Shown in pieces: positions 1-64,000 of a stretch of 64,000 bases of DNA. The position numbers were made by a program, and so were the translations under genes. Within the stretch, counting starts at the first letter, position 1. Every line of letters starts with the position of its first letter. The notes beneath the pieces are model-generated. The model did not search any database and had not been told where the DNA came from. It saw only the letters and a list, made by a program, of their open reading frames with translations. The DNA lies in assembly GCA_964016885.1 (NCBI GenBank), contig OZ024743.1, forward strand, positions 120,280,001 to 120,344,000, read 5' to 3'. This DNA comes from Eledone cirrhosa. Lineage: Eukaryota.

Positions 1-15
1 CTTACTTTATAACGA

Positions 16-1044
16 CTAGCAGAAAAACCACCCTTTCGGTGATTTTCTGCTAGCATATGTATTGTGTATATTGATATTATACACAAATATATATGCATGT
101 AAATATACATCAAATAAAATCGTAATTGAATACAGAAATTGAACAAAGCCTATGTTACACTGTCTTCTGTAATCAGTAATCCATGATATATTAAAAAAAA
201 CACGACATTATATATAAACTGTATTAGGAGAAAATTAGCGACGGAAATATATGCGATTATAAGTGTTATAATATAACGGCCGCTAACCGGAAGTGTTGAC
301 ATTTGATAATTTTAAAGAATTGAATTTTAAAGATCTTTAAATAAGCTATAAAATATATTTAATCAACAGCCACGAAATTTAGCACATAAATTATGCAATA
401 TTCATTCATTGCAGTGTCGGTAGAGGGTCGGACGCCATGCTTTCCAGCATAGTTACGTCCCTTTACGATCTGAGTTCAAATCCCGCCGAGGTTGACTTTG
501 CTTTTCATCCTTACGGGGTCGATAAAATAAAGTACCAGTAATGCACTGGGTATTTGCTGGCCTTGTGCCTAAAGTAGAAACAATTATTTATGTATCGGTA
601 GAGGGTCGGATGTCATGCTTTGACGCATAGAGTTACGGCCCTTTCTATTCTGAGTTCAAATCCCGCCGAGGTTAACTTTGCCTTTCATCCTTACGGGGTC
701 GATAAAATATAGTACCAGTGATGTACTGAGTATTTGCTGGCCTTGTGCCAATAGTAGAAACAATTATTTATTCAAAGTAAAGGTAGAGGGTCGGACGCCA
801 TGCTTTGAAGCATAGTTACCTCCCTTTATGATCTGAGCTCAAATCCCACCGAGGTTAACTTTGCCTTTCATCCTTACGGGGTCGATAAAACAAAGTACCA
901 GTGATATACTGGGATAATTGCTGGCCTTGCGCCAAAAGTAGAAACAATTATTTATTCAAAGTAATCCAACTTATTTTACAAACGGAGTAAAAAAATATAT
1001 TCTGGACGCAATCCTGCAGACCTTCCTTTATTATAGTTAAGATT
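16..1044 (+). mobile_element. Non-autonomous Helentron/HINE-like element, interrupted by three SINEs
   Basis: Starts ACTAGC followed by a subterminal hairpin (agcagaaaaaccaccc-tttc-ggtggattttctgct) and ends TATTATAGTTAAGATT. An inverted paralogue lies at about 13195-13702. Confidence 0.6.
408..952 (+). mobile_element. Three head-to-tail tRNA-derived SINE copies (about 408-590, 592-768, 781-952)
   Basis: Box A/B-like TGGCAGTATCGGTAGAG and GAGTTCAAATCCC, central GCCTTTCATCCTTACGGGGTCGATAAAAT, tail GGCCTTGTGCC..TAGAAACAATTATT. Confidence 0.9.
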
Positions 1045-1127
1045 GCTATTTTGTGAATATGTTGATTCCATCCTCCCCATTTATATATCAATATGTCTGC
1101 TTGTTTGTTTGTTTATCTATCTATCTG

Positions 1128-1435
1128 AAACCGTCAAAGGTGGGTGAATGTGGCAAAAATGGCCCGAGTGATTGGGCCTTCTCTGTTTATAAGCCTGTAG
1201 GTTAAAGAAGAGGGCAAAAGGAAGAAGGGAGCACTTGCACAACACGCTCTGAAGTTGAGGGTTGTTCTATTGACGGGGTATTAAACAACCAATTTGTGGG
1301 GCTTCCCCCCCTATTGGAGATTTCGATTGTTATAAGTGTTTGTTTTATATTTTTTACACGACTGTATGTAAAATCCCCGGCATGTCTTTGTATTGTCCTC
1401 TTTTCTTGTGCGCCCTTGTGGTAAATAAAGAAATC
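1128..1435 (+). mobile_element. 5'-truncated Tx1-like LINE 3' end in (TATC)n
   Basis: Homologous to the ORF2 end and 3' UTR at about 55730-56030 (GCCCGAGTGA..GGGCCT, CCCCCCTATTGG, CCCTTGTGG.AATAAAGAAATC). TATC repeats on both sides. Confidence 0.75.
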
Positions 1436-1469
1436 TATCTATCTATCTATCTATATGTCTGTCTATCTA

Positions 1470-1504
<35 letters not shown>

Positions 1505-1610
1505 GCCCGCTTGTCTGCTTATCTATTTGTGTATCTGCTTGTCTGTCTAACTATGTGTGTATGTATGTGCGTGTGTCTGTCTGTTCTGTGTGCGTGAGTA
1601 TGTATGTATG

Positions 1611-3688
1611 TTCTGGTTGTATAATTTTATAAATGTTTACCAATAGAGAGAGAAATAAATATTCTCCTTTCATTGGAATTTAGATAACATCAACTAGGTA
1701 GATATGTATGCATGTGTATGCAGGTATGGATCTTATTGTATGTGTATGTTTTGAGTTATATGCATGCATGTACTTATGTTTTTTATCTGTACATGTATGC
1801 ATACAGTAATTACATGCAGAATTTTTGGAATGTTTTATATATTTTTACTGTTCCATTAATGGAATGTACTTGTAATTTTCTAAGTAGTCATGTTCCTTCA
1901 GGTTCTGTAAAGCCCAGCTTTTCAAGATTTGTACTGAGGCAGTTACTAACAAATCTCAGTGCCCCAATAATCACAGGTATAAATCTGAAGGCATAGTCAG
2001 GGTGGTGTGTCTGCAGATTCCTCATTAGTTCTGCATAAATATTCTCCTTTTTGCTAATCTTTGTTATTATATTGGCATCTGCTGGGCAGCTAACTTCCAC
2101 TACTGAGCAAGTCTTCTTTTCCTTGACCCATTATACCTGAACTGTTATGCTTGCATTTTATTGAGGTTTTGACTGGAAAATTCCACCAAGTACTTTTTCA
2201 TATTATGTATATGACTTCTACATTGTTGTAACTTTTAATATGTTTATTGTCAGGGTTATCTTTTCTACAGATTGTATTGTATAGTTTTTTGGCCACTATA
2301 TCATGGCTCATAGGTAGATAGTACCGTGATGACATCTTTGGACAGCTGCTTATGGCAAGGGTGACATTTTTTATGTTAATTCTGCAGAATCTGCACTTGT
2401 TGTCACATCTAGGTGTTTTGCCTGCATCCCTATCTCTTTTGTGAATCAGGTATTTTGTATTGATTTCTTGTTCTTGGATTGCAAAAGCATATCCTCAAAG
2501 TTAGAACCAATATAGCGGTTGTTGGTCCAAGATAGATATATTACTCTCACTCTGGAGCTTCCTGACAACATATACATGCATGATTTTTTGATTCACTACA
2601 GTATTGCTAGGCAATTTCCCTGGGTGTGAGTTTTTGATTATCATGCAGGGAGTATCTTTCAGGGAGTTCCTTCCAAACTCTCAAGATTTTATCTGTTTCA
2701 TGTAAATAGACTTGCTCAATAGATGGGCTTGGATGTTCGTAGATATTGTTGGAGGGATATGATGCAACACTCAAATGCTGTCTGGACTGATGTTATGCTT
2801 CTGCCTCTCTGCTTACATTTCAAGTAGAGGCGGTCTATGTCACTGGTGGAAGTTTTCGCTGTTGTTTAGGATTTTTTGGGTTCTAACATCAATATCTCAG
2901 ATTTCGTCTATCGTCCAATGTTGGTGTGAGGACAGGAACAGCAAACACATTGTGAGCCAGTGTTTTATTGTGCGCAGAGATTTATAATAATGATAATAAT
3001 AATGAAATTATTGTGTAAAGTGCTTAGGTGCACTACAACAATAGATGACAATATTTTTCTTAATCGCGTGTAATATTCTCTGTTACGCGTTTCTTGTTAC
3101 AGATACCATCATAGGATATATTCTCATCTATTCCTAGTTATCTGTAGCAGGCCTTGTCAGATATTGGTGAAACAGTTAGGCCATTGATAAAAATGTTGCT
3201 TGACTGGCTTGTAGTTTTTCCCCACTTTACAATCATCTATGAGCATTTATCTTGGACAAACTCTATTCCTATATCCTTTGTGATCATCGTAAACAGGTCA
3301 TTTTTCTTAATCCCATTTATGTTTTAGGCATAGAGTTTCAGGTCATCCACAAAGAACAAATGGGTTAGGTTTGTATTTCTGTCCTCCTGTGAGCCATTTA
3401 TGTATACTTCACATTTCTTGATCAGGAAGGACAAGGGGTTTAATGACAGAATAAATAGTATAAATAGTAGCACAGAGAGACTGTCTCCTTGATCTCTACT
3501 CCTGTGATATTTTATTTTATCAGTGAAAATAGAGACCCCTTTCTCTGTTTTTAACTTCAGGATAGTTGCTTTAGAAAAAGATAGGTTCTCTATGGCTCTG
3601 ATAATAGTGTCTGAGACTTTTTGTCTCAGACAAGTTGGGGGTCCTCTATCATCCAAGAGTGGGGAACAGAATCACATGCTTTTCTGTA
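1611..3688 (-). mobile_element. Decayed R4-like RLE non-LTR retrotransposon, (CATA)n-bounded family, copy 1
   Basis: RT remnant (QGDSLSVLLF...HLFFVDDLKLYA, ORF 3324-3656), CCHC knuckle remnant and RLE remnant (EVSCPADANI...PVIIGAL); internal deletions. Confidence 0.85.
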
Positions 3689-3705
3689 GTATGTATCTAT
3701 GTATG

Positions 3706-4577
3706 TTCTTCTGGTTTTATAATTTCACAAATTGTTGCCAATAGAGAGAGAATGTCGGTTTCTAACATAGATACAAGACTCTCTCATTGGAATTTACATA
3801 ACATCAACTAGGTAGATATGTATGCATGCATGCATGTGTGTGCAGGTATGGATGTTATTGTATGTGTGGATGTGTATGTTTTGAGTTGTATGTCTGCATG
3901 TGCATATGCTTTGTATCTGTACATGTGTATATGCAGTTATTAGATGCAAAATTTTTGGAATGTTTTTACATATTTTTACTGTTCCATTAATGGATTGTAC
4001 TTGTAATTTCCTAACTAGTTGTGTTCTTTCTGTTTCTGCGAAGCGAAGCTTCTCTAGATTTGTATTGAGGCAGTTACTAACATATCCCAGTGTCCCAATA
4101 ATCACAGGCGTGAATCTGAAGGTATAGTCAGAGTGGAATATCTGCAGATTTCTCATTAGTTCTGCATAGGTATTCTCCTTTTCACTAATCCTTGATATAT
4201 TGGCATCTGCTGGGCAGCTAACTTCCACTACTGTGCATGCCTTTTTTTCCCTGCCCCATATCATTATATCTGATCTGTTATGCCTGTATTTTATTGGGTT
4301 TTTACTGGAACATTCCACCAGTACTCTTTCATATTATTTATATGTATGTCTTCCACATCGCCGTAGCTTTTAATGTGTTTATTACTGGGGTTATCTTTTC
4401 TAGAGATTGCATTGTACAGTGGCCACTACATCATGCCTCATAGGTAGATAGTACCGTGATAACATCTTTGGACAGCTGCTTATGACATGGGTGACATCTT
4501 TGATGTTAATTCTGCAGAGTCTGCACTTGTCACATCTAGGTGTTTTGCCTGCATTTCTATCTCTTTTGTGAATCAGG
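3706..4577 (-). mobile_element. R4-like (CATA)n-bounded family, 5'-truncated copy 2
   Basis: CRLC...HVISSC knuckle, RHD motif, and HNRSDIMIW...VEVSCP RLE motif. TATG repeats at both ends. Confidence 0.9.
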
Positions 4578-4754
4578 TATGTATGTATGTAAAACATAAT
4601 TTGGAATTGGAACGCTAACTGGCTCCTTGCTACTCTACTTATTTACTTTTTGGATTACCAAAGGACTCCCTGAATATTTGGATTTTTGAAAACTATAACA
4701 CACACACATTTTTGAAACTATATATATATATATGTGTGTTGTTATACTTTGGAG

Positions 4755-5107
4755 GGTCATGGTGGGTCGTAAGTCGTGCACCAAAGCATTAAAAACATTT
4801 TAGTATACATGTACACTGTATTGTTTAATAATAAAAATTAAATTGAAATAACAAAGGTATCATTTTCATCATTCCGTCATCTGTGATTTTAAGGTACTGA
4901 TTGAGTCCAATGGTTGACATTTTGCGCGACAGCTTACGCTTGATTATTCCCCTAACTTCATTTTGTTTAGGGAGATAGAGATGATCCACAACACAAAAAG
5001 ACGATTATAATTAAATTAAATGTAAGCGATAATTCAGTTCATTGTTAATACAGTTAATACGTTAAGACAATTAATGCTTTGGTGCGCTACTTAACCCCCC
5101 CCCCCTC
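4755..5107. mobile_element. MITE-like element with about 30-bp terminal inverted repeats
   Basis: GGGTCGTAAGTCGTGCACCAAAGCATTAA (4764-4792) versus TTAATGCTTTGGTGCGCTACTTAACCCC (5071-5098); TA repeats nearby on both sides. Confidence 0.6.
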
Positions 5108-5110
5108 TCA

Positions 5111-5127
5111 ATATATATATGTATATA

Positions 5128-5185
<58 letters not shown>
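5111..5185. repeat. (TA)n microsatellite
   Basis: Read directly. Confidence 0.95.
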
Positions 5186-5188
<3 letters not shown>

Positions 5189-5762
5189 AATTATAATTGT
5201 CTTCAAATACAGATACAATTTTTATTTGAAAATAAATAGTTTATGCTCATGTTATGTGTTTGTCAATGGGACTGCAAAAAAGAACCGGTAATGCATGGGT
5301 TGCTGTTTATAGTTGTTGTTTTTTAACTCCTGGCCTTTTTCCTATTTAATCTCCGGCTGTGAAAAAATACCAAATAAACATTATAGAAGAAATTGTTATT
5401 CAACTTCAATAATAACCAGGTTCACTACATTTTCTTTCAAAAGATGGCAACATGAATGGACCTGTTATTTTTTCCGATTCTGCCCTGCCCGTCTCTTCAA
5501 TCTTTCAAATTTCTCTCTTCATTTTGATGAATGACTGGCGTTCAAAACGTTAAGCTCTTCCTGCTATTTCAAGCGTTAAACTAATATATTCCTTCCATTT
5601 ACTGTACTGTTTGTGTTGTTATTTCCGTTTACCTTTTACATACATATATAAAGATCACATTTATATTATAGCAAAATGAGTAAAATATGCTTCACTGAGA
5701 AGGTTTAATAAAACGGAAACAGCTTTAAAAACCAAATCGATTCCATTCTACATTGTCCATTT

Positions 5763-6170
5763 TAGTGGTTCCCAAACCGTGCACCTCGATACACAGGTGC
5801 ACATCAAGCTGTAAGAAATTGCAGCGCAAAAGAGAAAGATTCTATTTCAAAATATCAAAAATACAAATTGAAATGCGTAATAAAGTTCATGTGTAACTGA
5901 AAGTAGGAAACATCTAAACTAAAATTGAAAACATTCCCCCAAAACACCAAACACCTGTTTCTCATCGATAACTTTGCTCTATTTATTGACTAAAGAAAGT
6001 AGTACATATAATTTTTCTGTATTTTTAAGTATCTATAATTCTATCTCATGCTAATATGTATTAGCATAAGATCTATATTGAATAAATTTTCGAATTTAGC
6101 TACAAAGTGCATCAAAATATTTTCACTTGTCCTAATGTGCGCAGTGAGTAAAATAAGTTTTCGAACGTCT
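5763..6170. mobile_element. Possible decayed hAT-type MITE
   Basis: Left end TAGTGGTTCCCAAAC resembles hAT/Charlie termini; the right end (AAGTTTTCGAACGTCT) is a weak match. Confidence 0.35.
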
Positions 6171-6670
6171 AAATTGTCAAACAATTTCAATCTTATTAAG
6201 GTTATCTCCATTGGTTGATTAAAACAAACATAATTTAATGTCCCACAGCAGTTTTAATTGACTAATTGCAAGAACAGTTTCTGTTGCTCGAAGTTCTTCT
6301 TCACCATTGCCCACTTATTCTTTATACATTTGTAATGTTATTTAGGTATATATGCATATGATTTAATAAAACTTCTTTTAAAAAATTGTAATACTTTAAC
6401 GTATTTATATTTAGTATAGAGAGCTCTAGGCTGAGGTATTTCCTCTCAGCAATATTGTTGATATAAACTAATACTATTTTTGAAGCTTCAAGCAATATTT
6501 AAAGCTGCAATGCACGAAATTATAAAGTTTAATGTTTATATGAGATTTCCTTTGTTACTTTCAGACAAAAGACATAAGTGAAAATAACATATTAAATGCA
6601 GTTTCTATTTCTATTTGCATAAATAATATTATTTTTACATGAATATTATTATTATTATCTTTGACTATAA

Positions 6671-6832
6671 AATAATTGTTTCTACTTTTGGCACATTACT
6701 GGTACTTTATTTTATCGACCTCGTAAGGATGAAAGGCAAAGTTAACCTCGACGGGATTTGAACTCAGAATGGCAAGGACCGTAACTCTATGCTGCAAAGT
6801 ATGGTGTCCGACCCTCTACCGATACTGTCAAT
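6671..6832 (-). mobile_element. tRNA-derived SINE (antisense arm of an inverted pair)
   Basis: Reverse complement of the SINE consensus seen at 408-952. Confidence 0.9.
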
Positions 6833-6857
6833 ATGAGCGCAATCAGTATGTATATAC

Positions 6858-7050
6858 GGGTGATTATTTGGCAGTATCGGTAGAGGGTCGGACGCCATAC
6901 TTTGACGCATAGAGTTACGGCCCTTGCCATTCTGAGTTCAAATCCCACCGAGGTTAACTTTGCCTTTCATCCTTACGGGGTCGATAAAATAAAGTACCAG
7001 TAATACACTGTTATTTGCTGACCTTGTGCCAAAAGTAGAAACAATTATTT
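6858..7050 (+). mobile_element. tRNA-derived SINE ending 50 nt upstream of the TM2D2 ATG
   Basis: Near full-length copy with GAAACAATTATT tail. Confidence 0.9.
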
Positions 7051-7100
7051 AAAAAGGGAAATAATATTGAGTATACGCGAGTTAATTCCCCTTATTTCTC

Positions 7101-7255
7101 ATGGCTGAACATTGGGTTGTGTTTATTCCGACGTTTTGCGTCTTCATTGACGCTTGTTTTGGAAACTCTTTAAACTTTGACAAAGAAAAATGTATGAATG
7201 AATCTTGTGGAGCAACATATAAGTCATACAGTCCATTAATTCTTTGCTCGTATCT
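7101..7255 (+). CDS. TM2D2: TM2 domain-containing protein 2, coding exon 1
   Basis: ATG at 7101 reads MAEHWVVFIPTFCVFIDACFGNSLNFDKEKCMNESCGATYKSYSPLILCSY(L). It has a signal-peptide-like N-terminus and the TM2D2 SPxILCSYL motif, and ends at a phase-2 GTGAGT donor. Confidence 0.9.
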
Positions 7256-7599
7256 GTGAGTATTTCTAATTAATTCTTTTGTAGAAAAAAAATCGTGAAA
7301 GCTTTTGTTCAACCAGCTTCTGTACTCTAATAATTCTATTTTAATTTAGTTAAACATGATTAATATTCGATTTTCAGAATTTATGATGTTCTTTTACATA
7401 TTGTATACTGCTTGTAAAAAGACAAAACAAATAGTAAGCTATATAGATCGTCATCTTGTGGGAATTATATTTAATGAATAGATAATTAAAAGGCTAGTGT
7501 ATATTCAGATATGTGGTATTTGTAAACAATGTTAATCGATGACTAATTTTATTTTCAAATTGACGAGATAAATTCATACAAATCCAACGTATTAAAATA

Positions 7600-8260
7600 T
7601 TCGTATGCAACTAAAGTTTATACATATTTGATATAACAAATTAGCGACAAAAGTCGTACGGCATAACTAGAGTTGAGTACCCTCATCGCGACTTTGTTTC
7701 CTTATAATTTCCATTAATAATGCGTATTTTTACAGAATTTCGCAAAGATACGTTTACGAAGGTGTCGATTATGATTATACTGATGAAATTAAACTTTTTG
7801 CTGGTTCTAAACAGTAGATTATTACGGTTTAAAAATGAACAAATGTTCATTATTGTATTATACTTCCGTTAATGTTTTCATGCGGTGTTGTTTGTAGTTG
7901 GCTAAATTTAAACTCAGAAATGTTTTTATCATGCTTTCAAATTTTATGTTGACAATGAATAATATCAACCAGAATAATGTCAGAAATTTTTTTACATGAA
8001 CGTAATGTTATTTATACGACTATGAACTGCGAAAAAATAATTACAAACAATAATAAAACAAATACTTTTAAAAAACAAAGTTGAATCCACACAATCGTCA
8101 TTTACACACCCGAAGAGGTATCTTTGCAAAATTTCACTAACGAATATACATAATTAAGAAAGTTAAGCGTATGGGGAGAGCACTAAACTATAGTTATGCA
8201 AATCATACATATATATATTTTGTAAAAACCTGACTTGGACTTCAACTGTCGGATTTGCCT
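7600..8260. mobile_element. Foldback/MITE-like element with long degenerate inverted repeats
   Basis: GCATAACTAGAGTTGAGT (about 7661) pairs with ACTAAACTATAGTTATGC (about 8182-8199); AATTTCGCAAAGATAC pairs with GTATCTTTGCAAAATT. Ends are approximate. Confidence 0.55.
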
Positions 8261-8339
8261 TGGATTTCAACAGACAAAAGGTTTATAAAGTCAGTGGAGC
8301 ATTGAAAGGTTACAGTTGAATAAACATTCTTCCCGCCAA

Positions 8340-8647
8340 CACCACCCTTTCTCTATAAAGTTATGTTGGTACCACAACATCCAGTCCAAACTAATGAAGT
8401 CATGTAGGTGTCAAGACAAAAAACACACAGTCCACCCTGTAATGTGGTCGTGTAGGTAACACGGTAAAAAGTTCCCAGTCCACACTGTAAATGTAGTTGG
8501 TGATAGGAAGGGCATCCAGCCGTAGAAAAGCTGCCAGATAGTCCTATACGAGTGAGACACGGTCACCCGACCAATCTTGCCTCAAGTGGGACAACTCTCG
8601 TCTAACCCATGCTAGCGCGGAAGATAGACGTTAAATGATGATGATGA
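8340..8647 (+). mobile_element. RTE LINE 3' UTR fragment with (TGA)n tail
   Basis: Close match to 29340-29668. Confidence 0.9.
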
Positions 8648-8829
8648 AGAGCCCAGTTTGTATTAGTTTCAATAGCATAGAGATGCAATTAGCAAAGCAA
8701 ATAGCAAAAAAAAAAAGGAGTCGAAAGAAAAAAAGAAAGGGCATGCAAGCTCCCTTAATTACACCCCACAATAAGGAATTCTCCTGTTCTGTTCAATTTT
8801 TTAAAAATCAACCTGAAATTCTCATGTTA

Positions 8830-10010
8830 TTACCATGAGTGACAGCAAGGCTAAGGTGCTGGACTAGCCAAGCACCTTTACAAGTGTCAACAATGGAAAA
8901 AGTTTTGTTGTCAGTCACCCTGTAACCCTCAAACGTCTCAAATGCTACAAACTGAAAATTGTAATTCACTGGCAAATTATATATTCCATTTTTCTATGGA
9001 TACATTAGACCCACCTCCACTGCAGTATTTAGCGTGTTTGATGGAACAAAAGAGTCACTAATATTGGCACCTCACATGAAGTATCTATCGCTAGCCCAAA
9101 GACAAAAGGGTAAACTCCTTGGACCTGAACAATCCTGTAGGTATGGTTATCAACCCTGGCTAGGGTTTATTTTGTAATTAAGTGCAGCTTTGTGGTGAGT
9201 GAAGTAACCTGCATTCAGTTGACATGACAATCCATGAAGGTCTAGAATTAAGAGGCTTGCCACATCAACATTTTGGTCCTCCCACATACATTGGTCCTAT
9301 GATAATGATGCAAAGCCCATCTGAACTTGATGAGCCACCAATAGGCTGACCAAGGGCAGACCATGCCAATAGGGAAAGGATAATTATACAAGGATAGAGG
9401 GAAAAAATTTAGTGAGTAGATCTATTTTATTTGTATGTTGAGGATATGGATGATTAAGTATTGAAAATTTACATTTGGAACCATTAGCTTGAATGCCTCT
9501 ATGACCAAGTTCCTTAGTAATCAACTTCACTGTGCTATCTAGGGTCTCCATGAACAAACATCATCAAGGTATGGGCAGTTGACATATACATCTAAATCAA
9601 ACCTCACCTGGCAAGATAATTGATGCTGAGTGCAAACTAAGCAGGACTGAATGTGTCACCTTGTTGAACTCAATGCACTGGTCACCAAAGTTAAGATAGT
9701 GGGGTTCTTGATAATCTCATCTAATTAAATAGAACCCTAGTATCTTCTTTTTCATTCAGGTGAGGATAACATCACATCTGAATTGAAGGCATTCTTCAGA
9801 TCAAGTTCAAGATCTACCTTAGTGATTTCAAAAGGAGTTTCACAAATATTTTTGTGATGTGGACAGCTGCTTGACACCTTACTTAAGTATCAGCCATGAG
9901 CTGAGTCAGTTCAAATTCCCAAAAGTGATGATATGAGACTGATGACCAACACACTTTTGCAACAGTCTACTTGACTTGTGCATTTCTCCCTAAAACCCAT
10001 ATGCTTGCCA
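8830..10010 (-). mobile_element. Decayed CRE-clade-like reverse transcriptase
   Basis: Minus-strand remnants LELDLKNAFNS (about 9780-9815) and VQQGDTFSPA*FALSI (about 9625-9670), with many stops. Ends are approximate. Confidence 0.5.
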
Positions 10011-10492
10011 CTTTTAGATAATTTTATTTTCTTTGGTTACTTTTCCACTTTCAGATTCTTTCATATATTAACTCTTCAAAATATTCTCACTTTTAATTCA
10101 ATTACTAAAAAAACAAAACACTACCTTTATTGTGTAGCGAATTGACAGAGTAATTAGAACGTCAGATAGAATGCTTTGCAGTATTTGTTCATCCCTCTCC
10201 TGCATCCATACTGCATTCCACTCTCCTCTTTCTTAACTAATATATATGGACCAAGAAATAGTCATTGACTGACAGATGTTAAAACTGAATATATATCATT
10301 TTTATTGCATTGCTTTTACTATAGTTTATGATTTCATTAATGTATTTCTTTATAATTTATCAGTTGGCAATGGGCTTTCTTTAAGGATACTTTAATTGTT
10401 TCAGTTGGTTTCTTGTAATTCATAATATTTAGTTTTTTTGCAATGAACAATTTTTAGACTAATTCTTCTTATACTTCAAAATTTTCTTGTAG

Positions 10493-10580
10493 GCCAATAG
10501 AGTTTTTGAATTGTAGTCCTCCTCAAGATCTTGAAGAGAATGAAACTGCTCGTGAAATGTTGGGTTACGGTTGTACAAAA
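10493..10580 (+). CDS. TM2D2: TM2D2 coding exon 2
   Basis: Acceptor ttttcttgtAG and donor GTAAGT; (L)PIEFLNCSPPQDLEENETAREMLGYGCTK; phase fits exons 1 and 3. Confidence 0.95.
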
Positions 10581-12410
10581 GTAAGTAATTGATCACATCA
10601 TTTTAAATAACATTTAGTAAATTTGAAATGTAAATAATACATTCTTCCTTTAATATTTAACATTCTTCCATCAGTACATTGATGACTTTATTACTGTTAT
10701 CTCTTACACCAATGATCCACACTTCCCTTCACTTTTTTAATTTGCTGCACACAAGCCTTTTTCACATGTAAGGCAAACCTCTGATACAAATTTTTTTTTT
10801 TCAATTGGCACCAAGACACAGGCTTTACATACACACTACATGACACACTTTTCATAAAGAACACTCAGATAAAATCTTCACACTCTGTTAATCACCCTCA
10901 TGGCATTTGGTTTTTATTAGAAATGATGAATGAACTAAGCATAATGTAAAATATTTTGAGAAATCAATAGACTTAACACTTTAACATTTAAACCAGCCAT
11001 ATCCGGCCAGAATTCTCTTCTCCTCTTTCTGTTCAAACCAGCCATAACTGGCCGCCCATACTGATGGTAAGGTTTTGTTTTCAAAATAAATAACATCAAA
11101 GTCTCATAGATTCAATATTATGTGAGATAATTATGTAAGATAAAGCCTTTACGACAAAAATACAATAGTATATATATAGAATAATGTAAATGCTAAAAGG
11201 TTAATAGGAAACATAATGAATAATGGAGTAGAGAAAGTTTTCAATTAAGGCCTTATATTGCTATTTCAGAGAATGAACAAGGAACAATGGGAGAGTAGGT
11301 TGGATATTGTGATATTTGTAAATAAAGTGAAATGACCTAAACTAAAAATTAAAATCTAGTCATGGAAATGGCTTGATGAGAGCTTTTCTCTCCCCATTAT
11401 GATTCTTACCAAAGAGCAGCTAATAAAGTTATATACTTATCCATCTATCTAATATTCATCCAAATTAAATGAAATATTGCATTGTGGTTGTTTATTAAAA
11501 ACTTGGGGTTTGTAAAAGAAAAAAGAGCTGATCATCAGATCAGACTAAGGAAACTATATTTGGTCTTCCTATTGCCAATTCTTTCTGTTGGTTACAACTC
11601 CTGGCTGAAGGATTTGAACTTAGAATGCACAGAGCCAGATCAGATTCCCCAAAGCATCCTGGTTATCATGTTAATAATTCCACCAATCCACCACCACTGG
11701 ATTGGTACTTTATTTATTGACCATGATATGGTGAAAAGCAAAGTTAACTGTAGCAGGATATAAACTCAAAATGCAGAGCCAAAACAAATATCAAGGCATT
11801 TAATCCAACGATCTAGTGACTATGCCAATTCACTGCCTGACAAAACAGTAATTGAAATACAGGTTTTGTAGGATGTATAATATATCATTGGGCATTCCAC
11901 CCATTAAGTCACTATCTACTGTGCTATTTGCCACATATCATCACATTCTATTCAATGTGTGTCACAGACTGAGTAGTGAGAGAAAGCATTTGATTTGTTT
12001 TTATTCAACCACTGTCCATTATCATTCATACCCACTCTCACCTCAGGCCATCATATTTCTGCCACTATACCTAACATCTGTGTAATAAGGAATGGGATTG
12101 AATGTATCCATATTCAACACTAACAATCATTTTCTCTCATTATGAAACCCTTAGTTGACATTTGCCATTCTCAACTTTCATTACCCTTATCTGCTAATAC
12201 TCTGCCATCACTTTAACTCTTCCCCATGAGACTCTTAACTGACATCTGCCACTCTCATTTACCATCACACTTCTCTATTGCTATCAATTCATCATTTGCT
12301 TTTTTTCTATCATGCTGCTCATTCAGTTTTTTACTCTATCTTCTACCAACAACCGTTTAGTTACCAATGTCCCTTTTCCCTTAAGACTTACATTATTATT
12401 ATGCTGTATT

Positions 12411-12603
12411 AGGGTGATGGATTGGCAGTATAAGTAGAGCATCAGACAACATGCTTTACGATACAGAGTTACATCCCTTTACGTTCTGAGTTCAAATCCC
12501 GCCGAGGTTAGCTTTGCCTTTCATCCTTATGGGGTCAATGAAATAAAGTACCAGTAATGGACTGAGGTAATGCTGGCCTTGTGCAAAAAGTAGAAACAAT
12601 TAT
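12411..12603 (+). mobile_element. Full-length tRNA-derived SINE with TSD
   Basis: ATTATTATGCTGT at 12395-12407 and 12599-12611. Confidence 0.9.
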
Positions 12604-13194
12604 TATGCTGTCACCCGTGTAACCCTTAGTTTCACTTTATCTCTTTTGATACCAACCCACCTGAGACTACTCAGATTCTATGATACAAAACATTTTCAAG
12701 CATTTAGCTGTAAATCTGCTCTCAAAATCTTATGTAAGAACTTTTCTGTTAAATTATATTCTAAACTGTTACTTTATAATGGAGAAATTAGTTATTTTAC
12801 TAAATCCCTCCAAATTGTTGATTATTTTCAAAATTAATTGAACCATATAGACAGTGTTTTTCTTTTGTTAAAATTGTCATGGAAGAGTTATACTTCTGTT
12901 AAATCATGTCTTTATTAGCAAATCTTTCATTGCAAATATGATAACAATACTCATTCACTCCCACTCTCATTCACCCCTACTTTTATATGTCTAAGAGATT
13001 GCAAAACTGACAATTGTGTTTATGACAATTTTTTGTCTTTATAGTCATAGTAAAGTCTAATTGATACATTCATCTACATTTCTTATCTCTCTCTACTGCA
13101 CTTTAATTACTGCATACAACAGACATTAAGTCAACTACATTCAAGCATCTCTGTTACCTTCTAATTTTTACTTAACATGTAATAATTTAGCAGA

Positions 13195-13702
13195 AAATCT
13201 AAACTATAATAAAGGAAGGTCTGCGAGACTGCGTACGGTTTATATTTTTTATCCCATTAGTAAAATAAGTTAGATTACTTTAAATAAATAATGAAGGAAT
13301 ATTACATAATTTATCTACTAAATTTCGTAAACAAAAATAATTTCATAAAAATAAATAATAATTTAAAATTGACTTCTTTTCAAAGTTGTACTTCCTGTAT
13401 ATCGTTGCCACCACCACCACTTCAACTACCACATATACAGAAAGAGAGAGTGTGTGATGTCAACACCTCCGGTGGCGATCACTTAAATAAACATACTAAT
13501 TTTCTCTTAATGCAGTTTATATATAATATCGTCTTTTTTTAATGTATCATGGATTACGTTACTGATTACATAAGACAGTGTAACAACGTCTTCATTCAAT
13601 TTCTGTTTATATTGTCAATTACGATTTTATTTGATGTATCATATCTACATGTATATATACTTGCGTATAATATCAATATACACACTACATTTTTCTGCTA
13701 GT
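13195..13702 (-). mobile_element. Helentron/HINE-like element, paralogue of 16-1044 without the SINEs
   Basis: Shares both termini (TTTTCTGCTAGT; CTATAATAAAGGAAGGTCTGC) in inverted orientation. Confidence 0.6.
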
Positions 13703-14040
13703 ATATTTAAAAAAAAACGGATTTGTTAATTCAAATATATATAGTATCTTTACTAGTGAACAGATCAATGCAAATTTTACTGTCTTACAGTAAAGATTTC
13801 AATTTCTAATGTTATGCAATCATAGAGCTATTTTGTACTTTCCAAAAATATCTTTCTAATGCAGTTTCATGCAATACAGGACATTAAGAGTTAACATTGG
13901 ATAACATAAAATGAATTTGCTTAGTGGTGAAAATAATGATGTTTAATTCATTTATTAGCAGTGAAGTTTAATATACTATTTTACTATCTATTAATGTATG
14001 TTTTTAAAATCGTATTTATTTCTATTTTGTATTCTTTTAG

Positions 14041-14156
14041 TGGGGTGGACGTCGTTACGAAGAAGTTCAAAAGACTTCAGTATGGTGTACTGCCTTAGAT
14101 GGTATTGAGTGTTTTGGTAATAGAAAATTTCTCAAAGGAGGCTTCCCTTGTATCAA
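14041..14156 (+). CDS. TM2D2: TM2D2 coding exon 3
   Basis: Acceptor ttcttttAG and donor GTAAGT; WGGRRYEEVQKTSVWCTALDGIECFGNRKFLKGGFPCI(K). Confidence 0.95.
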
Positions 14157-14399
14157 GTAAGTTAATTTTGTTTTGTTTTATATTTAAAAATTTTATGTAA
14201 TTTTTTGGTAAGGAAGTTACATTTATGACCTAATCTATGATACTCTGTTTCACTATTTTAATGAAATCCAATGCAAATGTAATGTTTTAATAAAATGGAT
14301 ATGGTAGATATTTAGATTAAAAAAATATAATCAGATTAGCTGACTATTTAGAAGTTTCTGTTTTGATGTTCAATATTTGTAATGCAGCACTCAGCATCA

Positions 14400-15190
14400 A
14401 ACCTATCAAGTGCAAGTCAAAGATCATCTGTCAAGTTAAGTAACACCATGTTATCTGCAAATTCCAGCTGACTGATTTTACACCCATCAGTCATGATACC
14501 ACTTCCAAGTCGACTGCACATGTCAATCCTGTTCATGTAAATAAGGAACAGGAGAGGTGATAGTACATACCCTTAGTGGAGTCCGACTCCCACATTGATT
14601 GATTTCAATTTAGCAGCATTTATCCAAACACAAATACTTGGGCATTCGTATAGAGTCATCAGGGCAGCAAGAAGCTGACCATCAACCCCATACTCCTGCA
14701 CAGCCTTCCACAGTAGGTCCTGAGGAACACGGTCATATGCCTTTTCAAGGTCGACAAAACAAGTATTAATCCCACGATTTCTTGAAAACCTGCCACAATG
14801 TGAATATTTGGTCGGCTGTGCTGCCTCCGGGGCAAAAACCACACTGTTCTTCAGCTAGCTTGGACTCAACAATCTCCATGCATCTCTTTGCCAGACACTT
14901 AACATAGACTTTACCAGGGAGGCTTAACAAGGAGATCACTCTGTAATTGAAACAATCTCTCTTGCCTCCCTTTTTGAAAATTGGAACTATCACTCCTGAT
15001 TGCCATTGCTTAGGTTCCTTTCCAGAGATCTTGGCCACTCGGCACACACAAATCAGACAGAGAATACCTTCTCTATATAAAGCTTTTAACAGCTTGGGTC
15101 GGATTTCATCTTCCCCAGCAGCTTTACCACATTTGAACTCTTTAACTGCTTTTGTGACCTCAGTCACACCGAGTGCTGCATGGCTGGAAT
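14400..15190 (-). mobile_element. RTE-clade RT fragment (frameshifted)
   Basis: GKAAGEDEI...PIFKKG...NYRVISLLS...EEQCGF, FVDLEKAYDRV, and a decayed FADD region. Confidence 0.85.
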
Positions 15191-15691
15191 GAAAATCAGT
15201 GCTGCGAAAACTGAGACACTTGTCCTCTCAAGGAAGCCTGTGCAGTGCACTCTACACGTGAATGGAGTTCCATTCCTGTAGAACCTTCTTAACAATAAAA
15301 AATGTGAAGAAATATTTTGGCTTTAATATGCCCTTTGTGATGTAGCAAATAGGCAGTTGTTAGAATGTCAGGTAGAAATTTTAGCAGTATTTGTTCCAGC
15401 TCTCTATGTTCTGAGTTCAAATTTTGTAGAGGCTAACTTTACTTTTCTTACTTTCAAGATCGATAAATAAAATATGAGTCCAGCACTGAGGCCAATCTTT
15501 CCTATGTATCTCTTTCTTACTTCATCTCTCTTTCTTTGGAAGAAATCCACTGTGTTCAGACATGTGAAGGATGAGCTCTACCAGCTTTAAATGCTCCAAA
15601 CATGCTGTATGATATAACAGCATTCCTACTACTCCCATCAAGAGCCCATGCATGTCCTCAACTGAAAAATTCAAAAGAAAACATTAATATT

Positions 15692-15895
15692 GATTTCTAA
15701 CTTAGGCACAAAGCCAGTAAATTTGAGGAAGGGCAAAGTTCATTAAATCAACCCCAGTACTAGACTGGTACTTTATTTTATCAACCCTGGAAGGATGAAA
15801 GACAAAATTGACCTTGGTGGGATTTGAACTCAGAATGTTAAGAATCAGAACAAATACTGCAATAGCATTTTACCCGATGCTCTACTAATCCATCC
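15692..15895 (-). mobile_element. tRNA-derived SINE with TSD
   Basis: AAAACATTAATATT at 15678-15691 and 15901-15914. A further decayed + copy lies at about 15335-15500. Confidence 0.85.
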
Positions 15896-16248
15896 TAAAT
15901 AAAACATTAATATTAAACAGCACCAACACTTATATAGGTGGAAATATACATTATCATGAGGTTGGTGAAGTTTGACAGACAATATATCTTTTGAGAATCA
16001 GATGATTGTAATTTATAGTTATAAACACTTTTTCAATATGGTAGTTACTTATATCCCTGTCACAGGTCTTAATGGAAACTGTAACTGTTGTGTTCTAGCA
16101 GCTGTTTTGGTGCATTTATGCTATGTTGTTGATGCGTACTCTTCCACCAGAACATACTTGCTTCATTACTTTCTAGCCTTTGGAGATCTGCATCAAGGCC
16201 CATTTTTCACTGCCATGTAGCATTTTAATTTACATGGCTGAACTGGTA

Positions 16249-16929
16249 CATCATCATCATCATCATCACCGTTTTACGTCCATTCTTCCACACTAGCATG
16301 GGTTAGACGGGTTGTTCTGTTGTGGGCTGTGCCAGGTCGGGTGACCTTGTCTTGCTCATACGGGAACTGATTTGGCTTGATTTCTACAGCTGGATGCCCT
16401 TCCTAACACCAACCTCATTTACAGTGTGGGCTGGGTGCTTTTTTGCCGTGACACCTCCACGACCACTTTGTAGTGGGAGGGGATGGGAGCATATTGTCTA
16501 TATGCTTCAGCGTCAGCTTGTTCCCATGGGAAGTCGGGTCTTCTGTATTACTGCGTGATGCCAGAGGTCACGGTCCTGTGTCATCGCTTTTGAGAGGTGC
16601 AATTGGGTAAGGTCAGCTTTTATCACCTCATCCCAGGTCTTCTTGGATCTCCCCACTCTATAGCTTCCATCGATTTTTAGTGCTCTGCACCTTTTTATGC
16701 ATCACATGTTCATACCAACGCAACCTCCTCTCCTGCACACAGCATTTGATTCCTCTTATGCTCAGTCCTTCTCTCAGTTTGTTTATGCTTTGCCGTTTGC
16801 ATATATTACTATTACACATCCATCGGAACATGCAAGTTTCGTTTCTTTCTAATCTATGCAAGTCTTCTACACGCAGCGCCCAGGTCTCACTCCCAGGTAA
16901 CATTGCTGTTCGTATACACGCATCAAACA
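16249..16929 (-). mobile_element. RTE LINE 3' fragment with (TGA)n tail
   Basis: DACIRTAMLPGSETWAL...ERRLRWY, homologous to the C-terminus of ORF 19115-21157. Confidence 0.9.
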
Positions 16930-17789
16930 TAAAAAGAGACAAAATTTTGTGAAAACTTTTGTTACAGCTAGAAGAAAGTTTTGTTCATATGGATAGTAGC
17001 AGATGTATATTTGAGTGAAACTGAGGATAATTCTATGATGTAGGATATAGTGGATTTAATTAGATCCGGGTTTATAAGATAGTGCAATTCAGAAAATTTT
17101 CAATTTTTTGTGATGGTGTTATATCTAATACAGATTGTAGATTGTAGTAGAAAGATTTTCAAATTCGACAGATGAGATGGTGATAACAACTTTGTTACCA
17201 TATTTCTCATGAAAGACACCATCTATAAAGTTTAGATCATTTTGCAAATAATCAAGAATTTGGTGGGGAGTTAGTAACTTTCTCATTATAAAGCTGTTGT
17301 TTGGAAAACAATTTAACAAAGGTTCTAATGTGAAACTATTACGGAAGGTTTTTAGATAAATACAAATACTTTAAAACAAACAGTTTTGTATTGTAGAACC
17401 AGTGGTGATTTCAGATTATTTTTATCAAAAATGTTAAGTGTTCTGTTACTAGACTGTTTCCAGTATTTTATCCATCAGTAGAAATAGTAATAAAGATAAC
17501 AATGTCATTGTTAGATTCCCTTTTCTTAAATTAAATCTAGTTGTAACAAATGTTTCCTCTAGATTTTGTCTCCCTTTATGCTTCTCTACCAGTTTCACCA
17601 TTTGTGGACAACTTGTCAATATCTTATTTGTATGGTATATCTTTGTCTATCTTCACTGGATATAGACTAACTGTTATCAATAATGGTGAAAAAATTCCTT
17701 TTTTTTATACAGGTATGTTGTCAAGTAGTTTTCTTTTTTACAGGCACGTTGTCAAATAATTTTTTTTACACTATACTATACTTATTAAA

Positions 17790-17981
17790 AATAATTGTTT
17801 CTACTTTTGGCACAAGGCCAGCAATTACCCAGTACATTACTGGTACTTTATTTTATCGACCCTGTAAAGATGAAAGGCAAAGTTAACCTCGATGGGATTT
17901 GAACTCAAACCGTAAAGGGACGTAACTATGCTAGAAAGCATGGCATCCGACCCTCTACCGATACTGCCAATTCACTGCCTT
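17790..17981 (-). mobile_element. tRNA-derived SINE
   Basis: Consensus match; AAAATAAT duplicated on both flanks. Confidence 0.9.
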
Positions 17982-19094
17982 CAAAATAATGTTGACCTGT
18001 TATCTGTGAAGAACTAGGGTTGACCTTTATATGAGATACATGAAAAAATCTGAATTTTTTAGCAAAAAATAGATGATTGACTTTTACATGCATATATATG
18101 GTATATATAGAAGGAAAGATTCTTGACTGGTTGCTTTAGACATCAGCATATTAAGTGATCTGAGACAAATACCAAAGGTGGAGAATGCACATACAAAAAT
18201 ATATATTAGCATACCATTAATCGTGTGTATCCAGTTTAGAAGAAGTACACTGTATCTCTGTGTGTCGTAAAAAGAGATTAAAAGGGTTAGTGTAAGGAAG
18301 GGCATCTGGATGTAAACATTGCCTCAAAATGTCCTGTCCAACTTACGTCCAAAAATGATGATGATGCCAACATGAAAATGACAAAGACCACATTATTTAA
18401 AGTTTATAGAGCCACTGCCAACAGGGGCTGCATCCTTATGTACATGTTATAACTTAAGGTTTCTAAAAGTTGCCCATCTTTCACATCCTTTCTTCCCATG
18501 TCAAATTGAGTCTTTGTGACCGTTTCTTATTTTAATATGTCGATGTTTCCATATTTCCCTGTTGTAGATTGTAATTGAGTGTATATGTCTTCTCTAGATT
18601 TTTTTCTCCTCTAACATTTATTGATTTGTTTTGTAACTAATAGTTATTATCTATAGTGTGTTTAAACAAAACACAATAACTGAATTGCTTCTCTGCCCTG
18701 GATGCTTTTTAAAGCATTTCTATCTCTCCTTAAACAATGACCTAGCTTGTACCAGTAAAATTTTGAAGTTAGATGTGATTATATAATACACCCTGTCAGG
18801 TGGAGTGCCAGTGCCATGATAAAACATACCTAGCATATGCTATGAAGTGATTGGTGTTAAGAAAGGCATTCCATTTAGCCTTAGAAACTATGTCAGAATG
18901 GAATGTATGAACAAGACACAGTCATCTGATATGTCTGACTTCAATCTGGATGTAAAACAGTGATGTTAGATGTGTAGTATAAAGTAGTAGCATACACTGT
19001 ATATTCAATGATGTAGATGTAGAACTGAAAGAGCAAGTTTATGCTCCTTGTATTGGGAAAGCTTACGGATAGTTTAATTATTTGTAACATTAAG

Positions 19095-21778
19095 GAACAG
19101 TAAGGAACAGTAAGGTGGAGGAGTCAATTAAGGCCAAAAAGCAGGCTTGGAAAGTATGGCGGGATGGGGGAAGTAGAGAAGACTATCAAGTGGCCAGGAG
19201 GGAAGCTAGGAGACAAGTGTACTTTGCAAGAAGGGAAGCAGAGGAAAGAAAGTTCAAGCATGTTCTACAACGTGAGGACCAAAAACGTGAGGTGTTCAGG
19301 ATTGCCAGGCAATGTGTCAAGGAAAACCGTGATATTGTCGGGGAGAAGTGTGTGCTTAATGATGATGGCATACTTGCCATCACCGACGCTGATAAGAAGG
19401 TAGCTTGGAAGTGTCACTACGAAAGGCTTCTAAATGAGGAGAACAAATGGGAGAAAGACAGTCTCCCCCAGATCGATCCAATAGAGGGACCAGCAGTGTT
19501 AGTTGAAGGTAGTATAATAAGTAAGGCAATCAAAGATATGAAGACGGGTAAGGCGGCTGGGCCTTCGGAAATAGTTGCTGAGATGCTGAAGGCATCTGGT
19601 TCGGTGGGACACACCATGGTCACCCGGATAGTTAACCAAGTCGTACAGAATGGGGTTGTTCCGAAGGAATGGCGTAGCAGCATCATCGTTAACTGCTATA
19701 AGGGAAAAGGAGATGCCCTAGATAGGAGTAACTATAGAGGCATTAAATTAATCGACCAGGTCATGAAGGTCACGGAAAAAGTAATAGCGCAACTAATCAG
19801 AGAGAGAATTGATCTAGATGAAATGCAGTTCGGGTTTGTGTCAGGCAAAAGTACCACAGACGCTCTTTTCATTGTACGACAACTACAGGAGAAGTACCTA
19901 GCTAAAAGTAAACCCCTATACTTAGCTTTCGTCGACTTGGAGAAAGCCTTCGACAGAGTCCCCCGTTCCATTATCTGGTGGTCTCTTAGAAAACTAGGTG
20001 TTGACGAATGGCTTGTGAGAGCTATACAAGCCATGTATAAAGAAACAGTCAGTAAGGTTAGAATTAACAACGAATATAGTGAAGAGTTTAGCGTAAAAGT
20101 TGGTGTCCATCAGGGCTCTGTTCTTAGCCCCCTACTATTTATTATTGCCCTTCAGGCTATAACAGAGGAGTTCAAGACCGGCTGCCCATGGGAACTCCTA
20201 TACGCAGATGATCTAACGCTCATAGCTGAATCAATGACCGAACTAGAGAAGAAATTCCAAACATGGAAGCACGGCCTAGAATCAAAAGGCCTTAAAATTA
20301 ACCTGGCTAAGACTAAAGTTCTAGTTTGTAGGAAAGAAAATAAGGCGGCGGTCCCATCTGGGAAATGGCCATGCTCAGTGTGCAGGAAAGGCGTAGGTAG
20401 AAACTCCATTTTATGTCCCAAATGCAAAGTATGGGTGCATAAAAGATGTAATGGGATCACAGGTAAGCTAACTAAGAACATAGATTTTACATGTGGCCGG
20501 TGCTCTGGTGCAATAAGTAGCAGCAAGTGCCCACAAAATACTAGCTCCTTCAACTGCGCAGAGGGTTCTATAGAAATAGTGGACAGCTTCCGTTATCTGG
20601 GTGACAAAATCAGCAGTGGGGGAGGGTGCTCTGAAAGTACAGTAGCTAGAGTCAGAACTGGATGGAAAAAGTTCAGAGAGCTTATACCACTATTAGCCGC
20701 TAGAGGGTTCTCCCTAAAAATGAAAGGCAGGTTATACGATGCCTGCATACGAACAGCAATGCTGCATGGCAGTGAGACCTGGGCATTGTGTGCAGAGGAT
20801 ATACGCAGACTAGAGAGGAACGAAGCTTGCATGCTCCGCTGGATGTGCAATAGTAATATATGTGAACGGCAAAGCATAAACGAACTAAGGAAAAAATTAG
20901 AAATAAGAGGGATCAGATGTTGTTTACTCGAGAGAAGGCTACGTTGGTACGGTCACGTGATGCGCATGAAAGACGACAGCTGTATAACAAAGTGCAGGGC
21001 AATAAAGATAGACGGTAGCCACGGAGTAGGCAGACCCAGAAAAACATGGGACGAGCTGATAAATTCCGACCTCACACGCTTACACCTCTCCAAGACAATG
21101 TCACTGGACCGAGACCTTTGGCGGTACTCAGTAATAGAGAAGACCCGCCTTACCTAAATACAAAGTAAAAACCTACTACAGTCAGTAGGCATCTCTATCA
21201 AAACACCCCCCCGTCCCACCACCTCCACCCCACCCACACCGCCCCTTTCAATGTAAAGTTATGTTGGTCCCACAACATCCAGGCCGAAACAAATGAGATC
21301 GTGTAGGTGTCACGACAAAAAACACACAGTCCACGCTGTAAATGTGGCTGTGTAGGCAACACGGTAAAAACCTCCCAGCCCCACACTGTAAATGTGGTTG
21401 GTGTTAGGAAGGGCATCCAGCTGTAGAAAACCCGCCAGACAGTCCACGCTGTAATGTGGCCGTGTAGGCAACACGGTAAATACCTCCCAGCCCCACACTG
21501 TAAATGTGGTTGGTGTTAGGAAGGGCATCCAGCTGTAGAACACCCGCCAGACAGTCCACGCTGTAATGTGGCCGTGTAGGCAACACGGTAAAAACCTCCC
21601 AGCCCCACACTGTAAATGTGGTTGGTGTTAGGAAGGGCATCCAACTGTAGAAAACTCGCCAGACAGTCCTATGCGAGCAAGACAACCACTCTTGCCTCAA
21701 GTGGGAAAACCCCCGTCCAAACCCATGCAAGCGTGGAACACGGACGCTAAACCTGATGATGATGATGATGATGATGAT
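19095..21778 (+). mobile_element. Young 5'-truncated RTE-clade LINE in TM2D2 intron 3
   Basis: Uninterrupted 680-codon frame with RT motifs (QFGF, FVDLEKAFD, QGSVLSPLLF, YADD) and the RTE C-terminus (RLRWYGHV, GRPRKTW). No endonuclease domain; (TGA)n tail. Confidence 0.95.
21328..21668 (+). repeat. Three tandem 112-113-bp units in the RTE 3' UTR
   Basis: AGTCC unit starts at 21328, 21441 and 21553, and the array closes at 21665. Confidence 0.9.
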
Positions 21779-23415
21779 TAACTTCAGAGAAATCAATCAG
21801 ATTTACATAACATAGAAAGCTAGTTTAGAGGATTGATAAGTGTGGATCATTGGATCTGATACACTACTCAATTTAACTCGACCTCCTTGACCCCCTTGCA
21901 ATAGCAGCCAAGTCTTCCTGATATCATGCCCTGCTATTTTAGAAAATGATACATTGGATAATATGGTCCCAGATAGACTATGTCTAAATAATATGATAGG
22001 ATAGTTTTAGCTGGAATATCTTTAATTATTGGTGTTTGATTAGGGTTCTTTCAAATATAACCAATAACAACAATATCATCACCAGGCCTGTAGGTGCCTT
22101 TACCAGAGTTCACTTTGTTGCAAGCATTTTGAATAGGCCTCCAGTTCTCTCTCTATGCATGTTTTTCATACAGATGTTTTGCCTAAACTTTGACTGCATC
22201 AGTTTCATTTGCGCAGGTAGAACTGCAATGATCATGAGCATTGTTTCTCACCTTCTGCTTAGCTTATAAAAAACATTTGAGAAATTCAAAAGGTTGCAAG
22301 ATAGGTTACTATTGAAGTTAATTTAGCATGAGAGGAATGGAAGGAAAGGAATTAAAAATATATATAATTAGATACAAAGTTTAAAGGCTTTTTAAATTTT
22401 CATGCAGTTCTTCAATCTCAATATCCGTAGAAAAGCAGAAGCCGTGTGAGAATTCCAGAGAGCTGCAGTTCTGAAAAGAGGGGATTGGAATAAATGTTGA
22501 GTTTAGATAACATGCAAGTCTACACATGACTGTCTCTCCTCTATTATATTCTATCAGCGATTGAAGAACTACTTCAGAAAATATGAAAACACCATGGTTT
22601 CAACAACTACAACAAAAACAGATACCAACAAACTTAGTCACTCTGAAATAAAAAAAAAATCACTAGTAAAGAACAGTCTACTATATCACAATGTTCATTT
22701 TTGAAGTAGACTTAACATCCACCCAATTTAACTCTTTTGATACCAAACACATGAAACTGCAACTGGTTCTATGACACAAACTTATTCATTTTAAAGTGTT
22801 TATCATCATCATCATCATCATCGTTTAATGTCTATCTTCCATGCTGGCATGGGTTAGACAGTTTTGTTCCATTTGATGCGGCAATGTTTATCCAAAATAC
22901 TTCCATCATAATCTTATGTAAGAACCTTTGTTAAGTTATGTTCTAAACACCAGCTTAATATTGAGAAAGTTATGTTACTAAATCCCTCTAAATTTTTGAT
23001 TATTTAAAAAATTATTTGAAAATTCCATAGACAGTGTCTTTCATTAGAAATACAATGTGGTGACACTGATTATTAGAAGGTACGAGTAGAAAATGTCTCT
23101 CAGCAGAAGTCCATGGCTAGAACCTGTTGGTAATACCTTTGGAGGCTGTCCACCCTTGCATGATTTTTTAAATTCTTTTCTCCCAGTTCATCAATAATTT
23201 AATCAAAGTTAATAATCTAGCTATTCTAAGTGAATTCTCATGATTCAGAACTAAATTCAGTTAATGAACACATTTGGTAAATTGTCTTTTATTTTCTTTC
23301 TTTAGATGTGATATATAAATTATATGAAATATGAGTTTTAAAAAAAAGCATACAAGCTTTTGAAAATAATTTTATTCAGTAAACTTTTTTAAAAATACAA
23401 TTCTCTTTTTTATAG

Positions 23416-23504
23416 GTACAATGGTCATTACTTTTTAACAACCTTGATATATTCTGTATTATTGGGTTTTCTTGGAATGGATCGGTTTTGTTTGGGACAT
23501 ACAG
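23416..23504 (+). CDS. TM2D2: TM2D2 coding exon 4
   Basis: Acceptor tttttatAG and donor GTTGGT; (K)[29 protein letters not shown](G), containing the TM2-domain DRF motif. Confidence 0.95.
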
Positions 23505-24471
23505 GTTGGTATCAGAATTTTCATTTTAATGATTTTTTTTATTTAATCCTTTTAAAACCAATCCACACGGGTTCTATGAAACAAACCATTTTAAAGGGTT
23601 CCTATTTAAATTTAAACCAGCAAATTGGCAGCGTCGTTAGAACATCAGATAGAATGCTTTGCGTTTCTGCTCTCTGAGTTCAAATCTTGCCAAAGTCAGC
23701 TTTACTTTTCATCCATTCAAAGTGGATAAGAAAAGTACCAGTCTAGTACTGGTATCAATTCTTCTTCTATATCTCTTTTTCACTTCCATTCTTTCACTCA
23801 TTCTCTCTATCTTTCTCTGGAAGAAATCAGCTATATTCAGACCTAGAGAAGAGATGGGTTCCACCAGGTTTTAAAATGCCCTAGAAACACCATATGTCAA
23901 TATTGCACCCTTATTATATCCCCAGGAATTGTGAAACCATAAATGCATGTATTTTAATTTAAACCTTCCAACATATTTTGACTTAAAAACCTTTTATTAA
24001 ATTATATTACAACTACCATGTTAATGAAATAATTAATTATTTTAGGAGATCCATCCAATTTCTTCAATAATTAATTCAAATATTAGTGTATTTTATTATA
24101 GATATGCTGTAAAAGGGTTAATTTTTTTAAATTAGATTACTATGACAGTTCTACTTTACATTCTAAAAGATATAAATCATATATTTAGTATGCCCAACTA
24201 CCAGTATCTAGTATCAGTATTTAGTATCTACCAGTTATAGAGCAATAACATGCAAACCACAGAGCTGGTATAACCAAATAAGTAGAACCTCTGAAAATAT
24301 GCAGAATAAGTGCATCATCATCATCATCACCATCACCTCATCATTGTTTAACATATTTTTCCCTACTTGTTTTGGTTAGATGGGTTGTCATGTTATAAGA
24401 CAAGTCAGGTCAGATGACCATATATGAATCTGTATTTTGGCTTGGTTCTTATCGCTGGTCACCCTTAATAA

Positions 24472-24840
24472 TGGTTTCTGATTTTATGCGCAAGGTCAGC
24501 AATTTTGGGGAAGGGAAAGTCGATTAAATCGACCCCAGTCCATTACTGTTGCTTTATTTTATCTACTACACAAGGATGTGATGGGAAGGCTCACCTTGGC
24601 GGGATTTGAACTGAGAATGTAAAGGGCCGTAACTATATGCTGCAAAGCATGTTGTCCAGTATTCTATCCATACCTCAAATCCACCACCTTGGTCACCCTT
24701 AATAAAGGTTTCTAATTTAGGCACAAGGCCAGCAATTTTTTGGTTGGGTAAGGGAAAGTCGATTAAATAGACTCCAGTGCATGACTGGTACTTTATTTTA
24801 TCGACCTGGTAAGGATGAAAGGCAAAGCTAACCTCGGTCA
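24472..24840 (-). mobile_element. Two successive SINE insertions at one site
   Basis: TGGTCACCCTTAATAA at 24456-24471 and 24690-24705 flanks the first copy; TGGTCACC recurs at about 24845. Confidence 0.8.
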
Positions 24841-25474
24841 GATTTGGTCACCGTGTGGAATGCATATACTGAGAAAATCCCAGGTTTATTACATTTCTGT
24901 TTTAGGATAAAATTTCCATATGAATCGGATAAAAATATATATTATCTTTTTCAGTTAATCAGAAATTCCATCATTTTAAACCATTACTGAAATGAGTGAC
25001 CATGTCCAAAATTGAGTTTTGGCTGGCTCATACTTATCTTTCCTTGCAAGATATGTTTTCAGAGCAATGTAGTATTTTCTTTGTCAATGAGCTCAACTGT
25101 TGGCATAGCCACAGTTTTCTGTTAGGCCAATGTAAGACATAGTACTACATTTTTTTTTTATCAGTTGTAATGGTATGATACATGTTGTTATTTATGCATA
25201 AGTTATCCTAGATATCTATGCCATCTGCCAGTTTACTCGTCTGTCTTTACACATGCCTTCCAAAGCTCTCAATACATCATTAGTGTTCTGAGATCTCCTA
25301 CACTATCCACTCTGGTATCTTCCAGCAGGCTATCTATCAATGTAATATTCCATGTAGTCATTTTAATTTCTGCACATATACTGCATAGTATTAAGATATT
25401 TTTATATATATTTATATATTCTTCTGTATATATGTGTAATGTATAGGGATTGTACTTGTACCACATTAAAATAC

Positions 25475-25801
25475 ACCCTCTACACTCTGTAAAATGGTAG
25501 AGCTAGTAACAGAATAAAATGCACCCAGTACACTCTGTAAGTGGTAGTGCTGGTGCCATGACAAAATACACTCAGTGCACTCTATAAGAGGGAGTGCTGG
25601 TGCCATGATAAAATGCACCCAATACAATTTGTAAAGTAGTTGGCATTAGGAAGGTCATCCAGTTGTAGAAACCATGCCAAATATGACACATATGAGCAAG
25701 ATGTAGTTACCTGACCCATCTAGTCACAGACTGCCAACTTGTCCAATCCATGTCAGCATGGAAAACAGACATAAAATGATGATGGTGATGATGATAATGA
25801 T
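25475..25801 (+). mobile_element. Older RTE-type 3' tail element with internal ~50-bp repeats and (TGA)n tail
   Basis: GTTGGCATTAGGAAGG.CATCCAG.TGTAGAAAC motif and TGA tail. Similar fragments at about 18280-18367, 18800-18965 and 34370-34663. Confidence 0.75.
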
Positions 25802-26027
25802 TTCATATCTCTTTATTAGTATCATTCCATATGATCATTTCAATGTTGCACAATATACTGCTGGCATATTTATCTCAACATATCAGGAAAAAAATGTTCA
25901 AAAAAGAAATTATGATTATAGATAACAACCGGTGGTTATGTCAAATTTTGAAAAATATATATTGATACAGTAAAACAATTAGATAAAATAAAGTAAGGTA
26001 ATGAAATTTATAAAAAAATAATAACAT

Positions 26028-26233
26028 AATGGTTTCTGATTTAGGCATAAGGCCAATGATTTTTTGGAAAAGGGAACGTTGATTAAATCGACTCCAGTGC
26101 ATTTCTGGTACTTTATTTTATCAACCCCATAAGGATGCAAAGCAAAGCAAACCTCTGCGGCATTTGAACTCAGAACGTAAAGAGCCATAACTCTATGCTG
26201 TTAAGTTGTCTGATGCTCTACTGATTCTGCCAA
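26028..26233 (-). mobile_element. tRNA-derived SINE
   Basis: Consensus match. Another copy at about 26450-26806 is split by an insertion, and further decayed copies lie at about 23625-23760 and 42015-42093. Confidence 0.8.
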
Positions 26234-28506
26234 GGGACAAAGTTAAAATAAATAAATAAATAAATAAATAAATAACTACAAATTGAAAAGTCTTCAAATA
26301 TAAACGAAATGTAGGTAGGTATGTATGGACCTGTAACTCCTGAGGGAGCCATAGGAGCATTGTAATGACATACATCTTGAGCGTATTTATACCTGACCGA
26401 ACCCATCCTCTCTCCAAGATGAATACAGCTGAGAGAGGAGAGAGAAGGAAAATCGACCCAATACTGTACTGGTACTTTTTTTTTATCAACCTCAAAAGAC
26501 TGAATGGCAAAGTTGACCTCGATGGCATTTGAACTCAGCATGCAGAGGTTATATAAATGTTTTGTTTAACATCTGTCCATAAATCATTGAGTAGTGAATT
26601 AGCAAGAGTTTTTACAAAGTGATGCAGATATTACAGGATATCAGAGTTTAACAGCATCCGATTGTTTTGGAGCCTTTGTGTTGTTCAATATAAATTTTTC
26701 CTAACAATCAGCTTTAGCTTTGCTTTCTCTGTAGCGCTGTTCAGAAAAAAAACATATACTGCAAAGCATTCTATCCAACATTCTAATGATTTGCCAATTT
26801 GCTGCCATATAAACAAAATATAAATGACTAAATAAATGAATGCATGAATTATATTATAAAATCAGTAAGGTATTGGTGAGAAAATGAATAAAACCCTAAT
26901 TATCAGAGATCTGGTCAGGCACATGTGATTATGTTTCCTAGTTAATTGGTTGATCATAAAATATGCTAGTTCATTTTGTGCAGATGTCTTTCGTAATTCT
27001 TGTTCTAGATATGTATAGTAATTGTAGGTAGTGTGAAATAAATATCAATTCCAGCTTGACCCCGTACATTGTAGCTGCATCTGAGTACACACACATTACA
27101 TATATATGCATGCACAGTATATTTAATGCACATCTAGGTTTCTATCATCTACAGTTTCCACTCATTTTGATTGTCCTGCATTTCTTTATACAGCTATCAT
27201 TCCCCATAAGCATTACGCACTTGTATTAATATAGTCTTCTCTTTTGCTCACTACATATCATTTCTTTTTTATCCAGTTTTTTTTCAACTCATTTGGTTTT
27301 TGTTGTTCATGTACACTAACATGACACATCTACTGAAGCATGCTCACTTCATTTATTTTTAAATCTTTGCAAATCCTCTGTTTTCCATGTTCATGCTTTG
27401 CTATCATACCTCATTGCATTTCTTATATAGGTATCATAGAATCTACCCTTTACTCTGAGAGAGAAAACCTTTGTTGCTAGCAAACTTAGTAGCTCCCTGA
27501 AACTTTCTACCTTTTTACTCTAGCTATTATGGCTTTAGAACACTTACTTCCACTGCCAATTGGTCACCTAGATAACAAAAGCTATCATCTACTTCTAGGG
27601 AAATGTGTGCTTTTAGTGTTTAATGCTTTTGTGCATCTGTTGCCTATGGACTCTACTCTAGCCTGCTTGTGATCCCACTACATTACATGAGCATCCATAG
27701 TTTACACTGGGGGCATCATATAGAATTCCTACTCCTTTCACTTCTTTCCTTTTTCTTGGGTAAAGTCATTTCCTTAATGATATCAGAGTTCTGTCTTTTT
27801 TCCTGCTTACTAAAACTTTAGTCTTTGGTAAATTTACTTTCAGGATATTTGCTTCCATATCAAGAACTTCTGCTCTAAATCTACTATAGATTCAGCTATA
27901 AGAATTAAGTTGTTGGCATATAGGAATTACCACAGATAGCTTGTTTTAAACTCCTATATTGTAGCCTGGCGAGAATAAAATCTATCTGGCTTATGTTTTC
28001 ACCTGATTGGTAGGTGATTTGGCCACTGCCTGCTTTCCTGATGTTTATATTACAAATGGTTATGTCATTTGTATGACAGAACTCTACACCAAAGTCATAA
28101 TTTCCATGCACACCATGGAAACAGTCATGGTGCTGCCTGACATGCCATTGAAAATCACCAGCCAAAATAATGATGTAATTGTCATTTGTTATTGAGTTAG
28201 TCTACATGAAGGCCTCATAGAAGTGATCCCTCTGTTTGTCAGCTTGACCAGTTTGTGGGCCATATGCAGCAAAATTGATGTTGTTGTTTATAACCAGCTG
28301 CATACAGATGGTTATATATATATATATCATCATCATCATACACACACACACACACACACACACGTTTTTTCTTGCCCAACATTTTGTCAATTTTTTCCTC
28401 TTCTCAGTCTTCTCTATCACCCTGTTTCTTTTATTTCTCATTTTATCTTCTGATGAAAGACTGTCTGAAACATTAAAACTCTTTCCTTACTATATCAAGT
28501 GTTAAA

Positions 28507-28540
<34 letters not shown>

Positions 28541-29668
28541 TGTAGTGGGATCACAGGTAAACTGTCTAAGAACGTAGATTTTATATGAGGTCGATGCTCA
28601 GGTGCAATAAGTAGCAAGTGTCCACAGGATACTAGCTTCTTCTATTGCCCAGATGGTTCTATAGAACTAGTGGACACTTTCCGTTACCTGGGTGACAAAA
28701 TCAGTAGTGGTGGAGAGTGCTCTGAAAGTACAGTAGCCAGAGTCAGAACGGGATGGAAAAAGTTCAGAGAGCTTATACCGCTGTTGGCCACAAAAGGTTT
28801 CTCTCTAAAAATGAAAGGCAGATTATATGATACCTGTATACAAACAGCAATGCTACATGGCAGTAAGACATGGGCATTGCATGCAGAGGACCTGCGTAGA
28901 CTGGAAAGGAACAAAGCTTGCATGCTCCGCTGGATGTGTAATAGTAATATACGTGAACGGCAAAGCATAAATGAACTAAGTGAGAAATTAGGAATAAGAG
29001 GGATCAGTTGCTGTTTACTTGAGAGAAGACTACGTTGGTATGGTCACGTGATGCACATGAAAGATGACAGTTGTATAAAACAGTGCAAGGTGATCAAAAT
29101 TGATGGTAGTTACGGAGTAGGTAGACCCAGAAAAACTTGGGACGATTTGATAAATTCCGACCTTACACACTTACACCTCTCTAAGACAATGTCACTGGAC
29201 CGAGATCTTTGGCGCTACACAGTAATACAGAAGACCCGCCTTGCCTATGTACAAAGCGAAACCTACAGTCAGTAGGTATCTCTTAACCAAATATACACCC
29301 CAATCCACTACCCCTACCCTATCCTCCCACTCCCACTAACACCACCCTCTCTCTGTAAAGTTGGTACCACAACATCCAGTTCAAATAAATGAGATAGAAA
29401 TTGAGATCGTGTAGGTGACATGACAAAAAAAACACACAGTCTACGCTGTAATGTGGCCGTGTAGGTAACACGGTAAATAGTTCCCAGTTCCACACTGTAA
29501 ATGTGGTTGGTGTTAGGAAGGGCATCCAGCCGTAGAAAACCTGCCAGATAGTCCTATATGAGTGAGACACGGTCACCCGACCAACCTTGCCTCAAGTGGG
29601 ACAACTCCCATCTAACCCATGTTAGTGTGGAAGATAGACGTTAAATGAAGATGATGATAATGATGATA
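28541..29668 (+). mobile_element. 5'-truncated RTE LINE, same family as 19095-21778
   Basis: ORF 28670-29275 closely matches the C-terminus of the 680-aa ORF; single-unit 3' UTR; TGA tail. Confidence 0.95.
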
Positions 29669-29689
29669 TATATATCTTTATTGTAAGGT

Positions 29690-30650
29690 ATCGTTTTGCT
29701 GTGTTGTTTTCCGTTTATTTGATAAAGGGGGATACCTTACTCTAAGAACTTTTCCTGCAGCTGTATGATGTCAAAGAACATATCTGTTCCCCTATCAGAT
29801 CTAAATATGTAGATTCTGGTACTATGATGAAACTTTGTGTCTGCAATATTATCAACAGCCACTAATAAAGATAGACCTTGAAAGTTGCCACAGTTTGACT
29901 TGACACCTTTTCTCTTGAACAGAGAAATCACTATTGCATCGCTTCAATCTTGTGGAGTTGGTAATCAATTAAACACATTGGCAGTCAGTGTGTTTTCTGA
30001 ATTGATTTGTTTAATGATAGCTTTTACTTCTATGTAAGGATTATTAGCCATTTTCTCATCGATTGTAACTAGGTTATAAAAAAATCTGTGAAGTTTTTTG
30101 TCTGTCACATTTGAAAACCTTCAGTATCACAATTGAAGATGAACCCATCTTTGGAGGAGAGAGGATCAGTAGTTGATTGGCAAGGACCAAATATCCATTT
30201 TAACAAGCTGTGCATTGTTTTGGTGTCCCTTTTCTAAAAAACTAGTTGAATGTCTGTGGTTATACTCTACCATCTCAGGTTCATTATGGTGCTTTGGCAG
30301 TTTTTCTATCTTCAAGTATTCCTTTCCAGACAAATTAGAATCAAGCAACTTCTGCTTGATGTCTAAAAACATAGATATTCTTGAATTATTATCATCGAAC
30401 CATTCTTGGTGTTTCTGTATCCGGAAGCCTAGAAAATTAGCAGAGGTTATATAAACATTTTGTTTAACATCTGTCCATAAACCATTGAGTGGTGAATTAG
30501 CAAGAGTTTTTACAAAGTGATGCAGATTTTACAGGATATCAGATTTTAACAGCATTCGATTGTTTTGGAGCCTTTGCGTTGTTCAATATAAATTTTTCCT
30601 AACAATCGGTTTTAACTTTGCTTTCTCTGTAGTGCTGTTCAGAAAAAAAA
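29690..30650 (-). mobile_element. Decayed RTE-type RT fragment
   Basis: ISLFKRKGVKSNCGNFQGLSLL...RGTDMFF..QLQEKFLE. Confidence 0.7.
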
Positions 30651-33600
30651 TCACTACTAAGAAACTGCCAAGATTACCAACAAACACAACTATAACTAAG
30701 CACACATCATAGCTATTTGTCTCTTGTTCAACACAATTATAACCTAATCATGTTGATGGAGTAGAGCCACACACTTGTGTTTTTTAAGGGTGTTATGGGG
30801 AAACATATCTCCCAGTTTAACACTACTCTCTGGTCCATGGGTACTTTTAGTGGAATTCACTCTGTTGCAAGCATTTGGATCAAACTCATAACTGGGGACC
30901 TCTCAATTCACTATTGCCTGTTTTACTTTCCCATGATAAAAAATAACAAATCTTTCTCTTCACTAATGTCCATGGATTTTATTCAAACCTAGACTCTACC
31001 CACTTGCAAACCCCACATCATATTCCTTACTGAGACACAAATCTCTCGACTTCTATCTATGGTCCATCTCTGTTGTCTAAGCTACATTCATTACTCCAGC
31101 CTCTCTGTGAATGTTGGTATCTGTGTATATGTAGATTTTACACACCCTGTTGAATTTTTTGACAAAATAGTATTTTGCCTATCACTTAATCTATAGAACT
31201 TAGTTACAACAGGCATTAAAATCATCAGACAGGAATTTTGTTATTAGTCATAGTAGAGGGTCTGGCTTTTCTGAGACTCACAAAATATAAAATAAAGATT
31301 TTTTTTCTTTGAGTAAAGAGTTGGTGTGTTAATAAGAAAGGTCACATGTCATTTGCAAGACAGAGTTTAATAATTCAGTCACCCATATTGAATGGCATCT
31401 CATCCAGTTTTTTACCTAGGTTCTTCCTGTTTGCAAAGCCAACATTGCATGCACAATTTTCATTTGTCAGGTTACCGACTCAAGAGAAGCTATAGGTACA
31501 TCTCATTTCAGTTAGTTGACCTTCTCCTAATAAACATGTTTCTGAAAGAGCAGCAATTTCAATCTTATATCAGTTAAGTTCTGTACCGAGAACAGTATGG
31601 CACTAAGGCTGTCTGGATTTATCATCATCCAGTTGGGTTCATTCTAACAGCACATCCCTTTGTTTACATTTTTACTTTTGTTCTCTCACTGAAATGAACA
31701 GCCATCAGTTGTGGCAAACTGACTAGGAAGAGGACCTTCTTCGGTCACGATTGACACTGAGTTTTGCACCTAGAAAATTCCCCTCCAAGACAAGATGTTT
31801 TTGTGAAAGATAAGGAGTTGCCCATGCATACTAGTCTCCCTCTTCATGCCACTGATGTTGAATGGTAAAGACCAATACAACTTGGCACTAGTTGGTCAAA
31901 TAGAGGTTACAGGTGGTTCAATAGAGGTTAAGTCATTGTGTGTGTGTATTTATGTTTATTGTATGTGTGTATTTTATGTGCTTATATGCTAAATCTAGCA
32001 AAAAAAATCCAAAGAAGGATTTTAACTATAATGCAACATCAATTTCTACAGTTACCCCCAGTAAAGAATCTCTTCCCATTGCTGCTACTATACAATAAGC
32101 AAATGTGCCAACAAGAAACCACTATAGCTTTGGCATTTCTGCTAAATGCACCAAACATCAGTCCATCCATCAGTGTGCAAAAATAGAAGATTTCAATCAA
32201 TAAGGGTTGGGTTGCCGACAACTCATATCACTTCAAATAGTCATTCAATAAATATCGTGATAATGGAGGATGTATAATATATAACTGCATCTCTTGTTCA
32301 CTTCATATACAGCCATATTAGTTACCCTCTCATCTATTTCCCTCTTTACTATTCACTATATTATACCACCTGTATAACAAGGGCAGTATTTAATCTGTCT
32401 GTATTCAATCTCACCACCACACTACCTCTCTTACATGACCATTCTATCACAGCACTAATAAGGGATGGCATTGGATCTGCTCATATTTAGTAACTCCTCC
32501 ACCACCCATCACCCCTCTTTGTTTCTATCCATCATTTTCCATGAAACAGTCTTTAAAATGTGTTGTATAACTCATGCCAGCATGGAAAAGCAGATGTAAA
32601 AACAATGGTAATGATGAGGATGATAGATGAGCCTGTGTGTGGTGTTTGTGTGTGAATATGTATATGTGTAAAGAAAAAGTTAGTGAGAAATTCATCATCT
32701 CCCAGAATACAAAAATGTAAATAAACCGTTAAAAAAAATTACTGAATTCTCCTGTGAGAAGTTTGCAGTTGTGATATTGCATTCTCATCTTGTGATTATT
32801 CCAAAGTTTCCTTAAGGAATACAAATTTTTTCCTCTAAATCTTCAACAGATTTATCTATGAGAAGTAGATTTTTGACAACTCGTTTTAATCTCTTCTGTT
32901 ATGGCTGATATTTTCAATATTTACAGCTGGTCTTAATCTCTTCTGTTTTGCCAGATATTTTCAATATTTCAGCCACTACTTCTGGTGGTCTTGTTACCTT
33001 GCCTGTATTTATATCCTTGATCTTTCTTTCTTCCACCTCTCATAATACAATTTACAAGCCTCTTTCTTTTTGGTGTTGTACAAACATATTTTCCCTAATA
33101 GTATTTTCATTCATATTGACACACTGATTTGCAATCCAGAATATCTCGTGCTTCTGACCCATTTCATTGCAAAACATTGGTAAACATTAAAAAAAATGTT
33201 CATCTTATCTCTATACTATGTATCCTGATGTCTAGCTTCCCTTCTAGCTACCTGATAATGATATTGCTCTTTACTGTTATCAGGTTTCTCCAGACTGGTC
33301 TCATAGCTTTTAGAGCTCTACTTACTGTACTATTCCACAACTATGGTACCTTCTATCAGGCTAGTATATTTCTCTAGCCACAGACCTAGTCTGTGGTTCA
33401 AAGCAAGTTCTCCTGACAACTAAAATCTATAGGTTTGTCCTCTCATATACTAGTCTCAAAAATGAACACTGCTAATGTGTCAGTAATTTATTTAGTCAAA
33501 CTACCTACTAAGAATACGTTAAATATTCAAATCAGTGTATCTGGTTTAATAATTCACTTAACATTTTGGCTTTAAATTTAATTTGACAGTGATCAGTTAA

Positions 33601-35188
33601 GAGTAGGATAAGTTGTTGCTGAAGATTATGCAATAACGTTTGAAACTACAGTCTAGCCAATGTCTTTTTCTGTCCACACTAAAATTGTAGAAACAAAAGG
33701 ATAGTATTTATGACTGTTCTGTGTCTAATTAATTTTATTTAATTCACACATGCAATGATGGCAAAAATCTATAGACTTGTCTTGTAGCATATTACAGCAA
33801 TTATACATCATTATTTCTTTCTCTTCCTTGACATATGTCGTCTAGAATCTTTCTTAACTTACGTGAAACAGAAGGATCTTTCCACTACTGTACTTTCTGT
33901 CTCTTTATTGTCTTGTTTGTCTAGCTCTTACTCTGAAGTTACTAGTTGTGTGTTTATCTATGTTGAGTGGTACCTTCTTCACCAGGGAAAGAATTATTAT
34001 TTACAACCATCTGTCTATCTCATTTGCTGGTTAGTATGAAGTCTATCTGGCTTTTGTGTTAGTCTGGTTGGTATTCATCAAATGATTGGTCATTTTTCTA
34101 AAGTCAGTGCTTTGATCCATCTTCATTTATACCCCATGGTACTGTCTAACATTTCCGTTAATATCACCAACCATCATAATGAAGTCACTGTAATTTGTTA
34201 CTGAGGTGATCTGCAAGAAGGCCTCATGGAAATAACCTTTTTGCCCATTTGTTAATCTCTACTGTGGTGTATGAGGAGGGATAATTGTTGCTGCCTCATT
34301 GCCTACATCTATTCTAAGCTTTATAATTATCACATACCCTGGCTATTTGAAAAACCATGCAAAAGCACTCAGCCCATACTGTACACGACAAAAAGCACAC
34401 AGCCCACACTGTAAAGTGGTCATGTAGATGTCATGACAAAAAGCACCCAGCCCTCACTGTAAGGTGGTTGTGTAGGAGTCACAACAAAAGGCACCCAGCA
34501 AGCACACACTGTAAATGTGGTTGGCGTTAGAAACCTAGTCAGAAAGAGTTCTATATTAGCAAGACACGGTCACATGACCCAACTTGCCTCTAATGGGACA
34601 GCCCATCTAACCCATTCTAGTGTGGAAAATGGATGTTATACGATGATGATGATGATGATGATGCCTGACTGACACATAACTGCATGCTAAATTTGATACC
34701 AAACTTATTGCTAACTTTCATTTTACTGACAATACCTCAGTACATGGCTTTCAAAAGTCATTCATTTACACTAACATTTTTTAACACCCATCAGATTAGT
34801 CTGTGAAACATCTTTGCCAGGTGAACAAATGAGTGGCTTGTTCTAAGCTAAGAACTTTTCCTGTAGTTGTCTCCCCAAGGAGAGGTTATTGGTGGTTCCC
34901 TATTCTGGTACTAACCCAAATTGTCTTTCATCTGAGCTATTTCACTACACATGTGCATGAATAATGTATATATAGATATATATTCTTGCATGTATATTTG
35001 GAATGTATTGATGTCATATTTGCAGTAAAGCAACATAAGTTAGTTTATCTGGAAGAGCCTGATCAACACTCAATGAATTCATTGTTTCAGAGTGGCAATT
35101 AATTAATTATTCCATTTTGAAAGGGCTGTGAACAGAGGGCAAAGATAACATGTGAAGCTCCTATAAAAAACAAATACCCTGGAATAAA

Positions 35189-35190
<2 letters not shown>

Positions 35191-35254
<64 letters not shown>
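35191..35254. repeat. (GT)n microsatellite just upstream of the last TM2D2 exon
   Basis: Read directly. Confidence 0.95.
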
Positions 35255-35256
<2 letters not shown>

Positions 35257-35320
35257 TTAAAAATACAAACTACTAAACTTTTAAAAACGTTTTTCATATT
35301 TAAAAAAATACTATTTACAG

Positions 35321-35445
35321 GTACTGCTGTTGGTAAATTACTAACACTTGGTGGAATAGGTATCTGGTGGATTGTTGACATCATTCTTTTGATTACTGGA
35401 TCTTTGAAGCCTGAAGATGGTAGCAGTTGGGTTCCATATTACTGA
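35321..35445 (+). CDS. TM2D2: TM2D2 last coding exon
   Basis: Acceptor tttacAG; (G)[40 protein letters not shown]. Spliced CDS is 155+88+116+89+125=573 nt, i.e. 190 aa plus stop, in frame. Confidence 0.95.
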
Positions 35446-35706
35446 ACAATCTTTTAAAATGAATATATTTATATGTATTGATATGTGGAAAAATTGTATT
35501 TTTGCTGTTTGTAAGCCTCAAAACATAAGACTCATTTTAGGATAATTGGTGTTTTCCATTAAAAAAAAAAAATACTCATTTAACAAAGATGAATGAATGA
35601 ACTTTGCATACTTGGAAATAATGTCAGTTAAAACCTGCAATCAGTTAATGATAAAAATTTGTATTATATGTGCCCTGTGAATTGTTTTATTGTTAACTAT
35701 TGTATG

Positions 35707-35712
35707 AATAAA
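35707..35712 (+). promoter_or_regulatory. Candidate polyadenylation signal of TM2D2
   Basis: AATAAA about 260 nt after the stop codon; a second AATAAA at 35801. Confidence 0.5.
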
Positions 35713-36011
35713 ATTTCAATTAAAAATATTAAGACAGATTCATATTTTGGAAATGATGTTTTATTTAACTAAATTTAATTTTAACATGTCAACCTATGTG
35801 AATAAATTATTATGTAACATTGTGAATAATGATTTCAGATAAAATTTTCTCTCTAAGATGGTTTTTATTACTTTTTCATGAGAAAGGGCAGTACCCATGA
35901 CCTATCTTGCCCCCTCTCTCTCTGGACTTACACATGTGCACAGATATACACATACACATATATGTCTAGACATAGATATATATATATATATATATGCATA
36001 TATATATATAA

Positions 36012-36452
36012 AGGCGCATGGCTTAGTGGTTAGAGCATTGGGCTTGCAATCGAAAGGTTGTGAGTTCAATTCTCGGACCGGGTGATGTGTTGTTTCCATG
36101 AGCAAGACACTTTATTTCACATTGCTTCAGTTTACTCAGCTGTAGAAATGAGATGATAGGACTGGGGTTCCTATCATTCCACTGCAAAATGGTCGTGGAG
36201 GTGCCATGGCAAAAACGCACCCAGCCTAAACTCTAAAGTGGACGTGTAGGCACCACGGAAAAAAGCACCCAGCACTCACTGTAAAATGAGGTTGGTGTTA
36301 ACAAGGGCATCCAGCTGTAGAAATCAAGCCAGAATCAGTTCCCGTATGAGCAAGACAAGGTCAGCCGACCTGACACTGCCCATAACAGGACAACCGGTCT
36401 AACCCATGGTAGCGTGGAAGAACGGAAGTAAAACGTTGATGATGATGATGAT
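36012..36452 (+). mobile_element. Second tRNA-derived SINE family with CORE-like centre and RTE-derived 3' tail
   Basis: TGGCTTAGTGGTTAGAG / GAGTTCAATTC boxes, TGAGCAAGACACTT...CAGCTGTAGAAATG, then AAGGGCATCCAGCTGTAGAAA...(TGA)n shared with the RTE 3' UTR. Confidence 0.8.
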
Positions 36453-36689
36453 ATGCAAACCCATACAGTTATAAGAATATACCTCAACATCCATACTTCT
36501 ACACCAGTATGGATGTGGCCCTATGCATGCATATCTCATATACACACACACACACACTCATACAAATATACACCTACAAGTTCATATGAATGCAGTCATG
36601 TTCATAGATATACACAACCAAACATTTACCTACATTCATATGCCCTCCCCATTGATATATATATATATATATATGAAGGCACGCTGGCT

Positions 36690-37780
36690 CTGGTACAGTT
36701 GGGACAAGTGTGTGGTTGGGTGGTGGACAGCTTTCTCCTTTGATGTCTGTCTTCAGCTGCTATCTTCCTGTTCTCCTCAAAGCTGGCTGCAGCTGTTTTG
36801 ATGACCACTCTTCATTTTCTCAGTCCTCTGCCAGGTGTTCCCATTCCCTGTGATCAATATTGCCTTGGATCAGCTGGCGCTTGAGTTGATCCTTGAAGCG
36901 TTTTTGGAGTGCTCCTTGGTTTTGCTTACCTTGACAAGGCTCGCTGTATAATACTTGCCTTTGGCATCCTAGAGTTGTTCATGTGCGATACATGGCCTGC
37001 CCAGTAGAGCTGTTTCAGCATTAACATGTTCTCAATGTTTGTGATATCAGCCCTCTTGAGAACTTCCCCGTTTGTTACATAGCCCTGTCAACGGATGCCC
37101 ATGATGGAGTAAAGGCACTGCTGATTGAATCTTTCCAGTAGCTTGTTTTGGTTCCAGTACAGGACCTAGCTTCCAGCTCTGTAGAGGAGAGTAGTGATTA
37201 CAGCAGCTCTGTAGACTCTGATCTTTGTGGTGAAGCATAGAGAGTTTCTGCAAGCGTCCGAATGAACTGCTGGCCTTGACAATGTGGTTGTCAATGTCCT
37301 TTGCTGAGGTAATGTCGTTGTAGGGTGCTGCAGGTCTTCCTGTATGTCAACTTGGCTGACTGGCTTTTCGGATTTGGCACCACTTTTTGGTGTGCAGAGC
37401 GTTTCTCGTCAACGAGCTTTTGGATCTCATTATCATTCTCAACAAACTAGTCTTTGTTCTTCCTTGTAGAGAAACCCACCACTTTTGCTGTTGTGTTCTC
37501 TAACACCCTCTTCAGGTCTTGCTAAAAAGTCTCTGGTTTGGCGTTGCGAGCTACAATGGTGTTGAGCTTTGCTTCCATCTTTTCCTGAAATTTTCCCTTC
37601 AGCAAGGGGAAGCGATTAACATTGATCTTTTTTTGAATTGTGAGGCTCTTTTCTTCACGATGGGCTTGACCCACAATCTGAGAGTTTATCGTACGGTCCG
37701 ATGGTCAGTGTAGCAGTCAGCACTTGGCATACTCTTTCAAATCTCTCTGGCGCACAAGATATAATTCAGTAGGTCATACG
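36690..37780 (-). mobile_element. Decayed BovB-like RTE fragment
   Basis: Minus-strand remnants such as QLYWAGHVSHM and QGALQKRFKDQLKRQL; the RT core is missing. Confidence 0.7.
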
Positions 37781-38084
37781 ACCATCACTACCGTTTTGCA
37801 AATTTTCACAGTACTGTTACGTGGAAAAGATTTTTAACAATTTATTTATTGATCGCAGTAAACTATTATATATTTAATTTAATTATATAAATTTGGGATT
37901 TAGTAACGTGTTCCTCTGAAGATTGCGGTTGCCTAGTTGACATCAATCGTAGTTTCTGCTCTGAGTAGTTGGGGGGAAATGTCCCAAGTTTCCGTATGAT
38001 TGTATTGTCATTGTCAATAATTCGGTAATCAGGATCGTGAGTTCTGTCTTGATTGAGATTAGCAAATGATGATGATGGTATATG

Positions 38085-39820
38085 ACCATTCATAAAAGGA
38101 TTTGTTGGTCAGATATATACGTGCTAATTTCATGGAACGTTAAACCCAGACGTTTTCCAGTTGAATTCAAATAAAGCCGTGTGAATATGCTCATATCATC
38201 GATGAAATAATGTAACAGATAGATCGATCAAAGAAAATAATATAATATAGACAGAGGTTTAGAAATAGACAGAAAAACAAAACAAAAAATAAACGTAGGT
38301 TTGCTATCTAGTTTTACGCGTGTCTATCGTAACTTAGAACATCGAGATGTTTATGGGCATCATAAAGAGACAGTGGAGACTTCTGTGTCCTTGGCCCTAG
38401 GTCCACCTCAGTACTCACCACCATCAACACAGAGTTGGTTACCCACAGGTGTGAGCCTTGCGAGCTGGAATGGCTCTTCCAGCGTGTCTTCATCACCATC
38501 CGCCGGAGAAATGCCTTCTTTATTCTGTCCGATGGGGCCGCGGCGTAGCAAGCGCATGGGTCCCCATTTGTTCATAATAGTGGGAGATGGGGAGAGCGAG
38601 AGAGACGAAGCAGAGTTTAGTTCCTTTGTGTTCGGATCTGGTGTATATTTGTAAGTTTCACTCACACTGAAGATTTGCACCATCTATAGGTTATAACAAA
38701 CAGATAGCCCGACCATAAAGAAGTAGGAAAGAGAGGTGTGGAAGAGAGGGATGTAATATAATACAGACTGCACGTTTTAGAATATACATATTTAATAAAT
38801 TAAAATATCTTATTTTGCTTCCAATTTTCGGAAAACCTTTTATTAGTTAGAACTGCACGTGGAAATATCGTGGACATTTCGGGGTTGTTTGCCAGTCAAC
38901 ACGCCCGTCTGGAAAGAAGAGGAAGATATATATATATATAAATAAAAAAAAGACTGAGAAAGACTTAATGTAAGACTAATAGAGAAATATTGAGTTAAAT
39001 TACAATTTCTCAATTTGCTTTTACTATTCGTAAAATGGATTTGCAGGTCCGATATGCGTGTAGCTCCCTCTTTCAACTTCAGACTTAGAAATGGTTGCCA
39101 ATTGCATTTATATATGTTTGTGTGAACACGTGCGTGAATCACAAGTGAGAAAGAGGCGGAGAAAAAAAAGCAAAAGGGATAATAAAACTGATAAATGGTT
39201 TAAATAGAAATATTACTAAATAAAATTAAAAATATTTAGCTTGCTGTACTATTCGTAGAAGGGTCTGTTGGTCAGCTATGCGCGTGGTAATCTCATGTAA
39301 CTTGGAAACTTTGATTTTCGCCAGTCGAATTTATATATGGCTGTGTGAACACGTCTGTATCTATGATGAGAAAGAAACAAGCAGACGGAGGGAAATGTGA
39401 ACTAAAAGAGAGATAGAGAGAAATAATACAATAACACAGATAGAGGGTTTGAAATAGAGATATATTAAATTAAATTAAAATTTGTTAACTTGCTTCTACA
39501 GTTCTTAAAACACTTTGTTGGCTGGTCAAATATGAACGTGCAAATATGAACTGCAGAGGTGCTTGCCACTCAAAATCATGTATGGTTGTCTGAACACACG
39601 ATTATTATTGATATGAAAGAGACAGACAGAGAGGAATGATAATGATGATGATGATGACAAAAGAGAAGAGAAAGAGGGAGAGAGAGAGAGATAATTTAAT
39701 AAAACCGATAGTGGCTTTAAAATAGAAACATTATTAAATTAAACTTTCGTAGCTTGCTTCTACCATTTCTAAAATGTGATGGGAAATATATGCGTGGTAA
39801 TACCATCCAACTTCAAATTC
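38085..39820. repeat. Degenerate tandem repeat of about 225-265-bp units
   Basis: Recurrent TTGCT..TAC.ATT, GTTGGTCAG.TATGCGTG, TGTGTGAACACG and ATAGAGGTTT.AAATAGA motifs at about 38085, 39015, 39240, 39490 and 39753. Confidence 0.6.
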
Positions 39821-40259
39821 CTTAAATTCAGAAATGATATCACTTGGGATATCAGCCGTTGTATATTTAATAATAAAGCACCCCTATATTTCAACGCATT
39901 GTTCTATATCCTATATTGACTAGTAAATGTCTAATATTCCGAGATCTTGTATTATATTGACTCGTAAATGTCCTAAATTACACGAAGAACAAAATCATAT
40001 ATATTTACAAATTTGTTTATATTACTTTTTGCAATTTTGAAAAGTTGGCAACCTTATATGTAACTAATAAAAACAAATAGAACGAGAGAGTTAGATACGC
40101 AATACATTTACAAGACTGATTTATGGGTACCGAAGTTGGAAACACTATCTATCTGTCTGCTTGTCTGTCTGTCTGCGCAAAATGCAAACAAATAACAAAG
40201 CAAACGACAATACAATGAAGAAATATATTAGTTTTATACTTGATATGTATGTATGTATG

Positions 40260-40755
40260 TTCTTCTGGTTTTATAATTTCACAAATTTCCCCAATAGAGA
40301 AAGAGTCGGTTTCTAACAGATATAAGACTCTCTCATTGGAATCTACACAACATCAACTAGGTAGATATGTCTGCCTGTCTGCATGCATACATGTGTGTGC
40401 AGGTATGGATGTTATTGTATGTGTGGATGTGTATGTTTTGAGTTGTATGTGTGCATATACATATGCTTTGTACCTGTACAAGTGTATATGCAGTTATTAG
40501 ATGCAGAATTTTTGGAATGTTTTACATATTTTTTACTGTTCCATTAATGGATTGTACTTGTAATTTCCTAACTAGTCGTGTTCTTTCTGTTCCTGTGAAG
40601 CCCAGCCTCTCAAGATTTGTATTGAGGCAGTTACTAACATACCCCAGTACTCCAATAATCACAGGTATAAATCTGAAGGTATAGTCAGGGTGGAGTATCT
40701 GCAGATTTCTCATTAGTTCTACATAGGTATTCTCCTTTTCGTTAATCTTTGATAT
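40260..40755 (-). mobile_element. R4-like (CATA)n-bounded family, 5'-truncated copy 3
   Basis: EKENTYVELMRNLQILHPDYTFRFIPVIIGVLGYV and the same 3' UTR as copies 1 and 2; (TATG)n on both sides. Confidence 0.9.
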
Positions 40756-41068
40756 TATGTATGTATGTATGTATGTATGTATGTATGTATGTATGTATGT
40801 ATGTATGTATGTATGTATGTATGTATGTATGTATGTGTGTATGTGTGTGTGTGTGCTTGTGTGTGCGCGCGTGTGTATGTGTGTGTATGTGTATGTATGT
40901 GTGTATGTATGTAGGGAATGGAAAAGGCAATGTTTATGGAACTGGTTTAGATATTCTAAATAGTTATTTTCCTTTATAGCCATCATGGTCTTGCTCATTC
41001 CCCATTGCCATAGGGTCCTACACAAGAGTGTGTTTGTTTGTGTGTGTATGAGAGAGAGCGAGCGAGCG

Positions 41069-41114
<46 letters not shown>

Positions 41115-42790
41115 GCGATAGTTATACAGGGATCAGCTGACTCTAAGTCATCTCTCAGGAAAAATCATTAGATTTAACATTGGGTAGTTTATAAGAAATT
41201 GTTGAGATTCTTCTTTTCTGTCATGTTTAGAAAATATATGTAGTTTAGAGAACAGTTGCAGCAAAACTAAACATCAACAGAGCACATATAATGCTCTCGA
41301 GATTTTCTATAGGTTACCAAGTATTAATGAACATACAACTTAAATTAACAATCTATAAAGACCCCGCTGATCCTGGTCAACAACAGTGTTCTCTGCTGAG
41401 ACTGATCTTTCTATCCTGCCTTCTCAATCAGATGACAATTAACTGAAACAAGAGATCAAATATTTCATATCAAGTTATAATGGCTTTGAAAACTGTATTT
41501 ATCCCGACTTATAGACACCAGGTCCGAACACGAAAGAACCAAACTCCCACTGTCACTGCCTCCGTCTCTCACACTCTCCCAATGTCTTACTATTGTGAGC
41601 AAATGGGAGCCCACGCGCTGACCGCCCCGCGGCTCCGGAGGACAGAATAGAGATAGCGTTTCCCCAGCGAATGGTGCGGTTGACGCGCTGAAAGAGCCAT
41701 TCAAGCTCGAGAGGCTCACACCTGTAAGTAGCCAACTCAGTACCAATGGTGGTGAGTAGGGAGGTGGTCCTAGGACACCAGAAGTCTCCACTGCCATGGG
41801 CTCGATCGCAAACCTGTCGGAGAGCGACCGATATTTGGAGAGTTTACCTTCTTCGGCTCAAAATGCTGCAGAGCCTGCGTTAGTTGCAATGGTTGAATGC
41901 TAAATATGAAGGATTGCGTGACTAAAATTATTTTACTACTATAAAAATTGGCTGATTTAGTCTCAAGAGCTTGAGATTTGTGCCAGAAGTTACAATCCTG
42001 ACACTGCCAGTTATATTTGTTTCTACTTTAGGCACAAGGCCAGCAATTACCCAGTTCATTACTGGTGCTTTATTTTATCGACCCCGTAAGGATCTACAAG
42101 TTATAACATTAACTAATAATGTTTCAACATACAGGAATCAAAGAGGTACTTTAAGCAGTATTGAAAAAAAAAAAAAGAAATAGAAATACCCTGAATCCAA
42201 GATATAGTAAGAGGCTGGATTGTGGACAGAATATTCAGTTAATGTAATGACTACTGAAAAAGTATTAGTTTTTGGCAATGATTTCTAAAATATAAGAACG
42301 CATTAGAGCAATGTAGATTGATGGCAAGATATGAAACACTAGCACCGAGAATGATGAAAAGAATATCGTTCTCCTAAAACTTTTCTACACAAGCTTATCA
42401 TAACTTTTTCAAATTGGTGCTGCTCAATTATTTGGGTGTACAGTATATGATGTCTGGTCAACAATAATTATGACATGAGGTTTTTGTTCTTCCAGGTTAG
42501 GAGGAAATCCACATTAAAAGAAAATATTTATGAACTATGAACAAATCAAAGTTGGCGCGGGGAAAAATAATAGCTGATTAAATCCATTAAATTACTGATA
42601 ATTATGTTATTAATCTCATAAGAATGAAAGATAATTGTTGACCTTGACAGGATTTGCAAACAAACTAAAATACATTGATTTGACATTCTATTGTTTCAAC
42701 ATACACAAGCAGTGTAAAATATGTCATACGTTTAAAACTTGAAATCGCTTTAGTTATATAGGGAATCATTGTTCATAGTATACATATAAT

Positions 42791-43319
42791 ACTAGCCGAA
42801 TTACCCGCGCCTTGCTGCGTTTCACACATTTTTTTTTTTTTTGTAAGAAAATGATGATTAATTTTAAATCAGTGATATAATTTATGGAGAAAAACTCTGC
42901 ATTTCAATATTACTCAATGTAAAATGTAATGCATGGAAAATTGGAAAACATTTTTTGTAATATATCAAATCAAAATTACATTATTAAATCTTATTCTTAT
43001 TTTGTTTCTTGTAAATAATTTTTTTCAAAATATCAATTCCAAACTTTTGTGAATAGGCATCATATCTTGTCATTAACGTAAGGTTTAAATTTCATATAAA
43101 TCGAAAGGGAAAAAATGTTCAGCGGGGGTTTGTGCCCTCCGGAAAACCCTTTGATTAACATGAAATATACTTATCCAAGTACCCTGAGCAATGAAGTTTC
43201 AGAATATATATGGTTATGGGGGTCTATCTCCAAAACCATAGGAGGAGTTCGTGAACAAAAAAAAACAAAAACAAAAAAAACAAAAACAGAGAGGAACTAC
43301 AACTTTATATATATAGATT
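42791..43319 (+). mobile_element. Non-autonomous Helentron/HINE (Lep1-like) element
   Basis: ACTAGCCGAATTACCCGCGCCTTGCTGCG at one end; GGAGGAGTTCGTGAACA...AACTTTATATATATAGATT at the other. Confidence 0.7.
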
Positions 43320-43382
43320 TACTGTGTTGTAGAGCTGGTGGCAGTTCTCCTCACTTTTCATCTGTTCGTACTCTCTTCTGTG

Positions 43383-43625
43383 AAGACACGTGGCCTAGTG
43401 GGAGAGGTGTTGGATTTACGATCGTAATGTTGTGGGTTCGATTCCTGGGCTGGGTTGCGTGTTGTGTTCTTGAGCAAAACACTTCATTTCACGTTGCTCC
43501 AGTATTCACAGCTGAAAATGTGTACCAGCAATAGCTGGGGATTTAACCCAGTCGCTTCACGCCACGAAACCGGGATAAACACAGGCTCAACGCGCTGCTT
43601 GCAACGCACGAGGGGATGCATGCAA
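43383..43625 (+). mobile_element. tRNA-derived CORE-like SINE related to 36012
   Basis: TGGCCTAGTGG / GGTTCGATTCC boxes and TTGAGCAAAACACTT...CAGCTGAAAATG; followed by short TACATCTGGTGG repeats to about 43765. Confidence 0.75.
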
Positions 43626-44707
43626 TACTCTCTTCTACATCTGGTGGTACCATGTCTTACATCTCGTGATACTATGTTCTACATCTGGTGGCATTCATTG
43701 TTTTACATCTGGTGGCATTCATTGTTTTTACCTCTGCTGGCGTTCACTCTTCTACATCTGGTCGTATTTTCAGTTTTATACATTCTGATAATCAGTGTTC
43801 TTAGTTTATATCTGTTAAAATACAATGTAATTTGAGATTTTGAATTGTGACCATACTTCAATAGCCTGACTTTTATATCTGTAGGAATTTACATTATGTT
43901 GTTGATATATAAGCTAACTAGTCAACTGTTGTATCATTGGATATCAGATTTAGGAAATAACTGAGAAGGGTATGTACTTTGTTTATACTTATCAAATAAC
44001 AATCAATAAGAACACTCCGTCTCTTGACTAAATTTATCTTAAACAAAATTCATGGATTAAACGTATATTTTCCTCGTAACAAGACTTCTTATCTGTTAGT
44101 TATCTACTGTCTCTTTTGTTTATCATATCTCCACTGATTTTAAGATACACCACTATTTTATGTCTCTATTCTGCCAATGGAAGTTCAGTTTTTGTTTTAC
44201 TTGTAACATTTATGGCTGATTTTTCTTGTCTTCTTTCTCAGCTTGTTTTCACTTTTTTTTTAATGTAAAACACAAACCTTTTCATCCCGTTTGATAATTA
44301 AAGCTGACGTCTGCAACATCATTGTAATTTAAGTCCTCTGGTGTTGTACTGTGTGTGCGTTTTCTTTCCTTTCTTGTGTTTTAAATTGCGTTGCCGCTTT
44401 CTTGAGTCTAAAAAAAAAAAAAGTAACAAGAAATCAAACGGACAGAATTTTCGTTGCAACCTTATATTTGGTATTTAAATAATTGAACAGAAAGTAAAAA
44501 AGTCAAAGCTTTCAGCAAAGACATTTGAGTTTAATTCTTCGTGTAAAAAATGCAAGTGTCTTTTGTGGTTATGAAAATGGAAAAAGAAGGGAAAGCAACT
44601 TTGGTGCTAACATGTCGAAGCATGAATTCCAAGTTATGTTGAGTATGTGAGTGATTTGACTGTTAAATAAAGTGCCAGAAGATAATATCGAACTGTGGAC
44701 TGTTAAA

Positions 44708-44899
44708 TAATTGTTTCTACTTTTGGCACAAGGCCAACAATTACCCAGTACATTACTGGTACTTTATTTTATCGACCCCGTAAGGATGAAAGGCAAAGTT
44801 AACCTCGGCGGGATTTGAACTCAGATCATAAAGGGACGTAACTCTATGCTTCAAAGCATGGTGTCCGACTCTCTACCGATACTGCCAATCCACCGCCCT
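44708..44899 (-). mobile_element. Full-length tRNA-derived SINE with 13-bp TSD
   Basis: ACTGTTAAATAAT at 44699-44711 and 44900-44912. Confidence 0.95.
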
Positions 44900-44999
44900 A
44901 CTGTTAAATAATCGTGTACGAAAATATTCATGAGTGGCCTTAGAAGAAATTTATTTTCCATCTCCTTGTTTTAGTTTTAACTTTGATGGCATTTCTCTC

Positions 45000-45847
45000 C
45001 AGTCATGCATTGATATCGTGTTGATATTTCCCTTGCTTGGTGTATCTGGGTCAAATTTAATCTGTTGACTGCTGCGTATATTTTACACAGCTGCAGTTGC
45101 TGTACCGAGTATTTTCTTTTCCAGTAAAATGACCATTTTGATTGACAAACGTCACATCAATAAACTAGTAACCCCGTCTAGCTTTGAAGTTAATGAACTT
45201 TTGGAAAAGAGTTTAAACATGTTAGGACGAGTTATCTCGTCTACGGCACTGAAGAGGTTAAAGTCTTTTAGAATTTCTTTTGAGCATGCGTATGAGTATG
45301 AGTATTGCGACAGAATTATTTGACTAGTCTGCGTAGGTTGTATCATTCTGAATCCTCCATTTGGTATGTGAGATAGTCCGAGAAGATTACCTACCATACT
45401 CTAATATCATTTCCGGTGTCTTTGTATATCTCAAAGTACGGCATTAGGTATGGTATGAACACTTCATTGTTGTTCTTAGTCGTCTATGATGTCAATTTCG
45501 AATCTCATCTCTTTTACTCTGTATGCTGTAGCGGTTTGTAATGTGTATTCCCATTATAAACCGTCTCACTCATGAAGTAAGTCAGTGTGTAGCAATATAC
45601 TCTTGTGAATTACATGTACTGTATAAAATACATCTGTGCCTTTAATATGGTCTGTGCCAAGAAATAGAAAGGGCACAACATTCATAACAGCACTGTTCAT
45701 GTTGTTCGATCTAACGAGGTTTCTGAATGTACAATTGAAAGTGTAAGTCCTGTTGGTCTGGTCAGGGATGTCCCCACCAATTTGGATGCCTTGTCCTCTG
45801 TTACATCCCCTCTGGTCCGTTAGTCCTGTCGCCTTGTCCGAAGCCAT
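45000..45847 (-). pseudogene. Candidate endogenous parvovirus/densovirus capsid (VP) gene remnant
   Basis: Frameshifted blocks in parvoviral VP order: Gly-rich MASDKATG..GQGIQIGGDIP, RTYTFNCTFR, VYCYTLTYFMSETVYN, ATAYRVKEMRFEI, VFIPYLMPYFEIYKDTG. The lower boundary is approximate. Confidence 0.55.
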
Positions 45848-45985
45848 TGTTTTATGAATAGTATGTCTGTTAGCAACAGAATTAATTATCACTGGTTGTT
45901 GTAATACATTTTAAAAATTATGTATGTATGTATGTATGTATGTATGTATGTATGTATGTATGTATGTATGTATGTATGTATGTAT

Positions 45986-46185
45986 GTGTCAGGTCACCAG
46001 TTGGTGCTACTGGTAACATGTATTCCAGTACAACCCGTCCCATGGTCGGGTCGTTGGCGACTAAACTGGCAACCCTACCAAGGTTTCTTGGTGAGGAGGG
46101 TGACTTTGAACATCCTGCAGGACTAAAAACAAAGCCTGTCAAAGGGCAAAGGAGCTCATAAGGTCAATGGCCATCCAAAATCACC
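45986..46185 (-). repeat. Unclassified ~200-bp interspersed repeat next to (CATA)n, probably a retroelement 3' UTR
   Basis: Paralogues at about 46653-46850 and, inverted, 63805-63923; shared GCTACTGGTAACATGTA.CCAGTACAAC. Confidence 0.7.
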
Positions 46186-46429
46186 GGGAGAGATGACCCC
46201 CTTAGCCTTTGTCAAGGCAGAATTCTAGGAGAAGGAAAACTCTGATATAACACCTGCAACTCTGATGGTATCCAATGATGTTGACTTGTTCTTCTTTTTG
46301 GTAAATATCATCTTGGTTAAGAGAGTGGGACTGGCTTTGTGCAGTGCCTTTGCTGACTATAAAAGCTTCACGGCACAGGCATTGCTTTATATCTGGAGAT
46401 CTCTCTGCACTTGTCATCACAGGGTACAA

Positions 46430-46652
46430 TGGGCCCAGCACTATGTGTCAGTAATTGTCACAAGTGTAGTGTTTGTACCAGAGTTTTCAAGTCGCTGGCT
46501 GGACTAAAAAGTCACACTCGTTCAGCGTATCGATAGGGGTTCTCCTACATGGATATAAAGTAGTGGCCGTACTCGAAAACGAGTTGGCAGCCACCATGTA
46601 TGTATGTATGTATGTATGTATGTATGTATGTATGTATGTATGTATGTATGTA
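46430..46652 (+). mobile_element. 3' end of a BovB-like RTE with C2H2-like finger and (ATGT)n tail
   Basis: CSVCTRVFKSLAGLKSHTRS* matches the end of ORF 62895-63362; terminal GGCC.TAC.CGA.AACGA...GGCAGCCA.C-(ATGT)n as at 63749-63798. Confidence 0.75.
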
Positions 46653-46964
46653 TGGTAGTGTCAGGTGACTTCTGAGTGCTACTGGTAACATGTATCCCAG
46701 TACAACCTGTCACATGGTTGGGCCGCCGGCGACTAAGCTGGCTACCCCACCAAGCTTGCTTGATAAGGAGTGTGACTGGACACTCTGCAGGATGAAAAAC
46801 AAGACCTGACAAAGGGCGGAAAAACTCACTAGAGTCAACGGCCATCCAACAATGTGTATATGTATATACTGTGTGGGTGTATAAATGTATATATGTGGGT
46901 ATATGTGGAATTGGTTGCATGTAAGTGTGTATTTTTATTTACTTATTTTATTATTATTATTATT

Positions 46965-49746
46965 GTTTTTAATTTCTTTCATTATTGTTTCTGAGATATA
47001 TGCCGAGTGTCTTCCCGACACCTAGGGCAAATAAATTCACAGTGTGCATTGGTAAGCCAGTCAATACAGCACATTAATTATAATGAAAAAAAAAAAAAAA
47101 AAAAAAAAAAACCGTATACACATATACACATGTGCATATGCATATGTAAATACAAGGAGGGATATCAATCTTACAGAGATAGTGCTCTTCTCGATACGTG
47201 TGCAGTACCAGTCAAAACAATTTTTTGCACCTCGTGCAGAGAGGGTAAACCAGGAATCATTAGCAAATATTGTTCTGTTCCTTTCTTGATCATTCCCAGT
47301 CCTCCCACAATCACTGGTATTGTAACTGCCTTGAGGTACCACATTTTCTCAATTTCAATAAGCAGATCTTTATAATTTCGTAGTTTGTCAAATTCTTTTG
47401 CCGCGTTATTGTGATCACATGCGATGCTCATATCTATCAATAAACATACCTTATTATGTTGATCGTTTACAATGATGTCAGGTCTATTTGCTTTTATGGT
47501 CCTGTCAGTATGTACAGGAAAGTCCCAGAGAATTATTACTTTTTCTCCTTCAGTTACAGCCTCATGGTGATGATTGTACCACTTGTCTTCAGCTTTGATT
47601 TTGTAATGCCGACATATTACCCAGTGTAGATATTGGCCAACTCTGTCATGTCTATATTTGTATTTTACTGGTGCTAAAATTTACACCCAGAGACTAAGTG
47701 ATTCACTGTTTCAACCTCAGCATTGCAGAATCGGCACTTTGGGTTTATTCGGTTTCTCATCACATTGGCCTAGTAATTACGAGTCAATAAGCTTTGATCT
47801 TGGGCAGCTAAGATGAAGCCTTCACTCTCCGCCTTTAGCCCTGAACTACGTAGCCACTGATGGGTGTGCTTTTGGTCAACATCAGCCTGTTTGCTACGGG
47901 CCACATATTTACATGCAGAGGTTTCTGCTCCCAATTTGATGCTAATTGTCCTTGCCCTTTTGCTTTTGCCAGTGATTTTATGTGCCTAGCAGCATCAGTT
48001 GCAACAGTTTCTTTAGTCTGTCCAGCCTGGGTATCAAGCATGAGATCAGTAGCATATTTTTTGCTTTCCTTCAAGATAGAATGAAGCTTCTTACTTCTTT
48101 CATGCTTTTCAACAAGTTTCAGCATACAGTCATTAGTTGTTTCAAGGTATTTGGCCAGTCCAATGATGGTGGTCTTGTAAACAAGTTCAAATTGGATCAG
48201 GCCACGGCCTCCTTGAGTTCTAGGAAAGTAAAGACGATCCACATCTGCTTTTGTGTGGTGCATCCTATTACAGGTCAGTAGCTTACGGACTTTGGTGTCG
48301 ATTCTTTTGATTTCACTCATATTCCAGTTCAACACACCGAAACTATAAGTGACAACTGGGACTGCCAAAGAATTTATGGCTAGCACCTTGTTACGAGCGT
48401 TTAGTTCATATCTCAGAACTGCACGTACTCTCCTGTAACATTCTTTCCTTATCCTCTCTTTCATACTTGCATGCTGTATGCCAGAGCCCTCATTAATCCC
48501 TAAGTATTTATAGGTTTGTTCCTGCTCAAGTTCCTTTATGATTGTTTCAGCATCCAATTCAACTGAGTCTGAGTTGACAAGCTTCCCCTTCTTGAAAGTG
48601 GCTTTTGCACACTTATCAAGCCCAAAACTCCATCCCGATGTCATCGCTAAACGTGTTTACTGTCTGCAAAAGGCCTTCCAGTTCGTCATTATCTTTGCAA
48701 TATAGCTTCAAATCATCCATATAAAATAGGTGGCTTATTTTTTTTTTGTCAATTCTATAACCGTACCCTGTTCTATTAAATTCGGATGTAAGGTGTATTA
48801 AAGCTATGCAGAAAAGCAAGGGTGAAAGTGAGTCACCCTGGAATATACCACAGTTGATATTTATATTCCTAGAGCACAGTACCCCAGTGGAATGAGACAA
48901 TTGGAGATTTGTGTTCCATAATGACATATTGTGTTTCAGGAAGTTTGAGATCACAGGTGAGATTTTGAAGATGTCCAGTGATTTCAGAATCCATGAGTGT
49001 GCTATGCTGTCAAAGGCTTTTTTATAATCGATCCATCCAGAACTGAGATTTCTGTGTTTATTATGACAGTTCTCAAGGATCATACGATTAATCAAAAGTT
49101 GATCTTTGCAACCATATGAACCTCGTCGGCACCCTTTTTGTTCAATGGGGAAAAGATTGTTCTCCTCCAAAAACACGTATGCTTTTTCCATGAGAATAGA
49201 GGTTAATAGTTTATAAGTGGTGGACAAGCAGGTTATGGGCCGATAGTTTTGGGGATCTTTGGTTTCGTTGTTCTTTGGTAGAAGGTAGATAATGCCACTT
49301 GCTATCCAATCAGGTGTAATTTTTGGATCTTTCATAATTCTATTAAACAGCTTGACCAATATATTGTGAGTGCACAGGAGTAAGGAAATCCAGAAATTTG
49401 GCACCCTGTCTTTACCAGGAAATTTCCATTTATGAGATTTATTGAGTGCTGTCCTTAAGTCCGCTATAGAGATGTCTTCCCATGCCTGTTCTTCTAAATT
49501 TGTGTACGATTTTTCCAGACGACTAATCCAATCTACATTAACATTATATGTCTTCTCATCACTCCAAATCTTACTCCAGAAGTTTTCAACTTCTATATTA
49601 ATTTTTCTTCCCTACTTCTCTATAAAATGGATGAGAACAACTTATTTTGCCTGTAGAAGTTGTTTCGCTTCTCGAATCTACGAATTCGTTGGGCTTTTAC
49701 TTGGACTTTTGTTTCAGAGATTCTTTTGTTGAAACTATTGCTTCTT
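46965..49746 (-). mobile_element. 5'-truncated, frameshifted R4/Dong-like RLE retrotransposon, family B
   Basis: RT (NYRPITCL, EQKGC, WIDYKKAFDS, QGDSLSPLLF, YMDDLKL), GGRGL, CCHC remnant and RLE C-terminus. (TTA)n at 46948-46964 and from 49747. Confidence 0.9.
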
Positions 49747-49780
49747 TATTATTATTATTATTATTATTGTTATTATTATT

Positions 49781-49927
49781 CCTTGAATCTCAGTCATTGA
49801 TGTTGGTTAACTGGAAAGTCCGTTGGATTGAATATCAAGCCACTACCTGCAGCCTCAGATATTCAGGACGTATCGGAGGGTTCTTGCTGTTCCAAGCAAG
49901 CATGCCTTTTGAAGCGTTCCAAAAAGC

Positions 49928-49929
<2 letters not shown>
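49781..49929 (-). mobile_element. R4/Dong-like family A, ~150-bp 3' fragment
   Basis: Nearly identical to 56315-56463; TTA repeats on both sides. Confidence 0.95.
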
Positions 49930-49966
<37 letters not shown>

Positions 49967-49978
49967 GTTATTGTTATT

Positions 49979-51218
49979 CCTTGAATCTCAGTCATTGATG
50001 TTGGTTAACTGGAAAGTCCGTTGGATTGAATATCAAGCCACTACCTGCAGCCTCAGATATTCAGGACGTATCGGAGGGTTCTTGCCGTTCCAAGCAAGCA
50101 TGCCTTTTGAAGCGTTCCAAAAAGCGTGAAGGGGCCGATTTTCTTTAACCATCCCTGGAAACCTTTGGAGATAGTCCCCAGTGCGCCTATGACAATCGGG
50201 ATCACTTTGACTTCATGGCAGTTCCAAATCCTTTTCACCTCCCACTTTAGGTCCTGGTATCGGTTAATTTTCTCCCTCTCCTTCTCTTGCACTCTCGTGT
50301 CGAACGGGCAGGCCACATCCACAATCAGGCACGATCTTTTTTCTTTGTCCACAACCACCAGGTCAGGTCTATTGTGTTCCAGTTTTTTGTCCGTCTGTAT
50401 CCTAAAATCCCACAACACCTTCACCTGACTGTTCTCCATCACCGCCTCTGGCCTATGCTCATACCATTTCTCAGAATGTGGTAGATTGTTTACTTTGCAC
50501 AGGTGCCAGTGGATCACCCTGCCCATCACATCGTGTCTCCAGCCCTTATAGTGGGTCTGGGCTAGGTGTTTACACTCGGACACAATGTGAGCCACAGTCT
50601 CCTCTCTCTCTCCACAGATCCTGCACAGTGGGCTAGCCTCCTCCTTGTAGATATGGTGCTTCAACCACTTCGTTTTGAGGGCCTGCTCCTGCGCAGCCAT
50701 TAGCATTCCTTCTGTAGCCTTTTTGAGGTCTCCTCTTCTCAACCAGTTCCATGTCTGTGGATCTCTAAATTCAGTTTTCTCAAAGAAGGTACTATGAAGG
50801 GATTTTCCCTTAAGGCTGCTCTTCCTCCTTGATGTTATTTCCTCCTTGGGTATCCCCTGGCCTACTGTCCCCTCCTTCAGTACAGCTCTGAGCATTGGCT
50901 CCTTACTATAGGTCACGTATTTGTATAGGTTGTTTTTCTCCATCTGAACACAGTCCTCTATGCTGATAAGACCTCTTCCACCCTCAGATCTCCTTAGGTA
51001 GAGTCTATCGACATCACTCCTCTTGTGGAACATGTTGTAGATAGTCAATAGCTTCCTAGTCTTCCTATCCATTTCTTTTTGTTCAGCAACATTCCATCTC
51101 AGAATTCCCGCACTGTACCTAATAATAGACACAGCTCGGGAATTTACTGCGCTTATGGCATTTCTGCTGTTCAGATGTGACTTCAATACGCTCCTTACTC
51201 TCCGAATGTATTCAGTTC

Positions 51219-51220
<2 letters not shown>
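49979..51220 (-). mobile_element. R4/Dong-like family A, 1.24-kb 5'-truncated copy
   Basis: ORF 50053-51186 differs from the matching part of 56389-57927 at one visible residue (GIPK versus GISK). CRIC..H...C, RHD, PDLVV..DVACP motifs; TTA repeats on both sides. Confidence 0.95.
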
Positions 51221-51254
<34 letters not shown>

Positions 51255-54200
51255 GGCGACCTACGTAGTAAATCGTATCATCGTGAGCTCCGCAAAGGTT
51301 TGTTATTTTCAGTTGTTTAATATTGCCATTCATGGAAAATTTTTATTGTTAACATTGATTTCTGAAAAGGACACTCAAAAATATTGGGGCCTTGAGCCCC
51401 AAATTTAAACTTTTTATAATTATCAAACAAAACTTTTTCTTTAAAAAATAATGGATGACTCAGATTCACTCCTTCCTCACAATCCAACACCTCACACCGA
51501 CACCACAATTGTAAATATTGCTACGTTTGCCAACACTGGAATTGTAAGCAGTAGCAATATTTTAAATTTGTCTCAGGCAGACGTTCATTTCCCGCCATTA
51601 CCAATGACTGCAGGTGTTAAAGCCGCCACCACCACCACCAGCACCGCGACATCCCCCCCCCCCCCCCACCACCACCACAACGACAACAGAAACAAAAGAA
51701 AAAAATAAATTAACTCATGATATCGAAATGAATTCAACCAAAATGAACTCTTCCACACCGAACACCACTGACGCCACCACCACCACAACTGAAACTAAAA
51801 TTAACAATAGCAAAAATAACGATAATATCAACAGCAACAATGAAATTAAGAAAACTACCCTGAGTTTTGCTAGAGTAGCAAAAACGTGCGAAGCGATCCA
51901 GGTAACTCAGGAAGAATTAGACGAAGCCAAAGGAATAGTAAAGAAAGATGGGTACAGGGTCAGCCTCACTCCCCACCCATTTGGTACATGTGTGGGCAAA
52001 AAAAACCCCACATCAGACGTAGGCAGAAGTATGGAACCGTGGATGTGTTCTTTGAAACACCAGAGGAGGCCAGAGAACACTCCATGGCCCCATTAAGAAG
52101 TGACGACTTCACACTCGTCCCAAGCTATTGTGGCCAGAGACTCGTGAAGATCAAGGTGACCCACGTTCCACCGGCCATCGAAATTCCCTGGCTAATGGCT
52201 GCCGTCCTCGCCGGCATCGAGGCCAACACCAAAATAATAGAAATAGCAAAAGAAAAGCAGGAGAACTGGTCCGGATCTGGGTTGGAGCTCCTGATCCAAG
52301 CGGACGATAAAAGCATTGAGGAGATCCCAGAGGTAATAGACCTCACTGATGGCAGCCACCTCACCGTAATCGTCGGGGGCAGAAGACCTAGGTGTGTCGT
52401 TTGTGGTGAAGGAACCCACCTAAGGGCTTTCTACCCTCAGGCTAAAAGGTTGAGGCCACCTCTCTTACCCACCCCAGTGACTCAACCATCAACACCACTA
52501 GCAGCAGAAATAGCAGCAACAACTGTAGCAGCAACAACAGAAGCAACTGTAACAGCAACAACCCCACCAACAGTAGCAAAACCAACACCACCACCACACA
52601 ACGCCCCAGAACTAGCACCAGCGCCTACACCATCCACCACGCCACAACCAAAACCAACGCCTGTGGAGGATTTTACACTCCCCGGCTTATCGCAACTGGA
52701 GACAGATTGTGACGACGAGGAGTGGGAAACGGTATCAGGAAAAAAGAAAAAAAAAAAGAAACCAAAAAAAGAAAAAAAATCTCTTCCTTCCCCCTCAAAA
52801 AACAAAATACAGAGGGAAACAAATAAATTATCGAACAAGAAAGTTAAGACAGATATGCCACCATCCACACCAGCATCATCAACCCCATCACCACAAACAT
52901 CAACACCATCACCATCATTAACCCCAACACCACCATCACCAACACCACAAAAGTCACCAAAAAGCGTAACAGAAACAAACCCACAACAAACGCAAACAAA
53001 ACAAAACAACCAAAACGATACACACTACACAGCATTAAATTTGAACAACAAGCAATTATTGCACTACATGCAACACAACACCAGCATCACAGAAAAAGAC
53101 TACATAACAACCCCAAAGTTCACACCACCTCCACACATACAAATCACTCGCATCACACAGAAAACGTACACGACACTAAAACAAAAATTCCCCAAAGATA
53201 TCGGAGACTTCCGACAAACACTCTCCAGGAGGAATTATAAGGACATCCTTCCGGAGGAGGCCACAAGCAGTGAAAAGGATGGACAAACCATCCTTCCTCT
53301 ACGAGAAGTAAGGTAAGTGGTTTTTCCCATCTTTTCCACTCCATTTCAACATGACCTCACTCAGAATAGGCAGCATAAATGCGCGTGGTTGGGGTCGCCA
53401 TGGAAGCAGGGCCACCTGCTCAACGACCACAGGTCACTAAACATAGATGTAGTGGCCATCAGCGAAACCAGAATCTCCGAAGCACGGGCCTTCTCACCGA
53501 TCTTCGGCGGCTACGATGTGTACGCATCTCCCAGCCGTCCGGGATCGGGTGGGGTGGGGGTGGGGTGGGGGTGGGGGTGGAGGGGGGAGGGGGGAGGAAT
53601 TGCTGTGCTTTTTCGGAGAGGTTTGGATTTCGCCATACGGGCCATCTTCCTGGACCCAGAAGGTAAGTTGGTGGTGCTAGACGTGACCAGCGGAGACGGG
53701 CAAGCTATCAGGCTAGTGGCCGTCTATGCCCCGACAGGAGCAGGGCGGCCTGATTTCTTCCGGCGTCTGGAGACCTTTCTTGGAACGTCCCGCTCTTTAG
53801 TGTTAGTGGGCGACTGGAACGGGATCTTAGATGCACGCTGGGACTGTGTGGGATTAGCGGATAGGGGAGGAGGGTGCAAGAGCCTCACCAACCTGCTCAG
53901 GCGTTTTGAACTGTCTGACAGGTACCGATTGGATTTCCCGAATGTGCCAATGTGGACTCGGACAAATCGCATAGGGTCATCCAGATCATATCTAGATAGA
54001 GTATTTTGTAGAGAAATAGATAGGTCTAGGATAGGCTGTCCACAATTCAAGATAGTCAGCTACACGGACCAATAGAGCAGAGGGAGAATTAGTTAGAAAA
54101 TTAGACGAGGCGCTTAGCAAAGGCATCGCGACCGACGTACTTGCGGCGAAATTGGCCCTTGACCAATTCTTCAATGCAAAGCACGAAGGCTGCGTTGTCA

Positions 54201-56030
54201 GAGCTAGGGTGCGTGCTCTCAGACACGAGGGAACGAAAGCCGTTCAATAGGCCCGAGTGGCGGAGGCGCGTCGTGGAAACAAAGCCACGATCCGGTCTTT
54301 GGTTGACCACGACGGGCGCATGCTACTCGATCCCGGGCAAATGTGTGAAGCTTTTCAGCGACACTTCCCTCAGTTGTTCGGGGGCAGCGGCGGGCTGGAT
54401 CGTGGGATGGACTTTAGTGTCTACCTCGACGGACTGCCCCGGCTCTTGGCCACTTGGCCAAACACATCAAGGTGATCGGCACTACACTAAGAGAATACGA
54501 AGCGGTGACAGGAGCAATGATCAGCCAGGAAAAGTCAGTGGGCCTGCAGCTCGGCACCTGGAGAGGCAGGTCCATGCCGTCCAACAGCGTCGTCGGGCGC
54601 TGGACGGAGGGACCAGTTAAATTGCTCGAGGTCTGGTTCGGTCCGCATCTCCAGACGGACAAAAACTGGGACGAGGTGACGAGCCGGGTGGCTTCTCTCA
54701 CCCAGAAATGGGCTGAGAGGAAGCTATCCCTGAAAGGTCGAGCGGAGGTGGCTAATGCGTATATCGCGTCCGTCATCTACTACCGCCTGACCATCGTACC
54801 TTGTCCTAAGCCCCGCCTGACTGCGCGGGAGCGTTTGCTCTTTCGCTTTTTGTGGAAGGGACGCGCTCCGATGGTCAGGCGGTCCATCTGCTGTCAACAC
54901 CCGCTACGTGGAGGGCTGGGAATGCCGTGGCTGATGATGCGCAGACACGCGCTCAGGCTACGACATCTCCACCTCTTCCTCGACGGCGATCAGGTGTGGT
55001 CTCCGTTTGCTAGACGCGTCTTTCCCCAGCTCATCTCCTCGACGGAGCTGCAGTCCTGGGTCAAGCGAAGACCGAGAGAGAGCGCTTGGAGACTGGAATG
55101 TCTTCAGGCGCTCACAGCCCTCGACCAATCGGGCAATGTGATCGGTGGAAACTCCACCTTGGCGTTCTAAAGAGGATTAGTGGAGGGGAAGAGCGACGAC
55201 ATACTTGGGAAAACTCTAGGCGTCGACGAAAATCAATTAGCTAATCTCTTCGGAAGAACTTTCGGGCTGGGGCCTATGGACAACTTCCAGAAATCCCTGA
55301 CCTGGAAGTGCTACCGAGGAGCTTTGCCAGTTCGGGATAAACTATACAGGCATGGAGGTGCCGTCTGCCGGGCATGTCCGAGATGCGCGCAGGGCGACGA
55401 AACCGTCCTGCACGCACTCGTCCAGTGTCCGAGCATTGCTGACTTGAGGGTTTATGTCGAACACCTGCTGTCGCGTGTAGGACGGATCCAGCTATCAGCT
55501 GAGTCCATCGTGAGGATTGCCCCGCCCTCTTCCTTTAGCCGGGAAGGGCAGGCAGTTTTTATCTGTCTGGTGGCCATGGCGAAAGAGATAGTATGGTGGA
55601 CACGTTTGAAAGGGCTGAAGACGAGCACTTACCTCTTCGGTGATGCCCTGATTAACTTTTTCAAATTTCATTTAAAAAGGAAAATCAGGGTAGAAAGGGA
55701 AGTGCTCTCTTCCCAGCATTTTGTTGAAAGATGGGTGAGAGAGGCAAGAATAGCCCGAGTGAATGGGCCTACTCTGAGTATGTGTCTGTAAATTAAAAGT
55801 GGAACACTGGGAGAGGGCACTTGCCCTGGTGGTCAGGGTCACTGTGGCTTTTTAATGGGGATGTCCCTCGGAAGTCTCCCCCCTATTGGGGAATTTTTTC
55901 ATTGTTCTATTATTACATCCTCTGTTTCTTGTTTTTTACACGCAGAAATGCCCATTTGTACCGTCCTGTATTGTCCTGTACTGTCCTTAATGTCTACTTT
56001 ATGTAAACCCTTGTGGTTAATAAAGAAATC
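51255..56030 (+). mobile_element. Tx1/L1-clade LINE with both ends retained but the RT core deleted
   Basis: Frameshifted ORF1 (51451-53316; T/P-rich, degenerate CxxC...H knuckle). ORF2 starts at about 53351 with an APE endonuclease (GSINARG, SETR, VYAP, GDWN, YLDR, YTD). C-terminus has GGLGMP and CPRC..ETVLHALVQC, ending at 55791. No YADD. Confidence 0.9.
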
Positions 56031-56258
56031 ATTATTACATCCTGTGTTTCTTGTTTTTTACACGCAGAAATGCCCATTTGTACCGCCCTGTATTGTCCTG
56101 TACTGTCCTTAATGTCTACTTTATGTAAACCCTTGTGTTTAATAAAGAAAGCCTTATTATTGCCATTGTGCACTTTTACTCGACCTTATTGTAAACCCCC
56201 ACTGTCCCTGTCTTTTTATTGTCCCCTACATGTCGGCCCTTGTGGCTAATAAATGAAA

Positions 56259-56260
<2 letters not shown>
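56031..56260 (+). mobile_element. Two additional short Tx1 3'-end copies in tandem
   Basis: Termini CCCTTGTG..AATAAA(T)GAAA at about 56150 and 56260, each followed by (T/A)TTATT. Confidence 0.75.
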
Positions 56261-56302
<42 letters not shown>

Positions 56303-56314
56303 GTTATTGTTATT

Positions 56315-59300
56315 CCTTGAATCTCAGTCATTGATGTTGGTTAACTGGAAAGTCCGTTGGATTGAATATCAAGCCACTACCTGCAGCTTCAGATATTCAG
56401 GACGTATCGGAGGGTTCTTGCCGTTCCAAGCAAGCATGCCTTTTGAAGCGTTCCAAAAAGCGTGAAGGGGCCGATTTTCTTTAACCATCCCTGGAAACCT
56501 TTGGAGATAGTCCCCAGTGCGCCTATGACAATCGGGATCACTTTGACTTCATGGCAGTTCCAAATCCTTTTCACCTCCCACTTTAGGTCCTGGTATCGGT
56601 TAATTTTCTCCCTCTCCTTCTCTTGCACTCTCGTGTCGAACGGGCAGGCCACATCCACAATCAGGCACGATCTTTTTTCTTTGTCCACAACCACCAGGTC
56701 AGGTCTATTGTGTTCCAGTTTTTTGTCCGTCTGTATCCTAAAATCCCACAGCACCTTCACCTGACTGTTCTCCATCACCGCCTCTGGCCTATGCTCATAC
56801 CATTTCTCAGAATGTGGTAGATTGTTTACTTTGCACAGGTGCCAGTGGATCACCCTGCCCATCACATCGTGTCTCCAGCCCTTATAGTGGGTCTGGGCTA
56901 GGTGTTTACACTCGGACACAATGTGAGCCACAGTCTCCTCTCTCTCTCCACAGATCCTGCACAGTGGGCTAGCCTCCTCCTTGTAGATATGGTGCTTCAA
57001 CCACTTCGTTTTGAGGGCCTGCTCCTGCGCAGCCATTAGCATTCCTTCTGTAGCCTTTTTGAGGTCTCCTCTTCTCAACCAGTTCCATGTCTGTGGATCT
57101 CTAAATTCAGTTTTCTCAAAGAAGGTACTATGAAGGGATTTTCCCTTAAGGCTGCTCTTCCTCCTTGATGTTATTTCCTCCTTGGATATCCCCTGGCCTA
57201 CTGTCCCCTCCTTCAGTACAGCTCTGAGCATTGGCTCCTTACTATAGGTCACGTATTTGTATAGGTTGTTTTTCTCCATCTGAACACAGTCCTCTATGCT
57301 GATAAGACCCCTTCCACCCTCAGATCTCCTTAGGTAGAGTCTATCGACATCACTCCTCTTGTGGAACATGTTGTAGATAGTCAATAGCTTCCTAGTCTTC
57401 CTATCCATTTCTTTTTGTTCAGCAACATTCCATCTCAGAATTCCCGCACTGTACCTAATAATAGACACAGCTCGGGAATTTACTGCGCTTATGGCATTTC
57501 TGCTGTTCAGATGTGACTTCAATACGCTCCTTACTCTCCGAATGTATTCAGTTCTTAACAATTCCTTCATTTTTTTGTTCTTTATGCCATCAGCCTCCAG
57601 AACGCCCAAATACTTGTATCCTTCCTCAGAGTCAATATCCTTTATCATCTCACCTGTTGGTATCTGGATCCCGTTACTTCTGCTCAACCTACCCCTCCTC
57701 ATCACAATGACTCCACATTTACCAATACCAAACTGCATACATATATCACTGCTGAAAATACGGACAGTGTCAACAAGCACATCCAACTCCTTCTCACTTT
57801 TCCCGAAGAGCTTAAGATCGTCCATGAAGAGGAGGTGATTGATGGTAAGCTCTCCCCTTCCCAACTTGTATCCTGCTCTCACTTTTCGCAGCATAATGGT
57901 CAAGGGCATCAGGGCAAGGACAAACAACAGAGGGGACAGGCTATCTCCCTGGAAGATACCTCTCTTTTGATCTTCACGCTTCCCAAGGATACTCCAGTTG
58001 ATGTCAACTCTGTCTCCCAGGACCCCATACTCCTGCCCAGCAACTGTCTGATGTTATCTGCCACCCTGAAGATCTCCAGGCTTTTGGTGATCCAGGAATG
58101 AGGCACCATGTCAAATGCCTTTCTGTAGTCTATCCATCCCATGGCAAGATCAGTGTGTCTCCTCCTGCAATTCCCCATTACCATCTTATCAATAAGCAAC
58201 TGGTCCTTTGTACCACGTGACTTCTTTCGGCATCCTTTCTGTTCGTCCGGCAACAAGTTGTTTGTGTGGAGGTGATGGTAGATTTCCTCAGACACAATGC
58301 TCGTCAACAGTTTCCACATTACGGGCAGACATGTGATAGGTCTATAGTTGGTAACATCATTACCCTTGATTCGGTCTTTCATTATCAGAACTGTGGTACC
58401 TTTTGTCAACCACTCTGGCACCTCACCCGACACCAAGCAGTCATTGAACATGGCCGTCAGCTTCGGGTGGAGGGATGTTAAATGTTTAATCCAATACCCC
58501 TGCACACCATCTGGGCCTGGTGATTTCCAGTTGGTTAGTTTTTTGGCTTGCCCCTTAAGAGTTTCAACTGTGATACTCAAATCAGTCTGTTGTTGTGCCT
58601 GCTCACCGATCTCCCTCTGTACTGTCTCAATCCACCCTGCCTGGGCATTGTGTCTAACATCCTGCTCCCATATTCCTCTCCAGAATGTTTTAGCTTGTTC
58701 CGCCCCAGGGATCAAGTCGTTGCCTCTTTCTTTCCCCTCAAGCTGTCCAAACAGCATCTTCTGGTTGTTGTCGAACATGCGGTTCTGTTTATACTGACTG
58801 ACTCTGTTCTCGTATCGCCTGATTTTGGCACTCTTTGCTACAATGCGTTGCTTCAATTCCTCTATGATAATATTTAGCTTTTTACTCCTAGTTTTGTATT
58901 TTATTTCCAGTCTATTTTTAGTGCCTATGTTTTTTAGTGTCCCATTCAGTAGTGACTCAAGCTTTCCTATGTCATTTCTCATTTCCCCGATTTGCCCACT
59001 CAGTCACTTCTTCCACCACGGCTCTGCTCTTTCTTGTCTGTTGTTTCCTCTCGCTTTTATACCAAGTAGTTTCCTCACCGTATTTGCTGTTGCTTTGAGG
59101 ATATTGTTGCACTGGTGAAGACTCCTCGCCTCAAGGTATGGGATGACTTTGTTTACCTTAGCTGTTGTTTCTTTTAACTTTTTCCTGTCTACAAATCTTA
59201 GGTTCATAGGTCTCCCACTATCATTGTTCAACTCATCTACCACTAAATTTAGGATGTCAACCGAATCTTGTCCTAGCCCGTCAGCATTCATCTCCTCAGT

Positions 59301-61185
59301 GGCCGTATCTCTGTTCCAGGTATTATTTATCTCAGTATTCAGATCATTGTCTGCTTCGGGTGGTTCCTCCGTTCTCAGGACCTCCTCACCTTCATTTCCC
59401 GCCGGCTCGCTTGTCTGGCATACTACACCCGCCATCTCCAAGCCATTCTCTCTGCTCAGTTCCTCCAGTTCCAGCTCGCTTATCCACCCATTAGTTCTTA
59501 TTACCCGAGCCTGACCGGCCAATTTTTGTTCATCTAATTTAAATAAACCAATCTCGTTCCAGATGTTATGCATCCGTCTCCTGTAGCCCCTCTCCTTGGG
59601 GTTACTTTTCAGGTAGCATTGCATAACAGTTCTATTCAATTCTTTCGTCCAGTTGGTTCTGGCCCCTTTCCTTCTTCTTCTTCCTCCAACATCAGCAGTA
59701 TTTGGTTGACAGTCAGGTTCCTGCTGCTGAGCCAGGGGGCACCTGTTGGGTGAGAGTCTGTCACATGACGTTCTAGTCTCCATTTCACCGTTATTCGAAC
59801 TGTTTATGTTCGATATTTAAACACTCTTATCGAGGATTGGCGAATGTATGTTTACATAGCCATCTGTGGATCCGCCATCCCACTTGGCCCTTGTGTGGCA
59901 TTATCACCACGCTGTATACGGACACACATAAAAAAACAAACACACGGGCAGAAAGGGCCCCAAAAATGAATAAGCATAAGTTTCATTGTAATGTAGTATT
60001 CGAATGTCTGACTTAGTTTTTGTTTTTTAAGTTTTACTTTTTCCCCCCTCTTCTTCTCTGTCCGTCCGCCTGCTTCTCTCTTCATTCTTATTTTCTTTAC
60101 GTTTTTGGGGTTTCTTTTTTTGTTTTTGTTTTTCTCTGTTTGTTTTTCTCGTTTTTTGCTGTTGTTGCTGTGCTGCTGTGGTTTTGTTGTTTGTTTTTTC
60201 TTTTTTCTTTTGAGTCTATCTATATATTTTGATGCCTTCCTCTTTGTTAGTAGTAGGAATTCTATAATGTGGAAGTGGCAGCCAGCAGAGACTGGCGGCG
60301 TTGGCGATACTGAGACAGTGGTGGTGGTGATGTCGATACCGAGGCAGTGGTGGCGGTGATGCGACCGTATTACTGTAGTGATGGTGCTGTAGCGGTGGCA
60401 GCAGCAGTGAAGGAGTCAAGGGGTGGTGGCGGCGGTGATGGGATAGTGGTGGTAATGATGGCCGCAGTGAGCGGTGGCGGTGAAGGTGAAAATGCTGTTG
60501 TGTTTAGTGTACACAGATGATGGGGTGGGTGGTGTATCTAGTTTCTGGTGTTGGTGAGTTTAGCTGTCCTATATAGTGTAGCCAGAGGAGAGGAGGGGGG
60601 GGGGTTCTTCTTCTTCCATTTATAGCCATTTTATTTTTTTTTTTTTTTGGATATACAGTGTACAATACAAAGTTGAATATTTGAATATTTGAGCCGTATT
60701 ACTGTAGTGATGGTGCTGTAGCGGTGGCAGCAGCAGTGAAGGAGTCAAGGGGTGGTGGCGGCGGCGATGGGATAGTGGTGGTAATGATGGCCGTAGTGAG
60801 CGGTGGCGGTGAAGGTGAAAATGCTGTTGTGTTTAGTGTACACAGATGATGGGGTGGGTGGTGTATCTAGTTTCTGGTGTTGGTGAGTTTAGCTGTCCTA
60901 TATAGTGTAGCCAGAGGAGAGGAGGGGGGGGGGGGGGGTTCTTCTTCTTCCATTTATAGCCATTTTTTTTTTTGGATATACAGTGTACAATACAAAGTTG
61001 AATATTTGAATATTTGAGTCTTATACCAATATATTTTGGGTCCGAATTTTTTTGGGCTCAAGCCGGGTGCTTTACGTAGCATTTGTACTAAGAGTTGTTA
61101 TTTCACAAATGATTTAAATATGTTAAAAATTCAAAACTTACGGGAGCGATTTCATGACCTCCGTCACCTCGTGCGTCTTCTTCCC
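56315..61185 (-). mobile_element. Apparently full-length R4/Dong-like RLE retrotransposon, family A
   Basis: ORFs 59004-59783, 57909-58982 and 56389-57927 join into one ~1130-aa protein (R4-type N-terminal WT..N..YRRRM..EQKLA.Q motif, RT with FMDD, CCHC, PD-D RLE). It is broken by one in-frame TGA and one 2-bp slip; (TTA)n on both sides. Confidence 0.95.
60365..61018. repeat. Tandem duplication of about 327 bp in the R4 5' region
   Basis: Units 60365-60693 and 60694-61018 are near-identical apart from homopolymer lengths. Confidence 0.95.
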
Positions 61186-61217
<32 letters not shown>

Positions 61218-61359
61218 TTTATATTTACTATTATTATTATTATTTATATTTTTTTTAATTATTATTTATATTTTTTTTTTTTTACTTTTACACTTTTAAC
61301 CTTTAAACTTTTAAATAACTTTTTTTCAAATGTTTAATTGCATCTTTCTACCTATTTTA

Positions 61360-63798
<2,439 letters not shown>

Positions 63799-64000
63799 TT
63801 TTTTATTTCACAGGATGTCCAAAATCACCCTCCTCAACAACCAAGCTTGGTGGGGTTGCCGGTTTAGTCGCTGACAATCCGACCATGCACATGTTGTACT
63901 GGGTTACATGTTACCAGTAGTGCGTAAATTCAATGACTATCCCCCAAACTTTTTTTTTTGTGGACCGAGAGACCCCTAGTCTTCATTAAGACATCTCTCT

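Follow-up and report, generated by a model that had tools for sequence, protein, structure and literature searches.

A (CATA)n-bounded retrotransposon family of probable R4/Dong affinity in Eledone cirrhosa, and its relatives ending in (CATA)n or (CTTA)n

Retrotransposon copies in the window

The window analysed here is a 64,000-nt stretch of Eledone cirrhosa DNA (contig OZ024743.1, forward-strand positions 120,280,001 to 120,344,000), in which self-BLAST finds exactly three copies of one repeat family. All three lie on the minus strand and share one 3′ terminus, followed by (CATA)n, and each is 5′-truncated at a different point. Copy 1 (1611–3690) is a decayed element, recognized by tblastn to relatives and by motif reading. 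It retains reverse transcriptase (RT) motifs at 3653–3688, 3474–3491 and 3330–3353, a degenerate CCHC knuckle at 2342–2395, remnants of a restriction-like endonuclease (RLE) at 1957–2326, a stop codon at about 1810–1812 and a 3′ UTR at 1611–1809. Copy 2 (3706–4580) has an intact CCHC (4472–4525), the RLE motifs RHD (4430–4456), HNRSD (4268–4282) and EVSCPAD (4205–4225), a stop at about 3940–3942 and a 3′ UTR at 3706–3939. Copy 3 (40260–40758) consists of the RLE end and the 3′ UTR, a region that measures ∼200–235 nt in the window family.

Positions 1599–2460 (copy 1) align with 3698–4588 (copy 2) at 82% identity, and 3690–4198 (copy 2) with 40244–40755 (copy 3) at 90%. Over 454 shared columns copy 1 has 47 private differences, as against 16 each in copies 2 and 3. 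An earlier reading of the sequence alone (the sequence-only reading) had described three minus-strand copies with a common 3′ terminus, truncated at different points, the first two in tandem; self-BLAST agrees, the three truncation points are distinct, and copies 1 and 2 stand in tandem across a 15-nt spacer (3691–3705). The 3′ ends that it gave also stand, but the 5′ boundaries lie 2–3 nt further out (at 3690, 4580 and 40758), because element and repeat have letters in common there.

Copy 1 is interrupted by a 63-bp foreign insert (2981–3043), the TAA-rich end of another abundant repeat. The joint 2980–3044, skipping the insert, is present in contigs of three public sequencing runs (X1, X2 and X4), with loose ends at 3039, and loose ends that continue the repeat behind the insert occur in all four public runs.

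These four runs, from two coded organisms (X2 and X4 being one sample), were compared with the window at 80% likeness. They contain the family in high copy number, with 28,241, 18,237 and 18,851 contigs and 456,533 reads matched. Dispersal at high copy number with a common 3′ end and variable 5′ truncation is a trait of non-LTR retrotransposons. Beyond the 3′ end a TATG repeat follows in 104 (X2) and 110 (X4) contigs of the one sample, with agreement of about 0.5. Family sequence runs on beyond 3690 in 29 contigs of X2. The 5′ junctions of the individual copies do not appear among the 24 loose-end rows inspected of 6,809. A joint 1702–3698, which X2 and X4 each show in a single contig, may be another tandem; with 27 letters on its short side and one sample behind it, it was set aside.

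CATA runs at the junctions

Repeats of the CATA class, read on the minus strand, are present at all five distinct junction runs of the three copies. At the 3′ end of copy 1 a (CATA)3 run (1599–1610) forms the edge of a degenerate compound microsatellite (1434–1610), and contigs and reads of the public runs extend the repeat at 1597. An imperfect 15-nt CATA run (3691–3705) serves both as the tail of copy 2 and as the flank on the 5′ side of copy 1. At its own 5′ junction copy 2 has (CATA)3.5 (4577–4590), whose first 4 nt are common with the element. Copy 3 ends in (CATA)4 (40244–40259), and its 5′ junction (40756–40913) is a perfect (CATA)20 (40756–40835) decaying into a CA-rich array. The sequence-only reading had placed (CATA)n at both ends of all three copies, and the repeat is indeed found at every junction; the bounding runs are not all independent, however, there being five and not six, with 3691–3705 doing double duty.

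The letters common to element and repeat at the 5′ junctions can be read directly: GT in copy 1 (3689–3690), GTAT in copy 2 and TAT in copy 3. As a chance estimate we counted the window positions that begin a 10-nt TATG-phase run with at most one mismatch. There are 339 such positions among about 64,000 (0.53%), and 177 (0.29%) outside the family loci. The chance that both independent 5′ junctions (copies 2 and 3) meet such a run is then ∼3e-5, a post hoc figure because the window was picked for the pattern. Of the perfect CATA-class runs of at least 12 nt in the window, all eight are found at, or close to, an end either of a family copy or of a second repeat that is non-coding; elements making runs would fit this also, so that they may build the runs as well. 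The 5′ run of copy 3, the 3′ run of copy 1 and the tail of a metagenomic relative (L003, below) grade into degenerate compound microsatellites, which is what one would expect if host arrays were there earlier.

The second repeat is a 608-bp non-coding unit (45988–46595) bounded by (TATG)17 and (ATGT)15. Another partial copy is stacked behind the first (45919–46896), and fragments lie at 63780–63920 and 61513–61669. At either end, folding is better on the minus strand (z −3.5 and −3.2). Neither a protein match nor a link to the RTE element of the window was found, and the unit may be non-autonomous, using the same CATA-class repeat as the family.

Coding identity

Pfam families are found in none of the six stop-masked minus-strand frames of copies 1 and 2, and in a word-indexed protein search with the copy 2 RLE none of 71 candidates scored. 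Coding identity comes from tblastn with intact relatives. Against copy 1 the relatives match from mid-RT to the stop (E 1e-91, 27–58% identity by piece), and against copy 2 at 40–43% identity. A phmmer search with the last 129 residues of copy 2 returns 423 relatives, in clusters that include proteins of 1130–1161 aa. The motif order in copies 1 and 2 is RT, CCHC knuckle and then the RLE motifs RHD, HNR(P/S)D and EVSCPAD; two full-length metagenomic relatives (L001 and L006) carry RT, CCHC and a PD-(D/E) RLE intact in one ORF. RVT_1 is found in database relatives (Pfam scans of five), an Atlas search returns RVT_1 clusters only, and L006 matches solved R2 proteins over the RT region at E 2e-21. 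The RT, CCHC and RLE remnants and the tblastn relatives agree with the R4-like RLE identity that the sequence-only reading had proposed.

Two other assignments were considered and rejected. Membership in R2 is opposed by the lack of a zinc-finger motif in the full-length relatives and of rRNA in the flanks; membership in Waldo, of the R1 clade, by the lack of an APE family in the Pfam scans of five relatives and by the C-terminal RLE motifs. The (TAA)n insertion trait of Dong proper is not seen either: the window copies have CATA at their junctions and the relatives have CATA or CTTA, apart from one ambiguous (AAT)n contig start (L004, below).

Relatives in metagenomes

A metagenome scan with a lineage motif matched 26 stretches, of which six loci (L001–L006) were confirmed; the same pattern gave no confirmed locus among 21 matches in viral contigs or nine in prokaryote genomes. 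L006 is full-length and its ORF encodes 1161 aa; the element begins with (CATA)19 and ends with ∼17 CATA units, on the same strand as in the window copies. L001 has a 1157-aa ORF and begins with (CTTA)14, and on its 3′ side the 830 nt that follow the stop contain no repeat. A (CTTA)n tail is present in L004 and in L002 and L003, which are one family at 99% identity. In L005 the element is broken off by unrelated sequence. The contig of L004 begins in (AAT)16 rather than CTTA; this lies in frame as poly-Asn at the N-terminal linker position, and we take it to be the poly-Asn of the linker, though a TAA flank is possible.

Tetranucleotide runs stand at six of the 12 contig ends, which amount to five independent family-ends in four families, and are to be read with the caveat that assemblers favour contig ends in repeats. 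Three of the 12 ends begin inside the ORF. Since L001–L005 have neighbouring assembly numbers, they may come from one host, and the CTTA evidence with them. The association with CATA at both ends, as first proposed, is strengthened by L006 and by the relatives with (CTTA)n tails; the proposal of a single family should be widened to what appears to be a lineage.

Phylogeny

A search with the full-length relative P0164 returns about 50 proteins at 39–57% identity, after which identity drops to 30–35%. The FastTree phylogeny has 120 rows, made up of 111 of 128 database proteins spanning RT to RLE, eight window or locus rows, and as outgroup the RTE-like frame of the window; L003, L005 and copy 3, being either duplicates or too short, are not among the rows. 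Copies 1 and 2 fall with L001, L002, L004, L006 and an Argonauta hians family in a 32-row branch (support 100), nested in a 47-row branch (support 100). In an IQ-TREE phylogeny of 45 hand-picked rows, the window copies and relatives form a 17-row branch with an SH-aLRT of 100. Outside the branch lie two TAA-bounded families of the window (A and B, below) and unnamed Bombyx and Euphydryas proteins. Within it, CATA and CTTA users are interleaved in both trees.

The tree rows include no verified Dong, R4, NeSL or Hero reference and the RTE outgroup is a very long branch, so that on these sequence comparisons the CATA/CTTA branch, which stands as a distinct one among R4/Dong-like proteins, likely belongs to the R4/Dong group. 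With so unreliable a root, we claim no order of change between TAA and tetranucleotide use. A search with family A gave no named Dong or R4 protein among the 120 matches listed.

The frame that served as outgroup lies on the plus strand (about 19100–21450); it is an open frame of 687 aa with an RTE-like RT, and a 112-bp tandem repeat and (TGA)n are nearby.

N-terminal domain and RNA features

The N-terminal domain is missing from the truncated window copies and was read from L006, whose first 100 residues are predicted to form three helices (mean pLDDT 83). This model has no Foldseek match at E ≤ 0.001. Its VIA structural neighbours are mostly Myb/SANT-type DNA-binding domains at a weak Z of 5–6, the best (Z 6.2, rmsd 2.4, 64 aligned) falling below the tool's trust line. 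A C2H2 motif was not found in a consensus of 33 rows. The predicted three-helix N-terminus would fit the reported Myb-like domain of R4/Dong elements, a resemblance that is weak on its own.

Rfam at gathering score gives no RNA family, HDV-like ribozyme included, in the window or in five of the six loci. Compared with shuffles, the 5′ ends of L001 and L006 do not fold better (z −1.5 and −1.1, pseudoknots excluded), nor do the 3′ termini of copies 2 and 3 (z −1.2 and −0.7). The window 3′ UTRs have no significant DNA similarity to the six loci; as the best E is only 0.05, we make no claim for the apparent resemblance of their last 30 nt to L006. L001 (3921–4284) and L006 (4095–4383) have long 3′ UTRs with internal direct repeats, of 140 bp at 93% and of about 70-bp units at 72%, respectively. 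L002 (2663–2797) and L004 (4022–4161) have in common a 141-nt 3′ terminal segment at 81%, their ORFs being only 67% alike; this segment is a candidate RNA recognition element.

TAA-bounded neighbours and other elements of the window

Two further RT-RLE families on the minus strand, separate from the CATA family, can serve as an internal control. Between 46930 and 51254, R4/Dong-like families B and A form a head-to-tail stack with a TAA run at every junction: one copy of B (about 46965–49745) and two truncated copies of A (148 bp at 49781–49928 and 1.24 kb at 49979–51219). A near full-length copy of A follows at 56261–59816, its TAA tail at 56261–56314. Identity of the CATA family to family A is 24–34% in aligned pieces. 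With A and B stacked in TAA, the CATA family has the same anatomy as its Dong-type neighbours, with another repeat.

The 1.24-kb piece of A is 99.7% identical to the near full-length copy 6 kb away, which indicates that family A moved recently. An apparently L1/Tx1-like element on the plus strand (51255–56260) lies between the TAA runs 51220–51254 and 56261–56314; it has ORF pieces at 51874–55791, one with endonuclease-like motifs recognized by eye, and short pieces resembling its 3′ end occur at about 1136–1435, with an ATCT run at their end. A SINE-like repeat of 180 bp is present in three tandem copies at 419–964, with at least six more dispersed in the window.

Proposed mechanism of insertion

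We consider it probable that the window copies are dead, 5′-truncated copies of a single-ORF element with RT and RLE from the R4/Dong group, a group member that inserts into pre-existing (CATA)n and whose branch-mates end in (CATA)n or (CTTA)n. By analogy with R2 and Dong, a CATA run would be nicked by the protein, probably through its N-terminal Myb-like helices together with the RLE, and reverse transcription would be primed at the nick from the 3′ end of the RNA. Reverse transcription would often end early, its product joining the far side of the run through the 2–4 common bases. Repeat would thereby be left at both ends, so that old junctions become new targets and copies stack, as copy 2 does against copy 1; copy 2 would have arrived later, at the 5′ run of copy 1. 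The 47 against 16 private differences fit two separate insertions at one run, and would equally fit copy 1 being of a separate subfamily. What is seen of the 5′ side of junctions comes from the three window copies (two of them independent) and the two full-length relatives, with no empty site among them; the runs would have been there before the copies.

The tandem of copies 1 and 2 might instead be a single event, in which the RT, having left a truncated template, went on to another RNA at its 3′ end; the 5′ run of copy 1 would then be the tail of copy 2, and uninformative on targeting. Template jumping is known for R2, and the spacer of 15 nt is all that separates the two copies. We find this improbable, since copy 1 is ∼3 times more diverged than copy 2, unless it is of a separate subfamily, and since a template jump would not account for the CATA runs on the 5′ side of copies 2 and 3. 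The family might also have no target preference at all: the element would carry a CATA tail, and its 5′ runs would have arisen later by slippage from the 2–4-nt seeds or through the RT adding tail-derived repeats. A 2–4-nt seed seldom expands, and such a rare expansion would be needed in three of three copies; L006 and L001 are moreover full-length, with long runs ahead of an untruncated 5′ end, the TAA families repeat the pattern with their own repeat, and the 5′ array of copy 3 is about 158 nt long with a degenerate far end. For these reasons we think a lack of preference very unlikely, even though a seed common with the element stands at each 5′ junction, the 5′ run of copy 2 is just 14 nt with unique sequence beyond, and RTE elements are described as creating microsatellites at their 3′ ends (PMC2887409).

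A further explanation has the same outcome as the preferred one, insertion into CATA, from a different cause. Here the nuclease would be loosely specific, nicking at many places, and only sites pairing with the (CAUA)n tail of the RNA would prime, placing the preference in the RNA tail. Every copy does have a CATA tail, the apparently unrelated non-coding repeat at 45988–46595 is bounded by the same repeat, and the interleaving of CATA and CTTA users in one branch implies that switching may be easy. Such passive targeting nonetheless seems rather unlikely to us: RLE elements are mostly target-specific (PMC4640811), and the branch keeps its predicted N-terminal three-helix domain with Myb/SANT-like, if weak, neighbours, a domain of the kind argued to guide Dong insertion (PMC7998251).

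Comparison with known systems

Dong targets TAA (PMC3812793, PMC7998251) and Waldo targets ACAY microsatellites (PMC3812793), in agreement with the background given in the sequence-only reading. The Dong elements (Bombyx mori Dong, DongAg, DongBg and ostracod Dong) resemble the CATA family in their single ORF with RT and C-terminal RLE, in predicted N-terminal Myb/SANT-like helices, and in microsatellite insertion with repeat at both ends (PMC7998251, PMC3812793). They differ in the repeat, which is (TAA)n in Dong and (CATA)n or (CTTA)n here, and the CATA/CTTA proteins form a branch of their own; window families A and B fit the TAA type. Nematode R4 has the same domain plan (PMC7998251), whereas its target is rDNA, and Rfam gives no RNA family in the window or in five of the six metagenomic loci. 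WaldoAg1/2 and WaldoFs1 resemble the CATA family in target, since (CATA)n is (ACAT)n in another phase and ACAY is theirs (PMC3812793), but Waldo uses an APE endonuclease where the CATA element has a C-terminal RLE in one ORF; a target common to Waldo and the CATA lineage would be convergence. Togen (NeSL-related, (TG)n-specific) and the microsatellite-specific Hero families are likewise RLE-bearing and microsatellite-targeting (PMC4640811), and are set apart, by description and not by sequence, as other clades with other repeats.

In Octopus vulgaris, 51 Dong-R4 consensus families make up 92.7 Mb (PMC13282606, supplement). The accessible part of that paper describes no target for them. An Argonauta hians family falls within the CATA/CTTA branch. 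In the literature full text available to us, a search beyond which Repbase and Dfam lie, no R4/Dong element with a CATA or CTTA target was found. We tentatively suggest, as a possibility that could well fail, an unnamed, old and widespread R4/Dong branch specialized on tetranucleotide repeats, with switching between (CATA)n and (CTTA)n inside it and convergence with the ACAY target of Waldo.

Significance

The microsatellite target known in the R4 clade is TAA, and the class of mechanism itself is not new. If the proposed branch is real, the intact L001 and L006 would be a natural one-base specificity series for RLE target choice: with intact proteins in pairs that differ by one target base, one could learn which of the three, Myb-like domain, endonuclease or RNA tail, does the choosing, a question that bears on R2-based tools for RNA-templated gene insertion. 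A CATA/CTTA sister branch beside TAA users in one genome would mean that related retrotransposons partition their targets. A further suggestion is that, in these hosts, microsatellite markers of the CATA type frequently lie at retrotransposon ends.

Follow-up and report, generated by a model that had tools for sequence, protein, structure and literature searches.

The capsid gene remnant and its surroundings

The window, that is, the whole 64,000-nt stretch of Eledone cirrhosa DNA analysed here, consists of AT-rich eukaryotic DNA with LINE remnants (RVT_1, zf-RVT, endonuclease), SINE copies and microsatellites, and its minus strand carries, from 45883 to 44291, a decayed parvoviral capsid (VP) gene. 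The counterpart of this piece is formed by residues 101-452 of P0004, an intact protein of 608 aa, which is the best phmmer match of the frame that begins with the ATG, read with stops as X (E 7.8e-14), and to which the piece is 37.3% identical over 316 columns. The features of the locus are the following.

44291..45883, minus strand: decayed parvoviral VP gene fragment (phmmer, tblastn, profile alignment)
45845..45847, minus strand: ATG, predicted start of VP2 (the major capsid protein), 3' of the PLA2 region (profile alignment)
45748-45722, minus strand: TYTFNCTFR, in the frame of the ATG at 45847
45600-45553, minus strand: VYCYTLTYFMSETVYN (VYCY motif), in a second frame
45526-45494, minus strand: AYRVKEMRFEI, in the ATG frame
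45441-45412, minus strand: PYFEIYKDTG, in the second frame
45394..45553, minus strand: best-conserved core with the AYRV and PYFE motifs (segments of 42.9 and 49.2 bits)
near 45623, 45553, 45483, 45391, 44958 and 44371, minus strand: frameshifts of the VP piece (profile alignment)
45623-45555, minus strand: two in-frame stops of the VP piece (profile alignment)
45057..45261, no strand assigned: insertion 1, 197 nt long, bounded by TTAA on each side, its terminal inverted repeats imperfect (9/14; TTAA-pair test)
44699..44912, minus strand: insertion 2, a host SINE at 44712-44899 whose 13-bp target-site duplication is perfect (copies at 44699-44711 and 44900-44912; repeat comparison)
44403..44583, no strand assigned: insertion 3, AT-rich, of about 181 nt (profile alignment)
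45919..46654, plus strand: internally deleted LINE-derived element (45988-46595) flanked by (TATG)n at 45919-45986 and 46599-46654 (window self-comparison)

A profile built from 40 relatives, with the window excluded, was aligned to the raw DNA with frameshifts and long insertions allowed; it scored 235.9 bits in ten collinear segments that cover about 350 codons, and pieces recovered by tblastn support the capsid piece as well. The null for this score, obtained from 60 dinucleotide shuffles, had a mean of 24.0 bits (SD 3.5, maximum 33.4), while the same profile gave at most 33.8 bits among 40 tile/strand scores elsewhere in the window, 26.9 bits on the reversed sequence and 21.7 bits on the opposite strand. 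This alignment, together with the homology to intact relatives, upholds the sequence-only reading in its central proposal of a fossil ssDNA-virus VP gene in a mollusc-like host. The reading frame is broken by six frameshifts and two in-frame stops and is interrupted by three long insertions; because of these eight breaks and three insertions, the element cannot encode a capsid protein.

Searched as single frames, the window matched Pfam in 0 of 4 cases, returned only unrelated weak rows among PDB sequences, yielded 0 of 291 candidates in a word-index protein search and found no match by tblastn in phage genomes, a set of blanks that would suit a fortuitous likeness, a gene of the host or of a transposon, or contamination of the assembly. 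Such an origin was nevertheless ruled out by the phmmer match, the alignment score, its nulls and the fold of the relative, and its probability is negligible: 236 bits stand against nulls of no more than 34, the ten segments are collinear, a SINE with a target-site duplication sits within the capsid sequence, and a host or transposon protein that matches better, which would have spoken against the sequence-only reading, was sought with phmmer among 1.84 billion proteins, where none was found.

The four capsid motifs of the sequence-only reading were all located on the minus strand, in the order given and in two frames, as were the ATG in its ACAATGG context at 45847 and the Gly-rich stretch. 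As a capsid signal, TYTF, AYRV and PYFE hold, falling in order at profile positions 148, 222 and 255, whereas VYCY is probably out of frame, since its site scores 1.0 bit in the frame noted earlier and 7.6 bits, a modest margin, in the third frame, which is in register with the relatives. The region proposed for the element was real, but its end at 45000 fell about 700 nt short of 44291, to which the homology can be followed across the SINE. The ATG at 45845-45847 aligns with a Met at or beside its column in 12 of the 12 relatives inspected and, judged from parvoviral gene layout, is likely the VP2 start; homology begins about 12 codons upstream of it. The core at 45394-45553 has 12/23 and 14/29 identities to P0004, shows a weak in-register match to a dependoparvovirus VP1 and coincides with long strands predicted in the relative's model, which we take to be jelly-roll strands D and E.

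Outside this piece, the PLA2 part (profile positions 1-100) reaches at best 17.9 bits across the window, at a site not near the VP piece. For the C-terminal part (453-608), a 38-bit path to 40822 was rejected as resting on His/Thr low complexity; the path without low complexity scores 24.3 bits against 200 shuffles with a mean of 20.6, an SD of 3.0 and a maximum of 32.3. A weak candidate for the capsid C-terminus at 42766-42668 is not significant and serves as a lead only. Just upstream of it, at 42795-42830 on the minus strand, lies a hairpin with CTAGT, presumably resembling a Helitron 3' end, and at 43625-43783 a tandem array of 22-25-nt units directly follows a weak capsid-like segment (43801-43763). 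NS1/Rep is not visible, as the sequence-only reading had also remarked: in 36-52 kb, 0 of the 128 open stretches of at least 48 aa match an NS1 family, a screen that a decayed NS1 could escape, and the two Walker-A-like strings of the window are neither near the VP piece nor convincing. NS1, like the PLA2 part and the last quarter of the capsid, may never have been inserted, may have been deleted, or may have decayed past detection.

The LINE-derived element at 45919-46654 lies on the strand opposite the capsid gene and is a neighbour, no part of the viral piece. The 5' part of 45988-46595 corresponds to 61513-61669, a stretch that immediately precedes a LINE ORF, and its C2H2 zinc finger (46363-46533) shares 57% identity with the C-terminus of the LINE at 62811-63362; over 45988-46850, the element (5' part plus zinc-finger end) is followed by a second 5' piece, with related sequence at 61513-61669 and 63811-63920. 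Elsewhere in the window, 19094-21157 (plus strand) holds an open 687-aa LINE frame with reverse transcriptase and PHD finger, of which a decayed second copy lies at 28589-29275. Near-identical LINE 3' ends at 50053-51219 and 56389-59816 (minus strand) flank a Tx1/L1-like element at 51874-55791 (plus strand) that has ORF1, endonuclease and zf-RVT, the reverse-transcriptase core seemingly missing near 54100-54400. Two related, GC-richer repeat fragments without a Pfam match lie in opposite orientation at 38241-38654 (plus strand) and 41465-41857 (minus strand).

Insertions inside the viral gene

The profile alignment independently places insertions of 183 nt at the site of insertion 1 and of 198 nt at the SINE site (44699-44912). 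Insertion 1 is possibly a miniature transposon, which we presume to be of a piggyBac-like family; pairs of TTAA with at least 9/14 inverted repeats number 10 of 429 in the window, and with three pairs tested at the insertion itself this is a weak signal. The SINE of insertion 2, presumably resembling octopus SINEs, has six further near-full-length copies in the window at 86-92% identity, and three head-to-tail copies of the same 180-nt SINE occupy 419-964. For insertion 3, neither a target-site duplication nor a terminal repeat was seen, nor another copy in the window, and its interpretation as an intron (T-run, AG end) was dropped, the relatives being uninterrupted there.

The VP piece is endogenous, because its coding sequence is interrupted by a SINE of the host, flanked by a 13-bp target-site duplication; with the SINE and its duplication inside the gene, the viral DNA must have been in the chromosome before the SINE arrived. 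Joining to the host and later alteration are both seen, in the SINE with its duplication, the frameshifts, the stops and the host repeats on both sides.

Relatives, fold and affiliation of the capsid

The phmmer search of 1.84 billion proteins gave seven hits at E<=1e-3, six of them from one family; the other, P0005, is a HYR-repeat protein whose E of 1.8e-11 accumulated over 9 repeats; this hit was spurious and was removed before the alignments. Searches with P0004 and then with a profile recovered 10 and then 53 relatives, namely 48 Logan proteins, three ENA proteins and two cephalopod genome proteins. P0004 lies on a 4,470-nt contig and carries an N-terminal parvoviral PLA2 (PF08398, E 3.1e-7). 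All five full-length relatives, of 606-621 aa, have PF08398 above the cut-off, as does the Octopus vulgaris relative, and the PLA2 motifs are present in most (GPG loop in 10/10, HD pair in 9/10); four of the full-length relatives are on contigs of 3.8-4.5 kb, a size that fits a linear parvoviral ssDNA genome of 4-6 kb.

Only two of the 53 relatives are named, Octopus vulgaris CAI9735766.1 (P0070), from a host sequence of 84 Mb, and Acanthosepion pharaonis CAE1320483.1 (P0032), on a 1.4-Mb contig; both belong to the same VP family as the window element and are annotated merely as hypothetical. The octopus protein keeps an open 268-aa frame with the PLA2 and the N-half and, over 146 columns, shows 36.3% identity to the window, a value not above that for other relatives; with this open frame and an identity of only 36.3%, the two are, by sequence comparison, probably separate insertions. 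CAI9735766.1 would be a young insertion or a co-opted gene. In this protein, the column of the catalytic His holds a Leu. In the cuttlefish protein, scattered pieces of a capsid of this family have been strung together into a patchy gene model, which is probably a viral fossil annotated in error; it was excluded from profiles and tree. FastTree, run on 29 rows (the window and 28 of the 40 aligned relatives, the other 12 having fewer than 80 residues in the core), groups the window with the O. vulgaris protein and two other fragments at a support of 0.97, in a tree that is unrooted, has no outgroup and places the window on a long branch. Together with the two named cephalopod relatives, this grouping points to a cephalopod, likely an octopus, as host. 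P0008, P0029, P0056 and P0058 represent clusters, each of 9-25 capsid fragments that are near-identical and truncated in the same way, which are likely further fixed insertions sampled from many individuals.

The window's own letters have no Pfam or PDB-sequence hit, so that the evidence on fold and PLA2 comes from the relatives. P0004 alone found nothing among PDB sequences, and the capsid Pfam families, including PF16530 (IHHNV) and VP1_2, gave no hit for window or relatives; the family profile matched a dependoparvovirus VP1 through the PLA2 (E 1.6e-4). A first AlphaFold2 model, of full-length P0004 with 16 sequences, was too poor (pLDDT 39.4); Foldseek found nothing for it at E<=1e-3 (best 5e-3), the rows listed all being parvoviral capsids. 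A second model, of residues 142-548 with 58 sequences, reached a pLDDT of 59.5. Compared with 48,161 PDB chains, it had parvoviral capsids in all of its top 20 rows (Z 9.4-15.9), with the next row at 6.7. Human parvovirus 4 (8ep9) led at Z 15.9 (rmsd 4.9, 242 aligned residues), ahead of bovine parvovirus 1 (4qc8; 15.1), B19 (1s58; 14.5), dependoparvoviruses (14.5), pipefish chapparvovirus (13.8), BmDNV (12.9) and IHHNV (12.8); ambidensovirus capsids reached only 9.4-9.7, which makes the densovirus affiliation suggested earlier no better a fit than IHHNV. Parvovirinae fill 11 of the 12 top rows, with a lead of just 2-3 Z, in a Parvovirinae-rich library and for a model with a pLDDT of 59.5. BFVD gave 93 matches at E<=1e-3 (best 2.5e-13), with capsids of unclassified Parvoviridae, 11-15% identical, at the top. 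In the ESM Atlas, the top cluster for P0004 scored 0.95, with 25% Denso_VP4 and 14% VP1_2 members, while the O. vulgaris fragment was unspecific, RNA-virus clusters (0.93) leading parvoviral ones (0.87-0.88). A parvoviral jelly-roll with large loops is accordingly predicted from the model of P0004 and may be carried to the window by homology. Frameshift-aware comparison and structure prediction, two of the checks that had been proposed for the locus, both point to parvoviruses, the former through capsid relatives and the latter through the fold of P0004.

The sequence-only reading had placed the element near IHHNV and the hamaparvoviruses, and its kinship claim finds no support: descent from an IHHNV-like virus of Penstyl- or hama-type, without PLA2, is very improbable. 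The IHHNV (Penaeus stylirostris densovirus) capsid 3n7x shares the parvoviral jelly roll with the family, superposing on the relative's model over 208 residues at an rmsd of 4.0, a score of 0.93 goes to an Atlas cluster in which 15% of the members are IHHNV_capsid, and a PLA2 is not seen in the window itself. Against this, neither window nor relatives have a detectable sequence similarity to IHHNV, by Pfam (where no other capsid family was hit either) or PDB; the solved IHHNV chain has 299 residues, whereas five of five full-length relatives are of about 610 aa and carry PLA2; and 13 other parvoviral capsids outrank IHHNV by fold, placing it 14th. The lack of PLA2 that sets apart the VPs of IHHNV-like viruses (Penbrevirinae) and Hamavirinae is not found in this family, as judged from the relatives, the window being without that region. 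The IHHNV capsid is described without a PLA2 in one report (PMC11357303), and IHHNV-EVEs, which in crustaceans are endogenised in an aquatic invertebrate as here, were not found in the molluscs screened in another (PMC12287923). The resemblance of the motifs to IHHNV most likely reflects jelly-roll strands common to parvoviruses.

The family is parvoviral, has no close named relative and leans, without proof, to Parvovirinae. It has in common with Parvovirinae capsids the best fold matches, the N-terminal PLA2 and a Gly-rich stretch before the first strand; it differs in its 10-16% identity, its lack of a VP1_2 Pfam hit, a whole VP1 of about 610 aa and a likely invertebrate host. The PLA2 of the relatives is not diagnostic, being common to Parvovirinae (most genera) and Densovirinae; according to PMC13426907, an N-terminal PLA2 is confined to these two subfamilies, and subfamily assignment rests on NS1 (HUH nuclease and SF3 helicase).

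Origin and significance of the fossil

Taking the explanation as a whole, it is highly probable that the window element is a true endogenous fossil of a parvoviral capsid gene, that it is not IHHNV-like and that it stems from a PLA2-bearing lineage that is unclassified and linked to cephalopods; its parvoviral identity alone is held with greater confidence still. A virus of that lineage would have replicated in host nuclei, those of germ cells included, and a fragment of its DNA would have been joined by host repair into a germ-line break of a cephalopod ancestor. Since parvoviruses replicate in the nucleus (PMC11357303), joining of viral DNA by host repair is the simplest route, and we slightly favour a DNA-level, non-homologous integration. 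After entry, the capsid piece would have decayed into a dead element that probably makes no protein and evolves neutrally.

That a LINE reverse transcriptase instead made a genomic copy of a capsid mRNA of the same parvoviral origin is unlikely, but it would account for the presence of the capsid only, NS1 not being found, and for a homology start near the predicted VP2 start, compatible with a 5'-truncated cDNA, in a window full of LINE remnants. The (TATG)n tracts on which the sequence-only reading had based the idea of LINE capture bound a separate, plus-strand LINE-derived element on both sides. No poly(A) or polyadenylation signal was found: on the coding strand, AATAAA is missing from 44300-42500, where the only A-runs are one of 9 nt (44261) and one of 14 nt (42842). 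No target-site duplication was seen around the viral piece when its 5' flank was compared with upstream DNA. These missing marks have limited weight, as the copy is old, age erases them and its 3' end is undefined. That the host has retained the element as a piRNA source, a non-coding template for antiviral defence, is still less probable; it lies among transposon remnants, as do EVEs of shrimp piRNA clusters (PMC12287923), yet the closest relatives known, at about 36% protein identity, are too divergent from it to be targeted through RNA guides, and its decay looks neutral.

The kind of element is already known, in that endogenous parvoviral elements are common and parvovirus-like pieces from cephalopods were reported in 2016. 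Francois et al. (PMC5013282) described NS pieces from Octopus bimaculoides (one of them genomic), Sepia officinalis and Euprymna scolopes, those of the latter two with turkey parvovirus as best hit, and an O. vulgaris VP transcript (TSA JR446908) with AAV as best hit; the mollusc sequences branched outside all known genera, and contamination was not excluded by the authors. Those sequences were short, mostly NS and mostly transcripts, whereas the present one is a VP fossil of about 350 codons with proven integration and with intact full-length relatives. No prior report of the element or its capsid family was found in a literature search by title and abstract start that covered few subscription journals.

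It is likely that an unnamed parvovirus lineage infects cephalopods, with traces also in octopus and cuttlefish genomes. More tentatively, and with the balance somewhat against it, this may be an undescribed, still circulating lineage of genus level, with a PLA2-bearing capsid nearest to vertebrate Parvovirinae, of which the window would hold a germ-line fossil. If so, the recurrence of such insertions in octopus and cuttlefish would prove that a Parvovirinae-like lineage has an invertebrate host and would give datable calibration points for it; should the NS1 of the lineage group with Parvovirinae, the lineage would be a dated exception to the split between vertebrate and invertebrate subfamilies. 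A fossil interrupted by a SINE cannot stem from food or from laboratory contamination, a possibility that had stayed open in 2016. What is new is a firm host link for an unnamed family of capsids of about 610 aa, otherwise represented just by sequencing contigs without labels and by two cephalopod gene models with mistaken annotation, and the finding flags an unrecognised virus group that is likely relevant to octopus and cuttlefish husbandry.

Follow-up and report, generated by a model that had tools for sequence, protein, structure and literature searches.

The 64-kb window examined here, meaning the whole stretch of Eledone cirrhosa DNA that was analysed, holds a train of retrotransposon insertions from two clades, and this raises the question of how elements with unrelated endonucleases came to lie one behind another in a (TTA)n microsatellite. 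The train spans 46946-61245 and consists of four R4/Dong-type RLE elements on the minus strand and three Tx1-type APE elements on the plus strand, with (TTA)n between them, although two junctions hold only 7-8 bp. Scanning the window for perfect tracts of at least four TTA units located seven within the train (starting at 46948, 49746, 49929, 51220, 56261, 61186 and 61229) and a single further one outside it, at 6644, with zero perfect tracts of at least four TAA units on the plus strand.

From its left-edge (TTA)n tract (46946..46967), the train continues into a 5'-truncated RLE-type element of family R4-B (46968..49745, minus strand), which retains an RT, a CCHC region and a PD..D..K motif in broken frames and is among the older members, with its closest other copies at ~95% identity. 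A second tract (49746..49780) is followed by an R4-A 3' end of ~150 bp (49781..49928, minus strand), to which other genomic copies are identical, and a third (49929..49972) by a 5'-truncated R4-A element of 1.25 kb (49973..51219, minus strand) with 4 differences from the full copy over 1240 bp. The tract at 51220..51255 is the head-to-head R4/Tx1 junction and leads into a Tx1-type APE element of ATT family A (51256..56030, plus strand), with a zinc knuckle in ORF1 and an APE and C-terminal zf-RVT in ORF2; compared with a natural full copy it has lost ~230 bp near 54071 and ~790 bp near 54455, and the RT core went with the latter. Next come a 7-bp junction (ATTATTA, 56031..56037), a 3' fragment of Tx1 family A (56038..56152, plus strand), an 8-bp junction (TTATTATT, 56154..56161) and a piece from the 3' end of another Tx1 family specific for ATT (56162..56260, plus strand), which is 99% identical to fellow copies of that family, the two ATT families being ~74% identical over ORF2. 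Beyond the tail-to-tail Tx1/R4 junction, again a (TTA)n tract (56261..56308), lies a full-length R4-A element (56309..61185, minus strand) with the 5' end GGGAAG, bordered by the right-edge tract (61186..61245), which grades into AT-rich sequence until ~61270. This element is young, at 99.6-100% identity to other copies, and its 5' UTR carries a 340-bp internal duplication found in other copies as well.

The order, strands and sizes given for these elements in a preliminary description match the sequence. However, its statement that the same repeat occupies every junction holds for the (TTA)n tracts but not for the two inner 'ATT' junctions, which are no microsatellites, ATTATTA being a microhomology that also occurs within the Tx1 3' UTR and is thus element-internal sequence too. 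Likewise, the R4-A element described as full is so in length but not in coding, its reading frame being interrupted by a stop (59004-59006) and shifted near 57960, and while no element interrupts another within the window, some other trains contain elements joined directly with no tract in between. The Tx1 fragment at 56038-56152 appears likelier to be a separate insertion than a local duplication, because it differs from the neighbouring Tx1 copy at 4 sites and has no private variant in common with it; the case against duplication is weak, because two of these sites are polymorphic in the family and unlinked there.

The RLE elements have a single ORF with a central RT and, as visible motifs, a C-terminal CCHC and PD..D..K restriction-like endonuclease, and no APE. 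An intact R4-A copy elsewhere in the genome (L154, 1141 aa) matched RVT_1 and not Exo_endo_phos, and its best PDB matches were R2 proteins, with its C-terminus aligning to the RLE stretch of R2 (E = 0.086). The flank survey described below found sense-strand (TAA)n next to both ends, as in Dong-type R4 elements, and we provisionally take the RLE families to be R4 on architecture and target. At least three of these families (R4-A, R4-B and R4-C) are TAA-specific, with a protein identity of only 35-60%, and a tree parts our own RLE from our own APE families at 100/100, the homologues in it carrying no clade names; a cluster look-up of 10 homologues likewise yielded no names. Dong carries a 5' HDV-like self-cleaving ribozyme (PMC3774820, in the part dealing with this element). 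An Rfam scan of 46000-62000 gave no ribozyme match at E≤5, returning only microsatellite-driven or chance matches, and a strict HDV-ribozyme descriptor gave no match; by eye, a core that includes a 6-bp helix with one compensatory change is conserved at the R4 5' end, whereas the P1 helix is weak.

Among the APE elements, a CX2CX4HX4C zinc knuckle was present in 3/3 ORF1s from other copies, and Exo_endo_phos, RVT_1 and zf-RVT together in 3/3 ORF2s. An intact Tx1 copy had human L1 ORF2 as its best PDB match (E = 1e-52), above R2, while the broken APE of the window gave 0 matches in PDB. These elements clearly belong to the L1 group. The more specific Tx1 label is a putative one that follows from their architecture and their specificity for a target: the database matches included no animal Tx1 reference with a name, and the closest proteins outside the group were unnamed and ~40% identical. 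The targets here are (ATT)n and (TATC)n, not the (TC)n, (TTC)n or (TTCC/TTTC)n of Kibi, Koshi and their relatives.

Both flanks and the orientation of genomic copies were tabulated from the top 30 matches per search with the own copy removed (n=29 per element end, 145 in all), using a tract cut-off of ≥12 bp; because each set of 30 was the best-scoring part of 259-2096 candidates, young copies are over-represented. A TTA tract was found at 29/29 R4-A 3' ends, 28/29 R4-A 5' ends, 25/29 R4-B 3' ends, 27/29 Tx1 3' ends and 29/29 Tx1 5' ends. An opposite-strand tract occurred at none of the 145 ends, compared with tracts at 1.4% of random positions, which bears out the earlier claim that orientation follows clade and is fixed and opposite in the two. 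As had been proposed, the repeat does more than form a 3' tail and is itself a target, because 5'-truncated copies abut TTA at their breakpoints (R4-A, 12/12; R4-B, 15/22; Tx1, 6/9, the last scored by eye). The remaining truncated copies (R4-B, 7/22; Tx1, 3/9) have no 5' tract, nor do several older R4 pieces in a 1.2-Mb sample, older copies being less tidy. We rejected the possibility that the 5' TTA is the Tx1 element's own head, given that truncated copies and three families with differing 5' ends abut TTA too.

Another R4 or Tx1 element lay across the same tract in 78/145 cases compared with 28/228 background tract sides (odds ratio 8.3, p = 1e-17), in agreement with the view that such a site goes on accepting insertions. 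The background comprised 114 tracts (228 sides) in 1.2 Mb sampled at fixed positions, and 92 of the 114 had no R4/Tx1 neighbour. The far-side neighbour was identified in 98/145 cases, with the same polarity in 96, and all 8 loci chosen as likely trains proved to be trains, one of them having ~11 members over 34 kb. Trains are a genome-wide feature, and that at 46948..61270 is one of many. Raw reads of a separate sample contain Tx1 3' ends that run on into (TTA)n (3771 reads) and joins of Tx1, TTA and truncated Tx1. When raw reads were compared with 51215-62400 only, no read spanned the train and there was no empty-site joint among the joints listed (735 others being unlisted), and the right flank, being repetitive itself, could not be used to pinpoint an empty allele.

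The tracts at R4-A elements are longer on the 5' side (median 60 bp) than on the 3' side (median 33 bp; p = 0.0012), and 16/29 of the 5' tracts at these young copies exceed the longest of the 114 background tracts (57 bp), which suggests that R4-A insertion grows the repeat in which it lands at the 5' junction. A paired test of the 5' excess in R4-A was borderline (p = 0.052, n=12), and neither R4-B (16.5 vs 21 bp) nor Tx1 (39 vs 39 bp) showed such an excess. Extra letters occur at 10/29 R4-A 5' junctions, and about half of these look like a re-copied element end. If R4-A does lengthen its target, retrotransposons would enlarge microsatellites as they insert and create safe harbours that feed themselves, one route by which a repeat-rich genome could expand without hits to genes.

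We consider it probable that the trains arise by priming at nicks on opposite strands of (TTA)n by R4 (RLE) and Tx1 (APE) elements, with the repeat rebuilt, or in R4-A lengthened, for the next insertion. Target-primed reverse transcription is well established, and it would place the R4 nick on the TTA strand and the Tx1 nick on the AAT strand, so that the fixed opposite orientation likely stems from each clade priming reverse transcription on a different strand. Judging from the sites of an ATT-tailed SINE, whose link to Tx1 is a 3'-end likeness seen by eye, the APE nick would be 5'-AATAAT/R-3', after which the primer would pair with the repeat units that end the RNA. This SINE has target duplications in 31/85 copies (control 2%) of 9-20 bp (median 15 bp), of which 26/31 begin ATT or AATT. 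A staggered second nick of the L1 kind would add ~5 units. A strict L1-like TTTT/AA site was rejected for these duplications, which have only the T/purine step in common with it. At R4 5' junctions, slippage or jumping of the RT along the repeat would add further units. Trains likely recur because every insertion would leave repeat on both sides, lengthened in the case of R4-A, in which the next element can land.

A possible but rather doubtful alternative is that the endonucleases are loose and that both targeting and polarity come from pairing of the RNA 3' repeat with nicked DNA, which would place the convergence in the tails and not in the enzymes. Such pairing would set orientation equally well, so that the convergence of the endonucleases themselves, as proposed in the preliminary description, is a candidate explanation. 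Three R4-B copies begin at an internal ATTATT, and the SINE, with its short ATT tail, occupies short sites of the form ATTAT, just 33/109 copies having a 5' tract of ≥9 bp, whereas 29/29 Tx1 copies lie in tracts of ≥18 bp. Furthermore, the endonucleases of the ATT and TATC Tx1 groups share 55-60% identity and have almost the same loop residues, and for SART1 priming from internal, repeat-like stretches of the RNA has been described (PMC7265360). However, the same paper reports TRAS/SART domain swaps in which the endonuclease set the target, and the base preceding the SINE duplication is T or C in 31/31 cases and never G (A being unscorable by the method used), which suggests a cut preference. 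In our view, endonuclease preference would select the motif, and RNA-tail pairing would lock the strand and favour long tracts.

It is unlikely that the trains formed without feedback, with genuine insertion into TTA accumulating in open or tolerant regions and the long 5' tracts being simply long tracts that were chosen. The anchor copies are young, background tracts may have shortened with age, and regional clustering is seen in the TATC group (C6:40.02-40.08 Mb, both orientations); nonetheless, neighbours lie directly across the same tract and not just nearby, and a length-biased draw from background tracts would yield ~26 bp whereas the two tract sides at young truncated R4-A copies together measure 57-141 bp. 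Unequal recombination or assembly joins across TTA tracts are very improbable, even though the window's three R4-A copies are 98-99.7% identical to each other, as breakpoints (150 bp, 1.25 kb, full) and member ages (95-100%) differ, trains with different members occur on many contigs, element-TTA-element joins are found in raw reads and misjoins would not keep a clade-specific polarity unless targeting were real.

TRAS1 and SART1 are both R1-clade APE elements restricted to telomeric repeats, whereas the two endonucleases at the (TTA)n sites here are unrelated and the targets scattered. In the passages of the literature that treat these systems, TRAS1 and SART1 insert into Bombyx (TTAGG)n in opposite directions (PMC7265360), and Utopia (RLE) and Keno (Tx1-clade APE) arrived in parallel at U2 snRNA genes, with tandem insertions noted (PMC4640811). 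The latter pair is tied to one site in a gene, where the 3' flanks are identical, unlike the dispersed repeat here, and the passages concerned describe neither opposite-strand sharing nor mixed trains (PMC4640811). Dong, of the R4 lineage, targets TAA microsatellites in Bombyx mori, Anopheles gambiae and Biomphalaria glabrata (PMC3812793) and has TAA upstream of its 5' end (PMC3774820). R4-A/B/C resemble it in their one ORF, RT, C-terminal RLE and sense-strand (TAA)n at both ends, but use their tracts jointly with APE elements, have one relative on (ACAT)n and, for R4-A, seemingly lengthen the 5' tract. Kibi, Koshi and the crocodilian (TTCC/TTTC)n families are microsatellite-specific APE elements of the Tx1 clade (PMC4494074), set apart from ours by target (TC, TTC, TTCC and TTTC as opposed to ATT and TATC). 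As far as these passages go, there are precedents for targeting of TAA (Dong), for convergence of RLE and APE elements (Utopia/Keno) and for use of one repeat from opposite strands (TRAS/SART), and our literature search yielded no publication describing Tx1 elements specific for ATT or TATC, or trains in which RLE and APE elements are mixed. Insertions between repeats in trains are difficult for short-read callers, and we infer that trains could explain why an octopus Dong element was judged inactive by short-read calls (PMC9115989) while Dong-R4 was elsewhere the LINE group with the most recent insertions (PMC13282606, both on the portions covering Dong).

The fixed-polarity rule recurs at (TATC)n, in a Tx1 sister group that separates from the ATT group at 100/100 and has TATC at 9/13 truncation points by eye, and at (ACAT)n, in an RLE family (19/19 3' ends and 10/11 5' ends); runs with word shares of 0.2-0.3 were kept out of the evidence. 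Tentatively, these may be parts of one niche system in which RLE elements take the strand with the A-rich sense unit (TAA, ACAT) and APE elements the opposite (ATT, TATC). The ATT-tailed SINE supplies many pads; in such a system it would seed short ones, the R4 RT would lengthen them by reiterative, telomerase-like synthesis at the 5' junction, feedback would yield multi-clade trains of tens of kb, and the ATT and TATC sister families would reflect a recent target switch. If true, this switch could reveal what programmes the target, the RNA tail or a small number of residues in the endonuclease, and the Tx1 ATT/TATC and RLE TAA/ACAT pairs are natural test pairs for which of the two sets the target of a LINE. 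As a separate observation, the TATC-group copies clustered at C6:40.02-40.08 Mb occur in both orientations and are not solely in trains.

Between 46946 and 61245 of the window (G000:C4:120280001-120344000, in an assembly of 3.0 Gb) we recovered the seven pieces of the train in the order and orientation claimed in the preliminary description, and seven perfect (TTA)n tracts of at least four units lie inside it, with one more in the rest of the 64 kb. A TTA repeat had also been claimed at every junction, which is true of most and fails at two, where merely 7 and 8 bp are present; the 7-bp sequence also occurs internally in the Tx1 3' UTR. The Tx1 copy has lost ~230 bp and ~790 bp, the RT core being gone with the latter, and the full-length R4-A has one stop and one frameshift. 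Identity to the best other genomic copies is ~95% for R4-B, 96% for Tx1 and 99.6-100% for R4-A, by which measure the members are of unequal age. The train is an ordinary locus in this genome, whose mix of repeats is reminiscent of octopods, and the feature is real and genome-wide.

An intact R4-A copy elsewhere in the genome (L154) encodes 1141 amino acids with an RT and no APE, and its C-terminus contains a CCHC motif and a PD..D..K stretch alignable with the R2 endonuclease. Intact Tx1-type ORF2s carry APE, RT and zf-RVT, with human L1 ORF2 as best match, and a zinc knuckle was present in 3/3 Tx1-type ORF1s examined. The R4-type and Tx1-type groups split at 100/100 in the RT tree. As the homologs came without clade names, we assign the names R4 and Tx1 by architecture and target.

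Using five element ends we searched the same genome, scored 40 copies per search from 259-2096 candidates, and kept the top 30 minus the window's own copy (29 per end, 145 in total). Among these best other copies, a TTA tract of at least 12 bp, seen at 1.4% of random positions, adjoins 29/29 3' and 28/29 5' ends of R4-A, 25/29 3' ends of R4-B, and 27/29 3' and 29/29 5' ends of Tx1. The tract was on the opposite strand at none of these 145 ends, in agreement with the claim that orientation is fixed by clade. TTA at the 5' junction was looked for in whole and truncated copies and is present in most: where the 5' break lies within the fetched locus, it is found in 12/12 truncated R4-A, 15/22 R4-B and, by eye, 6/9 Tx1, and of the other three, one joins an R4 directly, one has a plain flank and one is interrupted internally. 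Its presence at random 5' breaks rules out TTA as a mere 3' tail. Older copies are less regular, and several old R4 pieces in an unselected 1.2-Mb sample (twelve 100-kb blocks at fixed positions) have no 5' tract.

Tx1-type 3' ends in the 1.2-Mb sample have one of two tails, (ATT)n or (TATC)n. When 40 ORF2 ends were placed in a tree, 14 TATC and three degenerate-tail rows formed a branch at 100/100 with no ATT row, and the other side has 18 ATT and five unclassified rows. The TATC repeat is found at 9/13 truncation points of this group (by eye) and precedes 5/5 full-length copies, and TATC trains are present. An RLE family, with an RT ~37% identical to that of R4-A, has (ACAT)n at 19/19 3' ends and 10/11 5' ends, two of these being one duplicated locus, and one copy stands tail to tail with a TATC-Tx1. 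From the TAA/ATT and ACAT/TATC polarities, the RLE sense strand therefore has the A-rich unit and the APE sense strand the T-rich unit in both systems.

The window also holds a TATC-group Tx1 3' end followed by (ATCT)n/(GTCT)n at 1136-1505 and, left of the TTA train at 45920-46850, a second small train, in which (TATG)n tracts flank a 608-bp element and a partial copy. This element has TATG tails in 11/19 3'-complete copies of the 1.2-Mb sample, stands tail to tail with the ACAT-type RLE family at three loci (L291, L298, L306), and has a 3' end similar, by eye, to the end of an ORF at 62811-63362. Broken LINE-like ORFs, which we take from their motifs to be RTE-like, occupy 61983-63362 on the + strand, and the first piece had no Pfam match.

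Target-primed reverse transcription is the basis for assigning the nicked strands, whereby the nick would fall on the TTA strand for R4 and on the AAT strand for Tx1. We consider it probable that endonuclease preference selects the motif, that RNA-tail pairing fixes the strand, and that target duplication together with R4 5' slippage feeds back on the pad, the (TTA)n tract serving as landing site. The chief rival, that RNA-tail pairing alone directs targeting, draws support from the ATT and TATC endonucleases, which are 55-60% identical with similar loops, and we regard it as conceivable though doubtful. The rivals concern separate steps and can hold together.

Among the best copies, the median TTA tract of young R4-A is 60 bp on the 5' side and 33 bp on the 3' side (p 0.0012), and the 12 truncated R4-A with both ends give 69 and 30 bp, respectively (paired p 0.052). 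Background TTA tracts have a median of 15 bp and a maximum of 57 bp, which 16/29 R4-A 5' tracts exceed among best other copies, and length-biased choice among background tracts predicts ~26 bp. There was no 5' excess in Tx1 (39 vs 39 bp) or in the older R4-B (16.5 vs 21 bp). Extra letters at 10/29 full-length R4-A 5' junctions, around half of which look like re-copied element end, would fit slippage or template jumping. At L001, L005, L024 and L088, (TTC)n, (GTC)n or (ATC)n is fused with TTA tracts at element junctions, and slippage at the R4-A 5' end, itself with a TTC repeat, may seed some of these runs.

An ATT-tailed SINE of 190 bp, with 172 hits in the 1.2-Mb sample, sits in trains in the orientation of Tx1, and by eye its final ~25 bases are similar to the 3' end of Tx1. 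Target duplications of 9-20 bp were found for 31/85 copies, compared with 2% in a mismatched-pair control; 26/31 start with ATT or AATT, and the preceding base is never G. If Tx1 mobilises the SINE, the first nick would be 5'-AATAAT/R-3' and approximately five units would be gained per insertion into a pure tract. A 5' tract of at least 9 bp is present in 33/109 copies (random 4%), and SINE sites are short, in contrast to Tx1 sites, which hints that tail length governs the required tract length. Three tandem SINE copies of period 180 lie at 419-964 of the window, and tandem copies at other loci have target duplications between them. At L128, L145 and L146, R4-B minus its last 13 bases passes from an internal ATTATT into the tail of the SINE, forming a short palindrome, which reflects either internal priming or later deletion.

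A known element occupies the far side of the tract in 98/145 cases, with the same polarity in 96, and the two exceptions are one weak hit and one 5' inversion. That the tracts are a passive sink is unlikely in our judgement. R4 or ATT-Tx1 lies across the tract in 78/145, compared with 28/228 background tract sides from the 1.2 Mb (odds ratio 8.3, p 1e-17), and 92/114 background tracts have no such neighbour. All eight loci chosen as likely trains are trains, and one at C14:27.778-27.812 Mb has ~11 members spanning 34 kb. Some trains have elements joined directly with no tract between, probably through later deletions. Four runs were checked against 51215-62400 only, with no record spanning it. 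In RAD-seq raw reads from a separate sample, with the species label of the best-matching run, the Tx1 3' end is followed by (TTA)n in 3771 reads, and joints of Tx1 end, TTA and truncated Tx1 were seen twice (123 and 113 reads), so such junctions, not specific to the window locus, occur in raw reads; misassembly or recombination is a very improbable source of the trains. Run X1, with another organism label, contained Tx1-like sequence at 90-95% and little R4-A, so the two families may differ in history.

In the portions of the sources consulted, Dong elements are described as targeting TAA (PMC3812793) and as cleaving themselves where they meet the TAA (PMC3774820); a Dong-type ribozyme was looked for here and not confirmed. 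The Tx1-clade microsatellite targets named in the text of PMC4494074 are TC, TTC, TTCC and TTTC. Convergence of RLE and APE on one site is already known from the account of Utopia and Keno (PMC4640811), as is opposite-direction sharing of one repeat from that of TRAS1 and SART1 (PMC7265360), and the octopus repeat papers, in the parts seen, count Dong-R4 and L1-Tx1 among the abundant or active groups, with targets not given (PMC13282606, PMC8967140, PMC9115989). Tx1 elements specific for ATT or TATC, an RLE family specific for ACAT, and mixed trains all went unreported in the literature searched, which lacks most subscription papers and Repbase, so that their absence is weak evidence. The worth lies in the system rather than the single locus, namely in its new targets, in a clade polarity that holds beyond a single repeat and in the apparent growth of the pad.

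The 5' UTRs of R4-A and Tx1-A (the first ATT family), which are unrelated elements, have in common a short hairpin motif (CTTGAGCCC) and CTACGTA, at 61045-61080 (-) and 51385-51410 (+) of the window, respectively, and absent from the other families checked. At 16249, 21754, 22802, 24313 and 25776, (ATC/ATG)n tracts have similar flanks, which suggests another microsatellite-tailed element. At C3:330.069-330.077 Mb (L227-L228), two Tx1 copies of a third ATT family stand face to face with scrambled 3' parts and a TTA tract at the 5' end of each.

What the first reader, a model, noticed from the sequence alone, without database searches (positions are those of the whole stretch)
59990..61185. Full-length R4 element seems to carry an L1/Tx1-type 5' end (possible promoter capture)
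Seen: the minus-strand 5' end reads GGGAAGAAGACGCAC...CGCTCCCGTAAGTTTTG, later GGCTTGAGCCCAAA, then ATGGAAGAAGAAGAACCCCCC opening a broken P/T-rich then K/N-rich frame. The neighbouring Tx1 5' end has the same layout: GG...GAGCTCCGCAAAGGTTTG, GGCCTTGAGCCCCAAA, then ATG and a T/P-rich, N/K-rich ORF1 start. The segment has no TTA spacer before the R4 ORF and lies in the R4 orientation relative to the repeat, not the Tx1 orientation. Inference: an RLE element, which normally relies on read-through transcription, acquired an internal promoter and ORF1 stub from a Tx1 element that shares its target. The similarity rests on short motifs.
Basis: inference. Interest (0 to 1): 0.7.

Follow-up and report, generated by a model that had tools for sequence, protein, structure and literature searches.

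The report
Octopus Dong retrotransposon with L1-type head
A jumping gene of a kind thought to rely on host read-through transcription begins with an extra, multi-copy front piece of about 870 bases that was likely taken long ago from an unrelated L1/Tx1-type jumping gene and would give it a promoter of its own, which might help explain why this kind is so abundant in octopuses.

Summary
The features are as described. A TAA-flanked Dong/R4 element (61185-56315, minus strand) starts with a leader that has no TAA spacer before the R4 body. 329 bp of the 1.2 kb is a recent tandem duplication, so the usual form is about 870 nt. The leader is multi-copy: contigs from three organism labels in three studies (one possibly the window's source) cover it, and two run from its first base into a TAA array. 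No listed contig bridges the leader/R4 junction. Its first 486 nt align end to end with the neighbouring Tx1 5' end better than all 1224 window controls in 3 of 4 scoring schemes. Its first 45 nt hold one exact and one partial copy of the motifs published for frog L1 5' ends. Similarity is remote (52% of alignment columns), absent at protein level and absent in the K-rich part. Three other Dong/R4 5' UTRs (151-502 nt) lack the motifs. Best reading (0.6): an old capture of an L1/Tx1-clade 5' UTR plus decayed ORF1 start, now the family's 5' end and likely its promoter. The neighbouring Tx1 family is not the direct donor, a shared target is not needed, and promoter activity is untested.

The parts
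61186..61266 (-). (TAA)n target array, degenerate towards its far end, 5' of the element
   Evidence: one X2 contig and one X5 contig run from the leader into it
60954..61185 (-). Leader head: L1/Tx1-type 5' UTR (232 nt, starts GGG); likely internal promoter (untested)
   Evidence: global alignment with the Tx1 5' UTR beats all but 0-3 of 2480 window segments, z 3.3-4.2 against block shuffles; covered by contigs in 4 of 4 runs laid
61172..61178 (-). Exact match to the frog L1 5' motif (A/G)GACGC(G/A), at +8
   Evidence: motif from PMC5381506; alone it is common (7 in the window, 5.9 expected)
61143..61147 (-). GCTCC core of the frog L1 motif GAGCTCCG, at +39; shared with the Tx1 5' end
   Evidence: motif pair in 2 of 20000 shuffles of the first 60 nt; core and spacer chosen after seeing the sequence
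61051..61064 (-). GGCTTGAGCCCAAA motif shared with Tx1 +134
   Evidence: one diverged X1 contig departs from it (loose end at 61070)
59990..60953 (-). ATG followed by C/A-rich and then A-rich sequence: likely decayed ORF1 N-terminus, no longer one open frame
   Evidence: the first 250 nt align with the Tx1 ORF1 start at DNA level (z 2.2-3.6); no protein-level match
60365..61024 (-). Recent 329-bp tandem duplication (copies 60694-61024 and 60365-60699)
   Evidence: two X5 contigs join across it, skipping 361 and 398 nt
59784..59989 (-). Inner 5' UTR (about 205 nt), likely the older Dong/R4 5' UTR; no ribozyme detected
   Evidence: similar in length to other Dong/R4 5' UTRs (151, 271, 502 nt); X2 and X5 contigs end at 59987
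56389..59783 (-). Dong/R4 single ORF (R4-type N-terminus, RT, CCHC knuckle, RLE), broken in this copy by a stop at 59004-59006 and a frameshift near 57965
   Evidence: most contigs differ from the window at both breaks
56261..56388 (-). R4 3' UTR and (TAA)n array at the 3' end
51255..56260 (+). Neighbouring Tx1-type element used for comparison (5' UTR 51255-51450 with exact GAGCTCCG at 51285-51292; ORF1 from 51451; APE-RT ORF2, broken and internally deleted)

Best explanation
The leader is likely an old, family-level capture: an octopod Dong/R4 lineage likely gained the 5' UTR and the start of ORF1 of an L1/Tx1-clade element in front of its own short 5' UTR, and is predicted to use it as an internal promoter in place of host read-through plus ribozyme release. 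Shown: the anatomy, the multi-copy state of the leader in several organism labels, its TAA flank in R4 orientation, and a remote colinear likeness to the Tx1 5' end. Inferred: (1) R4 reverse transcriptase, having copied its own RNA to the 5' end, jumped onto a broken L1/Tx1 RNA and copied it to its start. This gives sense-sense orientation and no TAA spacer, and needs no shared target (about 55% of this reading). The alternative, about 45%, is that R4 inserted into an L1/Tx1 ORF1 and was 5'-transduced. (2) The hybrid became a master element because transcription now starts at about 61185 whatever the flank. (3) Any self-cleavage at the old 5' end had to be lost or leaky, or the leader would not be copied. 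(4) The ORF1 piece decayed into untranslated sequence, and the R4 ORF, behind 14 upstream ATGs, would be translated by internal initiation or re-initiation. The 329-bp duplication is a later, local event.
For: Multi-copy: all 4 runs laid (organisms A, A, B, D; studies P1, P2, P3; X1 may be the window's source) cover the leader, and in X1 37 contigs carry one leader variant (61132) and 24 another (60362). Fixed 5' end: X2 record 16 (60991-61200) and X5 record 24 (61008-61200) run from the leader into the TAA array. Linkage hints: one X1 contig joins leader head (61124) to R4 body (58725), with 28 nt on the short side; X7 bin means imply one contig over about 59962-60088. Weak hint only, as the tool does not vouch for depth: single-contig depth falls without a step from body into leader in X2 (80, 63, 56, 38, 28, 22, 24, 20) and roughly so in X7 (123, 99, 107, 85, 56, 46, 40). 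L1/Tx1 likeness: 486 nt against 446 nt beats 1224 of 1224 window segments in 3 of 4 schemes and 200 of 200 local-composition k-mer shuffles in all 9 such tests; UTR and post-ATG parts are each above shuffles on their own; the frog L1 motif pair occurs once in the window, at leader +9 (2 of 20000 shuffles); the Tx1 carries exact GAGCTCCG (10 of 20000). Contrast: 0 of 3 other TAA-flanked Dong/R4 5' UTRs have the motifs, and they are 151-502 nt. Literature: B. mori Dong self-cleaves at the TAA junction (PMC3774820); R2 jumps in vivo onto other RNAs, once perhaps founding a subfamily (PMC3414825); recently active O. vulgaris Dong-R4 insertions average 4192 bp (PMC13282606 Table 1), against 3675 bp for this element without and 4542 bp with the single-copy leader (families not matched).
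Against: No listed contig bridges 59990 with 31 nt on both sides, and X2 and X5 contigs both end at 59987 (only 32 of 8004 pieces and 24 of 461 loose ends were shown). BLAST-like local scoring of the two UTRs is not significant (330 of 1000; 489 of 2480; 116-171 of 400), and for the 486-nt pair it is borderline (4 of 1224; 4-18 of 200). The alignment has 122 gap columns of 527. The two translated starts do not align better than shuffles (79-363 of 1000), and none of 150 Tx1 ORF1 relatives hits the leader below E 0.7 with composition correction. The A-rich part 60365-59990 does not match the Tx1 (43-100 of 150 shuffles in three schemes). The motif pair was partly fitted (core and spacer), its first half lies at +8 rather than about +30 as in frog, and one diverged leader contig lacks the TTGAGCCC motif. 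No donor family was found. Promoter activity was not measured.
Confidence: 0.6

Rival explanations
1. The leader is the family's own long 5' UTR, grown in place. Its likeness to the Tx1 5' end is convergence on the same host promoter factors plus shared low-complexity, A/C-rich sequence, not descent.
For: No protein-level match; strict local alignments are not significant; PMC5381506 argues that coexisting LINE families in one host converge under shared constraints; Dong/R4 5' UTRs vary at least threefold in length.
Against: The likeness is colinear over two separate parts, survives shuffles that keep local composition and 2-4-mers, and includes an ATG in the same place followed by ORF1-like composition, which a promoter would not need; the motifs match those of frog L1.
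Confidence: 0.2
2. The leader is L1/Tx1-derived but is a repeat of its own (a 3'-deleted or non-autonomous family that also sits in TAA arrays). It abuts R4 only here or in a minority of copies, so nothing was captured at family level.
For: Contigs of two runs end at 59987; no bridging contig is listed; in X5 the middle of the leader has several times the depth of the R4 body (run kind unknown, depth not vouched for); an earlier scan note found apparent Dong fusions to be nested insertions (e1-7884193, unchecked).
Against: No loose end at 59958-59990 among the 24 shown; records that run on unlike the stretch are 0%, 3% and 1% of those laid in X1, X2 and X5; one X1 contig joins leader head to R4 body; there is no TAA array at the junction, unlike the nested stacks at 49929-49978 and 51220-51254; no depth step in X2 and X7.
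Confidence: 0.12
3. The leader was captured from a different APE-type LINE (CR1/L2, RTE or I group) whose long low-complexity N-terminus ended at the first strand of its endonuclease, where the leader now stops.
For: One frame ends in a K-rich stretch followed by IRILHYN just at the junction, like the first APE strand (recalled motif); the same spot resembles the start of the RTE at 61900.
Against: The RTE likeness is A-rich and reached by 2-23 of 2110 control segments; the head motifs are L1-type; seven residues cannot carry a domain call.
Confidence: 0.08

Closest known systems
Dong (Bombyx mori), DongAg, DongBg and cephalopod Dong-R4 (R4 clade, RLE)
   Same: Single ORF with R4-type N-terminus, RT, CCHC and RLE; (TAA)n on both sides, the known Dong target (PMC3812793, PMC7998251); abundant and recently active in O. 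vulgaris (PMC13282606).
   Different: B. mori Dong starts with an HDV-like ribozyme at the TAA junction (PMC3774820) and three relatives fetched here have 151-502-nt 5' UTRs; this family has about 1070 nt of 5' sequence with an L1-type head, and no ribozyme was detected.
5' UTR (promoter) replacement in vertebrate L1
   Same: A LINE lineage takes up a new 5' end and propagates with it (PMC5381506 and papers cited there); the frog motifs (A/G)GACGC(G/A) and GAGCTCCG.
   Different: There the recipient is an L1 that already had a promoter; here the recipient is an RLE-clade element and the likely donor is L1/Tx1, across the deepest split among non-LTR elements.
R2 template jumps and R2/R1 hybrid SIDEs of Drosophila
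   Same: An RLE-clade RT adds another RNA to the element's 5' end in vivo; cross-clade hybrids arise between elements of one locus (PMC3414825).
   Different: Those add small RNAs or make non-autonomous elements with an R2 ribozyme head on an R1 tail; here the body is a full R4 ORF and the head is of L1/Tx1 type, the opposite direction.
Microsatellite-targeting Tx1 families Kibi (TC)n and Koshi (TTC)n
   Same: The neighbouring Tx1 sits in a microsatellite with the T-rich unit on its sense strand (PMC4494074, PMC3812793 for the known targets).
   Different: A (TTA)n target is not among those listed in the passages read; one copy cannot show specificity; it is only a distant relative of the leader's donor.

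Membership tests
Dong/R4 clade | RT followed by CCHC knuckle and restriction-like endonuclease, no APE | tested here: met
   Pfam RVT_1 and zf-RVT, no Exo_endo_phos; RT and RLE stretches match solved R2 proteins, E 3e-11
Dong/R4 clade | Single ORF with the R4/Dong N-terminal (SANT/Myb-like) block | tested here: inconclusive
   The block aligns with 6 full RT-RLE relatives at 32-50%, but no Pfam or PDB hit names it Myb
Dong/R4 clade | Insertion in (TAA)n | tested here: met
   TAA arrays at both ends of the full copy and of the 5'-truncated copy
Dong/R4 clade | RT phylogeny with named Dong and R4 references | not tested
   No named reference sequences were fetched
Dong/R4 clade | HDV-like ribozyme at the 5' end | tested here: inconclusive
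   No Rfam ribozyme hit and no descriptor hit, but the same tests found no strict hit in four other R4 5' regions either, so they lack a working positive control
L1/Tx1-clade 5' end (leader) | Colinear DNA similarity to an L1/Tx1 5' UTR and ORF1 start | tested here: met
   0 of 1224 window controls reach the score in 3 of 4 schemes; z 3.2-4.6; remote, one comparison element
L1/Tx1-clade 5' end (leader) | Conserved L1 5' motifs (A/G)GACGC(G/A) and GAGCTCCG | tested here: inconclusive
   First motif exact at +8, second only its GCTCC core at +39; spacing differs from frog
L1/Tx1-clade 5' end (leader) | Recognisable ORF1 protein domains | tested here: not met
   No hit from 150 ORF1 relatives with composition correction; nothing
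L1/Tx1-clade 5' end (leader) | Internal RNA polymerase II promoter starting at +1 | not testable with these tools
   Contigs cannot show RNA starts
Tx1 clade (neighbour, 51255-56260) | ORF1 with zinc knuckle plus ORF2 with APE, RT and zf-RVT | tested here: met
   Exo_endo_phos and zf-RVT; 242 ORF1 relatives at E<=0.001, one of 2 scanned with zf-CCHC; RT middle deleted in this copy; clade by tree not tested

The most novel reading that the evidence does not exclude
An autonomous RLE-clade retrotransposon took over an L1/Tx1 promoter in octopods, dropped ribozyme-dependent read-through expression, and thereby became one of the most active LINEs of these genomes: a promoter transfer across the deepest split among non-LTR elements, explaining why Dong-R4 is expanded in cephalopods but not in other molluscs.
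Probability: 0.3. Interest if true: 0.75.

Novelty: new variant of a known kind. Interest (0 to 1): 0.55.

Why it matters
How microsatellite-targeting RLE elements are transcribed is little studied: their scattered TAA targets are not transcription units as rDNA is. A Dong/R4 family with its own L1-type promoter would be a natural solution and a direct test case. It would extend 5'-end swapping from within L1 to a cross-clade transfer into an autonomous RLE element. It also offers a testable reason why R4-Dong is found almost only in cephalopods among molluscs (PMC10294476 passage) and has the most recently active LINE insertions in O. vulgaris (1129 of 2533, PMC13282606). If the promoter test fails, what remains is an ordinary Dong family with an unusually long 5' UTR.

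Tried and rejected
No whole genome is held, so copies could not be aligned directly. No RNA holder was listed; this says nothing on expression. The low cover at 60504-60745 is in part a skipped repeat and is not used, only the joints across it. A relic HDV-like ribozyme in 59987-59784 looked plausible by eye (7-bp P1, near-complete P2), but 138 of 200 shuffles give the same relaxed topology, folding z was -0.53, and Rfam found nothing credible: rejected. Ribozyme at the leader head: none. Protein searches with leader frames: no hit (longer proteins only, near lengths only, atlas, Pfam noise only). An APE start at the junction or RTE origin: 2-23 of 2110 controls reach the score, not accepted. 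Viral contigs: no R4 relative, and one chance motif match in a 205-kb contig. A/G asymmetry between window and contigs as RNA editing: both strands show the same drift towards A/T, not pursued. The O. vulgaris transcriptome file of PMC9115989 gave only 84 characters of text, so it could not be searched. The sigma-70 scan does not apply to a eukaryote. PDB searches with the N-terminal block and the Tx1 APE were empty. Scan look-ups by sequence and by words found nothing on this element.

Full report
Setting. The window is octopod DNA: named relatives of the Tx1 ORF1 come from Octopus sinensis, O. vulgaris, O. bimaculoides and Argonauta hians (5 of 8 clusters looked up carry such names). No genome is held. 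From 47171 to 61266 there is a stack of LINEs separated by TAA arrays: a divergent R4-type fragment (47171-49611; 41% identity in the RT region), a 3' fragment and a 5'-truncated copy of the same R4 family (49929-51220 is 99.7% identical to 56265-57556), a Tx1-type element on the + strand (51255-56260), and the full R4 on the - strand (61185-56315).

Observation. The segment contains a 329-bp tandem duplication whose copies differ, apart from their first bases, by two substitutions and two homopolymer lengths; two X5 contigs join across it. The usual leader is therefore about 870 nt, and the 5' region up to the R4 ATG at 59783 is about 1070 nt. The sequence after the ATG at 60953 is not one frame.

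The body is Dong/R4-like. It has RT, a CCHC knuckle and an RLE, no APE, an N-terminal block shared with six full-length relatives, and TAA arrays at both ends. This copy is broken by a stop at 59004-59006 and a frameshift near 57965; most contigs differ from it at both places. A tree with named Dong references was not made.

Is the leader a family feature? A search with 59780-61185 listed 20 runs, 16 holding the stretch or a part, 4 with half of its words or more, in 12 studies. I laid 4 of the 20 on 57600-61200: X1 and X5 (organism A, study P1, possibly the window's source), X2 (B, P2) and X7 (D, P3). All are contig sets. All four cover the leader. In X1, 37 contigs carry one leader variant and 24 another, so the leader is multi-copy. 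One X2 and one X5 contig run from the head into the TAA array, so 61185 on TAA is a common 5' end. Direct proof of the junction is missing: no listed piece has 31 nt on both sides of 59990, and an X2 and an X5 contig both end at 59987. Only 32 of 8004 pieces, 24 of 461 loose ends, 40 of 186 substitutions and 15 of 37 joints were shown. Hints for linkage are one X1 contig joining 61124 to 58725 (28 nt on the short side, under the tool's caution limit), an X7 contig inferred from bin means to span about 59962-60088, the absence of a loose end at the junction among those shown, and single-contig depths that fall from body into leader without a step in X2 and X7. The tool says depth is no copy number, so this last point is weak. 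In X5 the middle of the leader is several times deeper than the body, which fits either 5'-biased RNA or a separate leader repeat; the run's kind is not on record. Outside support is indirect: recently active O. vulgaris Dong-R4 insertions total 4,732,901 bp in 1129 copies (PMC13282606 Table 1), a mean of 4192 bp, longer than this element without its leader (3675 bp); whether those 5 families include this one is unknown.

Is it of L1/Tx1 type? BLAST-like local scoring of the two 5' UTRs gives nothing (330 of 1000 shuffles; 489 of 2480 window segments). Gap-tolerant global scoring puts the Tx1 UTR above all but 0, 0, 0, 3 and 2 of 2480 segments in five schemes, with z 3.3-4.2 against shuffles within 15-60-nt blocks. 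The 250 nt after the ATG give a separate signal (z 2.2-3.6 against k-mer block shuffles). Together, 486 nt against 446 nt beat all 1224 window segments in 3 of 4 schemes (4 of 1224 in the strict local one), and no shuffle of 200 reaches the score in the 9 tests of those three schemes; the alignment has 276 identities, 129 mismatches and 122 gap columns. The A-rich remainder does not match. There is no protein-level signal. [quoted passage not shown] The Tx1 has exact GAGCTCCG at +31, the only one in the window. The leader has exact AGACGCA at +8 and the GCTCC core at +39; that pair occurs once in the window (0.15 expected) and in 2 of 20000 shuffles of the first 60 nt, while the halves alone occur in 534 and 192. 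I relaxed the second motif and chose the spacer after seeing the sequence, so the pair figure is optimistic. Of 10 R4-type loci from metagenomes, 3 have a TAA array upstream and a measurable 5' UTR: 151, 271 and 502 nt, none with either motif.

How it most likely works. B. mori Dong self-cleaves at the TAA junction through an HDV-like ribozyme (PMC3774820, passages), the mark of read-through expression. Here an L1-type head lies 870 nt upstream of a 205-nt inner UTR of ordinary Dong size. I infer that an R4 reverse transcriptase jumped from the 5' end of its RNA onto a broken L1/Tx1 RNA and copied it to its start; R2 does this in vivo with small RNAs, once perhaps founding a subfamily (PMC3414825, passages). 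This explains orientation and the missing TAA spacer without a shared target. Nested insertion into an L1/Tx1 ORF1 followed by 5' transduction is nearly as likely. The hybrid would be transcribed from about 61185 at any locus, would need to lose self-cleavage at the old end (no ribozyme found, but the tests lack a positive control), and its ORF1 piece has decayed. Diverged leader variants among the loose ends (61070, 60813, 60715) and presence under three organism labels suggest that the event is old. The neighbouring Tx1 family is too distant to be the donor.

Comparison and novelty. Dong's TAA target (PMC3812793, PMC7998251, passages), Tx1 microsatellite targeting (PMC4494074, passages), L1 5' UTR replacement (PMC5381506) and R2/R1 hybrids (PMC3414825) are known. 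Dong-R4 is known to be abundant in cephalopods (PMC8967140, PMC10294476, PMC9115989, passages; PMC13282606, parts 1-2 of 3 and two supplement rows). PMC4640811 (passages) held nothing relevant. Ten searches listed no paper on a Dong/R4 element with an L1/Tx1 head. The library lacks most subscription journals and Repbase Reports, and I could not see the O. vulgaris consensus library or the transcriptome file, where the long 5' end may already be present, if unremarked.

Verdict. Observation confirmed with a size correction; interpretation partly supported. Multi-copy leader: shown. Leader as this family's normal 5' end: about 0.85. L1/Tx1 descent of the head: about 0.7. Whole reading including promoter use: 0.6. 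New variant of a known kind; interest 0.55.

Noticed in passing
window 51220-51254 and 55909-56314: The Tx1 has TTA repeats on its sense strand at both ends, and its terminal motif (CCTTGTG..TAATAAA..GAAA) occurs three times near 56031, 56150 and 56260, each followed by TTATTA. This may be a Tx1 family that targets (TTA)n, a target not among those in the passages read (TC, TTC, TTCC, TTTC). One copy only.
   Followed up: partly
window 47171-61266: Four R4-type pieces of two families and one Tx1 are stacked in one TAA cluster. The truncated copy 49929-51220 is 99.7% identical to the 3' end of the full copy, so it is either a very recent sister insertion or a local duplication around the Tx1.
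   Followed up: partly
window 59990-61000, run X5: In this small run of unknown kind the middle of the leader has contig depths of several hundred (554 at 60279) against 61-81 in the R4 body and about 150 on either side. It could be 5'-biased RNA or a separate leader repeat; depth is not vouched for by the tool.
   Followed up: partly
window 60030-59986 (-): One frame ends in a K-rich run followed by IRILHYN exactly at the junction, like the first strand of an APE endonuclease (recalled motif). Not significant.
   Followed up: partly
window 61900-63362 (+): An internally deleted RTE-type element with a C-terminal C2H2 finger lies head to head with the leader, about 700 nt away.
   Followed up: no
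L005 100-330; L001 97-247: The 5' UTRs of these R4-type elements look like RTE/Expander 5' UTRs as I recall them, which would mean that R4 elements swap 5' ends with other clades too. Recalled likeness, untested.
   Followed up: no
window 61070, 60813, 60715 (loose ends): Diverged versions of the leader exist in X1 and X5; in one the TTGAGCCC motif is replaced.
   Followed up: no
run X7: GATC insertions and 25% of records running on unlike the stretch suggest a proximity-ligation library, so its loose ends are not to be trusted.
   Followed up: no
window 35318-35446 (+): A probable last coding exon of a host gene with two short hydrophobic segments, resembling a TM2-domain protein (recalled), followed by an AT-rich 3' region (seen).
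   Followed up: no
window 19094-21157 (+): A 687-codon open frame of another LINE with RT interrupted or followed by a PHD finger, 5'-truncated, with a second copy at 28538-29554.
   Followed up: no
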